Program-made: the position numbers and the translations under genes
Notes under the pieces: generated by a model
Databases searched by the model: none
The model's input: the letters and a program-made list of their open reading frames with translations, nothing else
What the model was told of the DNA's origin: nothing
Source: Actinomycetota bacterium
GTDB taxonomy: Bacteria; Actinomycetota; Thermoleophilia; Solirubrobacterales; 70-9
Assembly: GCA_038040415.1 (NCBI GenBank)
Contig: JBBPIK010000006.1
Span: 8,763 to 72,762, forward strand
Length of the DNA stretch: 64,000 bases
Direction of reading: 5' to 3'
Part shown: piece by piece, positions 1 to 64,000 of the stretch
Layout of the letters: each line of letters starts with the position of its first letter
Numbering within the stretch: position 1 is the stretch's first letter

Positions 1-18
1 GGATCCGGACGCGCTCGC

Positions 19-417
19 CTACTGGGAGCCCGACCCCGTGCCCGGTTGCGGAGCCTCGCTGGCCTCGCGGCCCGCGTACTTGGAGACGAACTCGGCGACG
101 CTGATCGCTTCCTCGCCGGTGACGATGTTCTGGGGCATGATCGCGCCCGAGAAGCCGCCGTTGCGGATCGCGAACAGGACGTCGTCCACGCTCTCGGCGC
201 GCTCGTCGAGATTCGGGCCCTGTGCACGAAGCGCCCGGTTGGCGGTCCCCTGAGTCCCCGCCGGCGTCAGCGTGTGACAGCCTGAGCACCGCTCCGCGAA
301 CAGCACCGCTCCGCGATGGGCGGGGTCGTCCTGCGACACCGAGATCCCCTCGGTCCCGCACGCGGCCAGGACCAGGGCCGCCGCGGCTGCCACTGTGAAC
401 GCGAGGACGGGGCGCAC
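19..417 (-). CDS. c-type cytochrome (single CxxCH), probable lipoprotein
   Basis: This is the distal part of ORF 19..870(-). A GTG at 415-417 gives VRPVLAFTVAAAAALVLAACG, a signal peptide with a lipobox, followed by the CSGCH haem-binding motif and a distal Met (IMPQN). The upstream 150 codons of the tracked ORF overlap the opposite-strand flavin reductase gene and look like GC read-through. Confidence 0.7.
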   Translation of the reverse strand: MRPVLAFTVAAAAALVLAACGTEGISVSQDDPAHRGAVLFAERCSGCHTLTPAGTQGTANRALRAQGPNLDERAESVDDVLFAIRNGGFSGAIMPQNIVTGEEAISVAEFVSKYAGREASEAPQPGTGSGSQ

Positions 418-466
418 GCGGGCGGCATCATACTTTCCGCTTCGTGACCGCGAGCCTCGTGCCCTG

Positions 467-958
467 ATGCCAACCGAGATCGAGCCGGCCACCTTGCGCG
501 CCGCGATGTCGCGCTTCCCGACGGCGGTCACCGTGATCACCGCGATCGGCCCCGCGGCGGGGCCGGCGGGGGCGACCGCGAACGCCGTCGCCTCGCTGTC
601 GCTGGAGCCACCGCTGATGCTCGCCGCGCTCGACCTCGGCTCCCGCACCTTGGTCGCGGTCGAGCACGCCAGCCGCTTCGGCATCAACGTGCTGGCCTCC
701 GACCAGGCGGAGCTGGCCCGGCGCTTCAGCACCAAAGACCCGCACCCGGAGAAGTGGGACGGCGTCGCCTTCGAGGAGCGGGCCGGAACCCCCAGGATCG
801 AGGGAGCCCTCATCTGGCTCGCCTGCGAGCTGCGCGACGTCCACGACGGCGGCGACCACACGATCGCCACCGGCGCGGTGCTCGACCTCGAGCACTCCGA
901 GGGCGAGCCGTTGATCTTTCACCGCGGCGAGTACCGGCCGCTGACCGGCAGTAGTTGA
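467..958 (+). CDS. flavin reductase-like FMN-binding protein
   Basis: There is an in-frame ATG (MPTEIEP) inside ORF 395..958. FPTAVTVITA, GATANAVASLSLEPPLMLAAL, GDHTIATGAV and FHRGEY match the split-barrel flavin reductase (HpaC-like) pattern as I recall it. Confidence 0.7.
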   Translation: MPTEIEPATLRAAMSRFPTAVTVITAIGPAAGPAGATANAVASLSLEPPLMLAALDLGSRTLVAVEHASRFGINVLASDQAELARRFSTKDPHPEKWDGVAFEERAGTPRIEGALIWLACELRDVHDGGDHTIATGAVLDLEHSEGEPLIFHRGEYRPLTGSS

Positions 959-966
959 GTTCGATT

Positions 967-1002
967 GGCGGGTTTGTTGCTCACGTGCGCAACAAACCCG
1001 CC
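967..1002. terminator. TH2 hairpin copy a (bidirectional terminator-like)
   Basis: GGCGGGTTTGTTGC-tcacgtgc-GCAACAAACCCGCC forms a 14-bp perfect stem. It lies 9 nt after the flavin reductase stop, between convergent genes. Confidence 0.45.
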
Positions 1003-1038
1003 AAAGGCGGCGTTGGTCGGGCGCCCGCGGTTGGGCGG

Positions 1039-1464
1039 CTAGCCCGAGCTGGTCGCCGCCCGCAGGGCGAGCAGGAAGATGACCAGCGCCGAGACCGCCA
1101 TGATCCCGGTCTCGCGGCGGACGATCGCCAGCGCGGTCAGCCGCTGGCGGTCCTTCGGCAGCGACTCGAAATCGAGGCCGACCAGCTCGCGCTCGGCGGC
1201 TCCGGCGCGGGCCGCCTCGGCGAGAAGCGCGACGACGATCGGCAGGACGCCGTACAGGTAGTGAAGGCCGTTGCCCTCCCGGCCGGAGAGCAGCAGGATC
1301 GCCCCCATGCCCACCTGAAGCACCGCCGCCCCCTGCGCAACGCGCAGCGCGTACCAAAAGCCGACCGACGGCGCCTGGCGAAGCCAGGCGATCCCGCCCC
1401 ACACCCCGGCCGCCAGGTTGGTGGCGATCACCGCAATCCCCAGCACGACGTGAAGGGCGACCAT
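1039..1464 (-). CDS. hypothetical integral membrane protein
   Basis: This 141-aa ORF has about four hydrophobic segments (VALHVVLGIAVIATNLAAGVW, ILLLSG, LYGVLPIVVALLAEA, IMAVSALVIFLLAL). I recognise no family. Confidence 0.5.
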   Translation of the reverse strand: MVALHVVLGIAVIATNLAAGVWGGIAWLRQAPSVGFWYALRVAQGAAVLQVGMGAILLLSGREGNGLHYLYGVLPIVVALLAEAARAGAAERELVGLDFESLPKDRQRLTALAIVRRETGIMAVSALVIFLLALRAATSSG

Positions 1465-1517
1465 CGCCTCAGGCCGCCGCCGCCGAAATCGGCTTGCTGA
1501 TGCGGAAAAGCACTATG

Positions 1518-1547
1518 TAGCAACCTGACACAAAGTGGGTATATAAC
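1518..1547 (+). promoter_or_regulatory. candidate nuo promoter (-35 TAGCAA, 17-nt spacer, -10 ATATAA/TATAAC)
   Basis: This is the only AT-rich patch in the 92-nt spacer upstream of nuoA. The -10-like hexamer ends about 10 nt before the nuoA GTG at 1557, and no Shine-Dalgarno sequence lies between them. Confidence 0.3.
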
Positions 1548-1556
1548 TCGGCTCCC

Positions 1557-1919
1557 GTGCTGCTGCGCAGCTACCTCCCCGTGATCGTGTTCGCCGCCCT
1601 CGGTGTGATCGTGGGAGGGGCGCTGGCGATGATCAACGGCTTGATCGGCCCGCGGCGCCCGAGCAGGGTGAAGAGCGAGCCCTACGAATGCGGCCTGCCG
1701 ACCGAGGTCTCGCGGACCTTCCGCTTCGGCGTCAGCTTCTACATGATCGCGATGCTGTTCATCCTGTTCGACATCGAGGTCGTCTTCCTGTACCCGGTGG
1801 GGGTGATCCTCGCGGCGGCGAACTCGGTCTTCGTCCTGGTCGAGATCGGGATCTTCGTCATCCTGCTGCTGGTCGCGCTCGCGTACGTGTGGCGAAGGGG
1901 AGCGCTCGATTGGAGATAA
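1557..1919 (+). CDS. nuoA: NADH-quinone oxidoreductase subunit A
   Basis: The 120-aa product has three TM segments and the EPYECG motif. It is first in the nuo gene order and starts with GTG. Confidence 0.9.
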
Positions 1920-2647
1920 AGCGCGAGAAGCTTCGCGCGCTCTCGCCGCTCGAAGAGCCGCAATCGGCCGCCGAGCTTCGGGTCCGGCAAATGCGCGCCC
2001 GCGACCTCCTGCGAGGCGACCTGGAGGGCCCCGCGCTCGAGCGCCACGTCGCCGAGTCGGTTTTGACGACCACGCTCGACAAGACGATGCGCTGGGGGCG
2101 CGCCAACTCGATCTTCCCGGCCACCTTCGGGCTGGCCTGCTGCGCGATCGAGATGATGGCGATGGTCAGCCCACGCTACGACGTCGCGCGGTTCGGCGCC
2201 GAGAACCTCCGCGCCTCGCCCCGGCAGGCCGACATGCTGATCCTCTCCGGCCGGGTGGCGATCAAGATGGCCCCGGTCATCCGGCGCCTCTACGACCAGA
2301 TGCTGGAGCCAAAGTGGGTGATCTCGATGGGCGCCTGCTCGTCCTCGGGCGGCATGTTCGCGAACTACGCCGTGGTCCAGGGGGCGGACAAGTTCATGCC
2401 GGTGGACATCCACGTCCCGGGCTGCCCGCCGCGCCCGGAAGCGCTCCTGTATGGGTTCAACAAGCTTCAGCGGATGATCCTCGGCGACCCCGATCCCGGC
2501 TGGAGGCGCCGCTACAACGCGATCGGCACCGAGGAGTGGGCCCGGCCCGCGACCGGCACTGCGTCCACGGAGGAGGCCGAGGCGTACGCCGTCGCCCGGG
2601 AGCTCTCGGTCGCCCGCCACGCCGAGCTGGCCGGGGAAAGCGGCTGA
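1910..2647 (+). CDS. nuoB: NADH-quinone oxidoreductase subunit B
   Basis: The gene lies in the frame of ORF 1688..2647. Core motifs are [22 protein letters not shown] and [13 protein letters not shown] at 1910 overlaps the nuoA stop, and an ATG at 1991 is an alternative start. There is a roughly 55-aa non-canonical C-terminal tail. Confidence 0.85.
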
Positions 2648-3222
2648 TGCCCGACGCGCCCGGCCTCGAGCTGATCGCCCAGGACCTCGACCAGACCGCG
2701 GCGGGCTCGGTGCGTGGCACCTACCACGAGCACGGGCAGGCGTGCTTGATCGTCGACCCGGAGCAAATCCTCGCTGTGCTCGGCTGGTTGCGTGACACCC
2801 CCGGCCAGGAGTACCGCTTCCTGGCCAGCCTCCACGGGGTCGACTACCTGCCGGCCGAGCCGCGTTTCGGCGTCGTCTACGAGCTCTTGAACATGCCGCG
2901 GGTCGAGAGGCTGCGGGTTCGTGCGGCGCTTGCCGACCCTGAGGCGGACCCAAGCGAACCCGGTCGCCCCCGGACGCGCAGCGGAGGAGGCGACCAGCTT
3001 CCTGAAATAGACAGCTGCGTCCCTGTCTTCCCCACGGCCGAGTTCCACGAGCGAGAGGTCTACGACTTCTTCGGCATCATCTTCCGGGGCCACCACGACC
3101 TGCGGCGCATCCTGATGCCCGAGGACTACGTCGGCTGGCCGCAGCGCCGCGACTTCCCGGTCGGGGGCGAGCCGGTGATCTTCACCCACAACGAGCGTCA
3201 AGTTCCCCGCTGGTTCGAATGA
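2647..3222 (+). CDS. nuoC: NADH-quinone oxidoreductase subunit C
   Basis: The ATG at 2647 overlaps the nuoB TGA. Motifs are HGVDY, FPTAEFHEREVYDFFGIIF and RRILMPEDY. A charged insertion of about 35 aa (PEADPSEPGRPRTRSGGGDQLPEIDS) is present. Confidence 0.85.
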   Translation: MPDAPGLELIAQDLDQTAAGSVRGTYHEHGQACLIVDPEQILAVLGWLRDTPGQEYRFLASLHGVDYLPAEPRFGVVYELLNMPRVERLRVRAALADPEADPSEPGRPRTRSGGGDQLPEIDSCVPVFPTAEFHEREVYDFFGIIFRGHHDLRRILMPEDYVGWPQRRDFPVGGEPVIFTHNERQVPRWFE

Positions 3223-4484
3223 GCGACCTGGGCCGAGACGTCATCTCGCGCACGGACGCCCAGGTGATCGGCACCGCCCTGGTGGAACGCACCGCGGCCG
3301 GACAGGCGCTTGCGCCCGAGCAGGAGCTGATGACGATCAACATGGGGCCGCACCATCCGGCCACCCACGGGGTGCTGCGGCTGCTGGTCAGCCTCGAGGG
3401 GGAGGTGGTCCGCGACCTGAAGCCGGTGGTGGGCTACGTGCACACGGGGATCGAGAAGAGCTGCGAGGACAAGTCCTACTGGAAGGCGATCCCGTTCGTG
3501 GAGCGGATGGACTACCTCTCCTACTTCTTCAACATGGAGGCGTTCGTCGGCTGCGTGGAGCGCCTGCTCGAGCTGGAGATCCCCCCGCGCGCCAAGTACC
3601 TGCGAGTGATCCACCTGGAGCTGAACCGGATCCACTCGCACCTCGTCTGGCTCGGAACCGGGGCCCTCGACCTCGGCGCGATGTCGATGTTCTTCTACTG
3701 CTTCCGGGACCGCGACCGGATCCTCGACCTGTTCGAGCTGTCGACCGGGCAGCGGATGCACACCCGCTACTTCCAGGTCGGGGGCGTCTTCGAGGACATC
3801 CCCGTCGGCTTCGAGCGCCAGGCCCGCGCCTTCTGCGCCGAGATGCCCTCGCGGCTCGATCAGTACGAGGCGATCCTCAACCGCAACGAGATCTTCTTGC
3901 AACGGACGAGGAACGTCGGCGTCGTCCCGCGCCAGCGACTGCTGGACCTGGGGGTAACGGGGCCGCTGCTGCGGGCCGCCGGCGAGCCGTGGGACCTGCG
4001 CAAGGTTGATCCCACCCTCGCCTATGCGGACTTCGACTTTCAGATTCCGGTGGGCACCGTGGGCGACGGCCACGATCGCTACCGCGTGCGGGTGCAGGAG
4101 ATGCGCGAGTCGGTGCGGATCGTCGAGCAGGCCCTCGACGGGCTGCCCGAGGGCCCGTGGATCGCCGACGACCGCAAGGTGGTGCTGCCGCCGCGCGACG
4201 AGCTCTCGACCTCGATGGAGGCCTTGATCCACCACTTCAAGCTGGTCACCGAGGGCTTCCGGGTGCCGCCGGGCGAGGCCTACTACCCGGTCGAGGGACC
4301 GCGCGGAGAGCTCGGCTGCTTCGTGGTCGCCGATGGCTCGGCGAAGCCGGCCCGAGTCCACTTCCGCGACCCCTCGTTCGTCAACCTGCAGGCGCTTCGC
4401 GACATGTCCGTGGGCGGCTACGTCGCCGACCTGATCCAGAACCTGGCGATGCTCGACCCGATCCTGGGAGGCATCGACCGATGA
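3219..4484 (+). CDS. nuoD: NADH-quinone oxidoreductase subunit D
   Basis: The 421-aa product has MGPHHPATHGVLRL, YVHTGIEK and a C-terminal DPILGGIDR. The start overlaps nuoC as ATGA. Confidence 0.95.
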   Translation: MSDLGRDVISRTDAQVIGTALVERTAAGQALAPEQELMTINMGPHHPATHGVLRLLVSLEGEVVRDLKPVVGYVHTGIEKSCEDKSYWKAIPFVERMDYLSYFFNMEAFVGCVERLLELEIPPRAKYLRVIHLELNRIHSHLVWLGTGALDLGAMSMFFYCFRDRDRILDLFELSTGQRMHTRYFQVGGVFEDIPVGFERQARAFCAEMPSRLDQYEAILNRNEIFLQRTRNVGVVPRQRLLDLGVTGPLLRAAGEPWDLRKVDPTLAYADFDFQIPVGTVGDGHDRYRVRVQEMRESVRIVEQALDGLPEGPWIADDRKVVLPPRDELSTSMEALIHHFKLVTEGFRVPPGEAYYPVEGPRGELGCFVVADGSAKPARVHFRDPSFVNLQALRDMSVGGYVADLIQNLAMLDPILGGIDR

Positions 4485-6550
4485 TGGACGCCGGGGCTAG
4501 GGACGAAGTCCCGGTGCACGCGGCTGAACCTGCCGCCCCGTCCGCGCCCGAACCCGCCGGAAACGTAGCCGAAGGCGAGGCTTCCGGCGGAGTTATTCCC
4601 GAGTTGCACGAGGTCGACGTGCCCGACGAGCTGCGGGAGGAAATCGAGACGGCGATGTCCCGCTACCCCGAGATCCGCTCGGCCGCGCTTCCTGCGCTCT
4701 GGGCCGTTCAGCGCGAGTACGGATGGTGCACCCCGGACGGCGTCCGCCAGGCGGCGGCGGTGATGGGGGTGACCCCCGGCTACCTCGAGTCCCTCGCGAC
4801 CTTCTACGACCTCTTCCGGACGACTCCGGTGGGGCGCCACCAGGTGCTCGTCTGCCACAACATCTCCTGCTGGATGCGAGGGGCGGACGACCTGCTCCGC
4901 GCCTTCAGCGAGGCCGCCGGCGCCGATGCCCACGAGGCCGATCACGGAGGCGCCAGCTCGGCGGACGGGGAGGTCTTCGTAATGGGCTTCGAGTGCCTCG
5001 GGGCGTGCGACATCGCGCCGATGGCCTCGATCGACGAGCGCTACTACGGGCCCCTGGACGCCGGCGACGCGGAGACCGCGGTGGAGCAGCTTCGCTCTGG
5101 CGCCGAGGTCCTACCGGACAAGGCGCTCGCCGACCGCCCCGCAGCCGGCGGCCCCGAGCCCGAACCCGCCCCTGAAACGCGGATGCTCTTCAAGAGCCTC
5201 GACGAGCCGGGGCTGGCCTCGATCGACACCTACCGCCGCCTGGGCGGATACAGCTCGCTGGAGCGCGCCTTCCGCGACCTGGAGCCGGAGGAGCTGCTTG
5301 GCGTGCTGGAGGAGTCCGGGCTCCGCGGCCGCGGCGGGGCCGGCTTCTCGATGGGAAGGAAGGCCTCCTTTCTTCCCCGCGGCGAGATGTCCAAGTACCT
5401 GTGCTGCAACGCCGACGAGTCCGAGCCGGGCGCGTTCAAGGACCGCGAGCTGATGCAGAAGAACCCGCACCAGCTGATCGAGGGGATCGCGATCGCGGCG
5501 CTGGCCGCCGGGGCCGGCTGGGGATTCGTGTTCATCCGGGGCGAGTACGCGGCGGTGGCCGACATCCTCGACCGCGCGGTCGCCGAGGCGTACGAGGCGG
5601 GCTACCTGGGCGAGAACATCCTCGGCAGTGGTTCCCGCGTCGAGGTGGTCGTCCACCGCGGCGCCGGCGCCTATATCTGCGGCGAGGAGACGGCGCTCCT
5701 CGACGCGCTTGAGGGAAAGCGCGGCAACCCGCGCCTGAAGCCGCCGTTCCCGGCGATTCAGGGCCTCTACGGAGGGCCCACCCTGATCAACAACGTCGAG
5801 ACGCTGTCCAACGTGCCCCACATCGTCGCCAACGGCGCCGAGTGGTTCAAGGGGCTCGGCACCGAGCAGTCGCCCGGCACCAAGGTCGTCTCGGTGTCGG
5901 GCTGCGTCCAGCGGCCCGGCAACTACGAAGTCGCACTCGGGATCCCCACCCGGGAGCTGATCTACGGGCTAGCCGGCGGCCCGCCGCCCGGACGCGAGGT
6001 CAAGGCCTGGTTCCCGGGTGGTTCCTCGGCGCCGATCCTAACCGCGGCCGAGCTCGACCTCCCATACAGCTTCGAGGCAATGGCCGACGCGGGCTCGATG
6101 CTCGGCTCGGGGTCGATCATCGTCGCCGACGACTCGATCTCGATTCCGGAGCTGGCGCTGCGCACGGCGCGCTTCTACCACCACGAGTCATGCGGAAAGT
6201 GCACGCCGTGTCGCGAAGGCACCAACTGGACGGTGAAGATGCTCGAGCGGGTGATCTCGGGCGAGGCGACCCCGATGGACCTCGACATCATCGCCTCGGT
6301 GCAGGAGAACATCATCGGCCACTGCCTGTGCGTGCTCGGTGACTCGATGGCGATGCCGGTTTCGAGCATGGTGGCGAAGTTCCGGGAGGAATTCGAAGAA
6401 CACATCCGACGAGTCGCAAGCGACTCGCCGGGTTCGGGCGCCGACGGGGCGGCAGGTTTGCACGCCCAGGGAGCCGAAGGCGACCGGTCATCCGGCGAAG
6501 CCGGAGGCGGGACTTCGTCCCTAGCCCCAGCGAGCGGTCGGCATGCGTGA
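4481..6550 (+). CDS. nuoEF: fused NADH-quinone oxidoreductase subunits E and F (single ORF)
   Basis: The frame of ORF 4157..6550 is open throughout. The NuoE part carries ALPALWAVQREYGW, VCHNISCWMRG and FECLGACDIAPM. A linker (DRPAAGGPEPEPAPETR) follows. The NuoF part carries GLRGRGGAGFSMGRK, NADESEPGAFKDR, ICGEETALL, ESCGKCTPCREG and CVLGD. The ATG at 4481 overlaps the nuoD stop, and in-frame TTG 4604 or GTG 4619 are alternative starts lying just after PR1 copy 1. Confidence 0.85.
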   Translation: MMDAGARDEVPVHAAEPAAPSAPEPAGNVAEGEASGGVIPELHEVDVPDELREEIETAMSRYPEIRSAALPALWAVQREYGWCTPDGVRQAAAVMGVTPGYLESLATFYDLFRTTPVGRHQVLVCHNISCWMRGADDLLRAFSEAAGADAHEADHGGASSADGEVFVMGFECLGACDIAPMASIDERYYGPLDAGDAETAVEQLRSGAEVLPDKALADRPAAGGPEPEPAPETRMLFKSLDEPGLASIDTYRRLGGYSSLERAFRDLEPEELLGVLEESGLRGRGGAGFSMGRKASFLPRGEMSKYLCCNADESEPGAFKDRELMQKNPHQLIEGIAIAALAAGAGWGFVFIRGEYAAVADILDRAVAEAYEAGYLGENILGSGSRVEVVVHRGAGAYICGEETALLDALEGKRGNPRLKPPFPAIQGLYGGPTLINNVETLSNVPHIVANGAEWFKGLGTEQSPGTKVVSVSGCVQRPGNYEVALGIPTRELIYGLAGGPPPGREVKAWFPGGSSAPILTAAELDLPYSFEAMADAGSMLGSGSIIVADDSISIPELALRTARFYHHESCGKCTPCREGTNWTVKMLERVISGEATPMDLDIIASVQENIIGHCLCVLGDSMAMPVSSMVAKFREEFEEHIRRVASDSPGSGADGAAGLHAQGAEGDRSSGEAGGGTSSLAPASGRHA
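4493..4600 (+). repeat. PR1 palindromic repeat, copy 1 (scaffold only, no cassette)
   Basis: GGGGCTAGGGACGAAGTCCC...CCTGCCGCCCCGTCCGCGCCCGAACCCGCCG...GCCGAAGGCGAGGCTTCCGGCGGAGTTATTCCC aligns by eye with the copies at 6398, 11507, 31620 and 40615. Confidence 0.85.
6398..6528 (-). repeat. PR1 palindromic repeat, copy 2 (inverted, one cassette)
   Basis: The reverse complement reads GGGGCTAGGGACGAAGTCCCG-CCTCCGGCTTCGCCGGATGACCGGTCGCCTTCGGCTCCCTG-...CCTGCCGCCCCGTCGGCGCCCGAACCCGGCG-hairpin-TCGGATGTGTTC. The copy lies inside the 3' end of the nuoEF ORF. Confidence 0.85.
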
Positions 6551-9014
6551 CCGTCCCCAGATCAGCTTCCTCGTCGACGGGGTCGAGGTGCCGGCCGAGG
6601 AGGGGACGATGCTGGTCGACGCCGCCAAGCACGGCGACGTCGAGATCCCGGTGTTCTGCTACGAGCCGAAGCTCGGCGAGCCGGTGGGCGCCTGCCGGAT
6701 GTGCCTGGTCGAGATCGAGGGGATCCCGAAGCTTCAGACCGCCTGCTCGACCCCGGTCCGCGATGGGATGGTCGTGTACACGCGCACCGACCGCGTGCAG
6801 GCTGCCCAGGAGTCCGTGGTGGAGTTCCTGCTCGTCAACCACCCGCTCGACTGCCCGGTCTGCGACAAGGGCGGCGAGTGCCCGCTGCAGGACATCGCGA
6901 TGGGCTGGGGTCCGGGGCGAAGCCGCGTGATCGACCCCAAGCGCCACTTCCAGAAGCCGATCCCGCTCTCGCCGCTGATCAAGATCGACCGCGAGCGATG
7001 CATCCTCTGCTACCGCTGCGTGCGCTTCAGCCAGGAGGTGGCCGAGGACGAGCAGCTCCAGCTCCTGGAGCGGGGCGCGTCGACCTTCGTGGGCACGTTC
7101 GACGACCGCCCCTACATCGCTCCCTTCCACGGCAACATCATCGAGCTCTGTCCGGTGGGGGCGCTGACCTCGGACGCCTACCGGTTCCGGGCCCGTCCGT
7201 GGGACATCGAGGACGCCGGCTCGATCTGCACGCTCTGTCCGAGCCAGTGCAACGTGATCCTGACGGTGCGCGACGAGCAGATCGAGCGCGTCCTCGCCCG
7301 CGACCATCCCGAGGTCGACGACGGTTGGCTGTGCGACAAGGGGCGGTTCGGCTACCAGATGGCGGAGTCCGGGGACCGGATCACGCAGCCGCTCGTCCGC
7401 CAGGGCGGCGAGCTTCGCCCCGCAGGCTGGGAGCAGGCGCTCGAAGCCGCGACGGCGAGCCTTCGTCGAGCCGGCGAGCGAACGGCCGCGATCGTCGGCG
7501 GAGGGTCCTCCAACGAGGAGGGTTACCTCGCGCAGCGGATCATCCGCCGCGCCCTCGGCTCGCCGCATGTGGACTCTCGCCCTCGCGGGGGGGCCAGCGA
7601 GCCGCCGCGCAAAAGCGTTGGCGGCCGGACCCCGCCGGACCCCGCCGCGCGCGACCTGCTCCTGGAGCTGTCGCGGCCCGAGCTGGCTGCAGGCGTTGCC
7701 GACCTCGATTCCGCCCAGTCGATCCTTGTAGTCGGCACCGACCCGCTGCACGTCATGCCGATCCTCGACCTGCGAATCCGCAAGGTCGTGCGGCGAAACG
7801 GCACCCGCCTGGCCGTGGCGACTGACCGCCCCAGCGCCCTGGACGGCGGCGCCGAGGAGACCGCCCGCTATGTGCCCGGCTTCACCAGGGGCTTTCTTTG
7901 GGCCCTGGCGGCGGAAGTCGGGCTCGAAGGCTACGAGCGGGGCCCGGGCGAGCTGGCCGGCGACGCAGAGCGGATTGCCGGTGTTTTGGAGCCGGGCTCG
8001 ACGGTCATCGTCTGGGGCGGGGAAGCCGATCGCGCGCTGGTCGACATCGCCGCCAAGCTGAACGCGAAGCTGCTCGAGATCCCGGACGGCGCCAACGCGC
8101 GGGGCCTGCGCGAAGTTGGATGCTTGCCCCACGCCGGGCCGGGGCTGTCGGAAGCCTCCGACGGCCGCAACGCGGGCGAGATCCGCGACGCCCTCGCGGC
8201 CAAAGAACTGGAGGCCGCGTTCCTGCTCAACGCCGACCCGGTTCGCGACTTCCCCGGAGGGCCTGCGTGGACCGAGGCGCTCGGCAAGGCGAAGTTCGTC
8301 CTCGCTGTGTCGATGTTCGAGAACGCCTCGACCAGGCACGCCGACGTCGTCTTCCCGGCCGAGTTCTACGCCGAGAAGGAAGGCACGGTCACCCATCCCG
8401 ACGGGCGCCTCCAGCGCCTCCGCCCAGGGGTGCCCCGGCCCGACGGCGTGCGCCCGATCTGGCAGGTGCTGGTGGAGCTCTCCGCGCTGCTCGGCGACGA
8501 GACGGGGATCGACTCGCCGCCCGAGGCGCTCTCCGCGATCGCTTCCGAGGTCCCGTTCTACGCGGGGATCACCCACGAGGAGATCGGCGGCCGCGGGGTC
8601 CGCTGGCAGGAGCGCGATGCGGCTTCGGCGTTTCCCGAGCGCGAAACGAACGGCGCCTCGATCTCGGGTTGGTTGAGCTTGGAAGGGGATGGCGATACGC
8701 ATACCGGACTACAGATCGGGACGTACCGCGATCTGTGGGCGTCCGAGGTGACCGATCGGAGCCCCGCGCTGAGGTTCCTGGCGCCGCGGCAAACGCTGGA
8801 GCTGTCACCCGCCGACGCGGATCGGCTGGGAGTGGTGCAGGGCGAGGAGGTTGACGTTCGCTCGAACGGAGCCAGCGTGCGGGCTCGCCTCGCGATCCGC
8901 GAGCGGATCAGGCCGGGGGCAGGCTTCCTGGTCGAGGGGACGGTCGAAGCGAACGCGAACGCGCTGGAGCCGGGCGTGCTCGTTGAGATCGCGAAGGTGG
9001 GAGGCGAGAAGTGA
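6543..9014 (+). CDS. nuoG: NADH-quinone oxidoreductase subunit G
   Basis: The 823-aa product carries Fe-S motifs [46 protein letters not shown] and CPVGAL, followed by a molybdopterin-oxidoreductase-like region. The ATG at 6543 overlaps the nuoEF stop by 8 nt. Confidence 0.9.
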
Positions 9015-10012
9015 CGCTGCCGATCGGCGAGGTCGGGTTCGCCGAGGCCACCTGGGTTCTGGTGGTGAAGTCGATCGTGATCTTCGCCGCCGTGTTCGCG
9101 ATCGCGCCGGTCCTGACCGTGGTCGAGCGCAAGGTCCTGGGTCGCTTCCAGTCGCGCTACGGGCCCAACCGGGTCGGGCCCTTCGGCCTGCTGCAGCCGC
9201 TGGCCGACGCGGTGAAGCTGATCACGAAGGAGGGCTACAGGCCGGAGAACGCTGTGCCGATCCTGTGGGCGATCGCCCCCGCGCTGGTCATCTTCAGCGG
9301 CGTCGCGACCCTGGCGATCATCCCGTTCGGGAACGTCAAGGACGGGGTCGGCTTCTACGGAATCGACGTCTCGATCGGAATCCTCTACTTCTTCGCCTTC
9401 GGCTCGATCGGCTTCTACGGGCTGCTGCTCGGCGGCTGGGCCTCGGGCTCCAAGTACAGCTTCCTGGGCGCCATGCGCTCGGCGGCGCAGCTGATCTCGT
9501 ACGAGATCTCGATGGGCCTGGCGCTTCTGGGGGCGATCATGATGGCGGGCTCCCTGTCGCTCGTCTCGATCGTCGAAGCGCAGGACTCGATCTGGTACGT
9601 GTTCCCGCAGCTCGTCGGGTTCTTGATCTTCATGGTCGCCGGATTCGCGGAGGCCAGCCGCGCGCCGTTCGACCTCCCCGAGGCCGACGCCGAGCTGGTG
9701 CAGGGGTACCAGACGGAGTACGGCGGGATGCGCTACGGCTCCTTCGCGCTGGCCGAGTACATCGAGATGTTCGTCGTCTCGGCGGTGGCGGTGACCTTCT
9801 TCCTCGGCGGCTGGCACGGCCCCGGCCCCGGCTGGCTGGACCCGATCTGGGTGCTGGTGAAGATCCTGGCGCTGGTGTTCGTCTTCATGTGGGTGCGGGC
9901 GACCGTGCCGCGGATCCGCTACGACCAGCTGATGTCCCTGGGCTGGAAGGTGCTCTTGCCGCTGGCCACGCTCAACGTCCTGGTCACGGCGATCCTGGTG
10001 ACGGTCACGTGA
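9011..10012 (+). CDS. nuoH: NADH-quinone oxidoreductase subunit H
   Basis: The 333-aa polytopic product has [31 protein letters not shown]. The start overlaps nuoG as GTGA. Confidence 0.95.
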
Positions 10013-10554
10013 GCGAAGAGTTTCCGTACTTGTCCGATGAGTCGGTCGTCGCCGTGCAGCGCGGGCCGCAGCCCGGCGGTGCCAAGGGGGCCTACCGGGC
10101 CTTCGGCGAGACCCTGCGCGGCCTGAAGACCACGTTTGCACGGATCATCGAGGGCCCGGTGACGATCCAGTACCCGGAGGAGAAGACCCCTGTCTACCCG
10201 CGCTTCCGGGGCCGCCACAAGCTGCACCGCTTCGAGGACACGGGTCTCGAGAAGTGCGTCGGCTGCTCGCTCTGCGCCGCCGCCTGCCCCGCGGACTGCA
10301 TCCGGGTCGTCGCGGCGGAGAACGATCCCGACGAGCGCGTCTCCGCCGGCGAGCGCTACGCCGAGATCTACGAGATCAACCTGGCTCGCTGCATCTTCTG
10401 CGGCTACTGCGAGGTCGCCTGCCCATTCGACGCGATCACGATGGGCCACGAATACGAGCTCGCCGACTACAACCGCGAGGACCTGATCTTCACCAAGGAG
10501 ATGCTGCTCGCGGAGCCGGTCGAGCGGACTCCTCTGCGCCGGGAGGGCGAATGA
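10009..10554 (+). CDS. nuoI: NADH-quinone oxidoreductase subunit I
   Basis: The GTG at 10009 overlaps the nuoH TGA. There are two 4Fe-4S ferredoxin motifs, [12 protein letters not shown] and [12 protein letters not shown]. Confidence 0.9.
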
Positions 10555-10573
10555 GCGAGATACTGGGCTCGCC

Positions 10574-10969
10574 GTGTCCACCGAGAACGTCCAAATCACC
10601 CGCAGACTGGTCGAGGCCTTCAACGATCGAGACATCGACTCGGTGGTCCAGGACATGCAGCCGGACGTCGAGCTGCATCCGCTGCGAGCCCAGCTCGAGG
10701 GAAAGGCCTACCGGGGACACGACGGGGTGCGCGAGATGCTGGCTGACTTCGACCAGGACTGGGAGTACGTTCAGGTCGACGCCGAGGAGTTCCGGGACGC
10801 GGACGACGAGGTCGTCGTGCTGGGCCGCCTCCGCGCCCGCGGGCGGGCCAGCGGCATCGACCTCGACGTGCCGATGGGGTTTGTCTGGACCCTCCGCGAC
10901 GGCAAGGTGGTGCGGATACAGTCATTCTCCGAGCAGGCGGACGCGCTGCGCGCCGCGGGCCTCGTGTAG
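10574..10969 (+). CDS. NTF2/SnoaL-like small protein (paralog family, copy 1)
   Basis: The 131-aa product starts VSTENVQITRRLVEAFNDRD and ends EQADALRAAGLV. It has the same architecture as the ORFs at 39903, 60000 and 60399. It is preceded by the 12-mer GCGAGATACTGG, which ends 7 nt before the start. Confidence 0.7.
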   Translation: MSTENVQITRRLVEAFNDRDIDSVVQDMQPDVELHPLRAQLEGKAYRGHDGVREMLADFDQDWEYVQVDAEEFRDADDEVVVLGRLRARGRASGIDLDVPMGFVWTLRDGKVVRIQSFSEQADALRAAGLV

Positions 10970-10993
10970 CTCCTCCGCCGGAGCCGCCACCTG

Positions 10994-11692
10994 ATGGTGG
11001 AGGTCGCCTTCTTCGCCGGGGCGATCGGCGCCGTCGCCGGGGCGGTGGGCGTGATCGCGTTGCGGAACCCCTTCTACAGCGTGCTGGCGCTGGTCGTCCA
11101 CCTGGTGGCCCTGGCCGGGCTGTTCTTGTTGCTGTACGCGCAATTCGTCGCCGCCGCCCAGGTGGTCGTCTATGCGGGCGCGGTGATGGTCCTGTACGTC
11201 TTCGTGGCCGCCTACGTGGGCGAGGTCGAGGAGCCGATCTGGGAGCCGATCCCGGGCCAGCGATTCCTGGCCCCACTGCTGGCCGCGGCGCTCTTCGTCG
11301 AGCTCTCGATCGCGATCCTGGGCACCGGGCTGTCTTCCCTCGACAGCGAGGGGCCGACGTTGCCGATCGGCTTCGGATCTCCGGAGGCGATCGGCAACCT
11401 GCTGCTGGAGCGCTTCCTGGTCGTCTTCGAGGCCGCCTCGATGCTCCTCCTCGTCGCCGCAGTCGGGGCGGTCGTCCTGGCGGGACGAACCAGGGTGGCA
11501 CCCGCCGGGGCCAGGGACGAAGTCCCGCATCCGGTTTCGCCGGATGATCGGTCGCCTTCGGCTCCCTACGCGGCTGAGCCTGCCGCCCCGTCCGCGCCCG
11601 AACCCGCCGCATCCGAGCAAGCTCGGATGACCGGTCGCCCTTCGGGCTCCCTGGTAGGCGAAGGCGAGGCTTCCGGCGGAGGGGTTCCCTAA
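10994..11692 (+). CDS. nuoJ: NADH-quinone oxidoreductase subunit J with repeat-encoded C-terminal tail
   Basis: The NuoJ core runs about 165 aa ([60 protein letters not shown]). About 67 further codons then run through PR1 copy 3 to a TAA that overlaps the nuoK ATG. Confidence 0.85.
11507..11689 (+). repeat. PR1 palindromic repeat, copy 3 (scaffold plus two cassettes)
   Basis: The scaffold is the same as copy 1. A roughly 42-bp cassette is inserted twice: CATCCGGTTTCGCCGGATGATCGGTCGCCTTCGGCTCCCT at 11528-11567 and CATCCGAGCAAGCTCGGATGACCGGTCGCCCTTCGGGCTCCCTG at 11610-11653. Confidence 0.85.
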
Positions 11693-11991
11693 TGGACGTC
11701 ACCTGGTATCTGGTTCTCTCGGCGCTCCTTTTCGCGATCGGCGCCGCCGGCGTGCTGATCCGGCGCAGCCCGCTGGTGATCCTGCTCTGCCTCGAGTTGA
11801 TGCTGAACGCGGGCAACCTCGCCCTGGTCGCCTTCGCCCGCGACCGGGGCGACCAGGACGGCCAGGTGTTCGCCTTGATCGTCATGGTCGTCGCCGCCTG
11901 CGAGGTGGTGGTCGGGCTGGGCCTGATCGTGGCGATGTTCAGGCGCCGGCTGCCGCTGAACGTCGATGAGATGAGGGACCTCCGCGGGTGA
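11692..11991 (+). CDS. nuoK: NADH-quinone oxidoreductase subunit K
   Basis: The 99-aa product has three TM segments and [17 protein letters not shown]. The start overlaps nuoJ as TAATG. Confidence 0.9.
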
Positions 11992-13997
11992 GCGCGACCA
12001 CCTACGCCTGGCTGGTGCTGGCGTTCCCGCTCGCCGGCTGCCTGGTGAACGCGTTCGGCTGGCGGTTATTGCCCGGCCGGGCCGCGGGGTGGATCGGGAC
12101 CGGCGCAATCGCGCTCGCTTTCGTGAACTCGATCGCGGCGCTCGTGGTGCTGCTCGACAAACCCGCGTCGGGCCGCGAGCTCACCTCCTCGCTGTGGACC
12201 TACGCCTCGGCGGCGGGCCTGGACGTCAAGCTCGGGATCCTGGTCGACCCGTTGTCGGTGTTCATGATCCTGGTGGTCAGTGGCGTTTCGATGCTGATCC
12301 ACCTCTACTCGATCAGCTACCTCGAGTCCGATCGCGGCTACACCCGGTACTTCAGCTACCTCAACTTCTTCGTCTTCTCGATGTTGCTCCTCATCCTGGC
12401 GGGCAACTTCGTGCTCCTGATCGTCGGCTGGGCCTTCGTCGGCTTCGCCTCCTACGCGCTGATCAGCTTCTGGTACCGGCGGAACACGGCGACCACGGCG
12501 GGCATGAAGGCCTTCGTGATCAACGTGATCGGCGACGTCGGCCTGGTGCTCGCCGCCTTCTTCATCTTCCGCGAGCTCGGCACCTTCGACTACCTGCCCA
12601 TGTTCGAGTCGGCGCCGGAGCAGTTCGCCACCAACGAGGGCGTGGTGGTGGCGATCTGCCTGCTGATTCTGGTCGGGGCGTTCGCGAAGTCCGCGCAGCT
12701 GCCGCTCCACACCTGGCTTCCCGACGCAATGGAGGGCCCCACTCCCGTGTCCGCCCTGATCCACGCGGCCACCATGGTCACCGCGGGCGTCTACCTGATC
12801 GCCCGCATGCACCCCCTGTTCGTCGAGGCTCCCACCGCTGCCGACATCTCCGCGTTCATCGGACTGGCGACGCTGATCTTTGCGGCGACGGTGGCGCTCG
12901 CGGTCACTGACCTGAAGCGGATCATCGCCTACTCGACGATCAGCCAGATCGGCTACATGGTGGTCGGCGTCTCGATCGGCGCCTACGCGGCCGGCCTCTT
13001 CCACCTGATGAGCCACGCGTTCTTCAAGGCCCTTCTGTTCATGGCCGCCGGCTCGGTGATCGCGGCGATGGCGGGCACCCAGAACATCGACCGGATGGGC
13101 GGCTTTCGGCGCGCGCTGCCGTTCACGTCATCGCTCTTGATCGTCGGCGCCCTGGCGCTGGCGGCCTTCCCGGGCACCTCTGGCTTCTTCTCCAAGGACG
13201 AGATCCTCGCCTTCGCTGCGGAGCGCGGCGGCTTCTACTGGATCCTGGCGATCGGGGGCTACGTGGGCGCCTTCCTGACCGCCATCTACGCCTTCCGGAT
13301 CGTCTTCCGGGTCGTCTACCGAGAGCCGTGTCCGGAGGCTCGGGAGCTCGAGCAGGGGCATCTGGCCCACGCCGAGCCGCAGAACCCGATGACGGGCGAG
13401 AAGGAGGACACGGACGTCGGCTTCCCCGGCCCCGAGCATCAGATCGCCGAGCGGGCCTGGCCGATGGCACTCGCCATGGCTGCGCTCGGCCTGGCGGCGA
13501 TCTTCGGCGGCCTGGTGCAGGTCCCCGGCGTCGATCACGTTCTCGACACGTTCCTGGAGCCGACATTCGAGGACTCGCCCCTGTTCCGGGACATCCACGT
13601 ATCCACCGGAGATGCCTGGCTCGGGCTGGGGGTCGGCGGGGTGCTCGGCCTGCTCGGGATCGCAACCGCCTACTACCTCTACGTGGTCGCGCCGCAGACC
13701 CCCGAGCGCCTGCGCGCGAGGGCGCACGCCGCGTACGTCTTCCTGGTCAACAAGTGGTACTTCGACGAGCTCTACGACGCGCTCGTCTACCGGCCGCTGA
13801 TCGCGGTCGGCCGCTTCGCGAACACCGTGCTGGAGCGGGTCGTCGTGCAGGGGATCGTCGCCGGGACCGTCGGCGCCGTTCGCGGGGTCGGGATGGTCGT
13901 TCGCGGCGCGCAGTCGGGATTCGTGCGCGCCTACGCGCTCTTGGTGGTGGGCGGCTTCGCCGCCCTGGGCCTCTACTTCTTGATCGTCAGCTCATGA
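11988..13997 (+). CDS. nuoL: NADH-quinone oxidoreductase subunit L
   Basis: The 669-aa antiporter-like subunit has [47 protein letters not shown] and a C-terminal lateral-helix region. The start overlaps nuoK as GTGA. Confidence 0.95.
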
Positions 13998-14028
13998 GTC
14001 GTCCACGGCTGCCGATTGCTCCTCGCCC

Positions 14029-15510
14029 ATGGGGGTGCGTGCCGTGATCCAGGTGATGCTGTGGCTGCCGGTGGCGGTCGGGCTGCTCTGCTTCGTGGTG
14101 CCGCGACGGGCAGTGGGGGTCTCGGCGATCCTCGGCACGGGGATCGTCCTCGGGCTGGCGATCGCGCTTGTCGCCGGCTTCCACACGGCCGAAGCCGGCC
14201 TCCAGCACCAGGTCTCCGAGAGCTGGATCCCGGACCTCGGCGTCCGCTACCAGCTCGGGGTGGACGGGATCAGCCTCTTCCTGGTCCTGCTGACGGCCCT
14301 GCTGTGGGCGGGGGTGACGGTGTTCTCGACCTTCCGGATGCCGGATCGCCGCCGGATCTACTTCTTCATGCTGGGGCTCGGCGAGACCGCCACCCTGGGC
14401 GCCTTCCTGGCTCAGGACCTGCTGCTCTTCGTTCTCTTCTTCGACCTCATGCTGGTGCCGTTCTGGTTCCTGATCGGCGCATTCGGAGGCGAGAACCGCA
14501 TCGCCGCGACGACCAAGATGATCGTCTACACGCTGGTCGGCTCGCTGCTGATGCTGGTCGCCGCGATCGCCACGGCGGTTCTGGCCTCCGACCAGGTCGG
14601 GCATTTGAGCTTCTCGCTCGCCGACCTGAGCGCCCACACGCTCTCGAGCGGAAGCCAGGAGTGGATCTTCCTCTTCTTCGCCGCCGCCTTCCTGATCAAG
14701 ATGCCGGCGGTCGTCGTCCACGGCTGGCTGCCCGACGCCTACCGGGCCGCGCCCCTGCCGGTGCTGGCGCTGCTCGCGGGAGTGCTCTCGAAGGTAGGCG
14801 CCTACGGCTTCCTGCGGGTCGCGCTGCCGCTCTATCCCGAGGCCACCGTCACCTACCAGGAGCTGATCCTGGCGGTCGGCGTGGCCAGCATCCTCTACGG
14901 GTCGGTGATGGCGTTCACGCAGACCAACGTGCGCCTGATCGCCGGCTACTCCTCGATCGCCCAGCTTGGCTTCATCACGATCGGGATCTTCTCCCTGCGC
15001 CCCGACGGCGCCGACGGCTCAGTGCTTCAGATGGTCAACCACGGCCTGGTCGTCGCTCCGATCTTCCTGATCATCGCCCTGCTCTGGGAGCGCTCGGGAA
15101 GCGAGGACATAACCCGGCTCGGCGGCCTCGCGATGCGGGCGCCGGTGCTGGCGGCCTTGTTCCTGATCGTCACCCTGGCGACCCTGGCGATGCCGGGTTC
15201 CGCGAACTTCATCGGCGAGTTCTACATCCTGATCGGGGTCTTCCAGGCCAAGATCGTCTACGCCTTCGTGGCCATCGCCGGGGTCGCGTTGGCGGCCTTC
15301 TATGCGATCCGCCTCTTCCAGCGCACCATGCACGGTCGGCCTCCCGAGAACGTGGACTCGCGCGAGATCGCCCTGCGCGACGCGGCGGTGCTGGCCCCGC
15401 TCGTCGCCTGCATCGTCGCCCTCGCCCTGTACCCGGGGCTGATCCTGAGCCGCGGCGAAGCGGCCGTGGAGGACAAGGTCGCGGCTGTGGCCTCCGAAGG
15501 CGATCGATGA
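14029..15510 (+). CDS. nuoM: NADH-quinone oxidoreductase subunit M
   Basis: The 493-aa antiporter-like subunit has LGVDGISLFLVLLTALL, KMPAVVVHGWLPDAY and SSIAQLGFI. Confidence 0.95.
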   Translation: MGVRAVIQVMLWLPVAVGLLCFVVPRRAVGVSAILGTGIVLGLAIALVAGFHTAEAGLQHQVSESWIPDLGVRYQLGVDGISLFLVLLTALLWAGVTVFSTFRMPDRRRIYFFMLGLGETATLGAFLAQDLLLFVLFFDLMLVPFWFLIGAFGGENRIAATTKMIVYTLVGSLLMLVAAIATAVLASDQVGHLSFSLADLSAHTLSSGSQEWIFLFFAAAFLIKMPAVVVHGWLPDAYRAAPLPVLALLAGVLSKVGAYGFLRVALPLYPEATVTYQELILAVGVASILYGSVMAFTQTNVRLIAGYSSIAQLGFITIGIFSLRPDGADGSVLQMVNHGLVVAPIFLIIALLWERSGSEDITRLGGLAMRAPVLAALFLIVTLATLAMPGSANFIGEFYILIGVFQAKIVYAFVAIAGVALAAFYAIRLFQRTMHGRPPENVDSREIALRDAAVLAPLVACIVALALYPGLILSRGEAAVEDKVAAVASEGDR

Positions 15511-17075
15511 GCTTCACCGCCCCTGAGGTCGACTACGCGGGACTCTCGCCCGTGATCACGCTGACCGCCGGGATCTGCGCGGTGCTGCTCGCCGGCCTGG
15601 TCGGGGAGCGGCGTCAGCGCCTCCTGGTCTCGACCCTCTCGCTGGCCACGCTGGCGACCGCCGCCGGCCTTTGCATCTGGCAGTGGGGCGAGCGCGAGGA
15701 CCTGGTCGCGGGAGCCTTGCGGCTCGACGAGCTCGGCCTGGCCGGCGCCCTGATCGCGATCCTCGCCGCCGCAGTGGTGATACCGCTGTCGTGGCGAGAG
15801 CCGGCCGCCGAGCGTCCCGGATCCGAGCCCCGTCACGGGGAGTTTCAGGCGCTCCTGCTCTCCTCGGTCCTCGGCATGGTGCTGCTGGCCCAGGCGCAGA
15901 ACCTGGTCTCGTTCTTCGTCGCGATCGAGCTGCTCTCGGTGCCCCTCTACGTGCTCTGTGGCTCGGCCCTGCTACGCCGGGAATCGCTCGAGGCGGGCCT
16001 CAAGTACCTGATCGTCGGCTCGCTCGGCTCCGCGACCCTGCTCTACGGCCTGGCATTCATCTACGGCGGCTCGGGCTCGACCGACTTCAGCGGCATTCGC
16101 GAGGGGATCGCCGCCGGGCTCGCGGACGATCCGCTGGTCTTGATCGGGGTCGCGCTGGCCGCGACCGGGCTCGCCTTCAAGATCTCGATCGCCCCCTTCC
16201 ATCAGTGGACGCCGGACGTCTACCAGGGCGCCCCCACGCCGGTGACCGCGTTCATGGCCGTGGCCACCAAGGTGGCCGCGTTCTGTGTCTTCGTCCGCTT
16301 CTTCGAGGTCGCGCTGGGCCCCGCCGTCGACAACTGGCAGCCGGCGCTGGCGGTGCTCGCCGTGGTCTCGATCGTGGTCGGGAACATCGGCGCGCTCGGC
16401 CAGGACTCGCTGAAGCGGCTCCTCGGCTACTCGGGGATCGCCCAGGCCGGCTACATGCTCGTCGGCCTGGTCGCCGCCTCCGAGCTGGGGGTGAACGCGC
16501 TGATCTTCTACCTCGCCACCTACGCGCTGATGAACCTGGCCGCCTTCTGTGTGATCGTCGTCCGCGAGCGCGAGACCGAGCTCGGCGACGACATCGGGGC
16601 GGTCCAGGGACTTGGCCGCGACCGCCCCGAGCTGGCCTGGCCGCTGACGATCTCGATGCTGGGGCTGGCCGGCCTGCCGGCGACAGCCGGTTTCATGGGC
16701 AAGCTCTACCTGATCGAGGCGGCAGTGGACGCCGACTACACCTGGCTCGCCGTGGCGATCGCGATCGGGACCATGATCTCGCTCGCCTACTACCTGCGGG
16801 TGGTCGCCGCCGTCTGGATGCGCCCCGCGGTGGAGCCGCTGGGGCCCGAGCCCGCCGCCGAGATGCCGGCGATGGCGGGCGGCTCGCCGCAGGCCGACCC
16901 GCAAGGCATCCCTCGCGGGGACGGGCCGAGCCCGCCGCCGGGCACCCGCTGTCTCGCGATCCTGGTCCCCGCCGGGGGGCTCGCAGCGGCGACGATCTTC
17001 TTCGGCATCATCCCCTCACCGCTTGTGGACTGGGCCTCGAACGCGGGCCAGGCGCTCGCGGCCTTCATCCCCTGA
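15507..17075 (+). CDS. nuoN: NADH-quinone oxidoreductase subunit N
   Basis: The ATG at 15507 overlaps the nuoM TGA. The sequence MSFTAPEVDYAGLSPVITL, with FKISIAPFHQWTPDVYQGAPTPVTAFM and SGIAQAGYML, supports the call. The upstream part of ORF 14016..17075 is read-through. Confidence 0.9.
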   Translation: MSFTAPEVDYAGLSPVITLTAGICAVLLAGLVGERRQRLLVSTLSLATLATAAGLCIWQWGEREDLVAGALRLDELGLAGALIAILAAAVVIPLSWREPAAERPGSEPRHGEFQALLLSSVLGMVLLAQAQNLVSFFVAIELLSVPLYVLCGSALLRRESLEAGLKYLIVGSLGSATLLYGLAFIYGGSGSTDFSGIREGIAAGLADDPLVLIGVALAATGLAFKISIAPFHQWTPDVYQGAPTPVTAFMAVATKVAAFCVFVRFFEVALGPAVDNWQPALAVLAVVSIVVGNIGALGQDSLKRLLGYSGIAQAGYMLVGLVAASELGVNALIFYLATYALMNLAAFCVIVVRERETELGDDIGAVQGLGRDRPELAWPLTISMLGLAGLPATAGFMGKLYLIEAAVDADYTWLAVAIAIGTMISLAYYLRVVAAVWMRPAVEPLGPEPAAEMPAMAGGSPQADPQGIPRGDGPSPPPGTRCLAILVPAGGLAAATIFFGIIPSPLVDWASNAGQALAAFIP

Positions 17076-17109
17076 CCGGGTCTGGGCGGCGTGACCGAAG
17101 CCGCAGGGA

Positions 17110-18855
17110 TCAGGTGGGAAGCGGCTGGCCGAACATCTCGGGCAGGCGGCCGGCCAGGGCGAAGTCGCCCTCGATCACCAAGGCGCCCTCGAGCAGCAGC
17201 TTCGGCGCGAATGCCTCCCGGGCGGCCAAGCGCACGAAGTCGGGCACGCTCGCACGAAAGGTGACGGCGGGCTCGGCCGCTGTCCCACGACGCACCGCCG
17301 CCCGTCCCTCACCTATCCGGATCGTCCAGCTCCGCGGCCCGTCGCGACCGCTCAGCTCGTAGGTGATCTCGCCCTCGAAGCCGTGCGCCCGCTCGGGAAT
17401 GAACGCCCGCTCCATCCCCTTGAAGATCACCGTCAGCCCCGGCCCCCGGTCGAAGAGGCGGTGGAGCTGCTCGTCCGTGCGACCGCGGACCAGGCTCGCG
17501 AAAGCCGTCTCCCCGAGACGGGTCGCCAGCTCCCGCGCGGCTTGGCCACGCTCGGAGGCGCCGTCTCGGTCCGCCCCGCGAGCGGCCGCCTCCGCGCGGG
17601 CGGGCGCGGGCTCGCCGTCGGGCCTGACGACGTAGTCCGGATCCGCCTCGCGTGGGGGCGCCCGGCGTGCCAGCGCCCTCTCCATCGCTTCCGCCAGCCG
17701 CTCACCCTTGACGCGCTCGCGCTCCGGGGCGCGTTCCGCAAACCGGGGCAGGACCTCGGCAGCGAACAGCTCGAGGCTCTCGCAGATGTGCTCGTGGCGG
17801 TTGGTGCCGGCCTGCGAAACGAAGATCACCTGGTCGACGCCGGCCGCCTCGTAGCGCTGGATCAGGTCCGCGACCTGGTCTGGGGTCCCGATCGCCCCGC
17901 GCAGGCTTCCCAGCCCCTGCTGGAGGAGCCGGACGCCGAGCGGCCCGTCGTCGGGCGTGACGATCTCCCGTGCGAAGCCGACCTCCGCGCGACGCTCCTC
18001 GAACTCCCGCCACACGTTGGAGCGGCCCGGCCGGTGCTCGCCGAAGGCGTAATAGTAGGCAAGGGAGAAGCCGAAGAAATGAGCGCCGTCGATACCGCGC
18101 TCGATCGCCGTCGCCTCGTCGCGGTGACACATCATCGGCAGCACCACGGCCACGTTGGGGTTGACGGCGAAGCCCGCCGGCAGGCAGCTTTCGGACTCGA
18201 TCAGCTCGTAATAGGAGTCCACCCACTCCTTCGCCGCCTCCGGCTCGACGAAGGCAAACGACAGCGCCCCGAGCCCCCGTTGCGCCGCCGTCAGGATCGT
18301 GTCCCGCCGGCTGCAGGCCACCCACAGCGGCGGGTGGGGCTGCTGCTTTGGCTTCGGGACGACGTTTCGGGGAGGCATCGAGACCCAGCGGCCCTCGTAG
18401 CCGGCGAACGGCTCCTCCACGAACATGCGGGTGATCGCGTCCAGCGACTCCTCCCACTGGGCTCGCTTTTGCTCGCGATCGACGCCGAACCCCCCCAGCT
18501 CCATCTGCGAGCTGCCCTCGCCGGTCCCGAGCTCCACCCGGCCACCGGAGACGAGGTCGAGCGTCGCCACCCGCTCGGCCACCCGCGCGGGGTGGTTGAC
18601 GGCCGGGGGAGCCTGGACGATCCCGTGTCCGAGGCGGATGCGGCTCGTGCGCTGGCTGGCGGCGGCCAGGAAGACCTCGGGGGCGCTCGAGTGCGAATAC
18701 TCCTCCAGGAAGTGGTGCTCGACCTCCCAGACGTAGTCGATCCCCAGCCGGTCGGCCAGCTCGACCTGCTCGAGGGCGTCGGCCAGCAGCTTGGCCTCGT
18801 CGGGCTGGCCTTCGGCGCGGGGGAGCTGGTGCTCGTAGAAGAGGCCGAACCTCAT
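17110..18855 (-). CDS. LLM-class (luciferase-like) flavin-dependent oxidoreductase fused to a C-terminal SCP2-like domain
   Basis: The start is at MRFGLFYEHQ (ATG 18855). The LLM core has GIDYVWEVEHHF, RIRLGHGIV and GRVELGTGEGS. After an Ala/Arg-rich linker, the last roughly 110 aa (TVIFKGMERAF, ITYELSG, LLLEGALVIEGDFALAGRL) resemble an SCP2 sterol-carrier fold. Confidence 0.8.
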   Translation of the reverse strand: MRFGLFYEHQLPRAEGQPDEAKLLADALEQVELADRLGIDYVWEVEHHFLEEYSHSSAPEVFLAAASQRTSRIRLGHGIVQAPPAVNHPARVAERVATLDLVSGGRVELGTGEGSSQMELGGFGVDREQKRAQWEESLDAITRMFVEEPFAGYEGRWVSMPPRNVVPKPKQQPHPPLWVACSRRDTILTAAQRGLGALSFAFVEPEAAKEWVDSYYELIESESCLPAGFAVNPNVAVVLPMMCHRDEATAIERGIDGAHFFGFSLAYYYAFGEHRPGRSNVWREFEERRAEVGFAREIVTPDDGPLGVRLLQQGLGSLRGAIGTPDQVADLIQRYEAAGVDQVIFVSQAGTNRHEHICESLELFAAEVLPRFAERAPERERVKGERLAEAMERALARRAPPREADPDYVVRPDGEPAPARAEAAARGADRDGASERGQAARELATRLGETAFASLVRGRTDEQLHRLFDRGPGLTVIFKGMERAFIPERAHGFEGEITYELSGRDGPRSWTIRIGEGRAAVRRGTAAEPAVTFRASVPDFVRLAAREAFAPKLLLEGALVIEGDFALAGRLPEMFGQPLPT

Positions 18856-18883
18856 CTCGCGCTCACCGCGCGAGGATATTCCC

Positions 18884-19801
18884 ATGACGGCGATCGTGTC
18901 GGCGATCATCGTGGCGACGGCCGCGGGTGTTTGGGCGGAGCGTCGCTACGGCGGACGGGCCGGGATCGCGGCGCGCCGGGGGCTGCTCTTCGTGCTCTAC
19001 GTGGTGCTGCCGCCAACCACCTTCTTCAACCTGGCCCGGGTCGAGTTCGACGCGGACGTCGGGCTGGGGATCGGGCTCGCGTACCTGGCGCTGGCGCTTG
19101 CGGCACTGCTCGCCTGGGTGGTGGCCTCGCGGCTGCTGGGCCTCCGACGCTCCGCGGTGGGCGCCGTGATCTGCTGCACGCTGGTTGCCAACACCGGCTA
19201 CCTGGGCTATCCGCTGGTCGCGGCGCTGCTCGGCTTCGACCGGCTGTCGGAGGCGGTGATCTACGACGTTCTGGTCTCTGCGCCGGCCCTGCTCGTGGGT
19301 GCGTTCTCGATCGGCGCGGCGTTCGGCGATCGGGCGGGCGAGACCCCCCGGCAGCGAGTGGTCGCGTTCTTCACCCGCAACCCGCCGCTCTACGCGGCGG
19401 CGCTGGCGCTGGTCGCGCCGGACTCGCTGGCGCCGGATGCGCTGGTGGACGCATCGCGGATCGCGATCGTCGCCCTGCTGCCGCTCGGCTTCTTCGCGGT
19501 CGGCGCAGCGCTGGCCGAGGAGGCCGAGGAAGGCACGATCCCGGTTCCGCCGCCCCTCGACGCCGCGGTCGCTGCCGCGGTGGGGCTGCGGCTGGTGGTC
19601 GCGCCGGGGCTGCTCTTGTTGATCGCCCTACCGCTGATCGACCTCCCGGGCCCCTACCTGCTGCTCGCCGCGATGCCCTGCGGCATCAACACCATGATCG
19701 TCGCTCACGCGTACGGGCTGGACCTGCGGATCTCCGCCGCCGCCGTTGCCTGGTCGACCGCGATCGCGGTCGTGGTGGCCGTTGCCTCGCTGGCCGTTTG
19801 A
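18884..19801 (+). CDS. AEC (auxin efflux carrier) family transporter
   Basis: The 305-aa polytopic product has LVANTGYLGYPLVAALLG and a C-terminal LLAAMPCGINTMIVAHAYGLD, both typical of the AEC family. Confidence 0.8.
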   Translation: MTAIVSAIIVATAAGVWAERRYGGRAGIAARRGLLFVLYVVLPPTTFFNLARVEFDADVGLGIGLAYLALALAALLAWVVASRLLGLRRSAVGAVICCTLVANTGYLGYPLVAALLGFDRLSEAVIYDVLVSAPALLVGAFSIGAAFGDRAGETPRQRVVAFFTRNPPLYAAALALVAPDSLAPDALVDASRIAIVALLPLGFFAVGAALAEEAEEGTIPVPPPLDAAVAAAVGLRLVVAPGLLLLIALPLIDLPGPYLLLAAMPCGINTMIVAHAYGLDLRISAAAVAWSTAIAVVVAVASLAV

Positions 19802-19854
19802 GCCGCCGACACCCGTGGCGCTCGCGCGAGGCTGACGCCAGGCGAGCAGAAGCG

Positions 19855-19895
19855 CTGGCCGAGTTGCGATTCATATAGGAGCGCAACTCGGCCAG
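19855..19895. terminator. hairpin downstream of the AEC transporter gene
   Basis: CTGGCCGAGTTGCG-attcatataggag-CGCAACTCGGCCAG forms a 14-bp perfect stem with an AT-rich loop. Confidence 0.4.
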
Positions 19896-19931
19896 GGTGG
19901 CGCCACGGCCGCGGGGCCGCTCCGATCGGCG

Positions 19932-20282
19932 TTGGCGTTGGGAAACCCCCCAGTCGATCTCGGGTACCTCTGGACGACCGTGTTCGGTGACGAGCTCTTG
20001 CCGCTCTACTGGATCACCGCCATCTTGGCCATCGTCCTGCTCATGGCCGGCCAGCTTCGTTCGCTTCATGAGCGGCTCGTGGGCGTCGGGTTCGTGGCGG
20101 TCGGGGCTGCTTCGGTCTGGTGGCTCGTTCGTTGGTCCGCTGACAGTTGCGCCGACCAGTTCGAGTTCGCCTGCGACAACCTCAAGACCGCTGTCGACGC
20201 GATGTTTGTTGCGTGGGTGATTCTGGCACTCGCGGCCGGAGCAAGCCTGATCGTGAACGCTGTCCGTCGGCAGGGCCCTTAG
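19932..20282 (+). CDS. hypothetical small membrane protein
   Basis: This 116-aa ORF starts with TTG and has three hydrophobic segments. Local GC is lower than the flanks. I recognise no family. Confidence 0.4.
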   Translation: MALGNPPVDLGYLWTTVFGDELLPLYWITAILAIVLLMAGQLRSLHERLVGVGFVAVGAASVWWLVRWSADSCADQFEFACDNLKTAVDAMFVAWVILALAAGASLIVNAVRRQGP

Positions 20283-20318
20283 GGCACGCTTCCCCTCGGG
20301 CACGGGAGCTCGCTCCAT

Positions 20319-20365
20319 GCCCCTGGCGCCTTTGTTGCTCATGCGGCAACAAAAGCGCCAGGGGC
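20319..20365. terminator. TH2 hairpin copy b
   Basis: GCCCCTGGCGCCTTTGTTGC-tcatgcg-GCAACAAAAGCGCCAGGGGC forms a 20-bp stem with one mismatch. It begins 37 nt after the stop at 20282. Confidence 0.45.
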
Positions 20366-20437
20366 ACCGATTCGCCCCCTACCAAGCCCGCAAACGCCTG
20401 AGCATGGCCCCGCCGCGACGCTGACTAGGATCAACTC

Positions 20438-22027
20438 GTGCGCTATCCGGTCGAGTCGTTCACCCCCGAAGAGGAGGCGATCCTGCGTCCCCACTTCACC
20501 AATCTCGACCGGCCGGTCTTCTGCCTGACCAACCTGCCCGAGACGGTGAAGGGGGCGATGTTCGCCCGCTACTCGCGCTACGCGGGCACCGTGCGGCGGC
20601 TGTTCCTCGAGGAGTTCGCCGCCGACGTGCCCGCAGGGGATCGACCCTTCGACGGCGTCGAAGGCGAGCGGGCCGCGGGGCTGTATGAGCGGGTATTCAT
20701 CGGCTACGGCGACGACTCGATCGGCCAGGTGGGTGGCGCCCACCTGGCCTGCGAGTGGGTGTCGAACATACTCACCAAGGTTCTCCAGCGCGGCCGGCTG
20801 GCCGCCTATCTGGAGCAGTCGACGCGCTACATCCCCTATGACCAGCCGATGGAGGAGGGTGGCGGCTACCGCTACTACCGCGACGAGGTGCTGGGCGAGC
20901 CCTTCGAGGCCGCCATGGACGAGCTGTTCCGGATCTACTCACGCAGCCTGAAAACGGTCCAGTCGTGGGCAGCGGAGCGCTGGCCCCGTGCCGAGGAGCC
21001 GGAGGGCGCCTGGCGGCGCTCGATCCGCGCCAAGTCGCTCGACCTGCTGCGGGGCGTGCTCCCTGCCTCGACGCTGAGCCACGTCGGCATCTTTGCGTCG
21101 GGCCAGGCCTACGAGCAGCTCCTCCTCCGCCTGATGGCCTCGCCGCTCCCGGAGGCGCGCGAGTACGGCGACATGATCCTCACCGAGCTCACCAAGGTGA
21201 TACCGAGCTTCGTCGGGCGCATCGAGCGACCCGATCGCGGCGGCGAGTGGATCGCCTACCTGCGCGAACGCCGGCGGGCCACCGAGCGCACGGTGGCACG
21301 TCTGGGGCTGGACCGCCCCACCGTGAGCGACGCGCCCTCGGTCGAGCTGGTCGGTGTCGAAGGCGGCGAGGAGGACCTGCTCGCTGCCACGCTGTTCGAG
21401 TCGGCGAGCGCTTCGGAGGCCGAGATCCGCGACCGGATCGGGACCCTCGACCCGCTGGAGCGCGCCGAGCTGATCGGCGAGCTGGCCGGCGAGCGGCGAA
21501 ACCGCCGCCACCGCCCCGGACGCGGCTGGGAGGCGGTGCGATACCGGTTCGAGATCGTCTCCGACTACGGCGGCTTCCGCGACCTCCAGCGCCACCGGAT
21601 GCTGACCTGCCAGTGGCAACGCCTGGGGCCGCACCTGGGCGCGGCAACCCCGGAGGAGGTGCGCGATGCCGGCGCGGGGCCGGAATACGACCGGGCACTC
21701 GAGATCTCGCGGCGCGAGTTCGAGCGGCTCCAGGACGAAGGACTCGCCGAGGCCGCCCCCTACGCCCTCTGCCTCGGCTACCGAATCCGCTACGTGCTCG
21801 ATCTCAACGCGCGGGAGGCCATGCATCTGATCGAGCTTCGCTCCGGTCGCGAGGGACATCCGACCTACCGCGCCGTGGCCCAAGCCATGCACGAACGGAT
21901 TGCCGCCGTCCACCCGGCGATCGCTCGGGCAATGACTCACGTGGACTCCTCCCGCGAACCGCGCTTGGAGCGCATCCTGGGCGAGATCCGCACGCACCGA
22001 AAGCGCCTGGCTGCGGCTCGCGAGTGA
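20438..22027 (+). CDS. ThyX-like (FAD-dependent thymidylate synthase family) long-form protein
   Basis: The 529-aa product has ETVKGAMFARYSRY, LEQSTRYIPY, FRDLQRHRMLT and MHLIELRSGREGHPTYR, which resemble duplicated Thy1/ThyX domain signatures. Its function as a genuine thymidylate synthase is not established from sequence alone. Confidence 0.6.
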   Translation: MRYPVESFTPEEEAILRPHFTNLDRPVFCLTNLPETVKGAMFARYSRYAGTVRRLFLEEFAADVPAGDRPFDGVEGERAAGLYERVFIGYGDDSIGQVGGAHLACEWVSNILTKVLQRGRLAAYLEQSTRYIPYDQPMEEGGGYRYYRDEVLGEPFEAAMDELFRIYSRSLKTVQSWAAERWPRAEEPEGAWRRSIRAKSLDLLRGVLPASTLSHVGIFASGQAYEQLLLRLMASPLPEAREYGDMILTELTKVIPSFVGRIERPDRGGEWIAYLRERRRATERTVARLGLDRPTVSDAPSVELVGVEGGEEDLLAATLFESASASEAEIRDRIGTLDPLERAELIGELAGERRNRRHRPGRGWEAVRYRFEIVSDYGGFRDLQRHRMLTCQWQRLGPHLGAATPEEVRDAGAGPEYDRALEISRREFERLQDEGLAEAAPYALCLGYRIRYVLDLNAREAMHLIELRSGREGHPTYRAVAQAMHERIAAVHPAIARAMTHVDSSREPRLERILGEIRTHRKRLAAARE

Positions 22028-22061
22028 ACCTGATCCGCCTCGTACCCGTATGCTCGGGTGA

Positions 22062-22904
22062 GTGGTGGCGCCGCAGGCCTCATCGATACCCGCCGGCGTA
22101 GACAGGGCCGCGACCAGGGGGAACGCCCAAACGAAGGCGAGCACGCTGCTGATCGGCGTCGGCGTGTTGATGGTCTGTCTGGCGATCCCCGCCACGCTGG
22201 TCGGCGCCCAGGCTCCGGCGACGCCTGCCGACCCCAGCGCCGGCCAACCAGTGGTCCCTGAGCAGCCCCCCGAGCCCCCGGCTCCCGAGCCGCAACCGCC
22301 GCCACCCAGTACGGACCCGCCCGAGCCGAGCCCGGCCCCCCCGCCGGCCTCCGAACCGCCGGACGATGCAACACCGCCGCCTCCTGCGCCGGTCGCCGAC
22401 CCCTCGACCGAAGTCAGGGCCGCCGCACGCTCCGTTTCGGTGTCGATCCTCGATGGCAGCTCACAGAGCGCCTATGTGTTCTCGCCCAGCTCGGTCACGG
22501 TCAGCACCGGCGACACCGTCAACTGGACCAACAACGGGGCCGAGCCGCACGACGTCACCGGTAGCGGCCTCGCCTCTGGCCTCCTGCAGTCCGGCCAGGG
22601 CTACTCGCACACCTTCACGAGCGCCGGCGACTTCAGCTACATCTGCTCGATCCACCCGTTCATGCAGGGGTCCGTGAGTGTGCTGGCGGCGAGCGGCGGA
22701 GGCGGTAGCGACTCGGGGTCCACCCAGGACCCGTCCGCTTCCACAGCCCCGGGCTCGGAGTCCGCCGCGGTGACCTCGGCGGGCGCGGCCGGGAGCGCCT
22801 CGCAGCTCCCCTCGAGCGGCATGCCGGTATTGCCGCTGCTCGCCGCCGGCATGGGACTCGTGCTCGCAGGGGCGCTCCTGCGCCGCCGGGCCCGGGTCAG
22901 CTAG
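22062..22904 (+). CDS. secreted cupredoxin (type-1 copper site) with Pro-rich linker and C-terminal sorting-signal-like anchor
   Basis: The N-terminal signal is LLIGVGVLMVCLAIPATLVGAQA, followed by a PEPPAPEPQPPPP linker. The plastocyanin-like ligands are EPHDV and YICSIHPFMQG (Cys, His and Met). The C-terminus is LPSSG plus a hydrophobic stretch plus RRRARVS. The start is uncertain (GTG 22062). Confidence 0.7.
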   Translation: MVAPQASSIPAGVDRAATRGNAQTKASTLLIGVGVLMVCLAIPATLVGAQAPATPADPSAGQPVVPEQPPEPPAPEPQPPPPSTDPPEPSPAPPPASEPPDDATPPPPAPVADPSTEVRAAARSVSVSILDGSSQSAYVFSPSSVTVSTGDTVNWTNNGAEPHDVTGSGLASGLLQSGQGYSHTFTSAGDFSYICSIHPFMQGSVSVLAASGGGGSDSGSTQDPSASTAPGSESAAVTSAGAAGSASQLPSSGMPVLPLLAAGMGLVLAGALLRRRARVS

Positions 22905-23460
22905 CTGCCACCGGCTCCGCAGCCTCGACTGCCACGCCGATCAGCGCCGCCATGAACGCGGGCAGGTCGGGTGGGCGGCGCGAGGAGACCAGGTTGCCGT
23001 CGACCACGACCTCCGCGTCCTCCCACTCGGCGCCCGCGTTTCGCAGGTCGTCGGCGATCGCCGGCACCGAGGTCACACGGCGGCCCTCGACGATCCCGGC
23101 CGAGATCGGCACCCAGCCGGCGTGGCAGATGAAGGCGATCGGCTTGCCCTGCTCGTGCAGGCCGCGAACCAGCGCCTTGACGCCCTCGTCGGTGCGCAGC
23201 TTGTCGGGGCCGAAGCCGCCGGCGATCACCAGCAGGTCCAGGTCGTCGGGCACCAGGTCGGCGGCCGCCTGATCGGTGACCAGCTCGATCCCCTTCTTGC
23301 CCCGCACGGTCTCTCCGCCGTCGATGCCGACCATGCCGACCGTCGCCCCCGCCTCCTGAAGGCGGTAGTACGGGTAGATCGCCTCGGCGTCCTCGAACAG
23401 GGGGCCGATCATCACCGCGGCGCGCCGGCCGGCGAGTGGCTCGTGCTCGATCTGCGTCAT
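22897..23460 (-). CDS. DJ-1/PfpI family protein
   Basis: The 187-aa product has DLLVIAGGFGPD and the nucleophile elbow AFICHAGW. Confidence 0.85.
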   Translation of the reverse strand: MTQIEHEPLAGRRAAVMIGPLFEDAEAIYPYYRLQEAGATVGMVGIDGGETVRGKKGIELVTDQAAADLVPDDLDLLVIAGGFGPDKLRTDEGVKALVRGLHEQGKPIAFICHAGWVPISAGIVEGRRVTSVPAIADDLRNAGAEWEDAEVVVDGNLVSSRRPPDLPAFMAALIGVAVEAAEPVAAS

Positions 23461-23480
23461 CTGATCCTCCTCCTTCGCGA

Positions 23481-23975
23481 TCAGTCCTCGCAGACATCCG
23501 CGACCGTCGCCTCGCCGAGGCGTGCGAGATCGCGCGGATCGACGAGCACGGAGTGACGATGATCTCCGCCGCTGCAGAGGATGCGCTCGTGTTCCATCAG
23601 CCGCAGGTCGAGGGCCTCCGGCGCCGGCAGCATGGGGCCAAGCGGTGGCAGCGCACCGACCTCGAACGACGCGAAGTCAGCCTCCATCTCTGGCTCGCTC
23701 GCCAGCCTCAGTTGCCCGCTGGCGTCCAGCGCCAGGCGCGCCTTGCGCAGGTCGAGCCGGCATGAGGCCGGGATCACGGCCAGTCGGTACTCGTTGCCGT
23801 CACGCAACACGATCGTCTTCGCGGCGTGATCGGGCGGCACGCCCGCGGCCTTCGCCTCCTGCGCCGCGCTGTCCGTCTGCTCGTGGTCGACCACCTCGTG
23901 CGCCACACGGTGCTCCTCCAGGTAGCGGTGCACGAGGTCGATCCCGTGCGCCTCGCTCTCGGTGGTGCTCGCCAT
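23481..23975 (-). CDS. YbaK/aminoacyl-tRNA deacylase-like domain protein
   Basis: The start is at MASTTESE (ATG 23975), preceded by GGAAGGAGAG. AKTIVLRDGNEYRLAVIPASCRLDLRKA, FEVGALPPLG and ILCSGGDH fit the YbaK/ProX fold. Confidence 0.7.
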   Translation of the reverse strand: MASTTESEAHGIDLVHRYLEEHRVAHEVVDHEQTDSAAQEAKAAGVPPDHAAKTIVLRDGNEYRLAVIPASCRLDLRKARLALDASGQLRLASEPEMEADFASFEVGALPPLGPMLPAPEALDLRLMEHERILCSGGDHRHSVLVDPRDLARLGEATVADVCED

Positions 23976-24047
23976 CGCCCTCTCCTTCCATGGAGATCCT
24001 ACGGCACCCCGAATTCCGGTCGAGCGAACGAGCGAGTGCTCCACGCT

Positions 24048-24084
24048 TATGACTTTCGATCCCTATAGGGGGCCCAAAGTCATA
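24048..24084 (-). terminator. nested hairpin in the 138-nt spacer after the 24114..25181 gene
   Basis: TATGACTTT...AAAGTCATA forms a 9-bp stem that encloses the palindrome CCCTATAGGG. This is one of the few AT-rich patches in the region. Confidence 0.3.
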
Positions 24085-24113
24085 GGCGTCGGTCGGAACT
24101 TCGAATCGACCGC

Positions 24114-25181
24114 CTAGTGGCGGCGCTTGCGCTTGCGCTTGCGGGAGCCGGCCTGGCCCGCAGGTGGGCCTTCCGGCTGCTCAGCGGCGGCCGGCACCTC
24201 GGTCGCCTCGCCCTCGATCGCCTCACCGCTCGGCGGCGCCTCACCGCTCGGCTCCTCCCCGGGTTTCAGCCAGGGGATCGCTTCGCCGGCCTCCCAGGCG
24301 GGCGGGCGCCCGCCGGGCACCCTGCCGAGGAAGAGCAGGCCCAGCCACCCGATCCAGAGGGCCAGCATCAGGGTGCCGGGGGGGCCCAGGAGGATGATCG
24401 AAACGCCCACCGCCATCCCCAGGGTGCCGAAGAACCGGGCCAGCAGGCCGGCCCGAACCGCCTGCAGCGGCGTGTAGACCATTGCCACGATCAGGCCGAG
24501 CAGGGCCGGAAACTGCAGACTGCCTCCAACCTGCGCAGCCGTCGAGTCCTCGCTGATTTGCTCGGCGAGTGCGTCGCCCGACTCTCCGCTCGAGTCCTCC
24601 TCGTGCTCGACGCCGGCGGCGTCCAGCCGATCGACCAGCGCTTGCTCGCCGTCCGGCGGGTATTCGCTGGTTCGAAAGCTGCCGTCCTTCAGCTCGATGT
24701 CGATCTCGCGGGAGTCCGTGTACAGCGTGACCTTCTCGATCGAGGCACTGTTTGACTTCAGGTCATCGACGAAACGGGGGTACTGCTCCCGAACAAGAGG
24801 GCCCTGCTCGACGAAGTCGGAGGAGATCTCCGACACCGCCACCCAGTTGACGATCGCCTGGCCTGCCATCAGGACCGGGCCGATGAAGACGAAGCCGACC
24901 ATCGCCGCCCGTACTCGCGGACTGCGCGCTTGTGCGGCCCGAAACAGGTAGAGCAACGGGCCGATCATGAAGAGAAATCCGAAGGCCGCGAGTAACGAGA
25001 ACGTCGCAATCGCGCCGCGGTGCGAGTCGAAGGCGTGAAATTGGGCCGAGGTTGTGTCCTCGGCGGGGATCTGCACTTGCGCCAGGAACGAGGCGACTAT
25101 GAGCACGGTTGCGCCGAGGGCGACGACGCCCGCCGGGGGTGCCCAGCGGCGCTCGCGCTCGATGATCCGCTCGCGGCCCAA
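24114..25181 (-). CDS. hypothetical polytopic membrane protein with central soluble loop and basic tail
   Basis: The 355-aa ORF starts with TTG. TM segments flank an acidic loop of about 110 aa (SSDFVEQGPLV...EEDSSGESGD). The C-terminus is SRKRKRKRRH. I recognise no family. The start lies only 9 nt from the divergent ACT gene, so it is uncertain. Confidence 0.55.
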   Translation of the reverse strand: MGRERIIERERRWAPPAGVVALGATVLIVASFLAQVQIPAEDTTSAQFHAFDSHRGAIATFSLLAAFGFLFMIGPLLYLFRAAQARSPRVRAAMVGFVFIGPVLMAGQAIVNWVAVSEISSDFVEQGPLVREQYPRFVDDLKSNSASIEKVTLYTDSREIDIELKDGSFRTSEYPPDGEQALVDRLDAAGVEHEEDSSGESGDALAEQISEDSTAAQVGGSLQFPALLGLIVAMVYTPLQAVRAGLLARFFGTLGMAVGVSIILLGPPGTLMLALWIGWLGLLFLGRVPGGRPPAWEAGEAIPWLKPGEEPSGEAPPSGEAIEGEATEVPAAAEQPEGPPAGQAGSRKRKRKRRH

Positions 25182-25190
25182 AGTCGGGGT

Positions 25191-25736
25191 ATGTTACGGC
25201 TCGTGCCCGAGTTCGCCGTGACCGCGATCGGCCGCGACCGCCCCGGAATCGTCGCGGCGATCAGCGCGGCGCTGCTGGAGCTGGACGGGAACATCGAGGA
25301 TTCGCAGATGTCGATCCTCCGCGGCCACTTCGCCGTGATGCTGATCGTCAAGCTGCCCGGCGCGCCGGACGCAGACGACCTCGAGGGGCGCCTCGAGCGC
25401 GTCCGGCAGGAGCTCAAGCTGGAGGCGATCGCCGTGAATCGGGTCGACGACCTCGGCGTGGCGGCCGCTCGCCCCTCGCACGTGATCACGGTCTACGGCG
25501 CCGACCATCCCGGCATCGTCCACGCCGTCAGCGCGGCGCTTGCCGAGCGCGGGGTGAACATCACCGGCCTCGAGACGCGGCTCGCCGGCGCCGCGGACTC
25601 TCCGCTCTACGTGATGATCATCGAGGTGGCCATCCCCGAGGCTTCTGCGCCCGACCTGGAGGCGGCGCTGAGCGAGGTCGCGGACAACGCGAAGGTCGAG
25701 GTGAGCATCCGTCCGCTCGCTGCCGACGCCCTCTAA
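25191..25736 (+). CDS. tandem ACT-domain protein (GcvR-like)
   Basis: The ATG at 25191 (MLRLVPEFAVTAIGRDRPGIVAAIS) is followed by a second ACT repeat (VITVYGADHPGIVHAVSAALAERGVNI). Confidence 0.7.
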   Translation: MLRLVPEFAVTAIGRDRPGIVAAISAALLELDGNIEDSQMSILRGHFAVMLIVKLPGAPDADDLEGRLERVRQELKLEAIAVNRVDDLGVAAARPSHVITVYGADHPGIVHAVSAALAERGVNITGLETRLAGAADSPLYVMIIEVAIPEASAPDLEAALSEVADNAKVEVSIRPLAADAL

Positions 25737-25754
25737 GTCGTAGATGAGCGACTA

Positions 25755-26252
25755 GTGGCCGCTCGCGAGGTCCTCGTCTACCCGCACCCGATGCTGAAGC
25801 AGGTGGCGGCGCCCGCGCAGGCCGGCGACGCCGAGGCGATTGGACGCGACCTGGTCGACACGATGCGGTCGTTCGAGCGCTGCGTCGGGCTGGCCGCCCC
25901 GCAGATCCGGGAGCCGGCACGGGTGATCGCCGTCGACGTGCGCGGACACCCGAAGGCCGACACCGACAATGGCCTGCTGGTGCTCGTCAATCCGCGGATC
26001 GTCGAGGCTGAGGGCTCCGAGGTCGCCCGCGAGGGCTGCCTCTCGATTCCCGACCTGACCGCCAACGTGCGTCGCGCAACCTCGATCGCGGTCGAGCATG
26101 CCGCGGGCACGGCCCACTGCCTGGGCTTCGAGGCCCGCTGCGTGCAGCACGAGCTCGACCACCTGGACGGGATCCTCTTCCTCGACCGGGTCGAGTCGCT
26201 TGTGGACGACGTCTTCCGTCGCCGCGTCTACGCGGACAAGCCGGAGAGCTAG
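25755..26252 (+). CDS. def: peptide deformylase
   Basis: The three deformylase motifs GLAAPQ, EGCLS and HELDH are present. The start codon is GTG. Confidence 0.9.
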   Translation: MAAREVLVYPHPMLKQVAAPAQAGDAEAIGRDLVDTMRSFERCVGLAAPQIREPARVIAVDVRGHPKADTDNGLLVLVNPRIVEAEGSEVAREGCLSIPDLTANVRRATSIAVEHAAGTAHCLGFEARCVQHELDHLDGILFLDRVESLVDDVFRRRVYADKPES

Positions 26253-26268
26253 CGGGCTGCGAGGCCTG

Positions 26269-26496
26269 CTAGTCGACCGGCTCGGAGCGTGGGCGCTGCT
26301 GGTCAGCTCGCGGGACGGGGCCGAGCTCGAATGCCTCCGCGGGCGCACGGATCGGGTAGTAGTCGTTGTCGCCGGGGGCGAGGGTTCGAGACACGCGGTC
26401 GCCGACGTTCAACACCAGGTCCAGCGCAGGCGCGGCCAGGCCGATCAGGGCTTCAACTCGAGCGCGCCAGATGCGCTGCTGTGGCATTTCGTGCAT
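26269..26496 (-). CDS. hypothetical small protein
   Basis: This 75-aa ORF lies 6 nt downstream of the CBS gene on the same strand. I recognise no motif. Confidence 0.3.
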   Translation of the reverse strand: MHEMPQQRIWRARVEALIGLAAPALDLVLNVGDRVSRTLAPGDNDYYPIRAPAEAFELGPVPRADQQRPRSEPVD

Positions 26497-26502
26497 GCGC
26501 CT

Positions 26503-26949
26503 CTATCCGCGCTCGTGGAAGAAGAAGCCGGGCAGCGCTCCCTCGATCACTTCCTGGGTCATCCGCTGCGCCACCTCGAGGTTGCCCGTCCGGACCGCGA
26601 TGTCGTCGAGGGTCACGATCCCGGCCAACTCGTCGCCGTCGACGACCGGCAGCCGCCGGATCCTGTGCTGGACCATCAGCGCCGCCGCCTCCTCAAGGTC
26701 CATGTCGGGCTCGCCGGTGACCAGCGGTCGGGAAGCATGCTCCCTGGCGGGCTCCGAGCCCGGGCGGTCCTCGGCGAGGGCGCGGACCGCCAGGTCCCGG
26801 TCGGTGATCATCGCCGCCGGCTCACCCTCGGGATCGCAGAGCACCACAGAGCCAACGTGGTGGTCCCGCATCAGCTGGGCGACCTTGAGCACATCGGCGT
26901 TCAGCCCGGCGGTGACGACGCCGCTGGTCATGATCTGGCGGAGCTGCAT
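26503..26949 (-). CDS. CBS domain pair protein
   Basis: The 148-aa product has two CBS repeats (IMTSGVVTAG...HHVGSVVLCD and VTGEPDMDLEEAAALMVQHRIRRLPVVD...GIVTLDDI). Confidence 0.85.
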   Translation of the reverse strand: MQLRQIMTSGVVTAGLNADVLKVAQLMRDHHVGSVVLCDPEGEPAAMITDRDLAVRALAEDRPGSEPAREHASRPLVTGEPDMDLEEAAALMVQHRIRRLPVVDGDELAGIVTLDDIAVRTGNLEVAQRMTQEVIEGALPGFFFHERG

Positions 26950-27034
26950 CGGTCGTACCGTAACGCGCTGCTGCGTGCGGGGGCGCTAAACCGGATCGCG
27001 GACCGGCGATCGTCGCTCAATAGGATCCCCCTGA

Positions 27035-28147
27035 ATGGCCGAAACACCCCAGCAAACGGGGCCAATCGCCGTCTACGGGGCCACCGGGTACACAGGCCGG
27101 CTGATCGCTGCGGAGCTTCGACGGCGCGGCGCCGAGTTCGTGCTGGCGGGGCGCAACCGGGCGAAGCTCGAGATCCTCGCCGAGGACCTCGGCGGCCAGA
27201 TCCCGATTCGGGACGCGTCGCTGGACGACCCCGGGGCGCTGAGAGGGTTGCTGGAGCCGTGCGCGGCGGTGATCGCCTGTGCAGGCCCCTTCCGGCTGCA
27301 CGGCGAACCGGTCCTCGCGGCCGCGGTCGAGACGCGGACGCACTACCTCGACACCACCGGCGAGCAGCCGTTCATGCGCAAGGTGTTCGACGCCTACGGC
27401 CCGAGCGCCGACCGGGCGGAAGTGGCACTGGTCACCGCGATGGGCTTCGACTACGTGCCTGGGGACATGATCGCGGCGCTGACCGCCGAGGGCATGGGCT
27501 CGCTCGAGGAGATCGTGCTCGCCTACGCGGTACAGGGCTTCGGCGCCACCCGGGGCACGGCACTGTCGGCCCTGGGGATGATGGCCGGAGGCGACTCGGA
27601 GTGGCGCGACGGCGAGCTGGCGTCCGCGTCGCGGAGCGTCGGCGGAGGGAGCTGGGACTTTCCGGAACCGATCGGCCGCCAGCGGATGCTGCGATACCCG
27701 GCCGGCGAGCACATCACCGTGCCGCGACACGTCGAGACCGCACGGGTGCGGACCCTGCTCACCGCCTCGACACTGGTTTCCCTGCCGCTCGTGGGGAGGG
27801 TGGCCCCCCTGGTCATGGCGCCCTTCCAGCTCGCGATGCGAACGCCGCTGCGCCGGGCGCTGGGAGCGGTCATCCCCCGCCTGCCGGAGGGGCCAAGCGA
27901 AGAAAGTCGCCGGAAGTCGAGCTTCACGATCGTTTGCGAGGCCCGGCAGGACTCCCGCCGGCGTCGGGGAACCGTGACGGGCGCCGACCCGTATGGGTTC
28001 ACCGCCAAGACGACGGTAGAGGGCGCACTTCGCTTCGCGGCCCCCGGCTACGACCGCAGCGGTGCCCTGGCGCCCTCGGAGGCGTTCGACCCGCGCGACT
28101 TCCTGGAGGGACTCCGCGAGTTCGGCGTCGAGCACGAGGTCGAGTGA
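27035..28147 (+). CDS. saccharopine dehydrogenase-like NAD(P)-binding oxidoreductase
   Basis: IAVYGATGYTGRLIA (Rossmann fold), ACAGPF, HYLDTTGE and AMGFDYVPGD support the call. Confidence 0.8.
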   Translation: MAETPQQTGPIAVYGATGYTGRLIAAELRRRGAEFVLAGRNRAKLEILAEDLGGQIPIRDASLDDPGALRGLLEPCAAVIACAGPFRLHGEPVLAAAVETRTHYLDTTGEQPFMRKVFDAYGPSADRAEVALVTAMGFDYVPGDMIAALTAEGMGSLEEIVLAYAVQGFGATRGTALSALGMMAGGDSEWRDGELASASRSVGGGSWDFPEPIGRQRMLRYPAGEHITVPRHVETARVRTLLTASTLVSLPLVGRVAPLVMAPFQLAMRTPLRRALGAVIPRLPEGPSEESRRKSSFTIVCEARQDSRRRRGTVTGADPYGFTAKTTVEGALRFAAPGYDRSGALAPSEAFDPRDFLEGLREFGVEHEVE

Positions 28148-28758
28148 GAAGCTGTCCGGCCTGCGGCGAGCCGCTCTTCGGGTGGCTGCTGCTGGACTCC
28201 CGTGAGCAGGGCAACCCGAGCGACTCCGTTGTGCTCGAGCGCTGCGAGGGCTGCGGGCTCGGAATTGCGGCCGACCTGGCCCCCGGAAGCTCCGCCCCCG
28301 AGCTGCTCGGCTCCGCGCGGCGTATCTCCGAGGGGACGCTCGAGCTGCGGGTCGCGAACCGCGCCAGCGTCCAGGCCTCGCTTGGGGGCAGGCACTGGGC
28401 GGCGCTGGAGCCAAAGCGGCGCCTCTACCCGACTCCCCAGTCGCTGCCCGCGTTGGCCGCCGCGGCGGGCCTCGAGATCGACGAGCTTTCCTGCCCGCAC
28501 CGAGGTCGGGGCCAGGCCTGGATGTGGCAGACGATCCTCAACGCGTTCACGTTCAACGAGAACTTCGCCCGCCAGGTCCGCGCCGGCACCCTGCGTCCCG
28601 GCGGCGCGGTGGGCCGCCTCAAGTTCGGAATCGACGCAGTCGTGACGGCGCTGCTCGCCATCCCCGTCGCGATCGTCTCCGCGCCGCTGGAGCTGTTCGC
28701 CGCCCTCGCCGGCCGAGGCGGCGAGCTGGTGGCAGTTGGCCGGCGGAGTGCGGACTAG
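28144..28758 (+). CDS. hypothetical zinc-ribbon protein with C-terminal TM segment
   Basis: The GTG at 28144 overlaps the upstream TGA. CPACGEPL...CEGCGL provides four Cys residues. The C-terminal TM segment is AVVTALLAIPVAIVSAPLELFAAL. I see no methyltransferase motif. Confidence 0.5.
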   Translation: MRSCPACGEPLFGWLLLDSREQGNPSDSVVLERCEGCGLGIAADLAPGSSAPELLGSARRISEGTLELRVANRASVQASLGGRHWAALEPKRRLYPTPQSLPALAAAAGLEIDELSCPHRGRGQAWMWQTILNAFTFNENFARQVRAGTLRPGGAVGRLKFGIDAVVTALLAIPVAIVSAPLELFAALAGRGGELVAVGRRSAD

Positions 28759-29564
28759 AGCGCTTGCCTTCTCCAGAGCCGTTTGGCGAGCGGCAGAGCC
28801 AGCATGCGGGGAGTGTGCTGGCCGGTGAGCGCGGTGGCGCGGTTGAAGAGGCCGGGGACGATTGCGCGCTTCCCGTTCTCGGCCGCGTCAACCGCCGCCT
28901 TCGCCACGGCCTCGGACGTCATCCAGAAGACGCCGGGGAGCTGGTCCTCAGCCTGCTCGATGCCGGCCACCCGCGTGAACTCCGTCCTCACGGGCCCGGG
29001 GCAGACAGCCGTCACGGTCACCCCGGTCCCCTTCAGCTCCTCGTGGACGGCCTCGCTGAGGCTGAGCACGAATGCCTTCGTCGCCGCGTACGTGGCGGTA
29101 CCGGGGATCGGCTGAAAGGCGGCGGCCGACGCGATGTTGATCACGGTGCCTCGACCGCGCGCGACCATCTGCGGCAGGTAGCGCGCCTGGAAGTCGAGCA
29201 GCGCCTCGCAGTTCACTCGAAGCATCGCGATGAGCCGCTCCCGGTCCGAGTCCACCACCGTGTCCGCGCCGCCGAAGCCGGCGTTGTTGACCAGGATCTC
29301 CACCTCGAGCCCGAGGCCTTCGATCTGCGCGGCAAGCCGCTCGCGGGCACCCTCGTCCGCCAGGTCGGCGGCGATCGCCTCGGCGCGGACCCCGTGGCTC
29401 GTGCTCAGCTCGCCGGCCAGGGTGCGGAGGCGCTCCTCGCGCCTTGCGACCAGGGTGACGCCGTGCCCGCGCGATGCCAGCTCACGCGCGATCGCTTCGC
29501 CGATCCCGGCGGAGGCGCCCGTGACCAGCGCGGTTGACGACTCGGAGGGCCCTGGGAGCGCCAC
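28755..29564 (-). CDS. short-chain dehydrogenase/reductase (SDR)
   Basis: TGASAGIG, NNAG and the YAATKAF catalytic motif are present. Confidence 0.9.
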   Translation of the reverse strand: MALPGPSESSTALVTGASAGIGEAIARELASRGHGVTLVARREERLRTLAGELSTSHGVRAEAIAADLADEGARERLAAQIEGLGLEVEILVNNAGFGGADTVVDSDRERLIAMLRVNCEALLDFQARYLPQMVARGRGTVINIASAAAFQPIPGTATYAATKAFVLSLSEAVHEELKGTGVTVTAVCPGPVRTEFTRVAGIEQAEDQLPGVFWMTSEAVAKAAVDAAENGKRAIVPGLFNRATALTGQHTPRMLALPLAKRLWRRQAL

Positions 29565-29600
29565 AGCGGCAGGCTATAGGAGTCCCCGAGGCCCGACTAC

Positions 29601-29909
29601 ATGAGTCCCCGGGCCCCGACGACTAACATCGTTGGGGTGGAAGGAAGCGAAGGCTTCAACATCTTCGGCGATCCGGACGAGCTGCGGGAGCGCCTGGGCG
29701 AGCTTGCCGAGCAGATGCAGGGCGCGCAACGCGTGGCCTGGGCCGACAACGCGATCAAGCTCGCGGTCAACATGACCGTGGCGGCCATCAACCGCCTCGA
29801 CCTGACCGGCGGCAGCGACCAGCAGGCGGTTCAGGTCCGGGACGCGATCCGGATCGTCTTCCCCGAGGCCGTCACCCTCGTGCGCGAAGCGCGCGAGGGC
29901 CTCTCCTAA
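29601..29909 (+). CDS. hypothetical protein
   Basis: This 102-aa ORF matches no motif I recognise. Confidence 0.3.
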   Translation: MSPRAPTTNIVGVEGSEGFNIFGDPDELRERLGELAEQMQGAQRVAWADNAIKLAVNMTVAAINRLDLTGGSDQQAVQVRDAIRIVFPEAVTLVREAREGLS

Positions 29910-29972
29910 GCGGTTTCGGCTTCGTCACCCAGCGCGCACCCCGTGCGCGCGGTCGACGCCTAGCTTGGCCGT

Positions 29973-30620
29973 GTGCGCCGCAGCTTCGAACACGGTGCCG
30001 CGTCGGTCGAGCACGTGGGGCTCGTGGCGCTGATCGCGCTCTTGCTGCTGGCGGGGATCTCGGCCTTCGCGGCACGACCAACCGACGAGGCCGCCCGCGA
30101 GCTCGGCGCGACGATCGCCCGCAAGCTTCGCTGCGCGCCGCGCCTGCCCGGACCCTGCTGGCGTGACCCGCTGACCGATGCCTACGGACGGCCGGTCGCC
30201 GGGGTGGTGCGCGCCCTGGCGCCTCAGCCGGATCTTGTGGCGGGGCTTTCGGGGCTTGCCCTGGTGCCGGTCGACTTCCGCTACTGCCGCCGCGAGAGCT
30301 GCGCCGCACCCGGCGATCGCCCGGAGCTCACGGTCTCGAACCGCCGCGTGAGCGCCTTCACCTCGGTGGTCGATCGACGCCGGGCCGGCGGCCAAGTCGA
30401 GATCACCTACTGGCTCTACAGGCCCGGAGTCGGCTGGGCTCGCGTGACGCGACGCGCCAGCGCGGCGGAGGTCGCCGACCATGCCTCCACCCCGTTGCTC
30501 GAAACGGCCAACCCCCGTCTGGTTCCACTCGAGACCCTCCCCGGTCGCAACCACTACTCCTTCCCGGCGGCGGAGGAGCCACCCTGGCGCTGGCAGGTTG
30601 AGAGCGTGTATCCGGGCTAG
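29973..30620 (+). CDS. hypothetical protein with N-terminal TM anchor
   Basis: The 215-aa product has an N-terminus, GAASVEHVGLVALIALLLLAGISAF, that faintly resembles TadE/pilin-like leaders. The rest is unassigned. Confidence 0.4.
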   Translation: MRRSFEHGAASVEHVGLVALIALLLLAGISAFAARPTDEAARELGATIARKLRCAPRLPGPCWRDPLTDAYGRPVAGVVRALAPQPDLVAGLSGLALVPVDFRYCRRESCAAPGDRPELTVSNRRVSAFTSVVDRRRAGGQVEITYWLYRPGVGWARVTRRASAAEVADHASTPLLETANPRLVPLETLPGRNHYSFPAAEEPPWRWQVESVYPG

Positions 30621-30650
30621 GTGGGGACTGCACGGATGGGCACGCTCGTG

Positions 30651-30681
30651 GCTTTCGACGTGTATAGGACGTCAAAAGCCA
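30651..30681. terminator. hairpin between convergent genes
   Basis: GGCTTTCGACGT-gtatagg-ACGTCAAAAGCC forms a 12-bp stem with one mismatch. Confidence 0.4.
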
Positions 30682-30722
30682 TGACCGTCGGAACCAACCA
30701 CCGAGATTGATCGGGCGCGGAG

Positions 30723-31646
30723 CTACCAGTGGGCGTCGTGATGCTCCATGACGCCGAGGCCGCGCTCGAGCGCCAGCCCCCCCGGAAGGGTGCCCGAGAA
30801 GCTGCCGAAGGGCTGACGGTACGTGTAGCGGACGAGGAGGCGGTTCTCCTGCTTTCGCCGCTCGCACTCGCCACTGAACTCGAGCCGCGACCCGTCGTCG
30901 AAGGCGATCGCCTCCAGGCCCTCGAAGCTGACGGGGCCCGGCTCGAAGGGCTCGCCGTCCACCCAGATCGCCCGCTCGGAGCGCTGTGGCGGGTCGTTGA
31001 TGCCGCTGACCAGGTTCCAGCCGACCGAGCGCCCGTCGCCGGTGCGGCCGACGCCGGCGGACCAGCTCCACACCGTGTGGCGAGGGTGATAGCCGGCCGA
31101 CTCGTCCTCCATCCCGCGCGCCTCGACCCGCCAGCGGCGCTCGCCGATGCGGACGTCGCACTCCACCGGGACATCGGCCCGCTTTCGGGTCCACACGTAC
31201 TCGCCCTCCCCGTTGGGACACACCGCCTCCACCCACCCGCCGGCGCCCGCGCGGAGGAAGGCCCGCACCTCGCCCTCGCTCCGGCGCGCCTCGATCCGCA
31301 CCAGCGAACCTTCGTCGGGCGCATAGTTGACCAGGCCTCCCTCGCCGTCGCCCGTTTCCGTCCAGACCTCGCCTCGCGCGCCTGGGAGCCGCAGCCGGGT
31401 GCGCTCCCACATCTCGCCGCGCTCGCGGTCCCAGATCGCCCAGAACGTCTGCCCGAGCTTTCCGACCTGGACCCGCGCGGCGCAGAGGAGCAACTCGTCG
31501 GAATAGGCGCCCAGGTAACGCCAGCGCTTGCGCCACCGGCCGCCGCGCCGCAGAGGCATCGGATTGGGGGGCAACGGCAGGTCGGGGCGGCCCGGACCGG
31601 GTCCGCGCCACGGAAGGCCCGGGCTGGCGACGAAGTCGCGATTCAC
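30723..31646 (-). CDS. DUF2804-like protein
   Basis: The 307-aa product has RWRYLG near the N-terminus and a C-terminal GVMEHHDAHW, as I recall for DUF2804. The GTG at 31646 lies inside PR1 copy 5, and ATG 31559 (MPLRRGG) is an alternative start. Confidence 0.6.
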   Translation of the reverse strand: MNRDFVASPGLPWRGPGPGRPDLPLPPNPMPLRRGGRWRKRWRYLGAYSDELLLCAARVQVGKLGQTFWAIWDRERGEMWERTRLRLPGARGEVWTETGDGEGGLVNYAPDEGSLVRIEARRSEGEVRAFLRAGAGGWVEAVCPNGEGEYVWTRKRADVPVECDVRIGERRWRVEARGMEDESAGYHPRHTVWSWSAGVGRTGDGRSVGWNLVSGINDPPQRSERAIWVDGEPFEPGPVSFEGLEAIAFDDGSRLEFSGECERRKQENRLLVRYTYRQPFGSFSGTLPGGLALERGLGVMEHHDAHW

Positions 31647-31727
31647 GTGCTTACGGCCTGCCGCCCCGTAACGCGCCCTGACCCGCCGACACCGGACGTG
31701 AAACGGAGGATGTCGGCGGAGTTGTTC
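31620..31727 (+). repeat. PR1 palindromic repeat, copy 5 (divergent loop insert)
   Basis: CGGGCTGGCGACGAAGTCGCG...CCTGCCGCCCCGTAACGCGCCCTGACCCGCCG-acaccggacgtgaaacggaggatgt-CGGCGGAGTTGTTC fills essentially the whole spacer between the carboxylase stop (31730) and the DUF2804-like gene. Confidence 0.8.
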
Positions 31728-31729
31728 AT

Positions 31730-33511
31730 CTATGCGATCTTCGCGATCACGTCGCCCGCAGCGACCGAGGTGCCCTCCTTGACCCCGAGCTTGCTGACCT
31801 TGCCGGGGCGGTGCGCGGTGATCTCGTTCTCCATCTTCATCGCCTCCACCACGCAGATCAGGGTGCCGTCCTCGACCTGGTCCCCGTTCTTCACCGCCAC
31901 CTTCAGGACGGTGCCCTGGATCGGAGAGACAAGGGTCTCGGTGGCGCTGGCTCCGGCGGCTCCGGCGGCGGCGCGCTCGCGGCGCGGCGGGCGGCGCAAC
32001 CCGGCGGCGGCGCCCGGGTTCGTCGCCCCCGCGGCGGGGATCACCTTGACGCTGTGGAGGCGCCCGTCGATCTCGACCTGGTAAACGCGCTCGGTGGCTC
32101 CTTCGGGCTCAACGCCCGGATCAGGCCCGAGGCCGGCAGCCGGGGACGCCTCGGGCGACGGCGCCAGCGACTTCAACCACTTGCGGTCGCCGAGCAGGTC
32201 GCGGCAGGTCTCGGCGTCCCGCCACTGGTCGGTGGCGAGGATCGCCCTGTGAAACGGGACCAGGGTCACGAGCCCGCCGATCTCGTACTCGCCCAAGGCC
32301 CGCAGCATCCTGGCCGTTGCCCGTTCGCGATCGGTGTCCCAGACGATCAGCTTGGCGATCAGCGGGTCATAAAGCGGGGTCACCTCCGAGCCGGCGACGA
32401 CGCCCGAGTCCACCCGCACACCAGGCCCACCCGGCTCGCGATAGGTGGTGATCCTTCCCGGCGCCGGTGCGAAGTTCTTGTGTGCGGCCTCGGCGTTGAT
32501 CCGGCACTCGATCGCGTGCCCGCGAAGCTCCACGTCCTCCTGGCTCACCGAGAGCTCCTCGCCGGCCGCAATCAGGACCTGCTCACGAACGATGTCCATC
32601 CCGGTGACCATCTCGGTGACGCAGTGCTCCACCTGGACGCGGGTGTTCATCTCCAGGAAGAAGTACTCCTCGCCGGTCTGAAGGCCCTCGACGGTCCCCG
32701 CCGACCGGTACTCGACCGCCGTTGCGGCGTCAGTGGCGACCTTGCCGATTCGCTCTCGCATCCCGTCGTCCACGTGCGGCGCCGGGGACTCCTCGACCAG
32801 CTTCTGGTGGCGGCGCTGAAGCGAGCAGTCACGCTCGCCGAGGTGAACCACGTTGCCGTGCGAGTCGGCCAGCACCTGGACCTCGACGTGCCGGGGGTCC
32901 TCCAGGTAGCGCTCCAGGTAGACGGTGGGGTCGGAGAAGAACTTCTCGCCCTCGCGCGCGGCCCCCTCGAACGCGTCCTCGAGCTCCTTCTCGGAGTTGG
33001 CGACCCGAAAGCCCTTCCCGCCTCCCCCGCCGGCGGCCTTGCAGGCCACCGGGTAGCCGATCTCCTTGGCCTCGCGCTTGGCGTCGGCGACGCTCTCGAC
33101 CGGCGAGGTTGTCCCGGGGACAATCGGCACGCCTGCCTCCGCCATCAACTCGCGGGCGCGGGTCTTCGATCCCATCGCCTCGATTGCGCTCGCCGGCGGC
33201 CCGATGAACGTCACACCGGCCTCCTCGCAGGCCGCAGCAAACTCGGCGTTCTCGGCCAGGAACCCGTAGCCGGGATGGACCGCTTCCGCCCCGGCCTTCT
33301 CGGCCGTCTCCAGCAGCCTGGCGATGCTCAGGTAGCTCTCGGCCGGCACCGGCGGCCCCAGCAGGTGGGCCTCATCCGCCTCGCCCACGTGGGGCGCGTC
33401 CCGGTCGGCCTCCGAGTAGACGCCAACCGAAGCGATCCCCATTTCCCTCAGAGTCCGCATGACGCGGATCGCGATCTCGCCCCGGTTGGCAACCAGGACC
33501 TTCTCGAACAT
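31730..33511 (-). CDS. acetyl/propionyl-CoA carboxylase alpha subunit (biotin carboxylase plus BCCP)
   Basis: The product starts MFEKVLVANRGEIAIRV, has an ATP-grasp core, and ends with the biotinyl motif EAMKMEN. Confidence 0.9.
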   Translation of the reverse strand: MFEKVLVANRGEIAIRVMRTLREMGIASVGVYSEADRDAPHVGEADEAHLLGPPVPAESYLSIARLLETAEKAGAEAVHPGYGFLAENAEFAAACEEAGVTFIGPPASAIEAMGSKTRARELMAEAGVPIVPGTTSPVESVADAKREAKEIGYPVACKAAGGGGGKGFRVANSEKELEDAFEGAAREGEKFFSDPTVYLERYLEDPRHVEVQVLADSHGNVVHLGERDCSLQRRHQKLVEESPAPHVDDGMRERIGKVATDAATAVEYRSAGTVEGLQTGEEYFFLEMNTRVQVEHCVTEMVTGMDIVREQVLIAAGEELSVSQEDVELRGHAIECRINAEAAHKNFAPAPGRITTYREPGGPGVRVDSGVVAGSEVTPLYDPLIAKLIVWDTDRERATARMLRALGEYEIGGLVTLVPFHRAILATDQWRDAETCRDLLGDRKWLKSLAPSPEASPAAGLGPDPGVEPEGATERVYQVEIDGRLHSVKVIPAAGATNPGAAAGLRRPPRRERAAAGAAGASATETLVSPIQGTVLKVAVKNGDQVEDGTLICVVEAMKMENEITAHRPGKVSKLGVKEGTSVAAGDVIAKIA

Positions 33512-33545
33512 GGCGGGAGAGTCTAGTTACGCCGCTCGAAGCCGC

Positions 33546-34886
<1,341 letters not shown>

Positions 34887-34907
34887 TTAACTGATCGGGG
34901 CGGGTGG

Positions 34908-35228
34908 TCAGGCCCGGGTGGGCTCGAGCATCTCGGCGATCGCCCGGCTCACGCCGACCTCGCCGATCGTCGCCTCCACCCGCTCGATCTTGAATCCCTC
35001 GAGCTCCTTGGCGACGAAATCGGCAGCCACCTCGATCGAGTGCTCCGCCGCCTCACGGTCGTGGCAGGTGGTGATCGTGATCAGGATGCCGTTGCCGCAG
35101 TCGAGCAGCTCGTAGGCAACGAAGCCCGGCATCGCCTCGATGCGGGGGGCGAATGTCTCGTCGACCCGCCGGATCAGCTCGTCCATCTGCTCCTCGTCGA
35201 CCGTGTACTTGCGAACGCTCGTGTGCAT
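34908..35228 (-). CDS. ABM/Dabb-like small protein
   Basis: The 106-aa product is ferredoxin-like (PGFVAYELLDCGNGILITITTCHDREAAE). The assignment is weak. Confidence 0.5.
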   Translation of the reverse strand: MHTSVRKYTVDEEQMDELIRRVDETFAPRIEAMPGFVAYELLDCGNGILITITTCHDREAAEHSIEVAADFVAKELEGFKIERVEATIGEVGVSRAIAEMLEPTRA

Positions 35229-35304
35229 GAACCCTCCAATCGTTCCGGCGATACCTGCCGCCTACCCTATCTCCCCTCGCTTTGCGGGCGCTGGGGGTGG
35301 CCAA

Positions 35305-36051
35305 TCAGGCGACGCGGTAACGGAGGTCCTCGCCGAACAGCGGCAGCGGATCCCCGCAGATCTCGACCAGCCGGGAGACGGTTCGCGGCCCGATCTGCTC
35401 CTCGAGCGCAGACTGGTCGAGGTTGGTGGTGACCACCATCGAGCGCTGCGCCTCGTAGCGCTCGTTGACGATCGCGTAGAGCTGCTCCAGCACCCAGTCG
35501 CTGCGGTTCTCGACGCCGAGGTCGTCGACGTGCAGCAGATCGACCGAGGTCAGGCGCTCGAAGAACTCGAAGTAGGGGTCGCCGGCGTCGGCGTCGTAGG
35601 TGCGGCGAATCCGCGCCAAAAGACGCGGCAGCGAGTAGATCGCGACCGTGCGCTCGGCCTCGACCGCCGCCTTAGAGACCAGCATCGCGAGCGTGGTCTT
35701 GCCGGTGCCGACGTCCCCCATGAGCCACAACCCATCCCCGCCGTCGAGCCGCTCGCCGATCTGCTCGACGAACTCCTTGACCGTTTCGTACACGGGTGCC
35801 TGCGCCCGGTCGCGCGCCATGTCGGAGATCGGAGGGCGGTCGAGGCTGACGCCCCGGTACTTGCGCGGGATCGCCGAGGCGACACCCCTGGCGCGCCGGC
35901 GAGCCAGGCGGCGGTCGCGGCACTCGCAGGGGCGGGCCACGTCCTCGGGGCCGAGGATCCAGCCGGAGCCGTCGCAGACCGCGAGCGGGCAGGGCGGCTG
36001 CGCGGCCTCGTCCACGCCCGCCAGGCGCACTGGTCTCGGCGGAGAGCTCAC
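35305..36051 (-). CDS. DnaC/DnaI/IstB-like AAA+ ATPase (candidate helicase loader)
   Basis: The GTG at 36051 overlaps the dnaB TGA. An N-terminal Cys cluster (CPLAVCDGSGW...CEC) is followed by Walker A GDVGTGKTT, Walker B LLHVDDLG and sensor VVTTN. Confidence 0.75.
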   Translation of the reverse strand: MSSPPRPVRLAGVDEAAQPPCPLAVCDGSGWILGPEDVARPCECRDRRLARRRARGVASAIPRKYRGVSLDRPPISDMARDRAQAPVYETVKEFVEQIGERLDGGDGLWLMGDVGTGKTTLAMLVSKAAVEAERTVAIYSLPRLLARIRRTYDADAGDPYFEFFERLTSVDLLHVDDLGVENRSDWVLEQLYAIVNERYEAQRSMVVTTNLDQSALEEQIGPRTVSRLVEICGDPLPLFGEDLRYRVA

Positions 36052-37448
36052 GCCTCCTCGGCCAGGTCGATGAGCGGCGGCCCCTCACCGGCCCTCTGCT
36101 CCACCGGGCGCTCGGCGCCCCCGGCCCTGTCCACGAAGCGCGGGTACTGCTCGAGGAAGACCACCGGCACGTCGCCCGTGGGCCCGTTGCGGTGCTTGGC
36201 GATGATCAGGTCCGCCTCGCTGGGATCGGCGTCCTCGTCGTACTTCGAGGCCCGGAAGATGAACGAGACGACATCCGCATCCTGCTCGATGGATCCGGAT
36301 TCACGAAGGTCCGAGAGGATCGGCCGCTTGTCCGGCCGCAGCTCCGGCGCCCGGGAAAGCTGCGAGACGCCGATCACCGGCAGTTGCAGCTCGCGGGCGA
36401 GGATCTTCAGGCCACGGCTGACCTGGCCGACCTGCTCGACCCGGTTGACGCGCGGGTCCTCCGGTCGCATCAACTGCATGTAGTCGACGATCACGAGCCC
36501 CAGGCCTCCCTGGCTGGCGGCCAGGCGGCGCGCCTTGGCCCGCAGCTCGAGCAGGCTGAGGTCGGAGGAGTCGTCCAGCCACAGGGGCGCCTGCTCCAGC
36601 TCGTTGCAGGCACGGACGACCCGGGGCCAGTCGCGCGCCGCCACCTTGCCCTTGCGCAGGCGGTCGCTCGGGATTCGAGACCGGCAGCCGATGAACCTGT
36701 GTGCAAGCTCCGCCTCAGACATCTCAAGCGAGAAGAAGGCGACCGGCAATCCCGCCTTGGTGGCGACGTTCTCGGCGATGTTGCAGACCAGCGCCGACTT
36801 TCCGAGTGACGGCCGGGCTGCGAGCACGATCAGGTTCCCCGGTTGGAATCCGCCCAGCAGGTCGTCGAGGTCGCGGAAGCCGGAGGGCGTCCCGGTCACT
36901 TCCTGATCGCCCTTGGCCAGCGCCTCGAGGCGGTCGATCTCCTCGGCCAGCACCTCGGCGACGAGCCGGAAGTCGCTGGCGCGCTCCTCATGGGCGACCC
37001 TGAACAGAACGCTCTCGGCCCGCTCGACCAGCTCCTCGGGCTCCCCCTCGCGCTGGTGAACCGACGTCTGGATCCGCTGCGACGCGTCGAGCAGGCGGCG
37101 GAGCAGCGAGTTCTGCTTCACGATCTGCGCGTAGTGGCGGGCGTTGCCCGCCGCCGGCACCGTGGAGGCGAACTCGGAGACTGCGTCCTTGCCCCCGGCT
37201 TCCGCGAGCTCTCCCCGCTGGGTGAGGAGCTCGGTGACGGTCAGCGCGTCGACCGGCTCGCTGCGCTCATAGAGAGCCTTGACCGCACGAAAGACGATCC
37301 GGTGACGCTCGCGGTAGAAGTCCTCGTCGTGGAGCCGGACGTCGAGGATCACGGGGGCGATCGCGCCCTCGGAGACCATCATCGCCCCGAGCACCGAGGC
37401 CTCGGCCTCCAGGTTCTGAGGCGGGACGTGTGTCTGTGTCTGGGCCAT
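36048..37448 (-). CDS. dnaB: replicative DNA helicase
   Basis: The start is at MAQTQTHVPPQNLEAEASVLGAMM (ATG 37448). Walker A is ARPSLGKSA, with IVDYMQLM, SQLSRAPE and LRESGSIEQDAD also present. No intein is visible. Confidence 0.95.
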   Translation of the reverse strand: MAQTQTHVPPQNLEAEASVLGAMMVSEGAIAPVILDVRLHDEDFYRERHRIVFRAVKALYERSEPVDALTVTELLTQRGELAEAGGKDAVSEFASTVPAAGNARHYAQIVKQNSLLRRLLDASQRIQTSVHQREGEPEELVERAESVLFRVAHEERASDFRLVAEVLAEEIDRLEALAKGDQEVTGTPSGFRDLDDLLGGFQPGNLIVLAARPSLGKSALVCNIAENVATKAGLPVAFFSLEMSEAELAHRFIGCRSRIPSDRLRKGKVAARDWPRVVRACNELEQAPLWLDDSSDLSLLELRAKARRLAASQGGLGLVIVDYMQLMRPEDPRVNRVEQVGQVSRGLKILARELQLPVIGVSQLSRAPELRPDKRPILSDLRESGSIEQDADVVSFIFRASKYDEDADPSEADLIIAKHRNGPTGDVPVVFLEQYPRFVDRAGGAERPVEQRAGEGPPLIDLAEEA

Positions 37449-37618
37449 CTGTTCGCCGTCGACGCCGCCGAAACGCCCCGGCGCGCCGTTCACCTTCCCC
37501 GTTCGGGAGAACCCCATGGGCCGAGGATGCGCCCCGTGCCGGACGGGACGCGAGCAAATCACAGGCGCCTGCCCTCCGCCGCTCGCGTTCCCGCGATTTA
37601 CGGGAAGGAGATTCGTCC

Positions 37619-38071
37619 CTATTTCTCTTCGGCCACGATCGTCTTGATGCGCGCCGTTGCCCCGCCGCCGAGCTCGATCTCGACCATGTAGGTGCCCAGC
37701 TCGCGGATCGGGTCCTCCAGGCGGATCCGCTTGCGGTCAACCCTCAGCCCGCGAGCCTCCGAGATCGCCTCCGCGATCTCCTTGGCGGTCACGGAGCCGT
37801 AGAGCTTCCCGTCCTCGCCGGCGCGGTGCTGGATCGTGAGCACGGTCTTGGCCAGGAGCGCCGCGTTCCCCTCGGCCCTCTCTGCCGCCTCGCGGGCGGC
37901 ACGCTCGGCGGCCTCGGCGCGGCGGCGAGCCTCCTCGAGCGACCCCGCGGTCGCCGGCTGAGCCAGCTTGCGTGGCAGAAGGTAGTTTCGAAGGTAGCCC
38001 GGGGAGACGTCGATCGCCTCACCGGCCCTTCCGAGGCTCTCGACATCCTTGAGCAGGATCGCTTGCGCCAT
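37619..38071 (-). CDS. rplI: 50S ribosomal protein L9
   Basis: MAQAILLKDVESLGRAGEAIDVSPGYLRNYLLPRKLA supports the call. Confidence 0.9.
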   Translation of the reverse strand: MAQAILLKDVESLGRAGEAIDVSPGYLRNYLLPRKLAQPATAGSLEEARRRAEAAERAAREAAERAEGNAALLAKTVLTIQHRAGEDGKLYGSVTAKEIAEAISEARGLRVDRKRIRLEDPIRELGTYMVEIELGGGATARIKTIVAEEK

Positions 38072-38085
38072 CGCCGCCCGAGGAG

Positions 38086-38370
38086 TTAGCGCTCGCCGAC
38101 GTAGGGCAGCAGGGCGATCTCTCGCGCCCGTTTGACAGCCAGCGCGAGCTGCTTCTGATGGCGGCGCGAGAGGCCGGTGACGCGACGGGAACGGACTTTG
38201 CCACGGTCGGTGATGAAACGCCTCAGGGTCCCCAGGTCCTTGTAGTCGATCCGTTCGACGTTGATCCGGGTGTACTTGCGAGGTCGAAAGCGGTCCGCGC
38301 CGCGCGGTCGCCTCCGCCCTCCACCGGGCGCACCGGGCCCCCCCATCGTCGGGCGCTGACGGCGAGCCAT
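38086..38370 (-). CDS. rpsR: 30S ribosomal protein S18
   Basis: The ATG at 38370 lies within ORF 38086..38721. [50 protein letters not shown] supports the call. Confidence 0.9.
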
Positions 38371-38513
38371 CAGGCCCGCGCTCGCTTGTGGCTGTGGGCT
38401 CTCATCTCCTCGCAGGCGCGCCGCCTTCGAGGAGGGCGGCGCGAAGGAGCGGATGATAGCCGGGCACCTGGCCTGGCCCACGCCCCGGGCTTGAATGGAG
38501 CCGGGCTTAGGAC

Positions 38514-38975
38514 CTAGAACGGGATGTCGTCGTCCTTGGCGCCCACGCCTGCCGTCTCCTCTTCGAAGTCCGAGGTGTCGGCGGGAACGTCGGACTGCGG
38601 CGGCGCGCTCCCATTGCCGCCTTCCTGGCCGTCGCGGGAGCCGAGGAACTGGACCGAATCGGCGATTATCTCCACCGCCTGGCGCTTGCCGGTCCCATCC
38701 TGCGCCTCCCATTCGCGCCACTCCAGGCGGCCGTCGATGGCCACCGGGCGACCCTTGGAGAGGTAGGTGGCGCAGTTCTCACCCTGCGCGCCCCAGACGG
38801 TGACGTCGAAGTAGTTGGGCTTGTCGACCCAATCGCCGCTGGCGGAGTCCTTGCGGCGGCTGTTCACGGCCACGCGGAGCTTGCAGACGGAGTTCCCGCT
38901 CGGCAGGCTGCGCAGCTCGGGATCGCGGGTCAGGTTCCCCGTGATCACGACCCGATTGAGATTAGTGCTTGCCAT
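38514..38975 (-). CDS. ssb: single-stranded DNA-binding protein
   Basis: The ATG at 38975 begins [22 protein letters not shown]. An OB fold and the acidic C-terminal tip DDDIPF are present. Confidence 0.9.
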
Positions 38976-39101
38976 TTCTGGCTCCCTTCGCGTTGTGTTT
39001 CTCTCGTCCGGATCTGCCCGGCATGGCCATGTACCAGGATAAGTCGCGACCCGGCGCTTCTCGCCCCCCGGCATAAACGAAAGCCGCAACGAGCGGTTTT
39101 G

Positions 39102-39770
39102 CTAGGAGTCTTCGCGCTCGGGGTCCTGCTCGCCGGCCTGCGCGGGCTCCTCCTCCGCGGCGTCGGCGGCGGGCTCAGCTTCCTCTGCGGCGGGCGCTGC
39201 CTCCTCGCCAGACGGGGCGACCGGGGCTTCCTCCGCTGCCGGCTGGGCGGCGGCCGGGGCTTCCTCCGCTGCCGGCTGGGGGCTGGCCGGGGCTTCCTCC
39301 GCTGCGGGCTGGGGGGCCTCAGTGGGCTCCTCCCCTGGAGTGGGCTCGTCCCCTGGCGTCGATTCCGCGGCTGCGGGAGCCTCCTCCCGCCCCGCGGCGC
39401 CCTGGGGGCGGCGCCCGCCCCGAGCCGGGGGTGCGCCGACGGCGCTCTGCGGCGCCGACGGGACGATCGCCGGCGAGCGTGGGTCGACCTTGAAGATCCG
39501 GAAGCGCAGGACGCCGTCGGCAATCCGCAGGTTGTGGTTCAGATCGTCGAGCAGCCCTCCATCCGTTTCGAAGCGGAAGAAGCGATAGTCGGCCTCGGTG
39601 CGCTGCTCGATCTCATAGGCGAGCTTGCGCGTACCCCAGGACGTGTCCTGCTTGAGGGAGCCGCCTGACTCGATCCGCGTCCGCGCTTCGGCCGCGATCT
39701 GCTCCCGGCGTTCATCCGTGATGTCGGGATCGAGCATCAGGACGAGCTCGTATTCGCGGGAGGGACTCAA
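39102..39770 (-). CDS. rpsF: 30S ribosomal protein S6 with long acidic repeat-containing C-terminal extension
   Basis: The start codon is TTG. The S6 core runs about 100 aa (EYELVLMLDPD...WGTRKLAYEI...YRFFRFE). It is followed by about 120 aa of Ala/Pro/Glu-rich sequence that includes three copies of PQPAAEEAPA-type units. Confidence 0.85.
   Translation of the reverse strand: MSPSREYELVLMLDPDITDERREQIAAEARTRIESGGSLKQDTSWGTRKLAYEIEQRTEADYRFFRFETDGGLLDDLNHNLRIADGVLRFRIFKVDPRSPAIVPSAPQSAVGAPPARGGRRPQGAAGREEAPAAAESTPGDEPTPGEEPTEAPQPAAEEAPASPQPAAEEAPAAAQPAAEEAPVAPSGEEAAPAAEEAEPAADAAEEEPAQAGEQDPEREDS
39221..39319. repeat. 3 x 33-bp tandem repeat inside the rpsF tail
   Basis: The unit CCGGGGCTTCCTCCGCTGCCGGCTGGG-NNNNNN occurs at 39221, 39254 and 39287. 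An adjacent 2 x 18-bp repeat (AGTGGGCTCSTCCCCTGG) lies at 39321-39356. Confidence 0.85.
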
Positions 39771-39902
39771 AGCGGCCGACGACTATAGCGGCCGCGAGCT
39801 GGGGCCCAGGGGCAAGTAGTGAGTCGGTTTTGAACCTCCGGCCCAGCTGTCCCTGTGCAAGTCATCTAGCCACGGCCCTTGAAGCGAGATACTGGGCAAC
39901 TC

Positions 39903-40310
39903 ATGTCGCGAGAGAACTCGGGGATCGCCCTGCAACTGATCGAGGCTTCCAACCGCCGAGACGTAGACGCGTTCCTCGCCCTCGTCAGCCCGGACGTTGA
40001 ATGGGAGGACCCCGTCTTTTGGTCGGAGGTTTCCCAGACCTACCGAGGCAGGGCGGAGGTCCGAGCGTGGTTCAACCGGGTCGTGGAACCCTGGGAAAGC
40101 CTCCATTTTGAGGTGGAGGAGATCACCGAGACCCCGGATGATCGGGTTTTCCTTGAGACGCTCTTGACCACACGCGGCAAGGGCAGCGGCGCGGAGACCC
40201 AGATCCGCCTCTGGTACGTCGTGTGGATCGCGAACGGCAAGATCACGAGGCGACAGGTCTTTCGCGGCCGCGACGAGGCGCTCGAAGCCGCAGGGCTACG
40301 GGACGGATAA
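39903..40310 (+). CDS. NTF2/SnoaL-like small protein (paralog family, copy 2)
   Basis: The ATG at 39903 begins MSRENSGIALQLIEASNRRD, and the product ends RDEALEAAGLRDG. The 12-mer GCGAGATACTGG ends 7 nt upstream of the start. Confidence 0.65.
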   Translation: MSRENSGIALQLIEASNRRDVDAFLALVSPDVEWEDPVFWSEVSQTYRGRAEVRAWFNRVVEPWESLHFEVEEITETPDDRVFLETLLTTRGKGSGAETQIRLWYVVWIANGKITRRQVFRGRDEALEAAGLRDG

Positions 40311-40370
40311 GAAGTCAAGTCCTCTGGACTCCTAGGGGCAGGGTGGGGGCCACAGGGGTTGTAGGGCGCG

Positions 40371-40940
40371 ATGGGCAGCGGATCCCGCATTCGCTGGCGC
40401 AAGGTCGCCAAGCTCGCTCTCGGCGTGCTCGGCTGCCTGGCCTTGGTCGTGGGCCTGCCGAGCCTCATTCGGCGCCCCGAGCCGCCGCCGCTGGAGCCGG
40501 ACATCGGGCTGGCACACCTAGCGACGTCCCGGGAACCCGCGCATTCGACCCAGCGACCGGCGCCCGGCCCCGATCGCCGTGACGCCAAGACCCAAGGCAG
40601 GCCAGGCGGTCGGGCCTGCCGCCCCGCCAGCGCCCTAACCCGCCGCATCCGGCTCCGCCGGATGACCGGTCGCCTCCGGCTCCCTGGTAGCCGGAGGCGA
40701 GGCTTTCGGCGGAGTTGTTCAGGGACCCGATCCCAAGGCCGGCGGCGCCATGCCGGCGCCGGCCGTCCGACCCGTCGCGAACGGGGTCAACCCTCGACCG
40801 GCTCGACCGTCACCGACGTCTCGGCTCAGGTCCCCGTCCCCCCTGCCGGCGCGGCGCCTCCGCCGCCAACTGCCCCGCTGCGAGCCCAAGCGCAGGCGCC
40901 GCAGCCGGCCGTCGCGTCGGAGTTCGGATTCGAGCGCTGA
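40371..40940 (+). CDS. questionable ORF (N-terminal TM anchor; body runs through PR1 copy 4)
   Basis: The 189-aa product has only one convincing feature, the N-terminal hydrophobic segment (KLALGVLGCLALVVGLPSL). The rest is Arg/Pro-rich and partly encoded by the repeat. Confidence 0.3.
   Translation: MGSGSRIRWRKVAKLALGVLGCLALVVGLPSLIRRPEPPPLEPDIGLAHLATSREPAHSTQRPAPGPDRRDAKTQGRPGGRACRPASALTRRIRLRRMTGRLRLPGSRRRGFRRSCSGTRSQGRRRHAGAGRPTRRERGQPSTGSTVTDVSAQVPVPPAGAAPPPPTAPLRAQAQAPQPAVASEFGFER
40615..40720 (+). repeat. PR1 palindromic repeat, copy 4 (5' hairpin missing, one cassette)
   Basis: CCTGCCGCCCCGCCAGCGCCCTAACCCGCCG-CATCCGGCTCCGCCGGATGACCGGTCGCCTCCGGCTCCCTG-GTAGCCGGAGGCGAGGCTTTCGGCGGAGTTGTTC. 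Confidence 0.75.
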
Positions 40941-40942
40941 CC

Positions 40943-40984
40943 GTTGGCGCCTTTGTACCCCCATGCGGTGCATAAAGCGCCAAC
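40943..40984. terminator. TH2 hairpin copy c
   Basis: GTTGGCGCCTTTGTAC-ccccatgcg-GTGCATAAAGCGCCAAC forms an imperfect stem. It lies between the stop at 40940 and the convergent otsA stop at 41006, and is followed by the tail CTCCGGCGATTGGGGC. Confidence 0.4.
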
Positions 40985-41005
40985 TCCGGCGATTGGGGCA
41001 CGCGA

Positions 41006-42478
41006 CTAAGCCGCCGCGCGGGTCTCGCTCTTGGCCCTGAGGTCGGCGAGCTGCTCCTCGATCCAGACGCCGGGGTCGCGCTCACGCACGATCTCGCGCA
41101 GGCGCTGCGCCCGCAGGGCGCGCTCCTCCGGGTCCATCGTCAAAGCACGGTGGATCTGGTCGGCCTGCTCCTGGATGTCGAACGGATTGACGCTCAGCGT
41201 GCAGTCGCCGAGCTCCTCGTGAGCACCCGTGTTCTCCGACAGCAGCACCACGCCGTCACGAGTGTTCACCGCGGGCGCCTCCTTGGCAACCAGGTTCATG
41301 CCGTCGAACAGCGAGTTGACCATGAGCAGGTCGAAATGCTTGTAGCGGGCGACCGCCTCGGGGAAGTTCTCGTAGATCCGCAGGTCGATCGGCATCCAGT
41401 CCGTGGTCCCGTGGCGATGGTTGATCACCGCGACCAGAGCCTCGATCCGATCCAGGTACTCGGCGTACTCGGGCACGTCGGTCCGAGACGGCTGGAGGTG
41501 GGCGATGAAGGTCACGCGCTCGCGGAACTCGGGATGCTGCTGGAGGAAGGTGTCGAAGGCGGTGAAGCCGCGCAGCACGTTCTTCGACAGGTCGGCGCGA
41601 TCGACCCGGATGATCAGGTGGTCGCGGCGGCGGCGCAGGAGCTGCTGCTCGTACTCCGCCACCTCCTCGGAGGCGGCGGCCCGCTCCAGCCGCCCGGCGT
41701 CGATCCCGAGCGGGTAGGCCCGCACCCAGGTCTCGCGCCCGGAGTGGAGGATTGCGCCGCGCTCGTAGTCCACCTCCAGCTCCACCAGCTCGCGGCAGCA
41801 GTGAAGGAAGTTGCGGCAGTAGGCGGTGGTGTGGAAGCCGATGATGTCGTTCGCGAGCAGGCCTCGAAAGATCTCCTCGCGCATCCTGCCGGGGAGGATC
41901 CGCCAGCTGTCGGGCTGCGACCACGGGATGTGAACGAAGTGGTGCAGCAGCACGTCCGGCCGGGCCTCACGGATGAGCCCCGGGCAGGTGTAGAGGTGGT
42001 AGTCGTGCAGCATCACCAGGGGCTCGGCGTCGCCCTCGATCGCCCCCAGCACGGCGGCGGCGATGTCGGCGTTGACGGCCTTGTAGCCCTGGTCCCACGC
42101 ATCGGCCTCCTCCCGGCGGATGTCGGGGGCGTTGGACAAGTCCCAGAGGTAGTGCTGGATGAACCAGAGAATCGGGTTGGCGATCACGTTGTAGAAGCGG
42201 TCGTAGGCCAGAGAGTCGCTTTCGACCAGCACCACGTCGTAGTCGACGCCGTCCAGCTCGACCGACACCGGATCCCCGCCCGCCTCGCGGCTGACGACCA
42301 GGTCCTCCTCGGTCATCGCGGAGGCGATCCACAGCGCCCCGCGGTGGGCGACCAGCCCGCTCAGGGCAGTCACCAGGCCCCCGCCGCCGCGCCGCAGCGT
42401 GCGCTTGCCGCTCTGATCGCGGTCGAACTCCGCGGGACCGCGGTTCGAGACGATGACCAACCGCCGCTCTTGATTCAC
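41006..42478 (-). CDS. otsA: alpha,alpha-trehalose-phosphate synthase (GT20)
   Basis: The GTG at 42478 overlaps the treT TGA. LVIVSNRGP, GGLVTAL, ANPILWFIQHY, LHDYHL, DGMNLVAKE and NPFD are present. The upstream part of ORF 41006..43402 is read-through. Confidence 0.9.
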   Translation of the reverse strand: MNQERRLVIVSNRGPAEFDRDQSGKRTLRRGGGGLVTALSGLVAHRGALWIASAMTEEDLVVSREAGGDPVSVELDGVDYDVVLVESDSLAYDRFYNVIANPILWFIQHYLWDLSNAPDIRREEADAWDQGYKAVNADIAAAVLGAIEGDAEPLVMLHDYHLYTCPGLIREARPDVLLHHFVHIPWSQPDSWRILPGRMREEIFRGLLANDIIGFHTTAYCRNFLHCCRELVELEVDYERGAILHSGRETWVRAYPLGIDAGRLERAAASEEVAEYEQQLLRRRRDHLIIRVDRADLSKNVLRGFTAFDTFLQQHPEFRERVTFIAHLQPSRTDVPEYAEYLDRIEALVAVINHRHGTTDWMPIDLRIYENFPEAVARYKHFDLLMVNSLFDGMNLVAKEAPAVNTRDGVVLLSENTGAHEELGDCTLSVNPFDIQEQADQIHRALTMDPEERALRAQRLREIVRERDPGVWIEEQLADLRAKSETRAAA

Positions 42479-43707
42479 AGCTCGATTTCCCCGAACAGCC
42501 GAAGCCAATCCCGCAGCAGCCGAGGGGTCAGAAAGAGCTCGCGCGCGCGCTCCTTGCCCGCCCGGCCGAGGCGCTTGGCCAGCTCCGGATCCCGGAGAAT
42601 GCGCAGGGCCCGTTGGGCCGCCTCGTCGGGGGAGGAGATCAGGAAGCCGGTTTCGCCGTCGACGATCTGAAGCGGGATCCCGCCAACGTTGCCGGCCACC
42701 GTTGCCCGTCCCTTCCAGAGCGCCTCGGTCACGGTGAGCCCGAACCCCTCGCGCAGCGACTTCTGCATCACCACGTCGGCCTGCGACTGGAAGGCGTTGA
42801 CCTCGATCGCCCCGACGTTGTTGAGGTTGTTGAGGATCTTGATGTCCGGATCCCCGTCCGCATAGCTGAACGTCTCGTGGAAGTACTCCCAGCCCTCCGG
42901 ATCGTCCGTGGCCATCGAGCCGACCAGCGCCAGCTGCACCTCCGGCAGCTCCTCGCGCACCAGCCGGAAGGCGTCGATCACCCCGATCGGGTCCTTCCAG
43001 GGGTCGAAGCGCGACACCTGGCAGATCAGGGGACGCTCCACATCGATCCCGAACTGCTTGCACACGAAGGCCGCGTCCTCGGGGGAGAGCGCCATGTTCT
43101 TCGGCGACAGCGGGTCGATCGCGGGCGGGATGATCCGAGCGCTCCCGTCCATGCCGGCGGGGACGTACTGCTGAAGGTGCCAGATCGTTTCGTCGTACTC
43201 GCGGATCAACGGCAACAAGCGCGCCAAGGTCTCGGCGTTCGGCGTCGAGAGGTCGATGTGGCAACGCCAAATCCAGATCCGGGACCGGTCGGGGGCGTTG
43301 GCGCGCAGGCCCGCCGGCTGGGGGTCGTGGACGATGATCGCATCCCAATCGTCGTCGAGGCTCTGGGCATTCATCGCGTTGTAGGCCTCGAAGACCTCCC
43401 ATTGCTGGTCGGAGATCGCCTGTTGATCGCCCTGGAGCGAGTTGTGCATGAGCTTGGTGACGTTGAAGAACTCCTCGCGCCCGAGGATCACCCGCCAGTG
43501 GGCGTCGAGGCCCACGTCGCGCATCAACGGGACCATCGTGTAGAGGATCTCCGAGACGCCGCCCCCGAAGGCCGTGGCGCTGACGTGGAGCACCCTCTTG
43601 CCGGCCAGCGGCTTCGCGAGCTCGCGAATCTCCTCGATCAGGCTGCGCCCGACGAGGTGGGTGTAGTCGGCCAGCGAGCGCGCACCAAGCGAAACTTCCT
43701 GCAGCAT
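42475..43707 (-). CDS. treT: trehalose synthase TreT-like glycosyltransferase (GT4)
   Basis: The ATG at 43707 begins MLQEV. SATAFGGGVSEIL, FFNVTK, HNSLQG, WRCHIDLSTPN, VSRFDPWKDP, DDPEGW, REGFGLTVTEALWKG and QIVDGETGFL closely match my recollection of archaeal and Rubrobacter TreT sequences. Confidence 0.8.
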   Translation of the reverse strand: MLQEVSLGARSLADYTHLVGRSLIEEIRELAKPLAGKRVLHVSATAFGGGVSEILYTMVPLMRDVGLDAHWRVILGREEFFNVTKLMHNSLQGDQQAISDQQWEVFEAYNAMNAQSLDDDWDAIIVHDPQPAGLRANAPDRSRIWIWRCHIDLSTPNAETLARLLPLIREYDETIWHLQQYVPAGMDGSARIIPPAIDPLSPKNMALSPEDAAFVCKQFGIDVERPLICQVSRFDPWKDPIGVIDAFRLVREELPEVQLALVGSMATDDPEGWEYFHETFSYADGDPDIKILNNLNNVGAIEVNAFQSQADVVMQKSLREGFGLTVTEALWKGRATVAGNVGGIPLQIVDGETGFLISSPDEAAQRALRILRDPELAKRLGRAGKERARELFLTPRLLRDWLRLFGEIEL

Positions 43708-43738
43708 GCGGAGGGCAACATACCCGGCGGCTCCGCCG

Positions 43739-44683
43739 CTACGCCGAACTGGTGCCGGCGAGGCGCTCGATGCCGAGGTCGAGCTCGCGGACGATCGCTT
43801 CGTGCAGCTCCTGATTCGCCGCGGCCACGCACGAAATCTGAAACTCCGCACCTGAGCCGAGCAGAGCGCGTTCGGCGAGCGGCGCTCCGTATGCGTCGGT
43901 GACGATTGCCCCGGCTTCCTCGACGATCAGCGCGGCCGCCGCCAGGTCGTAGGGAGAGTTGTTGAGCACCGCGCCATCCCCCACGCGTTCGAACTCCTCG
44001 CGCATTCCGGGGACGTCCGCCACGATCCTCGGGCCCGGCTCGATGTAAGCATCAAGCTGGCCCGTCGCGATCCGGGTCATGTCGTAGGTCGCCGAGCCGA
44101 GGTCGAAAGTGGCCCCGCCAACCGAGGAGGCGTCGATCAGCTCCCCGAGCACCTCGGCGATCGCCCGGACGGGCCGGCCCCGCAGGCCGTAAGCCCAGAA
44201 CATCCGCGAGAGGTCGCGATTCGCCGACAGCGACGGCGCCGGGTCGAGCCCGCCGCCGCGCCCCGCCACGAACGCCCGACCGGACTTGATTTCGACCACG
44301 CAGCCCGTCACCACATCCCCCATCCGCGCCTCGCCGCCGGAATCCAGGCGCGCCGCGGCCACCGAGACACAGGCGGCCTCGAGCCCGGCCATCGCCGGGC
44401 GCGTGCCGTCGATCGGGTCGACGACCAAGACCCAGCTCGCCCGTTCGTGTGGCGCCACAAGCCCCCGGTCCTCCGAGTAGAAGGCGACCTCGGGCGCCCG
44501 CTCCGCAAGGTACCTCTCCATGAACGCCTCCGCTCGCTCGTCGATTGCGAACGTGACGTCGCCCCCCTCTCCGGCCCCGCTGTGAGCGCGGCCGGCGTGA
44601 TCGCCCAGCTCGGGGGCGATCTCGTCGCGCAGGGCGACCGCCAACCCCAACACCAGCTCGCGCGGTGATCGCGAGGTCGCCAT
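43739..44683 (-). CDS. inositol monophosphatase family phosphatase
   Basis: The ATG at 44683 begins the ORF. FYSEDRG, VVDPIDGT and a C-terminal YDLAAAALIVEEAGA are present. Confidence 0.8.
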   Translation of the reverse strand: MATSRSPRELVLGLAVALRDEIAPELGDHAGRAHSGAGEGGDVTFAIDERAEAFMERYLAERAPEVAFYSEDRGLVAPHERASWVLVVDPIDGTRPAMAGLEAACVSVAAARLDSGGEARMGDVVTGCVVEIKSGRAFVAGRGGGLDPAPSLSANRDLSRMFWAYGLRGRPVRAIAEVLGELIDASSVGGATFDLGSATYDMTRIATGQLDAYIEPGPRIVADVPGMREEFERVGDGAVLNNSPYDLAAAALIVEEAGAIVTDAYGAPLAERALLGSGAEFQISCVAAANQELHEAIVRELDLGIERLAGTSSA

Positions 44684-44702
44684 CCGACTCGAGCGCGCGG
44701 GA

Positions 44703-45884
44703 CTAGCGAACGCCCTCGGGGCGCTCGCCAAGCTCCACGTCGAGACTCCGGGTCTCCCCGTCGCGGACGATCTCCACCGTCACCGTGTCGCCGGGGTCGT
44801 GCTGTGCGATCAGCCTGGGGAGGTCGGTCTCGCCGACGATCTCGTCACCGTCGACGGCGACGATCACGTCGCCTCCCGTCGTCGCCCGCAGGCCCTGGAA
44901 CTCGATTTCCTGCTTCCCCGCCTCCAGGCCAGCGTCCGCGGCCGGGCTGCCATCGACCACCTTGGTCACCAGCGCACCCGTGCTGCGGTCCAGCCCCAGC
45001 CGGTCAGCGAGCTGCGGGTAGAGCGACTGGGTGGTGACCCCGATGTAGGCGTACTTCACGCTGCCGTTCTCGCGCAGCTGGTCGATGGAGCGCGCGACGA
45101 GGGCAACCGGGACAGCGAAGCCGACGCCCTCGTTGCCGCCCGAGGTCGTGTTGATCTGCTGGTCGATGCCGATCACGTGGCCGTCGGCATCGAGCAACGG
45201 GCCGCCCGAGTTGCCCGGGTTGATCGAGGCGTCCGTCTGGATCGCACCGTCGATCTGAAACTGGGTCAGCGACTGGATCGAGCGATTCGTGGCCGAGACG
45301 ACGCCAACCGAGAGCGACCGGTCCTCGCCGAACGGGCTGCCGATCGCCGCCACCGGCTGTCCGACCTTGACCTCCTCGTCGGTCGCGAGCTCAAGGGGGC
45401 GCAGGTCGAGGCCGTCCGGGTCGACCTTGAGGAGCGCCACGTCGGCGTGCGGGTCGAAGCCGACGATGTCCGCCGCCACTTGGTTGCGGTCGGCAAACTG
45501 GACGTAGACCTCCTTCGCCTCCTGGATCGGGCCGCCCCCAGCCGACCCGTCGGTGACCACATGGGCGTTGGTAGCGATCTCGCCGGCGTCCGAGACGACG
45601 AAGCCCGATCCCAGCGCCGCCGATCCACCGCCGTCGAGCAGGCTGGTGCCGCCGCCGGACAGGATCGAGCGAACCGTGACCACACCCGGGGCGGCCTGCT
45701 GGTAGATCGCCTGCGGATCGAAGGCGCCGTCACGGGACTGGACCACGACGGTCTTCTGGGAATTGTCGGAGGAGGTGACGGTGGCCTCGGAGCTGGCTGC
45801 GCCGGAGTCGTCCCCGCCGCACGCCCCCAGCGCCAGCGCCACGATCGCAAGCAGCGCGCCCAGCGCCGCGCGCCTCCGGCTCAT
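44703..45884 (-). CDS. HtrA/DegP-type serine protease with PDZ domain, lipoprotein signal
   Basis: LAIVALALGACGG provides the lipoprotein signal. The catalytic triad context is TNAHVV, DVALLKV and GNSGGPL. A C-terminal PDZ domain is present. The ATGA start overlaps the kinase gene. Confidence 0.9.
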   Translation of the reverse strand: MSRRRAALGALLAIVALALGACGGDDSGAASSEATVTSSDNSQKTVVVQSRDGAFDPQAIYQQAAPGVVTVRSILSGGGTSLLDGGGSAALGSGFVVSDAGEIATNAHVVTDGSAGGGPIQEAKEVYVQFADRNQVAADIVGFDPHADVALLKVDPDGLDLRPLELATDEEVKVGQPVAAIGSPFGEDRSLSVGVVSATNRSIQSLTQFQIDGAIQTDASINPGNSGGPLLDADGHVIGIDQQINTTSGGNEGVGFAVPVALVARSIDQLRENGSVKYAYIGVTTQSLYPQLADRLGLDRSTGALVTKVVDGSPAADAGLEAGKQEIEFQGLRATTGGDVIVAVDGDEIVGETDLPRLIAQHDPGDTVTVEIVRDGETRSLDVELGERPEGVR

Positions 45885-46840
45885 GTGGAGGCACCCTGGG
45901 TGCCACCGGTTGGCAGGCGCAGCGTGAACTCCGTGCGCCCGCTGTGCGACGCCAGCCCCAGCTCGCCGTCCATCAGCATCGCCAGCTCGCGAGCGATCGC
46001 CAGGCCGAGCCCGGAGCCGCTCACCCGATCGCCCGTGTAGAAGCGGTCGAAGACCCGCGTGTACACCTGAGGGTCGATTCCCGGGCCGTCGTCGGTGACA
46101 ACGAGGTTCGCGTCCCCGTCCGGGCGTTGAGCCACGATCGAGATCGAGGTTCCGTGCGGCGTATGAGTGAGCGCATTGTCGACCAGGATACGCATGATCT
46201 GCGCGACCCGATCGGGGTCGGCCATTGCCACGGCGGCGTGCTCGCCGTTGACCTCGATGGGCGATCCGTGGCGCTCAGCCGCCGGTCCGAACTCCTCCGC
46301 GACCCGTCCCGCAAGCTCCCCCAGGTCAATGGGCTCAGGGTTGACCTGGAGCACATCGGCGTCGAGCTTGGAGAGGTCGAGGAGATCGGCGGTGAGCTTG
46401 GTGAGTCGCTTCACCTGCTCGCGCATCGTTCGCACGAACTCCTCCCGGACCGCCGGGTCCGGCTCGTCCTCGTCGAGCAACTCGACGAAGCCCCCCAGCG
46501 AGAAGATCGGCGTCCGCAGCTCGTGAGAGGCGTTGGCGATGAACTCCTTGCGCGCCTGGTCGAGCCGAGCGAGCCGCTGGCGCATCCCGTCGAGGGTGCT
46601 GGCGAGCTGGCCGACCTCGTCGGTTCCCTCGTCCGGGATAGGGGTGGAGAAATCCCCCTCGGCGACCTGCTCCGCGGCGGTTTCCAACCGGCGAAGCCGC
46701 TTCGCGTGCGCTCGGGCGGCGATCCATCCCACCGCCAGCGCCGCCAGGGCAATCAATCCGGCGTACACGTCGATGAACCCGATCGCCGCAGCGGTGATCA
46801 CGAAGAACAGCGCCGCGAGGCGATTGCGAACCCGGTTCAT
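45881..46840 (-). CDS. sensor histidine kinase (HAMP-HisKA-HATPase, minimal membrane anchor)
   Basis: The H-box is SHELRTP, the N-box is VDNALTHT, and the G-boxes are DDGPGI and GSGLGLAIA. Two closely spaced TM segments leave no obvious extracellular loop. Confidence 0.9.
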   Translation of the reverse strand: MNRVRNRLAALFFVITAAAIGFIDVYAGLIALAALAVGWIAARAHAKRLRRLETAAEQVAEGDFSTPIPDEGTDEVGQLASTLDGMRQRLARLDQARKEFIANASHELRTPIFSLGGFVELLDEDEPDPAVREEFVRTMREQVKRLTKLTADLLDLSKLDADVLQVNPEPIDLGELAGRVAEEFGPAAERHGSPIEVNGEHAAVAMADPDRVAQIMRILVDNALTHTPHGTSISIVAQRPDGDANLVVTDDGPGIDPQVYTRVFDRFYTGDRVSGSGLGLAIARELAMLMDGELGLASHSGRTEFTLRLPTGGTQGAST

Positions 46841-47544
46841 TCGTCCCGGTCGCGGAAGCGATAGCCGACGCCTCGGACCGTGAACAGGTACTCGGGGGCA
46901 CGAGGGTCGCGCTCGAGCTTCTCGCGCAGATGCCGGATGTGGACGTCGATCGTGCGGGGGTCGCGGTAGGCCGACTCGCCCCAGGCCTGCTCCAGGAGCA
47001 TGTCCCTCGTGTGCACCCTGCCGGGCGAGCGGGCAAGCACGGCGAGGAGCTCGAACTCGATGTAGGTGAGGCGCGTCTGCTCCCCGCGCATGCTGACGAT
47101 TCGCCGTTCGAAATCGATCCGGAGGTCGCCGGCGACCACCGGCTCGTCCGAGCCCGGACGCGCGCCCAACATCTCCGACCGGCGCAGCGTCGCTCGGACA
47201 CGGCTGCGGAACTCACGCACCGAAAAGGGCTTCGTGATGTAGTCGTCGGCGCCCATCTCGAGGCCGAGCACCTTGTCGATCTCGTCGTCCTTGGCGGTCA
47301 GCATGATGATCGGCACCTGGCTGCGGCTGCGCATGCGCCGGCAGACTTCGATCCCGTCCAGCTTCGGCAGCATGATGTCGAGGACGACCAAGTCGAACCG
47401 CTGTTCTGCGAAGCGGTCGAGTGCCTCGCGGCCGTCCTGTGCCGTCACGACCTCGAAGCCGTCCTTGCGAAGCGGATACGCGAGCAGGGTCTGGACCGAC
47501 TGCTCGTCGTCGACCAGCAAGATGCGAGCCGCTCCCTCCGACAT
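46837..47544 (-). CDS. OmpR-family response regulator
   Basis: The receiver domain has ILLVDDE, LVVLDIMLP and TAKD, followed by a winged-helix output domain (TVRGVGYRF). The start is ATG 47544. Confidence 0.9.
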   Translation of the reverse strand: MSEGAARILLVDDEQSVQTLLAYPLRKDGFEVVTAQDGREALDRFAEQRFDLVVLDIMLPKLDGIEVCRRMRSRSQVPIIMLTAKDDEIDKVLGLEMGADDYITKPFSVREFRSRVRATLRRSEMLGARPGSDEPVVAGDLRIDFERRIVSMRGEQTRLTYIEFELLAVLARSPGRVHTRDMLLEQAWGESAYRDPRTIDVHIRHLREKLERDPRAPEYLFTVRGVGYRFRDRDE

Positions 47545-47570
47545 TCTCAAAGGGTAGTTTGCGTCGCCCG

Positions 47571-49256
47571 GTGGTCGGGATCAACTTTCGCATCTACCGT
47601 GCCGCGTTCGCGCCGGCGCTGGCGACGGTCGTGGTGCTGCTGTTCTCGCTTCAGGGGCGGCCCGCGCCGCTGCCGCCCGTGGTCGCCTCCGCGGAGTTCG
47701 ACGAGCACGCGGCGGCCCAGATCGACCGCCAGATCGTCGACGCCGCGCCCGTCCGCACGCCCGGGAGCGAGGACGACGGGGTGGCCGCCGACCTGGTCGC
47801 AAGCCGGTTCGGAAGCATCCCCGAAGGCCAGGTCACCGAACAGCGGTTCGACCACGACTTCGACGGAGAGCAGGTCGAGCTTCGCAACCTGATCCTGACC
47901 CTGCCCGGCGAGTCGGCTCGCAGCGTGGTGGTGCTCGCCGCACGGGACTCGGCAAGCGGCCCCGGCGCAGCCTCGAGCGCGGCCGCCACCGCGACCCTGC
48001 TCGAGCTGGTCGACAAGCTCCGCACCTCCAGGCACACGAAGACGCTGGTCTTCGTCTCCACCGACGGCGGCAGCGACGGGGCCGCCGGGGCTCGGGAGTT
48101 CGCGGAGCGCTACGCCGAGCGGGACCTGATCGACGGGGCTGTCGTGCTATGGCAGCCCGGCTCGGCCACCCCCCGCGAGCCGTCCCTCCTCGACGCCTCT
48201 GACGGCTCGCAGAGTCCCTCCGCCCAGCTCGTGCGCACAGCGGAGCGTGCGCTCAGCGAGCAGGCCGGCCGCCAGCCCCAGCTCGAAGGCCTGTTCGGAG
48301 AGCTGTCACGGCTGGCACTCCCGAGCGGGCTCTCAGAGCAGGCCGTGCTGATCGAGCACGGCATCGACGCCGTGGGCCTCTCCTCCGCCGGGGAGCGGCC
48401 GCTGCCGGTTGCCGACGACCAACCCGATGACCTCTCGGCCGCAACCATCGGGGGTCTGGGACGGACGGCCCTGCTTTTGGTGGCCACCCTCGACGCCACC
48501 GCAGCGCCGCCGGAGCACGGCCCCGCCACCTACCTGACCCTGGCGGGAAACCTGGTCCCGGGCTGGACCCTCGGGCTCCTGGCGCTGACGCTGCTCCTGC
48601 CGCCCGCACTCGCCTCGCTGGACGCGATGCGGCAAGCGTTCCGGCGCGGAGCAGCGTCGCGCTCGGCGCTTGCCTGGTCAGCGTCCCGGTCGCTGCCTCT
48701 GCTTGCCGCCCTGCTCCTCCTCTACCTGCTCGCCATAACCGGGATCGTCGCCAGGCCCGCGTTTCCCTTCGATCCCAACCGCTTTCGAGTCGGAGCCGGA
48801 CAGATCGTCGCAATGACCCTCCTGGCGACCGTGATCGCGGCCGGCTATTACGAGATCCAAGGCTGGCGCGTGCCGGCGGACCTGCCCCGCGAGCCGGCCG
48901 CTGCGGCACTCGGCCTGGTCTCCGCGTTCGCCGTGCTGCTCGCCTGGCTCGCGAATCCGTACCTGGCGCTTCTGCTCGTCCCGGCGGCACACGTCTGGCT
49001 GCTCGGCGCACTCCGAGCGGGCCCTCTCCCATGGCCGGCAGCGCTGGGGGCGATCGTTGTCTCGCTGCTGCCCATGGCCGCGGCCGTCCTCCTCCTCATC
49101 GAGAGGCTGGACCTGGGGGCCGGCGCACCCTGGCACCTGCTCCTGATGGTGGGAGCCGGCCAGATCGGCTTCGGTGAGATGCTCGCCCTCTGCCTGCTGG
49201 GGGGGTCCCTGGTGGGGCTGGTGGCGCTGGCAGTGCGCCCGGTGGCACGCTGGTGA
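47571..49256 (+). CDS. membrane protein with degenerate M28-peptidase-like ectodomain
   Basis: The start, GTG 47571 or TTG 47559, lies after the divergent regulator gene. The ectodomain block VVVLAARDSASGPGAASSAAATATLLELVDKL...TLVFVSTDGGSDGAAGAREF follows the M28 layout, but the usual His, Asp and Glu metal ligands are not evident. About seven C-terminal TM segments follow. Confidence 0.5.
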   Translation: MVGINFRIYRAAFAPALATVVVLLFSLQGRPAPLPPVVASAEFDEHAAAQIDRQIVDAAPVRTPGSEDDGVAADLVASRFGSIPEGQVTEQRFDHDFDGEQVELRNLILTLPGESARSVVVLAARDSASGPGAASSAAATATLLELVDKLRTSRHTKTLVFVSTDGGSDGAAGAREFAERYAERDLIDGAVVLWQPGSATPREPSLLDASDGSQSPSAQLVRTAERALSEQAGRQPQLEGLFGELSRLALPSGLSEQAVLIEHGIDAVGLSSAGERPLPVADDQPDDLSAATIGGLGRTALLLVATLDATAAPPEHGPATYLTLAGNLVPGWTLGLLALTLLLPPALASLDAMRQAFRRGAASRSALAWSASRSLPLLAALLLLYLLAITGIVARPAFPFDPNRFRVGAGQIVAMTLLATVIAAGYYEIQGWRVPADLPREPAAAALGLVSAFAVLLAWLANPYLALLLVPAAHVWLLGALRAGPLPWPAALGAIVVSLLPMAAAVLLLIERLDLGAGAPWHLLLMVGAGQIGFGEMLALCLLGGSLVGLVALAVRPVARW

Positions 49257-49302
49257 CCTGGACGCATCTACGATCCCGCCGCAGGGCCCGGATGACGATC
49301 TA

Positions 49303-49539
49303 GTGGATGAAGATCAACGGGCCGGCGAACCCCACCCTCCCACACCGGACCCTCCCACGACTCACAAAGGCGACAGAGTGACCCGACTAAAGCAACAGCT
49401 CGCTGGCGGCGAGTACCGCGTGGACGCGGATGCCGTCGCCCGGGAGATGCTGTTCAAGCTGCAGTTGGCCAGCCTTAGCCGCCGGGCGCTCGTCTCGTAT
49501 TCCACGGGACGAGCCGCCCGGCCGCGCCCGGCTCGCTAA
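49303..49539 (+). CDS. FlgM-like anti-sigma factor domain protein (tentative)
   Basis: A GTG at 49303 lies in the frame of ORF 49174..49539. RLKQQLAGGEYRVDADAVAREML resembles the FlgM C-terminal helix pattern. Confidence 0.35.
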   Translation: MDEDQRAGEPHPPTPDPPTTHKGDRVTRLKQQLAGGEYRVDADAVAREMLFKLQLASLSRRALVSYSTGRAARPRPAR

Positions 49540-49564
49540 CACCACTGACCCGCATCCGCACCTT

Positions 49565-50572
49565 TCACGGCTGAAGCTGATCGAAGCCGACCGGCTCGTG
49601 CTCGGCGCCGTCGGCGGCCTGCAGCAAAACGCCGCCCCCCTCCTCCACGGCGCCGATTGGGGTCAAAGCGGAGCCGGTCGCCGCGACTTCGGCGGTCGCC
49701 TGCCGCGCGCGCTCGACCGGCAGCGCGACCAGGAGCTCGTAGTCCTCCCCCCGCCCCATGGCCAGATCGTGCGCATCGCCGCCCGCGGCGGACGCCACCT
49801 CGCGGACGCCCGCCTGCAGAGGCAGCCGCTCCAACTCGATTGCAAGCCGGACGCCGCTCGCCGCCGCGAGGTGAGCGGCGTCGCCGCCGAGACCGTCGCT
49901 CAGGTCGATCATCGCGCTTGCCCCGGCGGCCGCGAGAGCGCAACCGGCGGCGAGTCGCGGACGCGGCTCCAGCTGGCGGCGGCGAAGGTCATCGGCGACC
50001 TCGGCTTCGACGACGCCCGCCAGCTCGGGACGCTCCAGCATCAGCAGCCCGGCCGCCGCGCCCCCGAGCTCGCCGGTGACGGCCAGCAGGTCGCCGGGGG
50101 CGGCCCCCCCGCGGCGCACCAGTTGCTCCGCCGAGTCGGCGTGGCCAACCACCGTGATCGCCACCCAAAGCACCGGGGCGCGGGTCACGTCGCCGCCCAG
50201 CACGGCCACGTCGTGCTCGGCCGCCACCTCGGCGAGGCCCTCGCCAAGCTCGAGGCAACCCGCCTGGTCGAGATCGTCAGGGACGCCGAGCTGCACGTAG
50301 GCCTCGCCGGGCACCGCGCCCATGGCCGCCAGGTCGGAGAGCGCCACCGCGAGCGCCTTTCGCCCCACGGAGCGAAGCGGCGCGGTCTGGCGGCGAAAGT
50401 GGACACCGTCGACGAGCGAGTCGACCGAGGTGGCCGTGGCGCCCTTCGGCACGGTGACGGCGGCGTCGTCGCCGCTCGGGATGGCGACCTCGGCGCGCCC
50501 GGTGGAGGATCGGCGGCGGCGGGCGTCGTCGACCATCTCGACCAGCCGCGCGATCAGATCGAACTCGTTCAT
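49565..50572 (-). CDS. thiL: thiamine-monophosphate kinase
   Basis: MNEFDLIARL, GDDAAV, LVDGVHF, ALAVALSDLAAMGA and LGGD are present. Confidence 0.9.
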   Translation of the reverse strand: MNEFDLIARLVEMVDDARRRRSSTGRAEVAIPSGDDAAVTVPKGATATSVDSLVDGVHFRRQTAPLRSVGRKALAVALSDLAAMGAVPGEAYVQLGVPDDLDQAGCLELGEGLAEVAAEHDVAVLGGDVTRAPVLWVAITVVGHADSAEQLVRRGGAAPGDLLAVTGELGGAAAGLLMLERPELAGVVEAEVADDLRRRQLEPRPRLAAGCALAAAGASAMIDLSDGLGGDAAHLAAASGVRLAIELERLPLQAGVREVASAAGGDAHDLAMGRGEDYELLVALPVERARQATAEVAATGSALTPIGAVEEGGGVLLQAADGAEHEPVGFDQLQP

Positions 50573-50611
50573 GCCAACGTTAGTTTCGTCGTTCGTCGTT
50601 CCGTTTACCGC

Positions 50612-51871
50612 TCATGCGGGAACGGCGACTGACAACTGGTAGGCGCAAAGCGCCAGGGTGAGCGCGACCAGGACGCGGTCGCGAGCCACGGCCACCAGCG
50701 GCAGCGCCCAGACCAGGTACCAGGGGGTCAGGTAGGCGGTCGCGCAGAGCAGGCCGAGCGCCGCCCAGGCGGTCGCCCGCACCCAGTCGCCTCCGCGGGC
50801 GGTCCAGGCCAAGAGCCAGACGACGCCGATGCCGTAGGCGGCCGCCAGGACGCCCCGCGTCAGGGAGAGGTCGAGCCCGGCGATCCGGGCGGCGGTTGCC
50901 GGAACACTGTGATAGCTGACCGTCTCCTGGCTGCCGGTGAAGGCAGAGAACCCGTGCAGGGCCGAGGTACCGAACACCGCCAACCCGACGCCGACCGCCA
51001 GGGCGGCGGCGACCGCGGCTCCGGCGAGCAGCCGTGCGCGCCGCCGCGCAGTCCGGGCGCCAAGCAGGGCGAACGGCGCGGCCAGCGCCGCCGGGGCCTT
51101 GATCGCGACGCCGGCCACCATGGACGCTCCGCCGCCGGCCTCGCTGGCGCCGAGCACCAGGGCGATGCCCGCGAGCACAGCGAGGGCCATCAGGCCGTCG
51201 TTGTGCGGGCCGCCGATCACGTGCACGAGCACCAGCGGGTTGAGCGCCACCAGGGCGGCCGCGGGTGCCGGGGCGATTCCGCGGGCCGCGGCCAGGCGGG
51301 CGACCAGCGCGGCGATCCCCAGCACCGAGAGGGCCGAGACCGCCTTCAGCACCCACAGCGCCCCCGGCACCCCGATCAGACCCAGCGGGTAGGTGGCGAG
51401 GGTGAACAGCGGGCCGTAGACGCTCGTCGCCTGCCGGTAGTCCTCCACCCGAGAGGCGGCGAGATCGTCCGGGATCGCGGCCGGGGCGAAGTCGTAGGGG
51501 TTCAGCCCGTGAAGGGTTCCCAGGCGAGCGTAGGAGATGTAGCTGAACACGTCCAGCGACAGAAGCGGTGGCGCCAACGCGAACGCCGCCGTGCCGCATA
51601 CGACTGCCCAGCCCACGACGCGGCGACCGAGAGCGCCCGCGCTGGCGACCACGCCGAGGTAGGCGATGAAGGCAATCCAGAGCGCGGTCAGGTAGGCATT
51701 GCCGCCGATCTGGAGACCGTCGCCGTAGACGCCGAGAAGCCACCCGGGCGAGCCGGCGTTCGTGCCCGGGACCAAGTCGGCCCCGGGAGCGGCCAGCGGG
51801 ATCGCGGCGGCGGCGAGCGTGCCGAGCGCGACAGCGCCCACCGCCCTTCGCCAGTTAGTGGGGCCTCTCAT
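50612..51871 (-). CDS. DUF2029/GT87-like polytopic membrane protein (candidate polyprenol-dependent glycosyltransferase)
   Basis: The ATG at 51871 begins a 419-aa product with at least 10 TM segments. LSLDVFSYISYARLG, NPYD, SVYGPLF and GGPHND resemble the mannosyltransferase-like DUF2029 pattern. Confidence 0.55.
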   Translation of the reverse strand: MRGPTNWRRAVGAVALGTLAAAAIPLAAPGADLVPGTNAGSPGWLLGVYGDGLQIGGNAYLTALWIAFIAYLGVVASAGALGRRVVGWAVVCGTAAFALAPPLLSLDVFSYISYARLGTLHGLNPYDFAPAAIPDDLAASRVEDYRQATSVYGPLFTLATYPLGLIGVPGALWVLKAVSALSVLGIAALVARLAAARGIAPAPAAALVALNPLVLVHVIGGPHNDGLMALAVLAGIALVLGASEAGGGASMVAGVAIKAPAALAAPFALLGARTARRRARLLAGAAVAAALAVGVGLAVFGTSALHGFSAFTGSQETVSYHSVPATAARIAGLDLSLTRGVLAAAYGIGVVWLLAWTARGGDWVRATAWAALGLLCATAYLTPWYLVWALPLVAVARDRVLVALTLALCAYQLSVAVPA

Positions 51872-51885
51872 TACCCCACCAGGTC

Positions 51886-54039
51886 TCAGGGCGGGCCCTC
51901 GCCCCCGGTCCCCGCGCCTCCCCCGGAGCCGCCAGGGGATCCCGCACCGCCGCCCAGGCTCGGCGCGGGGCCCTCCCCGGCGCCGGGCGCGTAGAGGTCG
52001 GACGGGTACTGGCCGTTCCCACCGCCGGAGCCCTGGTTGCCGTTCCTGGGGCCGGATGGGGAAACGGGCCTTCCGGTGCCGCCGTAAGAGGGGGTGGCGC
52101 TCGGCTGGCCGACGGTGTGCGAGCCGCTCCAAGCCGAGAACTCAGCCGGGTTCTCGGGGGCCGGAAAGTCCGGGCAGTCGCCGCCCTGCGCCGCCAGCAT
52201 GTAGTCGTGCCACACGGGCGCCGCGTAGGTTCCGCCGAAGGCGCCTGAGCCCATCGACGTCCTGGCGTTCGGGTAGCCGACCCAGACCGCGGTCGAAAAG
52301 CGCGGCGTGTAGCCCACGAACCAGGCGTCCGTGTAGTCGTCGGTGGTGCCCGTCTTGCCCGCCTGGCCGGCGCAACCGATGCTCGCCGCGGTGCCCGTCC
52401 CCGAGGTGATCACGCCCTTGAGCACGTCGGTCACCTCGTAGGCGACCCCGTCGGAGAAGGCCCGCGTGCGCTCCTCCTCGCTGGGCACGTCGGTGTCGCC
52501 GTTCGGGAACTCGACCTTGCTGATCGCCGTCGCCGTGTTTCGAATACCGCCGCTCGCAAGCGTCGCGTATGCATTCGACATCTCCAGCGGCGTGACCCCG
52601 ATCCGCAGACCACCGATGCCCTCGGCCGGAAACCCGTCGAGGTGGGTGGTGACGCCCATGTCGTAGGCCGTCTCGCGGACCTCGTCGGGCCCCACGTCCA
52701 GGTCGAGCTGGGCGAAGATCGCGTTGACCGAGTGCACGGTGGCATCCTGGACGCTCATCGTCCCCGCGCCTCCTCCCTCGGCGTTGTTGACGGTCCAGGT
52801 CGTGATCCCGTCATCCAGCGTCAGGGTGACCGGGGCCTTGCCCGAGTAGTAGGTCGAATCGGGGTCCATGCCCTGGCGGACCGCCGCCGTCAGCACGAAC
52901 GGCTTGAACGAGGAGCCGGCCTGCCGGTGTCCCTGAGCCGCGAGGTTGAACTGGCTGGTCTCGAAGCTCCCCGACGACGCCATCGCGACGATGTGGCCGT
53001 TTGATGGATCGATCGAGACGAGCGCCGAGGCGGGGCCGCTGGGGTCATTCCAGTGGCTCTGGATCGCTTGATGCGCGGCGGCTTGAAGCGTGGGGTCGAT
53101 CGTCGTGTAGATCTTCAACCCCCCGTTCCTCACCGTGTTGACCCCGTACCTGTCGATCAGCTCCTGGGTGACGTAGTCGAAGAAGTAGGGCTCGCGGATG
53201 GTCTCGTACTTGTGGCCACGATCGAGCTCGAGCCCCGCCTGGAGCGCCTGCTCGTAATCGCTCTGGGTGATGTATCCCTGCTTGGCCATCGCCTTGAGCA
53301 CGTCGTTTCGCCGCGACACCGCCCCCTTCGGGTTCAGGAACGGGTTGTACTCGGAGGGCGCCTGCGGCAGGCCGGCGATCAGCGCCGCCTCGGGCAGGTC
53401 CAGGCGCGAGACCGACTTCGAGAAATAGGTCTCGGCGGCGGCCTGGACGCCCACCGCAGTGCGACCGTCGGTGGTCCCGTACGAGGCAGTGTTCAGGTAC
53501 TTCGTGAGGATCTGCGTCTTCGAGTACTCCCGCTCGTACTCCTCGGCCCAGGTCGCCTCGCGGATCTTCCGCTCAATCGTCTCCTCCGGGTCCGCGATGT
53601 AGAGGTTGCGGACGAGCTGCTGGGTGATCGTCGAGCCGCCCTGAACCGCAGCGCCGGCCTTCAGGTCCTCCCATCCAGCGCGCACGATCGCCCCGTAGTC
53701 GATCCCGCCGTGCTCGTAGAAGTGCTCGTCCTCGATCGCCACCGTCGCGTGGTCGAGGACCTGGGGGATCTTCTTGGCGGATACCGGGTGCCGGATCGTG
53801 TCCGACTGGATATAGCCCAGGCGGCCGCCGTCGGCTGTGAAGACGACCGAGTTGGCGCCCTCCTTGACGGGCTTCAGCTGGTCGAGCGGGGGAGTGTCGG
53901 CTCGAACGCTGAGCACCCAGATGCCGACCCCGGCCACGGGGATGACGACCAGGGCGACCAGGACGCCGAACGCCACCAGGAGCTTTCGGTTCACCGACCC
54001 CCCCGAGCGACGGTACCTCTTGCGCCCTCGCTGAGTCAT
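51886..54039 (-). CDS. class A penicillin-binding protein (transglycosylase/transpeptidase)
   Basis: The GT51 motifs are AIEDEHFYEHGGID and GGSTITQQL. The transpeptidase motifs are SSFKP and KTGTT. A Gly-rich C-terminal tail is present. Confidence 0.9.
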   Translation of the reverse strand: MTQRGRKRYRRSGGSVNRKLLVAFGVLVALVVIPVAGVGIWVLSVRADTPPLDQLKPVKEGANSVVFTADGGRLGYIQSDTIRHPVSAKKIPQVLDHATVAIEDEHFYEHGGIDYGAIVRAGWEDLKAGAAVQGGSTITQQLVRNLYIADPEETIERKIREATWAEEYEREYSKTQILTKYLNTASYGTTDGRTAVGVQAAAETYFSKSVSRLDLPEAALIAGLPQAPSEYNPFLNPKGAVSRRNDVLKAMAKQGYITQSDYEQALQAGLELDRGHKYETIREPYFFDYVTQELIDRYGVNTVRNGGLKIYTTIDPTLQAAAHQAIQSHWNDPSGPASALVSIDPSNGHIVAMASSGSFETSQFNLAAQGHRQAGSSFKPFVLTAAVRQGMDPDSTYYSGKAPVTLTLDDGITTWTVNNAEGGGAGTMSVQDATVHSVNAIFAQLDLDVGPDEVRETAYDMGVTTHLDGFPAEGIGGLRIGVTPLEMSNAYATLASGGIRNTATAISKVEFPNGDTDVPSEEERTRAFSDGVAYEVTDVLKGVITSGTGTAASIGCAGQAGKTGTTDDYTDAWFVGYTPRFSTAVWVGYPNARTSMGSGAFGGTYAAPVWHDYMLAAQGGDCPDFPAPENPAEFSAWSGSHTVGQPSATPSYGGTGRPVSPSGPRNGNQGSGGGNGQYPSDLYAPGAGEGPAPSLGGGAGSPGGSGGGAGTGGEGPP

Positions 54040-54076
54040 TCGCCTATGGCGGAAAAGGGTAGCTGGGCGGGATCAC

Positions 54077-54865
54077 CTACTCGCCGAACGGCTGATCGAG
54101 CAGGCCCGCATTGCGCAGGGCCTCGTGGGCGCTCTCTCGAAGCTCCGCCTCCTCGTTGCCCACCTGAGTGCGCTCGCGGTCGCGCGGTCCCTTGAGCTCT
54201 ATCCGGACGCCTTCCGGGGTCATCTCGGCGACCGTCACCTCGGCTGCGCCGGCGGGCTTCAGCACGTCGCGGGCGCGCTCCAGGTCGGCGGCGGGCGGGA
54301 CCCAGACCGAGACCGTCGCCGGCGCCGCGCGATCCCCGGTCGAGTGGTTGAAGAGGATGCTGGTCACGACCCTCTCGTTCGGGACCACCATCAGCCGCCC
54401 GTCGCCGGGGTCGATGTAGGTGTAGGAGAGCGTCAGGTCGTCGACCCGGCCGCTGTCCTCCTCGATCGTCACGGTGTCGCCGATCCGGATCGGCTGGGTG
54501 ATGGCGATCAGGATCCCGGCGACCAGGTTGGCCAGCGTCTGGCGCGCCGCGAAGCCCAGCACCAAGCCGAGGACGGCGCTGGAGGCGAGGATCCCGGCGG
54601 CCAGACGTTCGAACTGCGTGAACCGGCTCAGCGCCAGGGCGGCGCCGATCACCAGGATGACCACGAAGAGCAGGCGACGGACGAGGCGCAGCCTGGTCTG
54701 CGCGCTGCGCGACAGCGGCCCCTCGCCCACCTTCGCGGCCACGTGCCCCGCCCTCGCGATCGCCAGGCGGTCGACGGCGAACGCGACGGCGATCGCCACG
54801 CCCATCGTGACCACGGCCGAGATCAGGTCGCTCTGGTCGCTCCAGAAGCTCGCCGTCGGAATCAC
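54077..54865 (-). CDS. small-conductance mechanosensitive channel (MscS family)
   Basis: LANLVAGILIAITQPIRIGD and a beta-domain (GRVDDLTLSYTYI) are present. Confidence 0.85.
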   Translation of the reverse strand: MIPTASFWSDQSDLISAVVTMGVAIAVAFAVDRLAIARAGHVAAKVGEGPLSRSAQTRLRLVRRLLFVVILVIGAALALSRFTQFERLAAGILASSAVLGLVLGFAARQTLANLVAGILIAITQPIRIGDTVTIEEDSGRVDDLTLSYTYIDPGDGRLMVVPNERVVTSILFNHSTGDRAAPATVSVWVPPAADLERARDVLKPAGAAEVTVAEMTPEGVRIELKGPRDRERTQVGNEEAELRESAHEALRNAGLLDQPFGE

Positions 54866-54947
54866 AGCCCGTGACTCTTCCAGAACTCGGCCTCATCGGA
54901 GTTCCCTTCGCCCTCGCTCGGGCTGGTTCCTCCGTGAGAATGCCTCC

Positions 54948-55583
54948 ATGACCGCTTCGCGCGCCGTAATGCTTGACGCTCTCGGCACCCTGGTCGAGTT
55001 GGCGCCCCCCTGGGTGCACCTGGCTGAGGCCCTCGGCGTCCAGCCGGACGAGCGGCTGGTCGCGGCGGTGCGGGCCGAGATGGACTACTACAAGGACCAC
55101 AGCCACGAGGGGCGCGACCCCGACTCGCTCGCCGATTTGCGCGCCCGCTGCGCCACAGTGCTGTCCGAGGCGCTCGGACGACAGATCCCAGTCGAGACGA
55201 TGATGTCCGCGATCCGCTTCCGGGCCTTTCCGGACGCGGCGCCGGCGCTGGCCGAGCTGCGCGGCCTCGGGCTGAAGCTCGTTTGCGTTTCGAACTGGGA
55301 CGCCTCCCTGCCGGAGGTGCTCCGGCGATGCGGGCTGGGGGATGCGCTCGACGGCGTCGTGACCTCGGCAAAGGCCGGCGTCCGCAAGCCGGACCCGGCG
55401 ATATTCGGGCCCGCCCTCGAGCTGGCCGGCTGCGCGCCGGCGGAGGCGCTCTACGTCGGCGACACTCCGGACGAGGACCTGGCGGCGGCGCGCGCCGCCG
55501 GCGTCCCCGCCTTGCTGATCGATCGGGCGGGCGGCGGGGACATCGACTCGCTACAGGCCATCCGGCACTATCTCGACCCGTGA
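54948..55583 (+). CDS. HAD-superfamily hydrolase
   Basis: The ATG at 54948 begins the ORF. Motif I is MLDALGTL, motif II is VSNWD, and motifs III/IV are KPDP and YVGDTPDED. Confidence 0.8.
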   Translation: MTASRAVMLDALGTLVELAPPWVHLAEALGVQPDERLVAAVRAEMDYYKDHSHEGRDPDSLADLRARCATVLSEALGRQIPVETMMSAIRFRAFPDAAPALAELRGLGLKLVCVSNWDASLPEVLRRCGLGDALDGVVTSAKAGVRKPDPAIFGPALELAGCAPAEALYVGDTPDEDLAAARAAGVPALLIDRAGGGDIDSLQAIRHYLDP

Positions 55584-56317
55584 GCGATTCAGAACTCTCG
55601 CCGGGTGAGCCTCGATACGCGGGTCCCGCATGGAACGCCCCTGCCGACGATCAGCTCCGGAGCTGGGGACCGGCGCGGGTCGCCTGGGGCATCGGAGCGC
55701 TGCTCCTGACCAGCGTGTTGGAGGTCACGCTCGTTTCCGCCTTCGCCGACCTCCATTCGCTCGCTGCCAGGCTGGTCACCCAGGCCCTGCTCGCCGGGAC
55801 GCTGGTCGGAATCGCCTTCGCCGTCGCCGTCGGCGGGGCGGGCGGCCTCGCCTCCCCCGGGGCGCTCGGCCTCAGACGTCCCCTGAGATCTCCGATCGGC
55901 TTGGCGGCCGCCGCCTACGTCGGCTACATCGTGTTCGCCCTCGTCTACTCGACCCTCGTCCACCCCCAGCAGGAGGACGTCACGCGCGACCTCGGTCTTG
56001 GCCACGGGACCTTCGGCACGATCGCGGCCGGGGTCCTGATCGTGATCGCCGCGCCGTTCGCGGAGGAGATCTTCTTTCGAGGCTTCATCTTCGGCGGCCT
56101 GCGGCGCCGCTTCTCGTTTCTGGCCGCAGCGGTCCTTTCGGGGCTCATCTTCGGGCTCTTCCACTTCACCGGCCTGAGCAGCATCGGCGTGGTCCCGCAG
56201 CTCGCCCTCTTCGGCTTCGCCCTCGCCTGGCTGTACGAGAAGACCGGCTCGATCTACCCGTCCATCGCCGTCCACGCCGCCAACAACGCGCTCGCCTTCG
56301 CGATTCTGGCCTCGTAG
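55580..56317 (+). CDS. CPBP (CAAX) family intramembrane metalloprotease
   Basis: The GTG at 55580 overlaps the upstream TGA. EEIFFRG, FGLFH and HAANN are present. Confidence 0.8.
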   Translation: MSDSELSPGEPRYAGPAWNAPADDQLRSWGPARVAWGIGALLLTSVLEVTLVSAFADLHSLAARLVTQALLAGTLVGIAFAVAVGGAGGLASPGALGLRRPLRSPIGLAAAAYVGYIVFALVYSTLVHPQQEDVTRDLGLGHGTFGTIAAGVLIVIAAPFAEEIFFRGFIFGGLRRRFSFLAAAVLSGLIFGLFHFTGLSSIGVVPQLALFGFALAWLYEKTGSIYPSIAVHAANNALAFAILAS

Positions 56318-56357
56318 GGACAGCAGGCCCTTTTCACCAGCCTGGCGCCGTGGCACA

Positions 56358-57353
56358 ATGCCCGCCGTGAGTCGTCGGCGCTCTCTCGCTCTCCTCCTCG
56401 CGGTGCCGGCGGCCGTCGCGATCGGATCGCCTCCGGTGCTGGCCGCGGACGAGGGCCCGACCCACCCTGCGAAGGCGCTGAAGCCCGGCGAGCTCAGCAT
56501 CCACGTGCATGGGGTACGTCACGGCAAGGTCAAGGTGGGCAAGAAGGTCCGTGCGGTCGGCTACCTGCGTCCGTTCGTGCATGGCCAACACGTGCAGGTG
56601 AAGCTGCTGCGCCGCGGCCACGTGATCGAGAGGCTGAACCCGATCGTCAGGCACGTTCGCGGCCAGAACGCCGGGCGCTACCGGTTCCGCTCGCCGGCCC
56701 TGATCAAGCCGGCCGGCTATCGGATAGTCGCCAGGCACCTGCGCAGCGCCCAGCAGGGCAGGGCGGGTGCCCGCTCGCGCAACTTCCACATCGACTTCCC
56801 AAACCTCGATCCCGGAGATCGCAACAGCGCCGTCCGGATCTTCAACCGCCTCCTGCTCCGCGAGGGCTACTACTCGACCCACGGCAAGCGCTACAGCAAA
56901 AGGACCGGCTTCGCGGTCATGGCCTTCCGCAAAACCAACGGGATGAGCCGTAACTCCAACGCCAACGCCGGGATCTTCAAGAAGCTCGCCCGCGGGCGGG
57001 GAGGCTTCCGCCTCAAGTACCCCGGCGCCGGCAAGCACGTGGAGGTCGACATCTCCCGACAGGTGATGGTCCTCGCCAACCACCGAAAGCCCCAGTACAC
57101 GATCCCTGTTTCGACCGGGGCGCCGGCGACGCCGACGATCCGCGGCCACTTCCGCTTCTACAGCCGCCAGTCCGGCTTCAACTCGTCGGGGATGTACTAC
57201 TCGGTCTACTTCCAGGGGGGATACGCGACCCACGGCTACCACTCGGTCCCCACCTATCCGGCCAGTCATGGCTGCGTTCGAAACCCGATCCCGCTGTCGG
57301 TCTTCATCTACAACTGGGTCCGGCTGGGGATGTCGATCTACGTCTACGGCTAG
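56358..57353 (+). CDS. L,D-transpeptidase (YkuD domain) with signal peptide
   Basis: The signal is RRRSLALLLAVPAAVAIGSPPVLAA. A peptidoglycan-binding-like repeat (VRIFNRLLLREGYY) is present. The catalytic motif is HGY...SHGCVRN. Confidence 0.85.
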   Translation: MPAVSRRRSLALLLAVPAAVAIGSPPVLAADEGPTHPAKALKPGELSIHVHGVRHGKVKVGKKVRAVGYLRPFVHGQHVQVKLLRRGHVIERLNPIVRHVRGQNAGRYRFRSPALIKPAGYRIVARHLRSAQQGRAGARSRNFHIDFPNLDPGDRNSAVRIFNRLLLREGYYSTHGKRYSKRTGFAVMAFRKTNGMSRNSNANAGIFKKLARGRGGFRLKYPGAGKHVEVDISRQVMVLANHRKPQYTIPVSTGAPATPTIRGHFRFYSRQSGFNSSGMYYSVYFQGGYATHGYHSVPTYPASHGCVRNPIPLSVFIYNWVRLGMSIYVYG

Positions 57354-57393
57354 AGAAGCACTCCGGCGATTGGCCCCTTGGGCAGCCCCGACG

Positions 57394-57963
57394 ATGAGTG
57401 ACCTTCAAGCGGCGCGCGCCACGCTCTTGGCCGAGCTTCGCGAGCACGCTCTGGTGTTCGGCGAGGTGACCCTGTCGAGCGGCCAGCGCGCCTCCTACTA
57501 CGTCGACGCCCGCCGCGCGATCCTGCGCCCGGCAGGCTTTCGCGCCGTGGGCGAGCTGCTCGCCGGCGCGGCGCGGGAGCTCGGCGCCGCCGCCGTCGGG
57601 GGGCCGGTGATGGCGGCGATCCCGCTTGCCTGCGCAGCGATAGGCGTGCCCGGCGGCGAGGGACTGGTCGGATTCTTCGTCCGCAGCGATCGCAAGCAGC
57701 ACGGCCTCCAGCGCTGGATCGAGGGACCGGTGGAAGCCGGAGCGCGCTGCCTGGTGGTCGAGGACACGGTGACCACCGGGCGCTCAACGGTGTCGGCGAT
57801 CGAGCGGATGCGCGCTGAGGGCCTCGAGGTGGCGGGGGCCGTCTGCGTGGTCGATCGCCTCGCCGGCGGTGGCGAGGCGATCGCCGATGCGGCCGGCGCG
57901 CCGTTCAAGGCGCTGGTCACGATCGACGAGCTCTATCCCGACCGACCCGACCGGGACCTTTAG
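57394..57963 (+). CDS. pyrE: orotate phosphoribosyltransferase
   Basis: The ATG at 57394 begins the ORF. FGEVTLSSGQRASYYVD and the PRPP-binding loop CLVVEDTVTTGRS are present. Confidence 0.9.
   Translation: MSDLQAARATLLAELREHALVFGEVTLSSGQRASYYVDARRAILRPAGFRAVGELLAGAARELGAAAVGGPVMAAIPLACAAIGVPGGEGLVGFFVRSDRKQHGLQRWIEGPVEAGARCLVVEDTVTTGRSTVSAIERMRAEGLEVAGAVCVVDRLAGGGEAIADAAGAPFKALVTIDELYPDRPDRDL
57889..57963 (+). repeat. direct repeat A (authentic pyrE 3' end)
   Basis: GCGGCCGGCGCGCCGTTCAAGGCGCTGGTCACGATCGACGAGCTCTATCCCGACCGACCCGACCGGGACCTTTAG is repeated at 58557-58629. Confidence 0.9.
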
Positions 57964-57994
57964 CCCACCCCAATCGGCTTCTGCTCACCTGCCG

Positions 57995-58035
57995 GTTGGC
58001 GCGTTTCAGACCCATGCGGTCTGAAAAGCGCCAAC
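57995..58035. terminator. TH2 hairpin copy d
   Basis: GTTGGCGCGTTTCAGACC-catgc-GGTCTGAAAAGCGCCAAC begins 32 nt after the pyrE stop. It is preceded by CCCCAATCGGC, the reverse complement of the tail seen beside copy c. Confidence 0.45.
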
Positions 58036-58150
58036 TGTGCCAGCCAAGCGCAGCATTCCAATCTCGTATCCGACCGACGCGTCCGCCTGCGCAAGAATGT
58101 GAGGAATGGCGCACCGTGGAGATCGCGTCCGAATGGGCCAAATCGGAGCG

Positions 58151-58462
58151 ATGACCTTTCTCCGTGCGGCAAGCGCAGGGGTACTGGCTGGGTTGATCGC
58201 CGTGTTGGCAGTCGGGTGGGTGATCAGTCTCTTCGTCGGCGGTGGCAGCGGCAGCGATGCGGTTGACGCGGCCTTTTATGCGAGCGTGATGACTACGGCG
58301 AGCGCTGTTGCTTTCGGTGTCTCCCGTCGAAGCGGTGCGCCGCCCAGCATGGCCTGGCTCGCGAGCGCCCTGGCGGCCGGCACGATGCTGGCGCTCGGTG
58401 TCGCGTTCTACATCATCTACTTCGAGTTCCTTTTGGGAGACGACGCCTTCCGACGCTTTTGA
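58151..58462 (+). CDS. hypothetical small membrane protein
   Basis: An ATG at 58151 lies within ORF 58106..58462. The product has three hydrophobic segments. It lies between the two pyrE 3'-end repeats. Confidence 0.4.
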   Translation: MTFLRAASAGVLAGLIAVLAVGWVISLFVGGGSGSDAVDAAFYASVMTTASAVAFGVSRRSGAPPSMAWLASALAAGTMLALGVAFYIIYFEFLLGDDAFRRF

Positions 58463-58556
58463 GTACTCAGTCTCCGTCTAAAAGGTCACTGGGGTGGATC
58501 CCGGGGGCGCGGGCGCTGGCTCCTGCTGGGTCTATCGGGCAGCGGTCCTAGCCGAG

Positions 58557-58629
58557 GCGGCCGGCGCCGTTCAAGGCGCTGGTCACGATCGACGAGCTCT
58601 ATCCCGACCGTCCCGACCGGGACCGGTAA
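58557..58629 (+). repeat. direct repeat B (orphan pyrE 3'-end fragment)
   Basis: About 69 of 73 aligned positions match repeat A by eye. There is a 2-nt deletion (GC), and the stop is TAA instead of TAG. No upstream pyrE body is present. Confidence 0.9.
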
Positions 58630-58648
58630 AAGCGGCCTCGTCGTGCAG

Positions 58649-59284
58649 CTAGCCGGTTTTGGGTTCCCGTGGGCCGACGGGCTGGTCGCGCAGCGTGTGC
58701 ATCATCTTCAAGGCGACCGCGCGGCCCTTCGCCGAGCGGCTGCGCCGGGCGTTCTCGACAATCGCCACCGTGTAGTTCACGACTCCCTCCCGTCGTAGGA
58801 CCAGCAGCGTCGTGCGCTCCTTGAGCTCCCTTGCCTTGGTGGTCCCGGTCGCCTCCGTCTGGACGGCAGCGAAGGGCGTCCGCCGGAAGGGCCGCGGGGT
58901 GCTGGGCTCGAGCGGTGTCTCGAACCCCGGCAGGGACGCCAACGCGCTCGTCGCGAACTCCTCCAGCGGCACCTCCAGCGCCTCGGGGTCGCGAGCGGCC
59001 ACCAGGGTGACGGCGACCAGGTGGTCCGGCGAGCGAATCAGGGCGGTCTTGGCGCCGGCCTTCCGGCTCACCTGCCAGCGAGGCGGAATGCCGATCGCAT
59101 AGCCGATCGACCGGTCCCTGTGCGGCTGCCATTGCTTCGGGAGCTTGGGCAGCGCCTGCGGCGTCTCGGTTGGCGGTGAGGAGGGCGCGGAGGCCTCGTC
59201 TCCGCCACAGCCTGCGGCCGCGAGGGCCAGCGCCGCCAGCCCCAGGGGCAGCGTTGTCCGGGCCCTGCTCATGGTGAAAGCCAT
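58649..59284 (-). CDS. hypothetical lipoprotein
   Basis: MAFTMSRARTTLPLGLAALALAAAGCGG contains a lipobox. I recognise no family. The 12-mer GCGAGATACTGG ends 13 nt upstream of ATG 59284. Confidence 0.55.
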   Translation of the reverse strand: MAFTMSRARTTLPLGLAALALAAAGCGGDEASAPSSPPTETPQALPKLPKQWQPHRDRSIGYAIGIPPRWQVSRKAGAKTALIRSPDHLVAVTLVAARDPEALEVPLEEFATSALASLPGFETPLEPSTPRPFRRTPFAAVQTEATGTTKARELKERTTLLVLRREGVVNYTVAIVENARRSRSAKGRAVALKMMHTLRDQPVGPREPKTG

Positions 59285-59591
59285 TGGCGATCTGACTCCA
59301 GTATCTCGCGTCATGGCGGTGCCGATACGGAACACGTCAATTCAGGGGGAAGCGCCGCCACTCGGGGAAAGCGACGCTCCCAGCGAGGGAACATCCCGAA
59401 ACGAAGACCGTCCCCTCACGTCTTGAAAGCTCGGAACCCGCCCCGCCTGGAGTCATCGGCGTGCCTCAGGCCAGTCAGACGATTGACCGAGTACCCCGAC
59501 CTTCCGCCTCCCAATCGGCGTGTACTTGAAACCGCTTACAGGAGATGTGCGCCGGATGGCGGGCAAGGTCGACGTTCTCTTGTGACGTCGC

Positions 59592-59996
59592 CTATTCCCG
59601 GCGCCCGGCGGCTTCGAGAGCTTCGGCGTGGCTTCCGTAGACCTCACCTCGCACCACGAGACCATCCTCGACCGTGTAGACGAACGCCGCTCGCAACTCG
59701 ACCACGACTCGCTGCCCCGCATGCGCCCTCGCTGGACCGTCGTCACAACGACTTGCGTATCACCCGCGTCGATGAAGCTCTCAAGCTCGTTGGTCCAGGC
59801 CTCATAGGCATCGGTCCACTCGGCGAAGAACTGCATGAAGCCCTCGCGGCCGTGAAACACCGGTTGCCCGGACCATGCGGACCACGACTCCATATCCCAG
59901 ACGAGGTCGGGCGAGACCAGTTCCGACAGCTCCTGGGTCTCGGCGAACTCGCTCAGGACGCGACGCACGATCTCCCTCCACGTTCTCCTGCGACAT
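59592..59996 (-). pseudogene. frameshifted NTF2/SnoaL-like paralog (copy 5)
   Basis: The reading frame is split over three frames. MSQENVEG is in ORF 59802..59996. RRVLSEFAETQ...VVTTVQRGRMRGSES is in ORF 59453..59968. ELRAAFVYTVEDGLVVRGEVYGSHAEALEAAGRRE-stop was read by hand from 59592-59699. Confidence 0.6.
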
Positions 59997-59999
59997 GGC

Positions 60000-60395
60000 C
60001 TACTCCTTGAGTCCGGCGGCTTCGAGGGCGTCGTCGGCGTTCGGGAAGGCTTCCAGCGAAAGGATTGTCCCGTCGCGAATCATCCACAGGTGCCCGTTTC
60101 GGGTCTCGAACTCGACGTCGGAGCCCTTCGGCCGCATGCGGTTCTTGACGATGACCACGACCTGATTCCCGCTTTCCAGGACCTCCGACGGCTCCATGAT
60201 CCAGGCATCAAACGCTGCGCGGACGTCGCGAAAAACCGCTTGCGGCGTTTCGCGTCCCCGATGCGTCCCGGCGAGGGGTCCACGCTTGAACGTGATCTCG
60301 ATGTCTGGGTGAGCGTCACGAAACGCGGCGTCCCAGTCGTTCCGGTTGAGCGCGTCGTACACGCGCCGGATGATCTCCACGTTCTCCTCCGACAT
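60000..60395 (-). CDS. NTF2/SnoaL-like small protein (paralog family, copy 4)
   Basis: The product starts MSEENVEIIRRVYDALNRND and ends ADDALEAAGLKE. It lies 3 nt downstream of copy 3. Confidence 0.7.
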   Translation of the reverse strand: MSEENVEIIRRVYDALNRNDWDAAFRDAHPDIEITFKRGPLAGTHRGRETPQAVFRDVRAAFDAWIMEPSEVLESGNQVVVIVKNRMRPKGSDVEFETRNGHLWMIRDGTILSLEAFPNADDALEAAGLKE

Positions 60396-60398
60396 CGC

Positions 60399-60791
60399 TT
60401 ACTCCGACAGCCCGGCGGCTTCGAGGGCTTCCGCTTCCTGATCGAGCATGAACATCTCTCCGCGCGCGATGAAACCCTCATCGTCAAGCGTCCAGACCGC
60501 CCAGGAGCCGGTGTCCAGCTCGATTCCGCTTCCCGCCCCACGAGCGAACATCCTTTGCCGCACGAGCACTTTGTCGCCGTTCACCCGAAACTCGAGCGGC
60601 TCGATCCTCTGTTCCGCGAACGCGTCAGGCTCCATCCACGCTCGTATCGCCTCCCGACCCTTAGGTGGCGATTCAATACCCGGACGGATGAATTCAACGT
60701 CCGGTCGAGAAAGCGCCATCGCCGTGTCGAAATCGCCGCGGTTGAACGCCTCGTAGCCGCGGCGCATGATCTCCACGTTCTCCTGCGACAT
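60399..60791 (-). CDS. NTF2/SnoaL-like small protein (paralog family, copy 3)
   Basis: The product starts MSQENVEIMRRGYEAFNRGD and ends EAEALEAAGLSE. GCGAGATACTG lies upstream, with the same 7-nt spacing counted from the 12th motif position. Confidence 0.7.
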   Translation of the reverse strand: MSQENVEIMRRGYEAFNRGDFDTAMALSRPDVEFIRPGIESPPKGREAIRAWMEPDAFAEQRIEPLEFRVNGDKVLVRQRMFARGAGSGIELDTGSWAVWTLDDEGFIARGEMFMLDQEAEALEAAGLSE

Positions 60792-60841
60792 CGCCCGTGC
60801 AGTATCTCGCCGGTGGCGTTCTCGCGCAGCAGGTATGGACG

Positions 60842-60867
60842 TCCCAGGTTCGAGCCTGGGAGGGGCC
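60842..60867 (+). other. T-arm/acceptor-like hairpin (degenerate tRNA 3'-end remnant)
   Basis: TCCCAGG-TTCGAG-CCTGGGA followed by GGGGCC has a 6-nt loop, which is not canonical. It is an imperfect inverted copy of the adjacent minus-strand fragment. Confidence 0.4.
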
Positions 60868-60870
60868 GGA

Positions 60871-60917
60871 TGCCCCGACCAGGATTCGAACCTGGGGCCT
60901 ACTCCTTAGGAGGGAGC
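60871..60917 (-). other. tRNA-Arg(CCU) 3' fragment (anticodon arm to discriminator); candidate att remnant
   Basis: The minus strand reads GCTCC-CTCCTAA-GGAGT AGGCC CCAGG-TTCGAAT-CCTGG TCGGGGC A. That gives an anticodon loop with U33, CCU and A37, a 5-nt variable loop, a canonical T-arm and a 3' acceptor strand. No complementary 5' acceptor strand (GCCCCGA) or D-arm lies upstream. Confidence 0.6.
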
Positions 60918-61077
60918 CTGCGGCTAGGCACGCCTACGCATGGAACCGAGCCGGCGGATAGCAGGCGATCCACGCACGATCATGGGCGTTTCGGGCACCA
61001 GTGCCTTTTCGGAAATTCGGCGGGAGTTGATGCTCCAAGCGTCGAATAGCCCGGTTAGGCTCTGAACCGAGGCCCCG

Positions 61078-61713
61078 ATGGCGTTCACCGTCCCGATTAC
61101 AAGTGTCCTTTCCGGCGCAACGCCTCGCCAGCTCGGCTACTGGCGGAGACCCACCGCGAGGGGGGCTGCGCCATTGCTCGTCCCTGCTGCCAAGCGCGAG
61201 GGTCGATACCTGTATAGCTGGGCGGACGTTGTAGCGCTGCGTTCGATCGTCTACCTGCGACAGGAGAAGTCGCTTCACAAGATTCGCAAGGCGGTCGCCA
61301 CCCTCCAAGACCTCGAGTCGGCCGACTGGGAACACCTCGCCGAGTACAAGCTGGTGCGTACCGCGCAGACCATCATCGTTCTCACCCCCAAAGGCGACAT
61401 GCTTGACTTGGAGCGGGCGCCCGGGACGGTCTTCGATGAGGTCCTCATGGAGGATGTGCTCGACACGTTCGAGACGCGAAGCGGCCAGCTCGTCCCGGCG
61501 CTTAGACGCCCCCGGCCCTATCTCACGGTGCATCCGCAGATCCTCGCTGGCTATCCCGTCATCGCGGACAGCCGCGTGCCATTCCATCTCGTGGCGACGC
61601 TCGCTGACGACGGCATGGACGCCGCTGAGATAGTGGAGATTTACCCCTCGATAGACGCGCGTGGCATTCCGGATGCCCAGTATTTCGCCCGCCAGGTTGC
61701 TGCCGCCGCGTAA
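61078..61713 (+). CDS. MerR-like HTH plus DUF433 domain protein (candidate antitoxin)
   Basis: The N-terminus (ITSVLSGATPRQLGYWRR...YSWADVVALRSIVYLR) is MerR/HTH_17-like. The C-terminus (ILAGYPVIADSRVPFHLVATLADDGMDAAEIVEIYPSI) matches the DUF433 pattern. Confidence 0.6.
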   Translation: MAFTVPITSVLSGATPRQLGYWRRPTARGAAPLLVPAAKREGRYLYSWADVVALRSIVYLRQEKSLHKIRKAVATLQDLESADWEHLAEYKLVRTAQTIIVLTPKGDMLDLERAPGTVFDEVLMEDVLDTFETRSGQLVPALRRPRPYLTVHPQILAGYPVIADSRVPFHLVATLADDGMDAAEIVEIYPSIDARGIPDAQYFARQVAAAA

Positions 61714-61722
61714 GGACTGACC

Positions 61723-62163
61723 TTGCGCGTTCTGCTCGACGAGCAGTTACCCGTCCAGCTGCTGGCCCCTCTTCGGCTTAACCGAGGCCACCAGTTCGAC
61801 CACGTCGATGGCCTCGGCTGGAAAGGCAAGCATGACCCCCCTCTATTCGCCGATGCAGCGAAGCGTGGATATGCGGCGCTTCTCACGGCGGATCTCGACC
61901 AACTCTCCGATCCCGAGGAGTGCCGGGCCTTGAAGAATGCCGGCCTACATCACATTGGCGTTAGGGGTGGGCGAAAGGTAGACGGGATCAGAGGAACGGC
62001 TCGCGTCATCGCTTCCCTTGTAGTGGCAATGCCCTATGTGCTCGACGATCTGGCCACCGCCGACGGGCAACGCGTGGTTGAGGTCTCCCTGCTTACGGCG
62101 TCGGCGCGGCATGAGACGTTCGATCCCGCGCGAGCTCGGCGCCGGTTTCCGTACTGGCCCTGA
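61723..62163 (+). CDS. DUF5615 (PIN-like) protein (candidate toxin)
   Basis: The MRVLLDEQLP N-terminus is typical of DUF5615, and acidic residues are spaced as in PIN-like folds. The gene lies 9 nt after the DUF433 gene. Confidence 0.55.
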   Translation: MRVLLDEQLPVQLLAPLRLNRGHQFDHVDGLGWKGKHDPPLFADAAKRGYAALLTADLDQLSDPEECRALKNAGLHHIGVRGGRKVDGIRGTARVIASLVVAMPYVLDDLATADGQRVVEVSLLTASARHETFDPARARRRFPYWP

Positions 62164-62165
62164 CG

Positions 62166-62411
62166 ATGCCCTATTTCCTTGTCGGCATCCGAGGCGACCG
62201 CGCCCGCGCCGCCGGTCTGCTGGCGGTGGCTGGCATCCAGAACGTTGTTCACCACTCGAGTCCCGAGGATGCGACCGACGACGGTCCTGCGCTGGGTGCC
62301 CGCTTAAGCGCCAAAGACCCTGAGAGCGCGGTGAAGCGTGTACGGAGCGCCCTGGAGGGCGAGCCCTTCGCGATCGAGGATGAGGCGCGGGAGGAGCCGG
62401 GCGAAGCCTAG
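62166..62411 (+). CDS. hypothetical small acidic protein
   Basis: This 81-aa ORF starts with an ATG 2 nt after the upstream stop. I recognise no motif. Confidence 0.35.
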   Translation: MPYFLVGIRGDRARAAGLLAVAGIQNVVHHSSPEDATDDGPALGARLSAKDPESAVKRVRSALEGEPFAIEDEAREEPGEA

Positions 62412-62537
62412 GCGGGGCGCTCAGCGGGCAGGACTGGGCACCCCGTAGCCCAGGTCTCAAACGCCGCGGCGAGTGTGGCGTCGGCGCCCGTTCTGAGCAC
62501 AAGCTGTGGCTGACTGGCGAACGAACTGGCGAACCAG

Positions 62538-63140
62538 TCAGTCAATATTCAGCGCATCCGCGGCGCTGTTGAGGAGCGCCAAGATCGCCTCGCGATCCGC
62601 CCTTTCTCGGATCGACGCCTGTGGCTGATGCGCTGCGCAGTACCGTCGCCGTCGGCGTGGTCCGTCGCTCGCGAGGGCATCGCCGCAGACGAGGCAACGT
62701 CCCGAGCCCAAGCGGGTGAGCATCGCCACGGCTTCGCTGTGGCGCTTCGCATGTGTCCATTCGGTCGGATCATCGTCGGCTAGCGGAGCGTCTAAAACCA
62801 CGCCAGCGTCCGCGACGCTGAGCACCTGGCGCTGCGGGTACGGCGAGTCGCAGCCAGCGGCTCGCTCGATTATCCGACGCATAACCGCACGGGACCGACC
62901 CTCCCGTCGCACGTAGCGGCGCGCGACCTGATCGACCGATTCGCGGCCCGTGCGCACCCGTTCGATTGCGTCGAGGAAGGCGGGGTCGGCTGCGAGCCCG
63001 CGCGCGAGCTGCTGAACAGGAAAGAACCGGGTCTGTTGTGCGAGTTCCTTTGGGCCTAGGTCGAAGTCTGCCCACGGCTGGATACGCCGATGGGGTCGAC
63101 GGGGCAGTTCTCCGTTATCGGGGCCGCTTGCGGGAGCCAT
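62538..63140 (-). CDS. hypothetical protein (C-terminal Cys/His cluster)
   Basis: The start is ATG 63140 or 63152, within ORF 62538..63365. CLVCGD...YCAAH may form a zinc knuckle. I recognise no family. Confidence 0.4.
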   Translation of the reverse strand: MAPASGPDNGELPRRPHRRIQPWADFDLGPKELAQQTRFFPVQQLARGLAADPAFLDAIERVRTGRESVDQVARRYVRREGRSRAVMRRIIERAAGCDSPYPQRQVLSVADAGVVLDAPLADDDPTEWTHAKRHSEAVAMLTRLGSGRCLVCGDALASDGPRRRRRYCAAHQPQASIRERADREAILALLNSAADALNID

Positions 63141-63150
63141 GCTGCCTGGC

Positions 63151-63417
63151 ATGGCAACTACAACTACCAGCGACCGCGGCGTCAACCTACGCGCCGCGCG
63201 TGAGCAAGCGGGTCTTACCCGAGTGCAGCTCGCCAACCTGATCGGCTGCTCCCTTGCGCAACTCGCGAATATCGAGCAGGGCGCCGTCCCGAAACGAAGC
63301 GAGGTACTCCAGGCTGCTCTCGAGGCGCTCGGCGAGCACGTAGAAGACGACGACCCGGCCGTCACCCCGGGTCGCGTCGAAGAATCGGGGAGGACGCCCC
63401 GACATGGCCAAGAGTAG
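63151..63417 (+). CDS. XRE-family helix-turn-helix regulator
   Basis: LRAAREQAGLTRVQLANLIGCSLAQLANIEQG is a Cro/CI-type HTH. The start is ATG 63151 or 63139, and the gene is divergent from and abuts the 62538 gene. Confidence 0.6.
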   Translation: MATTTTSDRGVNLRAAREQAGLTRVQLANLIGCSLAQLANIEQGAVPKRSEVLQAALEALGEHVEDDDPAVTPGRVEESGRTPRHGQE

Positions 63418-63601
63418 CCCCGCGGCCCGACAGGGCGCTCTGGCCGCCCAGCTTCCTGTTGACCCGCACCAACTGGCTTCGCTGCTTGCCCATGAGCGCG
63501 CTGCCGTGTATGCGGAGCTCGAGCTCAACCCGCTGCATCGTGCCGCTGCCGAGGAGGCCGTCCGCGAGGTAATCGCCGGCCGCCATGGGGGGGCCGCATG
63601 A
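63404..63601 (+). CDS. hypothetical small protein
   Basis: This 65-aa ORF overlaps both neighbours (an ATGA junction at 63598). Confidence 0.3.
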   Translation: MAKSSPAARQGALAAQLPVDPHQLASLLAHERAAVYAELELNPLHRAAAEEAVREVIAGRHGGAA

Positions 63602-64000
63602 GCGGCCCTGATGCCCACGAGACCACCAATCTGCTGCGCAGGGTCGGCGACCAAGTGGGGGACAAGCGACTCGGGGACCGGGGTCTGCTGATCGAGCTGG
63701 AGGAGGACGAAGCTAAACGCTCAGAGCTTCAAGCCGAGGCGATTGAGTTGCTCTGCCGGCGTCTCGATCGCAACGGCGCAAGGCCGCAGGAGCAACAGCC
63801 TGCTTGGACTCAGCGCAAGCCGCTCGAGCTGAAGATGGGGGAGGAGCCCGAGACTCCCGATCTCCTGGCGCCAGGGCTAGAGCGGGGAACCGTCGTTGCG
63901 CTGTGCGCCGATACGGGGGGTGCCAAGTCCTTCACCGCCCAAGATCTCGTCGTCGCCGTGGCGGAGAGCCGCGATACATGGCTCGGAAAGAAACTCGACG
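63598..64000 (+). CDS. partial ORF, possible RecA-like/AAA_25-type ATPase (runs off the window)
   Basis: Hand translation gives MSGPDAHETTNLLRRVG...PDLLAPGLERGTVVALCADTGGAKSFTAQDLVVAVAES. The P-loop-like GGAKS is degenerate. The ORF is not in the supplied track because it is open-ended. Confidence 0.35.
   Translation, partial: MSGPDAHETTNLLRRVGDQVGDKRLGDRGLLIELEEDEAKRSELQAEAIELLCRRLDRNGARPQEQQPAWTQRKPLELKMGEEPETPDLLAPGLERGTVVALCADTGGAKSFTAQDLVVAVAESRDTWLGKKLD

Follow-up and report, generated by a model that had tools for sequence, protein, structure and literature searches.

The window, a 64,000-nt stretch of DNA from a member of the Solirubrobacterales (Actinomycetota; assembly GCA_038040415.1, contig JBBPIK010000006.1), carries the nuo operon, a biotin carboxylase gene, rpsF and a glycosyltransferase gene, and set among these genes are copies of a hairpin-rich repeat, PR1. 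An earlier note, drawn up from the letters alone, had aligned five related segments by eye, and all five prove to be real and to lie approximately where it had placed them. By blastn, the best pairwise match is that of copies 2 and 3 (107 nt, 87% identity, E=1e-31); copies 3 and 5 match over 118 nt (83%, E=5e-27) and copies 1 and 4 over 111 nt (72%, E=8e-14). A covariance model built from 53 PR1 copies, most of them from genomes other than that of the window, returns exactly five convincing matches in the window, namely copies 1–5. A weak match at 2955–2997 (E=0.0024), within the conserved NuoC domain, was taken as chance.

Copy 1, 4485–4600 (covariance-model match 4492–4600), plus strand: basic form with 5′ hairpin, core and 3′ hairpin, no cassette (126.9 bits, E=3e-27)
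Copy 2, 6396–6532, minus strand, antisense to the nuo operon: one cassette, between 5′ hairpin and core (covariance model)
Candidate sixth copy, 8654–8712, plus strand, inside nuoG: probable decayed remnant (alignment of orthologous nuoG segments)
Copy 3, 11489–11689 (covariance-model match 11507–11689), plus strand: two cassettes, the first following the 5′ hairpin and the second inside the 3′ hairpin loop
Copy 4, 31619–31729, plus strand: basic form, "TAAC" subtype, no cassette (covariance model, 108 bits)
Copy 5, 40597–40722, plus strand: no 5′ hairpin, one cassette in the 3′ hairpin loop (covariance model)

Copy 1 lies between the nuoD stop codon (4482–4484) and the conserved part of NuoE, in the orientation of the operon, and the frame of the ATG at 4481 is open through it; its GGAG (4588–4591) stands 11 nt (counted after the second G) 5′ of an in-frame TTG at 4603–4605. 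The NuoE Pfam domain begins at residue 56, and this copy is outside it. Copy 2 falls in the NuoF ORF, in its C-terminal tail immediately 5′ of the nuoG ATG (6543); it too is outside the protein domains, the last NuoF Pfam domain ending at residue 641 of 689, and it has a shortened form of the 3′ hairpin (GAGTCGC-TTGC-GACTCG). The NuoJ ORF ends in ~70 codons made up by copy 3, again outside the Pfam domain. The TAA stop of this ORF overlaps the nuoK ATG (TAATG), and the GGAGG of the copy lies 10 nt (counted after GGAG) 5′ of that ATG.

Copy 4 is antisense to the biotin carboxylase gene (31730–33511, minus strand) and starts 2 nt after the stop codon of that gene, and copy 5, with rpsF on one side and a family-20 glycosyltransferase gene of the trehalose-6-phosphate synthase type on the other, lies in DNA where Pfam recognises no ORF. 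The candidate sixth copy is a 57-nt in-frame stretch at a position where the nuoG genes of L026, L012, L016 and L099 have a full in-frame PR1 copy.

Both orientations and placement at nuo gene junctions, as claimed in the earlier note, are thus seen in the window, and the mapping of cassettes inside PR1 upholds its description of a cassette nested in variable number. Its cassette counts hold for copies 1, 2 and 3 (zero, one and two); copy 4, credited with one, has none, and copy 5, credited with none, has one. The statement that the element carries no ORF of its own is correct but overlooks the one or two stop-free frames on each strand, the copies that are read through and those truly in frame inside genes. 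Copies 1–3 lie within long open frames that continue from or into NuoE (N-terminus), NuoF (C-terminus, with PR1 antisense) and NuoJ (C-terminus).

Anatomy and covariation of PR1

At its 5′ end, PR1 has an optional RAAGGTGG module and then a conserved CGYYSGG-CTAG tag, in which the CTAG beside the 5′ hairpin is nearly invariant (C in 101 of 101 copies, T in 89, A in 99 and G in 100). The 5′ hairpin has 5 bp and a C(GAA)G loop. The core, CCTGCCGCCCCG-N3-4-GCGCCC-NAACCCG, is invariant and unpaired, and the 3′ hairpin has 9–13 bp, with an inner stem that varies among copies yet stays paired and a tip that forms a second mini-hairpin (NNC-GAA-GNN); the tail is GGCGGAGTTATTC. The 3′ unit occurs in tandem one to five times. 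This anatomy agrees with the three-part scaffold and the GAA, TTC or TTCG stem loops described in the earlier note, and also with its inverted repeats, AACCCGCCG pairing with CGGCGGAGTT around a single bulge. The cassette, K, is a 42-nt sub-element that can be nested in PR1 in either orientation and in two different slots; 30 of its 46 copies are inside PR1 and the others outside.

In DNA of 70% G+C, single-sequence folding of PR1 is little better than that of shuffled sequences, with z-scores from −0.6 to −4.3 (copy 5 folds as DNA at −46.7 kcal/mol, z=−4.3), and covariation is used as the evidence for structure in place of these weak scores. Compensatory changes are present in 12 of 20 RNAalifold pairs. 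Three helices, namely the 5′ C(GAA)G hairpin, the long 3′ hairpin and its tip mini-hairpin, vary strongly in this compensatory manner. Helix cells are paired in 87% of cases versus 75% in shuffles, and double-change cells number 123 versus 44 in shuffles, none of 500 of which reach 123, and 3–13 in slid controls. PR1 is an interspersed element, and its hairpins are maintained by compensatory change.

Terminal inverted repeats were not found at the PR1 ends (CGYYSGGGCTAG... and ...GGCGGAGTTATTC), except for a 6–7 nt CGCCGG/CCGGCG complementarity that belongs to the internal hairpin. Rfam gave no match for the whole window at gathering thresholds and none at E≤1 for 11400–11800, which holds copy 3. 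Among established classes, an IS element is contradicted by the lack of an ORF and of terminal inverted repeats, the latter also being required of a classical MITE; a CRISPR array by irregular spacing; and an intrinsic terminator by the lack of a T-run and by copies within operons. The earlier note had likewise held PR1 to be neither an IS element nor a CRISPR array, and to be bigger and more structured than a simple REP, a description upheld by the many genomes, the compensatory variation and the cassette.

Distribution among genomes and genes

The exact invariant core is present in 99 stretches from ~35 MAGs, whose labels are almost all Solirubrobacterales, Thermoleophilaceae or Actinomycetota, and the covariance model has 147 matches at E<1e-3 in 774 kb of core-carrying MAG DNA. 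Viral contigs scanned with the core pattern gave no match. Core-pattern matches in Salinisphaera (L010), Ilumatobacteraceae (L002), L057 and L096 consist of the core string without hairpins and were set aside as chance or Ala/Pro-coding. The number of copies seems to be in the tens per genome. Those of one genome are only 75–92% identical, no two being the same, and so give no sign of recent movement. A literature search on repeats in Solirubrobacterales found no paper. PR1 is a family of ~95–220 nt, undescribed until now and specific to one lineage of uncultured soil Solirubrobacterales (Actinomycetota). The earlier note had considered that further copies might not exist, or that the similarity might be a conserved protein domain; copies were found in other genomes, and the similarity is not such a domain, for PR1 occurs in either orientation, between genes as well as in unrelated genes, and is missing from the nuoJ/nuoK junction of metagenome contigs with an identical NuoK.

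Flanks were scored on 84 analysable full copies. Co-oriented genes lie on both sides in 26 cases, opposite-strand genes on both sides in 18, convergent genes in 8 and divergent genes in only 3. In 24 of 34 cases, the distance from the PR1 3′ end to the stop codon of a gene on the opposite strand is between −7 and +5 nt, and in 8 of 23 co-oriented cases GGAG stands 8–12 nt 5′ of a start codon. The start codons served in this manner include those of nuoK in three genomes and of genes that we take to be atpH-like and hemA-like, recognised by N-terminal translation alone, without Pfam. Most copies are at gene ends and a minority are intragenic. In-frame copies occur in two E2 acyltransferase linkers, in the DEAD domain of an Lhr helicase and in NuoG, with Pfam domains on either side; that in the NuoG of L026 separates the last two domains, Molybdopterin and Molydop_binding. 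PR1 is almost confined to gene ends or permissive parts of genes.

Orthologous sites vary among species, being filled, empty, decayed or inverted. Positions common to many species are nuoD/nuoE, nuoF/nuoG, nuoJ/nuoK, the junction upstream of the L30 gene and the E2 linkers. Orthologous copies correspond to copy 1 in L008 and L012, to copy 2 in at least eight other genomes at the nuoF/nuoG junction, and to copy 4 in L038 and L052; the nuoJ/nuoK junction holds cassette-free single copies in L026 and L055 and lacks PR1 in the metagenome contigs L100 and L102, which encode identical NuoK. Elsewhere, L092 carries PR1 where L086 is empty, and the nuoH/nuoI junction, without PR1 in the window and in L016, has it in L026 and L055 with CGTGA on either side. 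One junction can hold opposite orientations in different species, as at nuoD/nuoE and at the site upstream of dnaE2 (L077 versus L058).

The "empty" nuoJ/nuoK site of L102 resembles the PR1 5′ end, and this site may be a deletion remnant instead of one never occupied. The shortest contigs with this NuoK may be short-read assemblies that break at PR1-type repeats.

Direct repeats of 5–6 nt are present at four junction cases (CGTGA, GATGAG, CGATGA and TCATC) and absent from most copies; GATGAG or CGATGA repeats flank the nuoD/nuoE copies of L062 and L008. Because the repeats contain stop/start signals, selection instead of insertion chemistry could explain them. Neither a transposase nor an autonomous copy was found, by Pfam or by sequence reading, in three inverted-hairpin pairs outside the nuo operon (L003 pairs left out). 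The inverted 5′-hairpin pairs checked there enclose ordinary genes, a GST and a gamma-glutamyltranspeptidase by Pfam and, in L070, a dnaE2-like N-terminus by sequence reading. With these genes and nuo genes as the contents of the pairs examined, a REPtron-like layout, in which inverted 5′ hairpins surround a small gene, was rejected. A non-exhaustive search of ~1 Mb of DNA flanking PR1 copies found no RAYT gene.

Origin of PR1 and its relation to known repeats

Mosaic palindromic repeats, such as BIME and BOX, and in-frame ones, such as RPE and intragenic REPs, are already known kinds (PMC10969869, PMC3733652), so that the unusualness ascribed to PR1 in the earlier note was overstated. As in REP/BIME, a hairpin is adjoined by a conserved tetranucleotide, modules combine as a mosaic, some elements are intragenic, and the usual location is between same-direction or convergent genes, rarely divergent ones (REP/BIME: PMC3733652). 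The differences are a CTAG tag that is neither GTAG nor CGTC, a unit 3–5 times longer with an invariant unpaired core, and seemingly tens of copies per genome as opposed to the hundreds of RAYT-mobilised REP/BIME in Gammaproteobacteria.

RPEs occur in frame in unrelated housekeeping genes, where they add a conserved peptide at permissive sites (PMC10969869). RPE and PR1 are both palindromic interspersed repeats of ~100–150 nt, the transposase of neither is known, and PR1 is also found in frame, in E2, Lhr, NuoG and the NuoJ and NuoF tails. PR1 is, however, commoner at gene junctions than in genes, has a nested cassette and tandem 3′ units, carries CTAG where the RPE end tag is CGTC (PMC3733652), and belongs to a G+C-rich phylum, the Actinomycetota. 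Since host phylum and base composition differ, homology is very unlikely and the likeness is one of behaviour only.

Pneumococcal BOX elements resemble PR1 in having end modules that are fixed and an internal module whose number varies, and in both systems elements insert into each other (PMC10969869). They differ in being intergenic and unrelated in sequence, and the PR1 cassette uses both orientations and two slots. The open frames of MIRU elements, which like PR1 occupy actinobacterial operon junctions, reportedly overlap the stop and start of flanking genes and keep translational coupling (Supply et al., 1997); the PR1 frames at copy 3 and in L026, L055 and L083 likewise overlap flanking stop/start signals. 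MIRUs are said to be tandem direct repeats without marked hairpins, whereas PR1 is a single structured unit that is also found antisense to and inside genes.

We consider it probable that PR1 is an old, non-autonomous family of mosaic palindromic repeats of the REP/BIME/RPE kind, partly co-opted as intercistronic spacer and linker-coding sequence. Past spread would have been by transposition, with an enzyme supplied in trans that probably worked on folded single-stranded DNA, and insertion would have preferred stop codons and overlapping stop/start signals (ATGA, GTGA). Duplication of these signals at insertion would leave both neighbouring genes intact, and copies would persist through having, on each strand, one or two frames that lack stop codons and code for a flexible Ala/Pro/Gly/Glu peptide. 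Many copies may by now be fixed and in part co-opted. Co-oriented ones would provide GGAG(G) as a ribosome-binding site enclosed by the 3′ hairpin, with translation of the downstream gene then occurring by coupling, and those inside genes would act as interdomain linkers.

The many shared positions are as compatible with an ancient element that may have a function as with a selfish one, and it is conceivable, if unlikely, that PR1 is a host-selected cis-acting RNA element of polycistronic mRNAs, either a REP/BIME-type stabiliser or an intercistronic processing or coupling signal. Such an element would be kept for tuning the relative expression of neighbours in highly expressed operons (nuo, ribosomal proteins, ATP synthase, 2-oxoacid dehydrogenase), its mobility being irrelevant or long extinct. 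The compensatory maintenance of the helices, the age and divergence of within-genome copies, the sites common to many species (nuoD/E, nuoF/G, nuoJ/K, upstream of L30, E2 linkers), the location nearly always downstream of coding regions and the well-spaced GGAG(G) inside the 3′ hairpin stem would all be expected of it. However, both orientations to transcription are common (the 26 co-oriented versus 18 opposite-strand cases) and one junction can hold either, close relatives have the site empty or decayed with no replacement, some copies are within coding sequence, and the strictly invariant core is unpaired and the element matches nothing in Rfam. The C(GAA)G loop, as in d(GCGAAGC), is moreover a mark of very stable DNA, not RNA, hairpins.

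A more far-reaching version of the co-opted repeat would have PR1 home to stop codons or overlapping stop/start signals by an undescribed hairpin-dependent single-strand mechanism and then be regularly domesticated as an "intercistronic adaptor" that combines a stop-free frame, a hairpin-hidden ribosome-binding site and a flexible linker peptide; we regard this as speculative and decidedly unlikely.

It is very improbable that PR1 is a protein-coding module, a flexible Ala/Pro-rich linker (AEPAAPxAPEPA..., resembling native E2 linkers) that recombination carried from gene to gene, with nucleotide repeats as a by-product. One frame is indeed open in 74% of copies, with a conserved peptide (G-A-[SR]-D-E-V-x-V-x-A-A-E-P-A-A-P-x-A-P-E-P-A), and it is the frame used in the E2 linkers, Lhr, NuoG, the NuoJ tail and the NuoE leader. 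Yet many copies are intergenic or antisense to genes, 1-nt length variants shift the frame of the 3′ half while the hairpin is kept, and stem positions vary pairwise, a pattern not expected from coding constraint. The peptide has 8 matches in a library of 1.84 billion proteins and 1 in a library of 5.8 billion, mostly short ORFs, the query being so short and compositionally biased that these counts do not measure how often copies are translated.

Hardly any weight attaches to PR1 copies as recombination or recognition sites of a site-specific enzyme (folded single-strand sites of the attC kind, or sequences targeted by a nuclease or defence system of the host) and not transposable units: the 3′ hairpin, in which the outer boxes (AAC...GTT) are conserved, the centre covaries and one base is bulged, is loosely attC-like, and CTAG adjoins the 5′ hairpin as GTAG does in REPs cut by RAYT (PMC3733652), but PR1 departs from the attC R-box consensus (CCCGAAC...GTTATTC against RYYYAAC...GTTRRRY, with only AAC/GTT fitting), copies are scattered through core operons in both orientations without cassette arrays, and no integrase or other recombinase was seen near them.

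Significance of a probably old, partly co-opted repeat family

With PR1, a soil lineage that is poorly known and mostly uncultured gains a well-defined repeat family with structural support. PR1 represents a second clear case, outside Rickettsia, in which palindromic repeats are tolerated in frame in essential genes and at essential operon junctions. Its copies make conserved proteins vary in length and distort gene calls, as in the extended NuoE, NuoF and NuoJ ORFs and their ambiguous start codons. If co-option is true, PR1 would show how a selfish repeat can furnish ribosome-binding sites and linker peptides; if, in addition, the homing and adaptor reading were true, PR1 would systematically supply a whole bacterial order with new operon spacers and protein linkers.

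Anatomy and distribution of PR1

All five related segments that the earlier note had assigned to the hairpin-rich repeat family PR1 are present at the places named, with similarity far above chance in blastn comparisons (copies 2 and 3, 87% over 107 nt, E=1e-31; copies 3 and 5, 83% over 118 nt, E=5e-27; copies 1 and 4, 72% over 111 nt, E=8e-14). A scan of the 64-kb window (69.6% G+C; nuo operon on the + strand) with a PR1 covariance model, trained on copies mostly from genomes other than the window's, returned exactly the same five copies and nothing further convincing. The number of nested units, here termed cassette K, had been counted correctly for copies 1-3 and wrongly for copies 4 (none) and 5 (one).

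4492-4600 (+), copy 1, no cassette: drawn boundary at 4485, a single nucleotide past the nuoD stop; the model's first matched base, 4492, is 8 nt further
6396-6532 (-), copy 2, one cassette: in antisense orientation within the NuoF tail, a few bases ahead of the nuoG ATG
11507-11689 (+), copy 3, two cassettes: the final ~70 codons of the NuoJ ORF, ending in TAATG
31619-31729 (+), copy 4, no cassette: 2 nt beyond the stop codon of an opposite-strand biotin carboxylase gene
40597-40722 (+), copy 5, one cassette

The anatomy of PR1 was read from an alignment of 53 simple copies:

Lead-in, CGYYSGG-CTAG: conserved, at the 5′ end
RAAGGTGG module: 5′ of the lead-in in some copies, sometimes in tandem
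Hairpin H1, G[C/G]GAC-GAA-GTC[G/C]C: 3′ of the lead-in
Variable stretch, ~13 bases: between H1 and the core
Core, CCTGCCGCCCCG-N3-4-GCGCCC-NAACCCG: 3′ of the variable stretch, invariant and unpaired
Hairpin H3: 3′ of the core, with constant outer pairs and inner pairs that vary among copies
Apical mini-hairpin, NNC-GAA-GNN
Tail, GGCGGAGTTATTC: at the 3′ end

Cassette K (42 nt, CATCCGG-N5-CCGGATGACCGGTCGCCTTCGGCTCCCT) is a hairpin in its own right, with compensatory variants, and occupies either of two slots, after H1 or within the H3 loop, in both orientations. It behaves as an independent nested mini-element, being also found outside PR1 (30 of 46 metagenome copies lie inside). Among loci from other genomes and metagenome contigs (L-numbers), the nuoI/nuoJ junctions of L103, L147, L026:4512, L090:651 and L016:4302 have cassette K in another, shorter hairpin (CTCGCCGCC...GGCGGCGAG), where it fills the loop, immediately ahead of nuoJ; cassette K also lies within or beside other genes (L123, L127, L128). 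The 3′ unit of PR1, composed of the H3 3′ arm and the tail (21-24 nt), is present one to five times. Further variants include an optional ~80-nt module (CACGGCCTCGTGCGGACGGCTTCCCTCCGGTCGCCGTCTCGCCCTCGTCTTCGCGAACGCTCGCCATCCAGGCTCGCT) between the 5′ hairpin and the core (L009, L041, L079, L050, L098:7123), and partial-element arrays of two to three head-to-tail units, each made of the core and 3′ hairpin and lacking the 5′ hairpin (L091, L004, L022, L006).

PR1 extends beyond the window: 99 stretches of a 185,579-species genome collection contain its exact core, and the covariance model identifies 147 copies in 774 kb of core-bearing loci. The core-bearing MAGs, many from Danish soils, are nearly all labelled Solirubrobacterales, Thermoleophilaceae, Actinomycetes or Actinomycetota. 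No core was found in viral contigs, Rfam holds no match to PR1, and a literature search for repeats in Solirubrobacterales turned up nothing. Because intragenomic copies share 75-92% identity, with no identical pair, and each MAG holds roughly 3-10 exact-core copies, PR1 is old and of moderate copy number; with five copies per 64 kb, the window is a dense spot.

Self-comparison of the window yielded direct-repeat families of other kinds. The ribosomal protein S6 ORF (39105-39770, -) encodes 222 aa, of which residues 6-94 form the S6 domain and the remainder a long tail holding 33-nt tandem repeats (family D1, 39133-39337). Three to four repeats at ~400 nt spacing (D3, D8; 59568-60800), each with ...CTCCACGTTCTCCTGCGACAT, resemble a tandem set of small minus-strand paralogues that share a conserved N-terminus. 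A 61-nt direct repeat (D10; 57898-57958 and 58564-58624) shows 98% identity at 666 nt spacing.

Hairpin selection and probable allele exchange

RNAalifold predicts 20 pairs, 12 of them with compensatory changes. On a structure slightly extended beyond that of RNAalifold, 87% of cells are paired versus 75% in shuffles, and both-side changes occupy 123 cells versus 44 in shuffles, with 0 of 500 shuffles reaching 123; control partners slid out of register give 3-13 cells. This shows selection on the hairpins at the level of nucleic acid. Single-sequence fold energies are not distinctive in DNA this rich in G+C. The C(GAA)G loop, familiar from the exceptionally stable DNA mini-hairpin d(GCGAAGC), hints at, without proving, single-stranded DNA as the relevant form.

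H3 alleles can differ between orthologous copies (for example, GGAAAC/GCTTCC, GACACC/GATGTC and CAGACC/GATCTG), and identical alleles reappear at unrelated loci. This suggests that copies replaced or converted one another instead of drifting slowly through compensatory change.

Placement at gene ends and within coding sequence

PR1 strongly prefers gene ends and permissive coding sites. With flanking frames called by codon-position G+C for 84 full copies, both flanks are co-oriented with PR1 in 26 and opposite in 18, and PR1 lies between convergent genes in eight and divergent genes in three. Its precise end is the 3′ end. An opposite-strand gene on the 3′ side has its stop codon -7 to +5 nt from that end in 24 of 34 cases, with TGA|ATAACTCC... 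as the usual junction; copy 4 belongs to this class. When the 3′-side gene is co-oriented, the tail GGAG, itself part of the H3 stem, precedes the start codon by 8-12 nt in 8 of 23 cases, and the tail of these copies is often GGAGG. They include nuoK in three genomes and genes that, by their N-terminal translations, look like atpH and hemA. Same-strand upstream genes stop 10-45 nt short of PR1 (15 cases), stop within it, or read through to stop at its 3′ end (seven cases, including copy 3). The frame of an ATG overlapping the nuoD stop runs open through copy 1, and an alternative nuoE start, an in-frame TTG, lies 11 nt past its GGAG.

Separately, nuoE and nuoF form a single uninterrupted 689-codon ORF in the window (4481-6550), with the Pfam domains of both and no stop between ...PAPETR and MLFKSL.... 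In the relative L008, the ORF through PR1 ends ~724 nt past it, which suggests separate genes there; the window ORF stems from fusion of NuoE to NuoF or from loss of a stop codon.

One forward frame lacks stops in 74% of copies, encoding G-A-[SR]-D-E-V-x-V-x-A-A-E-P-A-A-P-x-A-P-E-P-A-G-x-x-x-E-x-E-x-x-G-G-V, and another is closed in 99% by the TAG of CTAG. Copies 1-3 all lie outside Pfam domains. In the stop-free frame, copies elsewhere lie within the following genes:

E2 acyltransferase, L090: between lipoyl domains 1 and 2, and between lipoyl domain 2 and the E3-binding domain (orthologues in L019, L032, L067, L093)
Lhr helicase, L029: within the DEAD domain
NuoG, L026, L012, L016, L099: between the Molybdopterin and Molydop_binding domains; the window nuoG has a probable 57-nt in-frame remnant there (8654-8712)

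One-nucleotide length variants change the frame of the 3′ half while preserving the hairpin; the peptide is therefore tolerated, not selected.

Turnover, probable transposition and possible co-option

Interspersed copies of this structured, modular repeat show presence/absence variation. The nuoH/nuoI junction is free of PR1 in the window (ACGTGAGCGAAGAG) and L016 and filled in L026 and L055, where CGTGA occurs on either side, so that nuoH keeps its stop to the left and nuoI has a start to the right. Copies at nuoD/nuoE are flanked by GATGAG (L062) or CGATGA (L008), and L086 has GATGATC at the site corresponding to the filled one in L092. At nuoJ/nuoK, metagenome contigs with identical NuoK carry no PR1, and the empty site looks like the start of PR1 at its 5′ side and is perhaps what a deletion left behind. 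Two such loci, L100 (200-235) and L102 (60-90), encode identical NuoK and differ by 17-18 nt at the junction (...TCGCAGTAGTGGAGAGGTACCACTAGATG, with a second TAG, versus ...TCGCACTAGATG); the region resembles the PR1 5′ hairpin with its loop deleted. Orientation also varies: nuoD/nuoE copies are co-oriented in the window, L008, L012, L099 and L007 and antisense in L018, L062 and L046, and at a site upstream of dnaE2, L077 and L070 oppose L058, with L075 lacking a copy. Such junctions are either insertion hot spots or places where copies inverted in situ.

We infer that PR1 is probably a non-autonomous element that spread in the past by transposition. More speculatively, the enzyme might act on folded single strands, in the way that enzymes of the RAYT/IS200 type act on a tetranucleotide beside a hairpin; the tetranucleotide is GTAG there (PMC3733652) and CTAG in PR1. 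In a 70% G+C genome rich in overlapping stop/start signals, an insertion duplicating ATGA or GTGA would keep both genes intact, which would explain the junction bias through target choice, selection, or both. No transposase was found in the window (Pfam) or between three inverted hairpin pairs checked outside the nuo operon, no terminal inverted repeats were found in PR1, and within-genome comparison revealed no recent (identical) copies.

Co-option is a more tentative proposal: co-oriented copies may donate to the next gene a ribosome-binding site that would be masked by H3 and opened when ribosomes traverse the stop-free frame, thereby coupling translation, and internal copies may serve as flexible linkers. 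Translational coupling has been proposed for MIRUs.

The earlier description of PR1 was largely correct and overstated how unusual it is, since comparable kinds are known. In its behaviour PR1 comes nearest to Rickettsia palindromic elements in in-frame insertion (PMC10969869); to REP/BIME in its hairpin with adjacent tag, mosaic build and place downstream of genes (PMC3733652); to BOX elements in its end modules and variable count of an internal module; and to MIRUs in frames that bridge operon junctions. By sequence or defining tags it falls outside all four and is a new family. In an uncultured order, PR1 represents a clean, structure-supported case of selfish-looking DNA within essential operons and proteins; its copies affect gene calling in practice, and the donation of ribosome-binding sites and linkers is a testable idea.

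Follow-up and report, generated by a model that had tools for sequence, protein, structure and literature searches.

Selfish repeats that lie in frame are known chiefly from Rickettsia and a handful of other genomes that are reduced or pathogenic. The Rickettsia palindromic elements (RPE; Ogata et al. 2000, summarised in PMC10969869 and PMC3184786) are about 100–150 nt long and lie in frame in unrelated housekeeping genes. MIRU (Supply et al. 1997, described in PMC3184786 and PMC12548453) are actinobacterial GC-rich intercistronic repeats of 40–100 bp, often tandem and operon-oriented; their ORF overlaps the neighbouring stop and start codons at its ends, which preserves translational coupling. 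REP/BIME and REPIN-RAYT are short, GC-rich, high-copy hairpin modules that form mosaics and prefer 3' and intercistronic positions over promoters (PMC3116915, PMC3337134). In Coxiella burnetii, QMITE1 and QMITE2 overlap functional genes at the 3' end and contribute C-terminal residues; EnhC gains a 33-aa extension from an in-frame QMITE2 (PMC5896051).

In this study we analysed a stretch of 64,000 nucleotides from an Actinomycetota bacterium of the order Solirubrobacterales (the window; positions are counted from its first letter). An initial annotation had named a repeat, PR1, and proposed that an inverted copy of it encodes the C-terminus of NuoF in the manner of an RPE. We found that PR1, a structured element with a consensus of ~110 nt, is a previously undescribed repeat family. 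It brings the phenomenon to free-living soil Actinomycetota that are uncultured and GC-rich, where copies are dense and core respiratory genes are affected (NuoE, NuoF, NuoG and NuoJ). A 41-nt hairpin module nested in PR1 is referred to as B.

Results

NuoE and NuoF were encoded by a single fused ORF at 4481–6550 on the plus strand, taken from the ORF list, in which the Pfam domains 2Fe-2S_thioredx, Complex1_51K, SLBB and NADH_4Fe-4S followed in one frame. The NuoF part starts at about 5183. The last residues of its conserved core, KFREEFE, are encoded at 6377–6397, and the motif KFREEFEEHI at 6377–6406, where the initial annotation had placed the conserved end of the protein. NuoF homology reached its limit near 6406–6415: the NADH_4Fe-4S boundary lies 48 residues upstream of the ORF end, and homology to solved NuoF structures (PDB) stops at residue 409–415 of 455. 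The first in-frame stop after this limit is the TGA at 6548–6550, and the frame was open up to it, as had been claimed. The C-terminal tail (50 codons, 6398–6547, plus strand) has no homology to the solved structures; its repeat-derived part of ~45–50 residues is rich in Gly, Ser and Ala, and it is predicted to be disordered, with an AlphaFold2 pLDDT of 27–33 over residues 416–455. Searching for homologous proteins with the 50-aa tail as query yielded no candidates. Such a long tail could also arise if an assembly or sequencing artefact hid a real stop or frameshift near 6400–6420, and obvious frameshifts do occur in some related long-read MAG loci (split genes in L003; P0008). The same read-through was however present in 11 independent assemblies from different projects, with a stop in none of them, and we assign an artefact a next to negligible probability.

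The nuoF TGA overlaps the nuoG ATG in the ATGNNTGA arrangement. The overlap, ATGCGTGA, occupies 6543–6550 on the plus strand with the ATG at 6543–6545, giving a spacing of −8 nt, and in the nuoG frame this ATG is the first start codon past the preceding stop. A −8 NTGNNTGA spacing belongs to the three coupling motifs found to be enriched (PMC12548453). The stop overlapped the nuoG start in all 11 tails that were read as DNA, across five different tail lengths, which agrees with the earlier claims that a delayed stop overlaps nuoG and that coupling to it was kept.

The assignment of the tail to an inverted PR1 copy was confirmed by blastn, which aligned 6429–6528 with 11507–11606 in inverted orientation (88% over 100 nt, E = 9e-25), and by the covariance model R1 (cmsearch), which matched the minus strand at 6471–6532 (including the model start) and at 6402–6465 (model positions 32–105). 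From these two matches, which are separated by a nested B module, the complete copy extends over about 6402–6532, antisense to nuoF. The repeat proposed at 6398–6528 thus stood, but not its bounds, the extent by the covariance model being slightly larger. The PR1 5' box GGGGCTAGGGACGAAGTCCCG lies at 6508–6528 (minus strand) as a hairpin with a GAA loop and CTAG within; exact matches of this 21-mer occurred in 51 stretches from 21 Solirubrobacterales-like MAGs. The B module, CCTCCGGCTTCGCCGGATGACCGGTCGCCTTCGGCTCCCTG, a 41-nt hairpin at 6467–6507 (minus strand), substitutes for 5 nt and adds a net 36 nt, or 12 codons. It was present in the window and in P0001 and missing from the tails of L029 and L055, which are otherwise 98% identical. 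The description of the tail as the product of a PR1 copy alone therefore holds overall, but not for these 12 codons. At 6406–6431 (minus strand) the PR1 3' hairpin, a short variant (CCGGCGAGTCGC TT GCGACTCGTCGG), was flagged as a stem-loop and reads RRVASDS on the nuoF strand. In the sense of the element a T-rich tract comes next, and the hairpin was flagged terminator-like. Among 9 orthologs the nuoF 3' hairpin was 98% paired with 2 compensatory pairs.

Two further ideas were rejected. A stop-loss was considered, as the nuoF copies have TAC or CAC where the canonical end of the element, GAATAACTCC (reverse complement), would put TAA in the nuoF frame; many family members, though, carry GTGATTC or GTGGTTC there, and an ancestral stop need not be assumed. 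PR1 was also dropped as the cause of the nuoE–nuoF fusion: the PEPEP stretch belongs to ancestral NuoE, and the fusion came from a small deletion of the stop region.

The covariance model located five PR1 copies in the 64 kb of the window, of which three lie at junctions between nuo genes. A sense copy at 4489–4598 (plus strand; cmsearch 123 bits, junction comparison) sits between the nuoD stop and the NuoE core and supplies the first ~37 NuoE residues if the ATG at 4481 is the start; the nuoD stop overlaps there in ATGA at 4481–4484 (spacing −4). Another sense copy, at 11503–11687 (plus strand) with two nested B modules (11528–11568 and 11610–11653), encodes a NuoJ tail of ~66 residues, and nuoJ and nuoK overlap in TAATG at 11690–11694 (spacing −1). 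All three junctions keep canonical coupling spacings. A copy whose 5' box is a variant (GCGAC GAA GTCGC) was found at 31616–31727 (plus strand, cmsearch 77.9 bits) between two minus-strand genes, and a partial one lacking the 5' box at 40596–40720 (plus strand), with a B module at 40646–40686.

In 481 kb of loci from related uncultured Solirubrobacterales MAGs the covariance model gave 104 matches, and the density in the sampled loci was about one per 5–10 kb. At least 9 of 73 copies lay in frame within ORFs, and overlaps with gene ends were far more frequent. PR1 stood in frame between Pfam domains in the Lhr helicase (at two sites), in the linker of the Der (EngA) GTPase and in the linker of a tandem ABC ATPase, and one copy was in frame inside NuoG; the suggested resemblance to RPEs was borne out by these proteins. 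Translated copies were found on both strands. Between co-directional genes the sense to antisense ratio was 36:12 (a 3:1 sense bias), and convergent intergenic sites outnumbered divergent ones 7:1.

The family alignment had 96.6% of its structure cells paired, 8 pairs (59 cells) were changed on both sides, and the covariation score was reached by none of 500 shuffles. In the family alignments no consistent structure emerged for the middle third of PR1; structural support was limited to 5' box and 3' hairpin. With Rfam 15 the window gave no match at the gathering threshold, and four element-rich loci gave only chance-level matches off the elements. With the sense PR1 peptide as query, phmmer returned only 12 weak matches among 1.84 billion representative proteins, mostly to short ORFs. 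The alignments revealed no terminal inverted repeats, the 5' end (GGGGCTAGGGAC...) and the 3' end (...CGGCGGAGTTATTC) not being complementary. No target-site duplication was seen in filled-versus-empty comparisons at nuoF|G, nuoJ|K and nuoD|E and at three B insertions; B replaced 5 nt and PR1 a whole tail, so that neither was a simple insertion. B was found inside PR1 and also inside B.

PR1 might mainly be a cis-acting RNA or DNA structure maintained by the host, the nuoF tail then being a by-product of its placement at the junction. Such a structure might stabilise the mRNA between cistrons or mark it for processing, act as a weak terminator or attenuator, or bind a protein. The strong covariation of the 3' hairpin, which includes the orthologous nuoF copies, the invariant 5' box and the terminator-like hairpin with its T-rich tract are consistent with such a structure, as is the occupation of the same nuo junctions across species with a NuoF identity of 78–97%; the two orientation biases would fit an RNA-level function equally. 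Compensatory changes can however be mimicked by quasipalindrome-templated mutation or gene conversion, and the junction copies do not share one orientation (antisense at nuoF|G, sense at nuoD|E and nuoJ|K). Numerous copies lie in coding regions, where ribosomes would unfold the hairpins, and close relatives function without PR1 at the nuoF–nuoG junction. The recursive nesting and the variable copy content resemble selfish DNA, and the missing Rfam match also speaks against this reading. We consider a mainly cis-acting PR1 unlikely.

Orthologs of NuoF with 93–96% core identity lacked the antisense PR1 tail and carried others, namely AAIEAGRAAAPRPLDES... (AAIEAGR...), which is widespread in the order, and a short one derived from a PR1 fragment in sense orientation. 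The element thus arrived by insertion or replacement and does not represent an ancestral protein feature, as the initial annotation had argued. It had also raised the case of orthologs with the same tail and no PR1-like DNA; in the orthologs checked, all genomes with the PR1 tail had further PR1 copies elsewhere. Its proposal that the original nuoF stop was replaced was right as to replacement but not as to extent, since an ancestral tail of ~30 aa, and not the stop alone, was exchanged. An UPGMA tree of the NuoF cores, all at least ~80% identical, was poorly resolved and fits a single as well as a repeated origin of the tail.

More than 16 orthologs kept the PR1-type tail in frame, the motifs RRVASD, GAAGLHA and TSSLAP being still recognisable in it, as expected if it were a functional or ancestral NuoF segment, e.g. 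a linker or docking peptide copied elsewhere, and its similarity to other loci were secondary. Frame-shifted or different-hairpin variants were nevertheless tolerated (P0005, P0026, P0028, P0034), other PR1 copies are translated from the opposite strand or in other frames, and the orthologs with 93–96% core identity do without the segment. The predicted disorder and the few peptide matches point the same way. Substitutions at codon positions 1/2/3 in 7 orthologs were.052/.030/.225 in the core and.062/.027/.200 in nuoG, and.116/.082/.124 in the tail, which showed no codon-position pattern; GC3 was.92–.98 in the core versus.61–.76 in the tail. With this lack of periodicity and low GC3, a functional or ancestral segment is in our judgement very improbable.

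The overall substitution rate of the tail was 0.108, roughly half of what its neighbours show at synonymous sites, and the tail is therefore not evolving freely; a cis-acting structure would be in line with this too. The pattern of change suggests that constraint acts on the hairpins and on an open frame up to the nuoG start, and not on the tail peptide. Among the 73 family copies, 44–62% were free of stops per antisense frame. An open frame through an antisense PR1 copy is thus a chance event of about 50% and needs no special explanation at insertion; the initial annotation was correct that the repeat landed with the frame kept open, but there is nothing exceptional in it.

Discussion

The best reading of these results is that PR1 is a selfish REP/RPE/MIRU-like repeat which is passively translated, and as an account of the nuoF tail as a whole we regard it as probable. 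The family is probably non-autonomous and, judged by copy number and presence/absence polymorphism, probably mobile. An antisense PR1 would have taken the place of the ancestral ~30-residue NuoF tail, and the 41-nt B module would have joined this copy later, in the present lineage. Because the antisense strand is free of stops in the nuoF frame, ribosomes would translate through PR1 and add a disordered tail of ~45–50 residues. Termination at the TGA overlapping the nuoG ATG would then maintain coupling by termination-reinitiation. PR1 may persist where its translation is harmless, i.e. at protein termini, inter-domain linkers and intercistronic junctions. We infer that the tail itself is neutral and that selection acts on nuoF–nuoG coupling.

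A bolder version is that PR1 and B are recursively nesting mobile hairpin modules that target hairpin loops, that the survivors were shaped to be compatible with coding, and that read-through at junctions is selected because translation of the next cistron needs the hairpins to be unwound by ribosomes. We put this forward tentatively and think it somewhat doubtful. B adds 36 or 39 nt, one sense frame and usually one or two of the antisense frames are free of stops, and start/stop overlaps are kept at operon junctions. If the reading is true, essential proteins, four complex I subunits included, would receive a steady supply of disordered tails and linkers, clade-wide in soil Solirubrobacterales.

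A natural filled, empty and nested series is offered by one junction, and it can be used to study repeat-made tails and linkers, how coupling survives insertions, and mobilisation without terminal inverted repeats. For annotation, gene callers disagree about starts and ends near PR1 elements, and repeat-encoded peptides swell protein families with low-complexity extensions.

Compared with the described systems, PR1 resembles QMITE in that a repeat at the 3' end of a functional gene provides C-terminal residues, but QMITE have terminal inverted repeats and direct repeats, and PR1 has neither; nor does it have the target-site duplication of a MITE. With REP it shares short, GC-rich hairpin modules of high copy number that form mosaics, prefer 3' and intercistronic positions over promoters and are targets of further insertions. 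REPs are however defined as extragenic, and a REPIN is an inverted doublet, whereas PR1 is a ~110-nt single-orientation composite and often intragenic, as the in-frame copies within ORFs show. Compared by description, the stop/start overlaps at nuoD|E (ATGA), nuoF|G (ATGCGTGA) and nuoJ|K (TAATG), with spacings of −4, −8 and −1, are like those of MIRU; unlike MIRU, the nuoF copy is antisense and fused to NuoF with no separate mini-ORF, and other copies lie deep inside genes. PR1 differs from RPE in its host, a high-GC soil actinomycete as against AT-rich Rickettsiales, in its probably unrelated sequence, in its modularity with B nesting, in the many copies placed exactly at operon junctions with start/stop overlaps, and in being translated from both strands. 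Given the lineage and the 70% GC, homology to RPE-1 to RPE-10 is implausible. The likeness is one of functional class: PR1, as RPE, is a dispersed, hairpin-rich repeat found in frame in unrelated genes, forming translational fusions at positions that proteins tolerate.

Read-through of nuoF into an inverted PR1 copy

In the window, which has a GC content of approx. 70%, NuoE and NuoF are encoded as a fusion by one ORF at 4481-6550 with no stop in between (ORF listing, Pfam). The conserved KFREEFEEHI of NuoF is encoded by 6377-6406, the Pfam NADH_4Fe-4S domain stops 48 residues short of the ORF end and the alignment with solved NuoF structures ends at residues 409-415 of 455. The frame stays open until the TGA at 6548-6550. 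The nuoG ATG at 6543 is the earliest start codon after a stop in the nuoG frame, and upstream of it only a weak Shine-Dalgarno-like GAGCGG was seen by eye in the spacer. The initial annotation had proposed that an inverted copy of the repeat PR1 supplies the NuoF end; ORF, Pfam and structure alignment reproduced the read-through and its coordinates. The nearest relatives of this NuoF are proteins of MAGs labelled Solirubrobacterales or uncultured Actinomycetes. Among relatives, L057 has nuoE and nuoF as separate genes with an 8-nt overlap, and many homologs, with lengths of 620-720 aa, are fused as in the window. The fusion seems to stem from a small deletion in which the nuoE stop region was taken out, unrelated to PR1.

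The PR1 family and the nested module B

The stretch 6429-6528 recurs, inverted, at 11507-11606 (88% over 100 nt, E = 9e-25), and partial matches were found at 4489-4594 and 40604-40720. When species-representative genomes were scanned with the 21-mer GGGGCYAGGGACGAAGTCCCG, 51 stretches were detected in 21 MAGs, every one from uncultured Actinomycetes or Solirubrobacterales. Alignment of the copies found in this way gave a consensus of approx. 110 nt in four parts. The 5' box (GGGGCTAGGGACGAAGTCCCGG) is invariant and the middle is variable; a conserved stretch (CCTGCC...GCCCGAACCCGCCG) comes next, and the 3' hairpin has a GCC-GAA-GGC mini-hairpin at its apex and GGAGTTATTC behind it. Covariation in this 3' hairpin is strong, with 96.6% of cells paired and both-side changes in 8 pairs (59 cells), a covariation score reached by none of 500 shuffles. 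No matching family was found in Rfam, no terminal inverted repeats in the alignments of copies, and no target-site duplications of PR1 or B in filled-versus-empty comparisons at the nuo junctions and B sites.

The covariance model R1 of the family detected five copies in the window, four on the plus strand (4489-4598, 11503-11687, 31616-31727 and 40596-40720) and one on the minus strand, in two pieces (6402-6532). Related loci gave 104 matches in 481 kb, or about one per 5-10 kb, a density that applies to loci picked for holding at least one copy each. The copy at 31616-31727 is a 5'-box variant with a compensated pair (GCGAC-GAA-GTCGC in place of GGGAC-GAA-GTCCC) and lies directly behind the stop of a minus-strand biotin carboxylase-like gene; its subfamily also occurs in other loci.

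The nuoF copy is interrupted at 6467-6507 by a 41-nt hairpin module, B. Two related tails (L029 and L055), differing from that of the window at approx. 2% and 10% of aligned positions, respectively, are without B and have 5 nt at its site; B thus adds a net +36 nt (12 codons). Elsewhere in the window, the nuoJ copy contains two B modules (+36 and +39 nt) and the 40.6-kb copy one. A metagenome scan yielded 78 B copies in soil contigs, most of them at the apex of the PR1 3' hairpin or directly behind the 5' box, some solitary and some inside another B. The first stem of B covaries (CATCCGGC/GCCGGATG, CGTCCGGC/GCCGGACG, GATCCGAGC/GCTCGGATC) and its 3' half is conserved. At one orthologous site on soil contigs (L085, L092, L093), B is solitary, has a small hairpin inserted in its loop or encloses an entire second B; such recursive nesting may point to hairpin loops as insertion sites.

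The NuoF tail as an insertion

In a set of 120 NuoF homologs, AAIEAGRAAAPRPLDESxTDAxPVPLGAGA is the tail of most Solirubrobacterales. In a cluster with cores 93.6-97% identical to that of the window, four states were found together. Some orthologs have this widespread tail and others the antisense-PR1 tail, in which B may be present or absent. The third state is a short tail, ETIARARDEVPVQAA, consisting of a 5' box of PR1 in sense orientation and truncated, and the fourth adds B to it (ARDELPHPASPDDRSPTAPYAA). From the coexistence of these states it follows that the PR1 tail replaced an older one and that the junction was struck more than once. An ancestral protein feature, carried also by orthologs free of PR1-like DNA, was the alternative; in the junction comparison close-core orthologs had other tails, including the widespread one, and all loci with the PR1 tail also held further PR1 copies, so that the tail is an insertion. 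The NuoF core tree is too shallow to settle a single origin of the antisense tail; the special 3' hairpin common to these copies argues for their orthology. L057 has no nuoF tail, yet a decayed 3' half of PR1 lies at its nuoD|E junction (5247-5400, ...NPAAPGVADEEAAGPEIRPT...), a remnant which suggests that the junction insertions are old and gradually erode.

Translation of the tail and selection on it

Antisense frames were free of stops in 45, 33 and 32 of 73 full-length PR1 copies, respectively, so an antisense insertion reads through about half the time and the open frame is unremarkable. In sense orientation one frame (GARDEVP...) was open in 61 of the 73, the other two being shut by TAGs of the 5' box. 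Tails in 11 assemblies measured 150, 114, 111, 126 and 135 nt, and in all 11 the stop overlaps the nuoG start (ATGNNTGA/TAA or GTGA). In the L137 tail, CTAG is removed by a pair of frameshifts (-1/-2), possibly a sequencing error as the MAG is from long reads.

Substitutions at codon positions 1/2/3, compared in seven orthologs, were.052/.030/.225 in the nuoF core (GC3.92-.98),.062/.027/.200 at the start of nuoG and.116/.082/.124 in the tail (GC3.61-.76). Though translated, the tail lacks a protein-like pattern of purifying selection. It is not evolving freely either, as it changes more slowly than adjacent synonymous sites. The hairpin encoding RRVASDS was 98% paired with two compensatory pairs in nine orthologs, the window itself having an A·C intermediate. 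Residues 416-455 were predicted without secondary structure (AlphaFold2, pLDDT 27-33), and solved NuoF proteins extend 15-20 residues past the last aligned helix.

Between co-directional genes 36 of the 73 copies were sense and 12 antisense; seven lay between convergent genes and one between divergent genes. This orientation bias, together with hairpin covariation and conservation, allows for the chief rival reading, hairpins that serve the host at the RNA level, which we consider unlikely. Probably PR1 and B are selfish and non-autonomous, the nuoF copy is passively translated and its disordered peptide is an addition that the surface-exposed terminus tolerates. Selection on such a passively translated copy would act mostly for ribosomes reaching the nuoG start. 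An early nuoF stop would leave approx. 140 nt of stable hairpins separating the two cistrons.

PR1 at other junctions and inside proteins

The sense copy at 4489-4598, between nuoD and the NuoE core, encodes the first approx. 37 NuoE residues if the ATG at 4481, in an ATGA overlap with the nuoD stop, is the start; an in-frame TTG at approx. 4601, 3' of the element's GGAG, is a possible alternative. Here approx. 96 nt between two CCCGAG repeats, present in L028 and L001, are missing from the window; the site underwent insertion first, then deletion between the repeats. NuoJ (10994-11692) has a C-terminal tail of approx. 66 residues from a sense copy with two nested B modules, ending in a TAATG overlap with nuoK; at this site L029 and L055 have PR1 without B and L056 has neither. 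The overlaps at the three junction copies (ATGA, ATGCGTGA and TAATG) have the three spacings for which enrichment in translational coupling is reported (PMC12548453).

Nine of the 73 copies, all sense, are flanked on both sides by coding sequence in the same frame. Pfam domains on both sides were confirmed in three proteins: Lhr helicase, with one copy behind the DEAD domain (still in RecA1, ahead of the SAT motif) and another ahead of Helicase_C; Der/EngA, where PR1 separates the two GTPase domains; and a tandem ABC ATPase. The loci are L042 (Lhr-like helicase ORF), L017/L032 (Der) and L018/L031 (ABC ATPase), with further in-frame copies in L050 (CofG/CofH-like) and L015/L054/L002 (NuoG). In NuoG of three relatives the copy is part of the RWQER...IGTYRDLW linker, which in the window consists of unrelated sequence. 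Multi-domain housekeeping proteins at times hold two or three copies each, with tandem partial 3' modules (GEASGGVIP-type repeats).

Other features of the window

A 131-aa SnoaL-like ORF (10574-10969) lies between nuoI and nuoJ within the nuo operon, a position occupied by a SnoaL_2 gene in the relatives L003, L055 and L056. The region 59568-60794 is a tandem repeat with three or four units, each approx. 400 nt long and 77-86% identical (minus strand starting MSEENVEIIRRVYDALNRNDWDAA...); their sequence suggests a tandem array of small SnoaL/NTF2-like paralogs resembling the nuo-operon ORF. A 33-nt tandem repeat at 39133-39337 (GGGGCTTCCTCCGCTGCCGGCTGGG..., 3-4 copies, 79-91% identity) probably encodes a low-complexity protein segment. 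A 61-nt direct repeat (57898-57958 and 58564-58624, 98% identity) has its copies 666 nt apart.

Comparison with known repeat elements

Literature searches on repeat elements in Thermoleophilia, Solirubrobacterales and related genera turned up no description of PR1, and the element falls outside the structural definitions of both MITEs and REPs. The initial annotation had likened it to the Rickettsia RPEs. Its observation was confirmed and its interpretation is supported: PR1 likewise inserts in frame, as seen in Lhr, Der/EngA and the tandem ABC ATPase, but in a host of unrelated lineage. With mycobacterial MIRUs it shares the position at operon junctions with coupling preserved, with REP/BIME the mosaic of hairpin modules, and with the QMITEs of Coxiella the supply of C-termini by a repeat.

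Follow-up and report, generated by a model that had tools for sequence, protein, structure and literature searches.

The nuoJ gene of this actinobacterial operon raises the question of why its reading frame continues far past the last conserved residue of NuoJ, through a hairpin-rich repeat, and stops only at the start codon of nuoK. In the window (the whole stretch of DNA that was analysed, 64,000 nucleotides), this repeat, PR1, is present in five copies, and the largest of them, copy 3 (roughly 185 nt), occupies the final codons of nuoJ, whose frame continues through it to give a 67-residue tail (APAG...GGGVP). The first-pass annotation had taken the open frame as a sign of selection for coding compatibility.

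The nuoJ reading frame and PR1 copy 3

As had been claimed, the ORF runs past NuoJ homology and through copy 3 (Table 1). The match to Pfam PF00499 (Oxidored_q3) covers residues 16-162, corresponding to profile positions 1-146 of 146, with a score of 113.6 bits (curated cut-off, 33.2); columns of the homologue alignment are invariant or near-invariant as far as A163/R165, and the AF2 model has helices to residue 166 and coil with pLDDT of 48-58 from residue 167 on. The C-terminal 67 residues are outside the PF00499 domain, whose profile stops at residue 162. The closest homologues either lack the tail or have a different one. It is acidic and, by prediction, disordered and, judging by the ORF, is probably translated. 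Also confirmed were the overlap of the nuoJ TAA with the nuoK ATG, which have the A at 11692 in common, and the phase in which copy 3 is read, which it shares with copy 1 (ARDEVP in both).

Two other statements had to be amended. A repeat is indeed present at 11507-11694, but the conservation profile places its boundaries at ~11501/03 and ~11687/89. The nuoJ frame is the sole stop-free forward frame, but the frame that had been described as interrupted by TGA at 11545 also holds a TGA at 11575. Two of the three reverse frames across the same 183 nt are likewise stop-free.

Table 1. Coordinates of the nuoJ-nuoK features, the parts of PR1 copy 3 and the other PR1 copies in the window
Feature	Position	Strand	Description and basis
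nuoJ ORF	10994..11692	+	232 codons plus stop, 232 aa; ORF list; homologues 67-90% identical
NuoJ conserved core	10994..11488	+	codons 1-165, ends ...VVLAGR; five predicted helices; homologue alignment
PR1 copy 3	11501..11689	+	NuoJ residues ~170-232; nhmmer core-model match 11501-11693; boundaries from conservation profile
Module A	11503..11527	+	5-bp hairpin GGGAC-GAA-GTCCC with 5′ lead; repeat family D15; pattern 3 matches vs. 0.01 expected
B cassette 1	11528..11567	+	hairpin CATCCGG..CCGGATG + GGTCGCCTTCGGCTCCC; net +36 nt vs. copy 1; window-copy alignment, pattern search
Linker and invariant C-rich box	11568..11609	+	CCTGCCGCCCCGNNNGCGCCCNAACCC; repeat family D7; pattern 4 window matches vs. 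0.02 expected
B cassette 2	11610..11653	+	variant stem CATCCGAGC..GCTCGGATG; net +39 nt; window-copy alignment
Module D, 3′ part	11654..11689	+	inner GCGAAGGC hairpin, 3′ arm GCTTCCGGC, terminal GGAGGGGTTCCC; repeat family D6; pattern search; outer and inner stems covary
GGAGG, Shine-Dalgarno-like	11678..11682	+	in element 3′ end, 9 nt ahead of nuoK ATG; read from sequence
TAATG	11690..11694	+	nuoJ stop (TAA 11690-11692) overlapping nuoK start (ATG at 11692)
nuoK	11692..11991	+	99 codons; ORF list; 491 related stretches in metagenome contigs
PR1 copy 1 (A+C+D)	4487..4604	+	directly after NuoE start codon overlapping nuoD stop; open, in phase with NuoE
PR1 copy 2 (A+B+C + simple-hairpin D variant)	6389..6534	-	+ strand reads reverse phase R1 as ~45-aa NuoF C-terminal tail
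PR1 copy 4 (C+B+D, without module A)	40601..40720	+	stretch without convincing coding ORF; TAA in F0 phase
PR1 copy 5 (diverged A+C+D)	31616..31730	+	intergenic; stops in F0 phase

Compared with copy 1, copy 3 carries two additional blocks of 36 and 39 alignment columns, each a multiple of 3, and its fold as single-stranded DNA has a free energy of -58.5 kcal/mol (z = -3.05). Another MAG carries a near-identical C+B′+D composite at an unrelated locus (L025). The GGAGG at the 3′ end of the element may act as a Shine-Dalgarno sequence for nuoK; in other copies, GGAG is located 8-10 nt before downstream starts, e.g., at L068 (an ATP synthase delta-like gene) and at L016 (an L16-like gene, MLMPKRVKHRKVQRG). 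A putative G-quadruplex can be discerned in the sequence of the strand complementary to the C-rich box.

The PR1 family and the nuoJ-nuoK junction in relatives

The repeat family to which PR1 belongs is large, undescribed and found in Solirubrobacterales MAGs. An nhmmer search retrieved 136 matches over the window and 79 loci (80 sources), with many Solirubrobacterales and other actinobacterial MAGs among them, and the C-rich box pattern was recovered at 79 loci in a pattern scan of genome contigs. The core of ~110 nt is composed of hairpin A, a linker, the invariant C-rich box, the compound hairpin D and a GGAGTKRTTC end. The core may also contain nested B cassettes of 40-44 nt, which take up two defined positions and may face either way; the B cassette is also found outside PR1 cores, again in either orientation. 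A search of 1.84 billion cluster representatives with the 39-aa peptide encoded by copy 1 in the nuoJ phase (F0) returned 8 matches only; such a search cannot show how large the family is, since short queries and 50% clustering hide insertions.

In the window, module patterns matched 3-4 times, with no more than 0.3 matches expected from shuffles. Copy 5 is additional to the copies listed in the first-pass annotation, and its 3′ end abuts the stop of a minus-strand carboxylase gene (31730..33511). Neighbouring genes of the nuo operon overlap as ATGA at nuoD/nuoE, ATG...TGA at nuoF/nuoG and TAATG at nuoJ/nuoK. In relatives, the nuoD/nuoE junction holds the element in either orientation, always in phase, and reverse copies orthologous to copy 2 are present at L006, L023, L037, L042 and L079.

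When nuoJ-nuoK junctions were compared across relatives, they were found to be empty, filled in forward orientation, filled in reverse orientation or occupied by remnants. The relatives with the closest NuoJ cores (P0017, 95.5% identical, and P0007) and those with the closest NuoK (L086, 98%, and L087, 97%) have native tails of 9-15 aa without PR1; at empty sites, TAG is followed directly by GTG or ATG. Forward PR1 tails are present in ~22 of 120 homologues, reverse-orientation tails in ~16 of 120, and some homologues carry remnants. A neighbour-joining tree requires at least 22 state changes at this junction. In a metagenome scan with NuoK (80 loci, in ~35 of which the regular expression used missed the NuoJ end), the best relatives almost never had a full PR1 at the junction and showed remnants only (L088, L091). 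The scan also revealed a different MITE at the nuoJ-nuoK spot.

Terminal inverted repeats are absent from PR1, the consensus ends (CCCGCCGGGGCTAG... and ...CGGCGGAGTTATTC) being non-complementary. No target-site duplication was seen in copies 1-5 or between filled and empty nuoJ-nuoK sites, where native tails differ and exact breakpoints cannot be set, and no transposase was found with PR1 in the boundary profile and copy alignments. It is therefore from presence/absence and orientation polymorphism that we infer the mobility of PR1. PR1 thus lacks the terminal inverted repeats of a MITE. An integron attC site was rejected, since by eye the ends do not fit RYYYAAC/GTTRRRY cores and the copies are dispersed in core operons.

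We consider it probable (roughly three chances in four) that PR1 is a non-autonomous, hairpin-rich Solirubrobacterales repeat and that copy 3 is a selfish in-frame insertion of the RPE kind, tolerated rather than needed. The composite copy would have inserted where nuoJ is short of conservation, in the brief stretch at its 3′ end that immediately precedes the stop coupled to the nuoK start. Since F0 is without a stop and the cassettes add 36 + 39 nt, ribosomes would continue for ~62 further codons to TAATG. NuoJ would thereby gain a 67-residue acidic disordered tail that is presumably neutral in effect, and nuoK would keep its coupled start, with the GGAGG of the element as a likely ribosome-binding site. 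The frame would be open in part because high GC makes stops rare, and selection would remove insertions that expose Arg-rich or stop-containing phases in essential operons.

Three of the five window copies are located within one operon, which a purely selfish model does not predict and which could hint at a local function.

Reading phases and alternative explanations

At 73% GC, stop codons are rare, and a given 183-nt frame is open about half of the time. The specified frame of the 183 nt of copy 3 was open in 45% of dinucleotide shuffles, and 50% of all pairs of a 183-nt segment and a frame in the window are open; the open frame of copy 3 is thus not above chance. The argument that an open frame at this single locus points to selection for coding compatibility is therefore weak, as such a frame amounts to about a coin flip at this GC content and two antisense frames are open too. 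Nor is the same phase of the element always the open one: F0 is stop-free in 62 of 93 family copies, the neighbouring forward phase F1 in 59 and one antisense phase in 81. The claim was also to fall if family copies carried stops in F0 as often as base composition predicts, and the observed value, 67% of copies open against 55% in shuffles, comes close to that.

Across the family, a different picture emerged from the ORFs that enter the element. Host ORFs, which were judged by ORF tracking solely from coding flanks and were counted if they extended at least 50 nt into a copy, read 39 of 93 sampled copies (~42%). In-frame copies were found at the N-terminus of NuoE, in the tails of NuoF, NuoJ and ribosomal protein S5, inside NuoG, in both lipoyl linkers of E2 and in a UvrD-like protein; in Lhr, comparison with the solved structure 5V9X shows the element as a clean insertion of 39 aa. 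Clustering of 30-aa flanks and manual merging yielded 21 independent sites, 13 of them read in F0, four in R1, two in F1 and none in R0, in a sample of MAGs ascertained via an exact match to the C-rich box, some of which probably come from long-read assembly and could have phases shifted by indels. F0 and R1 together account for 17 sites vs. 2 for F1 and R0 (binomial p of about 3e-4; chi-square over all six phases, p ~1e-5). F1 and R0 are as often open as F0 and R1, or more often. The peptides encoded in F0 and R1 are acidic and rich in Ala, Pro, Gly and Ser; those of the remaining phases are Arg-rich. Since host ORFs favour F0 and R1 over the equally open F1 and R0, a filter for tolerable translation is supported. 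Selection for coding compatibility is thus retained at the level of the family (17 vs. 2 sites), where the filter is seen, and not on the strength of the nuoJ locus alone. A search of 5.8 billion proteins with concatenated consensus translations gave 2 word-sharing candidates for F1+R0 vs. 69 for F0+R1, none at E ≤ 0.001; the direction fits, though the search is insensitive.

The phase bias at independent sites could also mean that PR1 itself has become adapted to life in ORFs, with one benign open phase per strand (F0 and R1), stops that end the other phases near the ends of the element and a Shine-Dalgarno-like GGAG where it is left. The open frame in nuoJ would in that case be built into the element, and host-side survivorship would be only part of the story. 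We give this explanation well under an even chance. In keeping with it, ORFs entering in F2 mostly end at the conserved CTAG of module A or shortly before it, and those entering in R2 end at the 3′ boundary of the element, the GGAG is suitably placed ahead of several downstream starts, and both orientations are translated at the nuoD/nuoE and nuoJ/nuoK junctions in different lineages. However, F0 is open in 67% of copies only, where chance gives 55%, and several intergenic copies have an F0 TAA at the NAACCC position; variation tracks stems, not codons; the 21 independent sites are a small sample; and purifying selection by the host after random insertion explains the bias equally well. A further view, also tentative, is that free-living high-GC soil actinobacteria harbour in PR1 a class of mobile hairpin DNA not described before, which is translation-proof on both strands. 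Beyond one benign open phase per strand, the remaining phases would be closed near the entry side and a ribosome-binding motif would mark the exit. If this were true, PR1 could colonise the coding sequences and coupled junctions of essential machinery (complex I, S5, 2-oxoacid dehydrogenase E2, Lhr and DnaE2-like enzymes), and would be a recurrent source of disordered tails and linkers.

PR1 might instead be a functional nucleic-acid element of operon junctions that stabilises mRNA or modulates coupling in the manner of REP/BIME, its translation being incidental, which we regard as unlikely. The element does fold strongly, and its three helices covary strongly: 93.9% of stem cells pair vs. 80% in shuffles, double-sided changes occur in 11 of 18 pairs (in the stem of module A, for instance, GGGAC/GTCCC vs. 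GCGAC/GTCGC), and the covariation score is 0.312 vs. 0.092 for shuffles and at most 0.069 for slid controls. PR1 is, moreover, enriched at junctions of long operons (nuoD/E, nuoF/G, nuoH/I at L082, nuoJ/K and rpsE/rpmD), and the C-rich box is conserved above all other parts of the element. Yet the same junction holds both orientations, and the orientation relative to flanking genes is not strict (++ 21 vs. -- 17, with 240-nt flanks and 31 copies unclassified); the element is missing at nuoJ-nuoK in the closest relatives, and many copies are found within single genes, in domains or in linkers. Rfam 15 covariance models produced no match at gathering score in the whole window and none at E ≤ 1 in 11450-11720, so PR1 is not a described RNA family; a terminator and promoter scan of 11501-11689 returned nothing, with no hairpin followed by a T-run as in an intrinsic terminator. 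A C-GNA-G loop is present in 49 of 49 copies of the module A hairpin and in 47 of 49 at the second hairpin; we take such loops to suggest DNA rather than RNA hairpins (GNA mini-hairpins), which counts against a role as RNA.

It is very improbable that the 67-residue tail was selected as a C-terminal extension of NuoJ and serves complex I, the other repeats being a shared low-complexity protein module. NuoJ tails in this clade are commonly variable (5 to ~90 aa), and the F0 peptide does resemble Ala/Pro-rich linkers such as those of E2. The tail is not native coding sequence, however: its codon log-odds are -0.48 per codon vs. +1.01 for the nuoJ body, and its GC3 is 0.67 vs. 0.94. The C-rich box encodes a constant PAAPxAP(E/K)P; elsewhere, variation among copies shows no excess at third codon positions (entropy of 0.45, 0.73 and 0.59 for positions 1-3, highest at position 2) and is compensatory in hairpin stems, where it alters residues (ARDEVP, ASDEVA, ARGEAP). 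The same DNA is untranslated or reversed elsewhere, the closest relatives lack the tail, and its predicted disorder also speaks against such a role.

An assembly or sequencing artefact, by which nuoJ would truly stop earlier or the element would be misassembled, is hardly credible: repeats and hairpins are error-prone and indel-like phase shifts are seen at L061, L025, L035 and L075, but independent metagenome assemblies contain the same in-phase tails (P0001, P0004 and P0012, with 88, 23 and 24 member sequences), the DNA of L021 and L082 agrees, and both cassette insertions are exact multiples of three.

Relation of PR1 to known repeats

Reading copy 3 as a tolerated selfish insertion places PR1 closest to the RPEs of Rickettsia, which are in-frame insertions in protein genes (Ogata et al. 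2000, summarised in PMC10969869). Both are interspersed palindrome-rich repeats of ~100-150 bp with many copies in-frame in unrelated, often essential genes, where they add segments to the encoded peptide. PR1 fits this description with five copies in the window, 136 matches in 80 sources and covarying hairpins, and also with the 39 of 93 copies that, as read from ORFs, are in-frame in unrelated coding genes. Unlike the RPE, PR1 resides in an unrelated host, the free-living soil Solirubrobacterales, at 73% GC, is modular with nested cassettes and is read on both strands (F0 forward and R1 reverse), and, the stretch from the C-rich box aside, its peptide does not seem to be conserved as such, since variation tracks stems. 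Sequence homology between the two, which were compared by description, is unlikely given base composition and host.

If this family-level picture is true, PR1 in these uncultured Solirubrobacterales would, after the RPEs, be the second natural system of selfish palindromic DNA inside protein genes, independent of the first and far larger. Its usefulness would lie in a free-living host, in the translation of both orientations and in one junction at which presence, absence, inversion and decay can be compared among close relatives. Available metagenomes and metaproteomes would then allow one to ask how reading phases are filtered, at what rate disordered tails and linkers are seeded and what hairpin DNA within ORFs costs in translation and coupling. 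For annotation, it serves as a warning that repeats may be the source of long C- or N-terminal extensions and unusual linkers in this clade.

Repeats that lengthen genes at the 3′ end have precedents (PMC10969869, PMC3184786). The MIRU repeats of mycobacteria lie between operon genes, with ORF ends that overlap neighbouring stops or starts (Supply et al. 1997, summarised in PMC3184786). Like PR1, they are actinobacterial, occur between genes of polycistronic operons and have an ORF overlapping flanking stop and start codons, as in TAATG at nuoJ/nuoK. By description, the two are set apart in that MIRU are units of 40-100 bp, often in tandem, whereas PR1, a composite of hairpins, also occurs within single genes and may face either way; copy 3 consists of one composite unit, and tandem 3′ half-units occur only at some other loci.

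With the RAYT-associated REP/BIME of enterobacteria and pseudomonads, PR1 shares GC-rich imperfect palindromes, a mosaic of motifs and frequent location at operon gene junctions, and its B cassette resembles a solo REP in behaviour. REP are, however, extragenic by definition, whereas host ORFs read ~42% of the PR1 copies sampled, and PR1 differs further in its C-rich box, which is long, invariant and single-stranded. BOX elements of Streptococcus pneumoniae resemble PR1 in their modular A-B(n)-C build, variable number of cassettes, stable folds and occasional fusion to ORFs; they differ in sequence and host and are mostly intergenic, whereas the cassettes of PR1 take up two defined positions and may face either way.

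PR1 copies in the window and the build of the family

Matches to the module patterns of PR1, a hairpin-forming interspersed repeat, number three to four in the window, where shuffles would give no more than 0.3, and five copies were located with an nhmmer model (see table). Copy 5, which was absent from the list of the first-pass annotation, is diverged, and its 3′ end adjoins the stop of a biotin carboxylase-like gene. Copy 1 is placed after the NuoE start codon (overlapping the nuoD stop) and is open in phase with NuoE, while the reversed copy 2 gives a ~45-aa NuoF tail when read. Both intergenic copies contain stops in the nuoJ-tail phase. Copy 3 consists of a copy-1-like core and two B cassettes (optional nested hairpin units), which add 36 and 39 alignment columns. 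Conservation across copies places its boundaries at ~11501/03 and 11687/89, so that the start previously set at 11507 is shifted.

Positions of PR1 copies and other features (window coordinates unless a related locus, L, is named)
Feature	Position	Strand	Context
PR1 copy 1	4487-4604	+	nuoD/nuoE junction
PR1 copy 2	6389-6534	-	nuoF/nuoG junction
PR1 copy 3	11501-11689	+	nuoJ/nuoK junction
PR1 copy 4	40601-40720	+	intergenic
PR1 copy 5	31616-31730	+	intergenic
nuoJ ORF	10994..11692	+	232 aa
NuoE-NuoF ORF	4481-6550	+	689 codons
SnoaL_2-like gene	10574-10969	+	131 aa; between nuoI and nuoJ, within the nuo operon
Biotin carboxylase-like gene	31730..33511	-	
S6-like ORF	39102..39770	-	begins like ribosomal protein S6 (LSPSREYELVLMLDPD)
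Tandem repeat	39133-39337		33-nt period (GGGGCTTCCTCCGCTGCCGGCTGGGCGGCGGCC); in or near the S6-like ORF
Direct repeats, 61 nt	57898-58624		near-identical (98%), 666 nt apart
Repeat series	59568-60794		~400 nt apart, each ending ...CTCCACGTTCTCCTGCGACAT
PR1 copy in lhr	L024:1641-1757	-	39-aa in-frame insertion
Further PR1 copy	L082:385-491	-	between nuoH and nuoI of a relative
Different element	L086:704-900		197 nt; nuoJ-nuoK junction
Remnant of different element	L087:851-894		44 nt; nuoJ-nuoK junction

A scan for exact matches to the C-rich box pattern, by which the family was sampled, retrieved 79 loci, nearly all from Solirubrobacterales and other actinobacterial MAGs; these loci and the window contain 136 model hits. 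The canonical element comprises a lead (~CCCGCCGGGG), CTAG with hairpin A, a ~14-nt linker, the box (CCTGCCGCCCCG NNN GCGCCC NAACCC), compound hairpin D (outer stem 10 bp, inner stem 3 bp), and GGAGTKRTTC. In 49 distinct copies, 93.9% of the cells in the three helices are paired (80% in shuffles), double-sided changes occur in 11 of 18 pairs (105 cells vs 37.5), and the covariation score is 0.312; shuffles give 0.092 and slid controls no more than 0.069. As single-stranded DNA, copy 3 folds with -58.5 kcal/mol (z = -3.05). The two hairpins carry C-GNA-G loops in 49/49 and 47/49 copies; this loop is a classic extra-stable DNA mini-hairpin, and its presence points to a single-stranded DNA intermediate, which we regard as a lead rather than a result. 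Rfam returned no match for the window or the copy 3 locus, no terminator was found in the element, and neither terminal inverted repeats nor target duplications were seen at PR1 copies.

Since the B cassette is found outside PR1 and, inside it, in either orientation, it is a separate nested hairpin unit. It (variable hairpin + ACCGGTCGCCTTCGGCTCCC) occurs without a nearby PR1 core, or reversed inside PR1, at L010:4312, L016:2702(-), L045:7525(-) and in L036 and L058, and behaves like an independent REP-like unit.

Origin of the NuoJ tail and its open frame

The observation that the NuoJ tail derives from the element was confirmed, and its 67-aa sequence agreed exactly with the one reported before. 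Pfam PF00499 (NADH dehydrogenase chain 6) spans residues 16-162 with the entire profile covered, and conservation among 54 aligned homologues extends to A163/R165 and collapses beyond. In an AlphaFold2 model, the last of five helices ends at residue 166 and the remainder is coil (pLDDT 48-58). The tail has a codon log-odds of -0.48 per codon, where the nuoJ body scores +1.01 and nuoK +0.97, and its GC3 is 0.67 vs 0.94-0.96. Across copies, the entropy at codon positions 1-3 of phase F0 (that of the nuoJ tail) is 0.45, 0.73 and 0.59, with no third-position excess, and stem covariation alters residues (ARDEVP, ASDEVA, ARGEAP). By its codon usage and its variation among copies, the tail is not native coding sequence.

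The first-pass annotation had further proposed that selection kept a frame open through copy 3. The TGA at 11545 lies in the frame indicated there, but a second one, at 11575, interrupts the same frame; on the antisense strand, the 183-nt copy has two further stop-free frames out of three. The open frame is not beyond chance: in dinucleotide shuffles of this sequence (73% GC) the specified frame is open in 45% and at least one forward frame in 89%, and half of all pairs of 183-nt segment and frame in the window are open.

The nuoJ-nuoK junction in relatives

Among the best 120 NuoJ homologues, with classes assigned by regex, ~82 have a short native tail without the element (e.g., RSRERPD..EPAA), ~22 have a forward PR1 tail or remnant (PAGARDEVP...GGVP) in the same phase as copy 3, and ~16 have a PR1 tail read in reverse (..SSASRPGSAGSG..AAG..TATSSLAP..). 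At the DNA level, L080 and L081 show an empty site, with TAG followed directly by the nuoK start; L082 and L021 carry a forward copy, L083 and L084 a reverse copy starting right after the LAGR codons, and L085 a deletion remnant. The NuoJ cores closest to that of the window, P0017 (95.5%) and P0007, are without the element, and the three junction states require at least 22 changes on a short and noisy neighbour-joining tree of 118 cores. In L086 and L087, which are closest by NuoK (98% and 97%), the native tail is 9 aa long and ends in TAG. A different inserted element follows, flanked on either side by CTAG/TAG and with the inverted ends TAGTGGTRC...GGTACCACTAG; it looks like a classical TIR-type MITE. 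Given this polymorphism among relatives, the junction is a hot spot of rapid gain, loss and inversion, and on the scale of NuoJ and NuoK divergence the insertion in the window is recent.

We propose that the hairpin repeat was inserted at the dispensable 3′ terminus of nuoJ. Since F0 contains no stop and the length of the composite copy would preserve the register of the native stop/start overlap, in which the TAA at 11690-92 shares an A with the nuoK ATG, termination would still occur at TAATG. Copy 3 places its GGAGG 9 nt upstream of the nuoK ATG, where empty sites show a GAGGA-type motif of their own. NuoJ would thereby gain a disordered acidic tail, which we suspect to face the cytoplasm by the positive-inside rule, given the conserved Arg residues after the last helix.

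PR1 occupies at least five nuo junctions across genomes (D/E, F/G, H/I, J/K and within G). The SnoaL_2-like gene arrangement is also present in L080, L082 and L084, and not in L081, L083 and L085.

Host genes and reading phases of PR1

Copies appear to be translated as part of NuoE (N-terminus; orientation differs among MAGs), NuoF (tail), NuoG (internal), ribosomal protein S5 (tail), an E2 acyltransferase (both lipoyl-domain linkers), a UvrD-like protein and triosephosphate isomerase. In the Lhr helicase of L024, residues 183-221 are without an equivalent in the M. smegmatis Lhr structure 5V9X; the flanks align to residues 28-216 and 218-315, which makes the 39-aa insertion a clean one, at residue 217 between LERLD and QRIGLSAT. 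In the S5 tail (rpsE-rpmD junction of L001, L016, L020, L036 and L061), tandem 15-nt units GCYGAAGGTGGAKCG (peptide AEGGx) precede a PR1 copy whose end falls just short of the L30 start codon. Relative to its flanking genes, PR1 has no strict orientation (++ 21 vs -- 17). Peptide searches of large protein sets were uninformative.

Out of 93 copies, 62 are stop-free in F0, 59 in F1, 14 in F2, 81 in R0, 58 in R1 and 28 in R2 (F, forward; R, reverse phases). Since 55% is expected from shuffles, openness of F0 as such is near chance, and selection should not be deduced from the nuoJ locus alone. The phases in which genes arrive were determined independently of PR1's own stops, by a codon model applied to a 240-nt stretch of flank that stops 30 nt short of the element. 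Coding ORFs read at least 50 nt of 39 of the 93 copies (F0 21, R1 14, F1 2, F2 2, R0 0, R2 0). With flanks clustered and S5 tails merged, the independent host sites are F0 13, R1 4, F1 2, F2 2, R0 0 and R2 0, compared with a neutral expectation of ~4 each for F0, F1, R0, R1 and R2 (chi-square p ~1e-5, approximate because of small expected counts). F0+R1 exceed F1+R0 by 17 vs 2 sites (binomial p = 3e-4) in a sample of few independent sites, ascertained from MAGs via the C-rich box. Peptides of F0 and R1 are acidic and Ala/Pro/Gly/Ser-rich; those of other phases have 13-18 Arg or Lys per 60 residues. F2 entrants mostly stop at the conserved CTAG or shortly upstream of it, and R2 entrants at the 3′ boundary. 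The phase bias supports a filter that acts across the family and lets tolerable reading phases persist.

In-frame fusion of repeats with ORFs is already known: it is frequent for RPEs of Rickettsia, ERIC, BOX and others sometimes extend gene 3′ ends, and MIRUs contain ORFs overlapping neighbouring operon genes (PMC10969869, PMC3184786). PR1 is a further case, in Solirubrobacterales, for which a full-text literature search brought up no account of repeats of this type. It behaves as RPEs do yet is not one of them, differing in host, composition, modular build, putative translation on both strands and the lack of a conserved peptide beyond the C-rich box.

Several other features of the window were noted. 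NuoE and NuoF form one ORF with no stop between the two parts, an apparent fusion with Pfam domains 2Fe-2S_thioredx (55-203), Complex1_51K (276-446) and NADH_4Fe-4S (557-640). The 33-nt tandem repeat may be another repeat-derived tail, and the repeat series suggests tandemly duplicated small genes.
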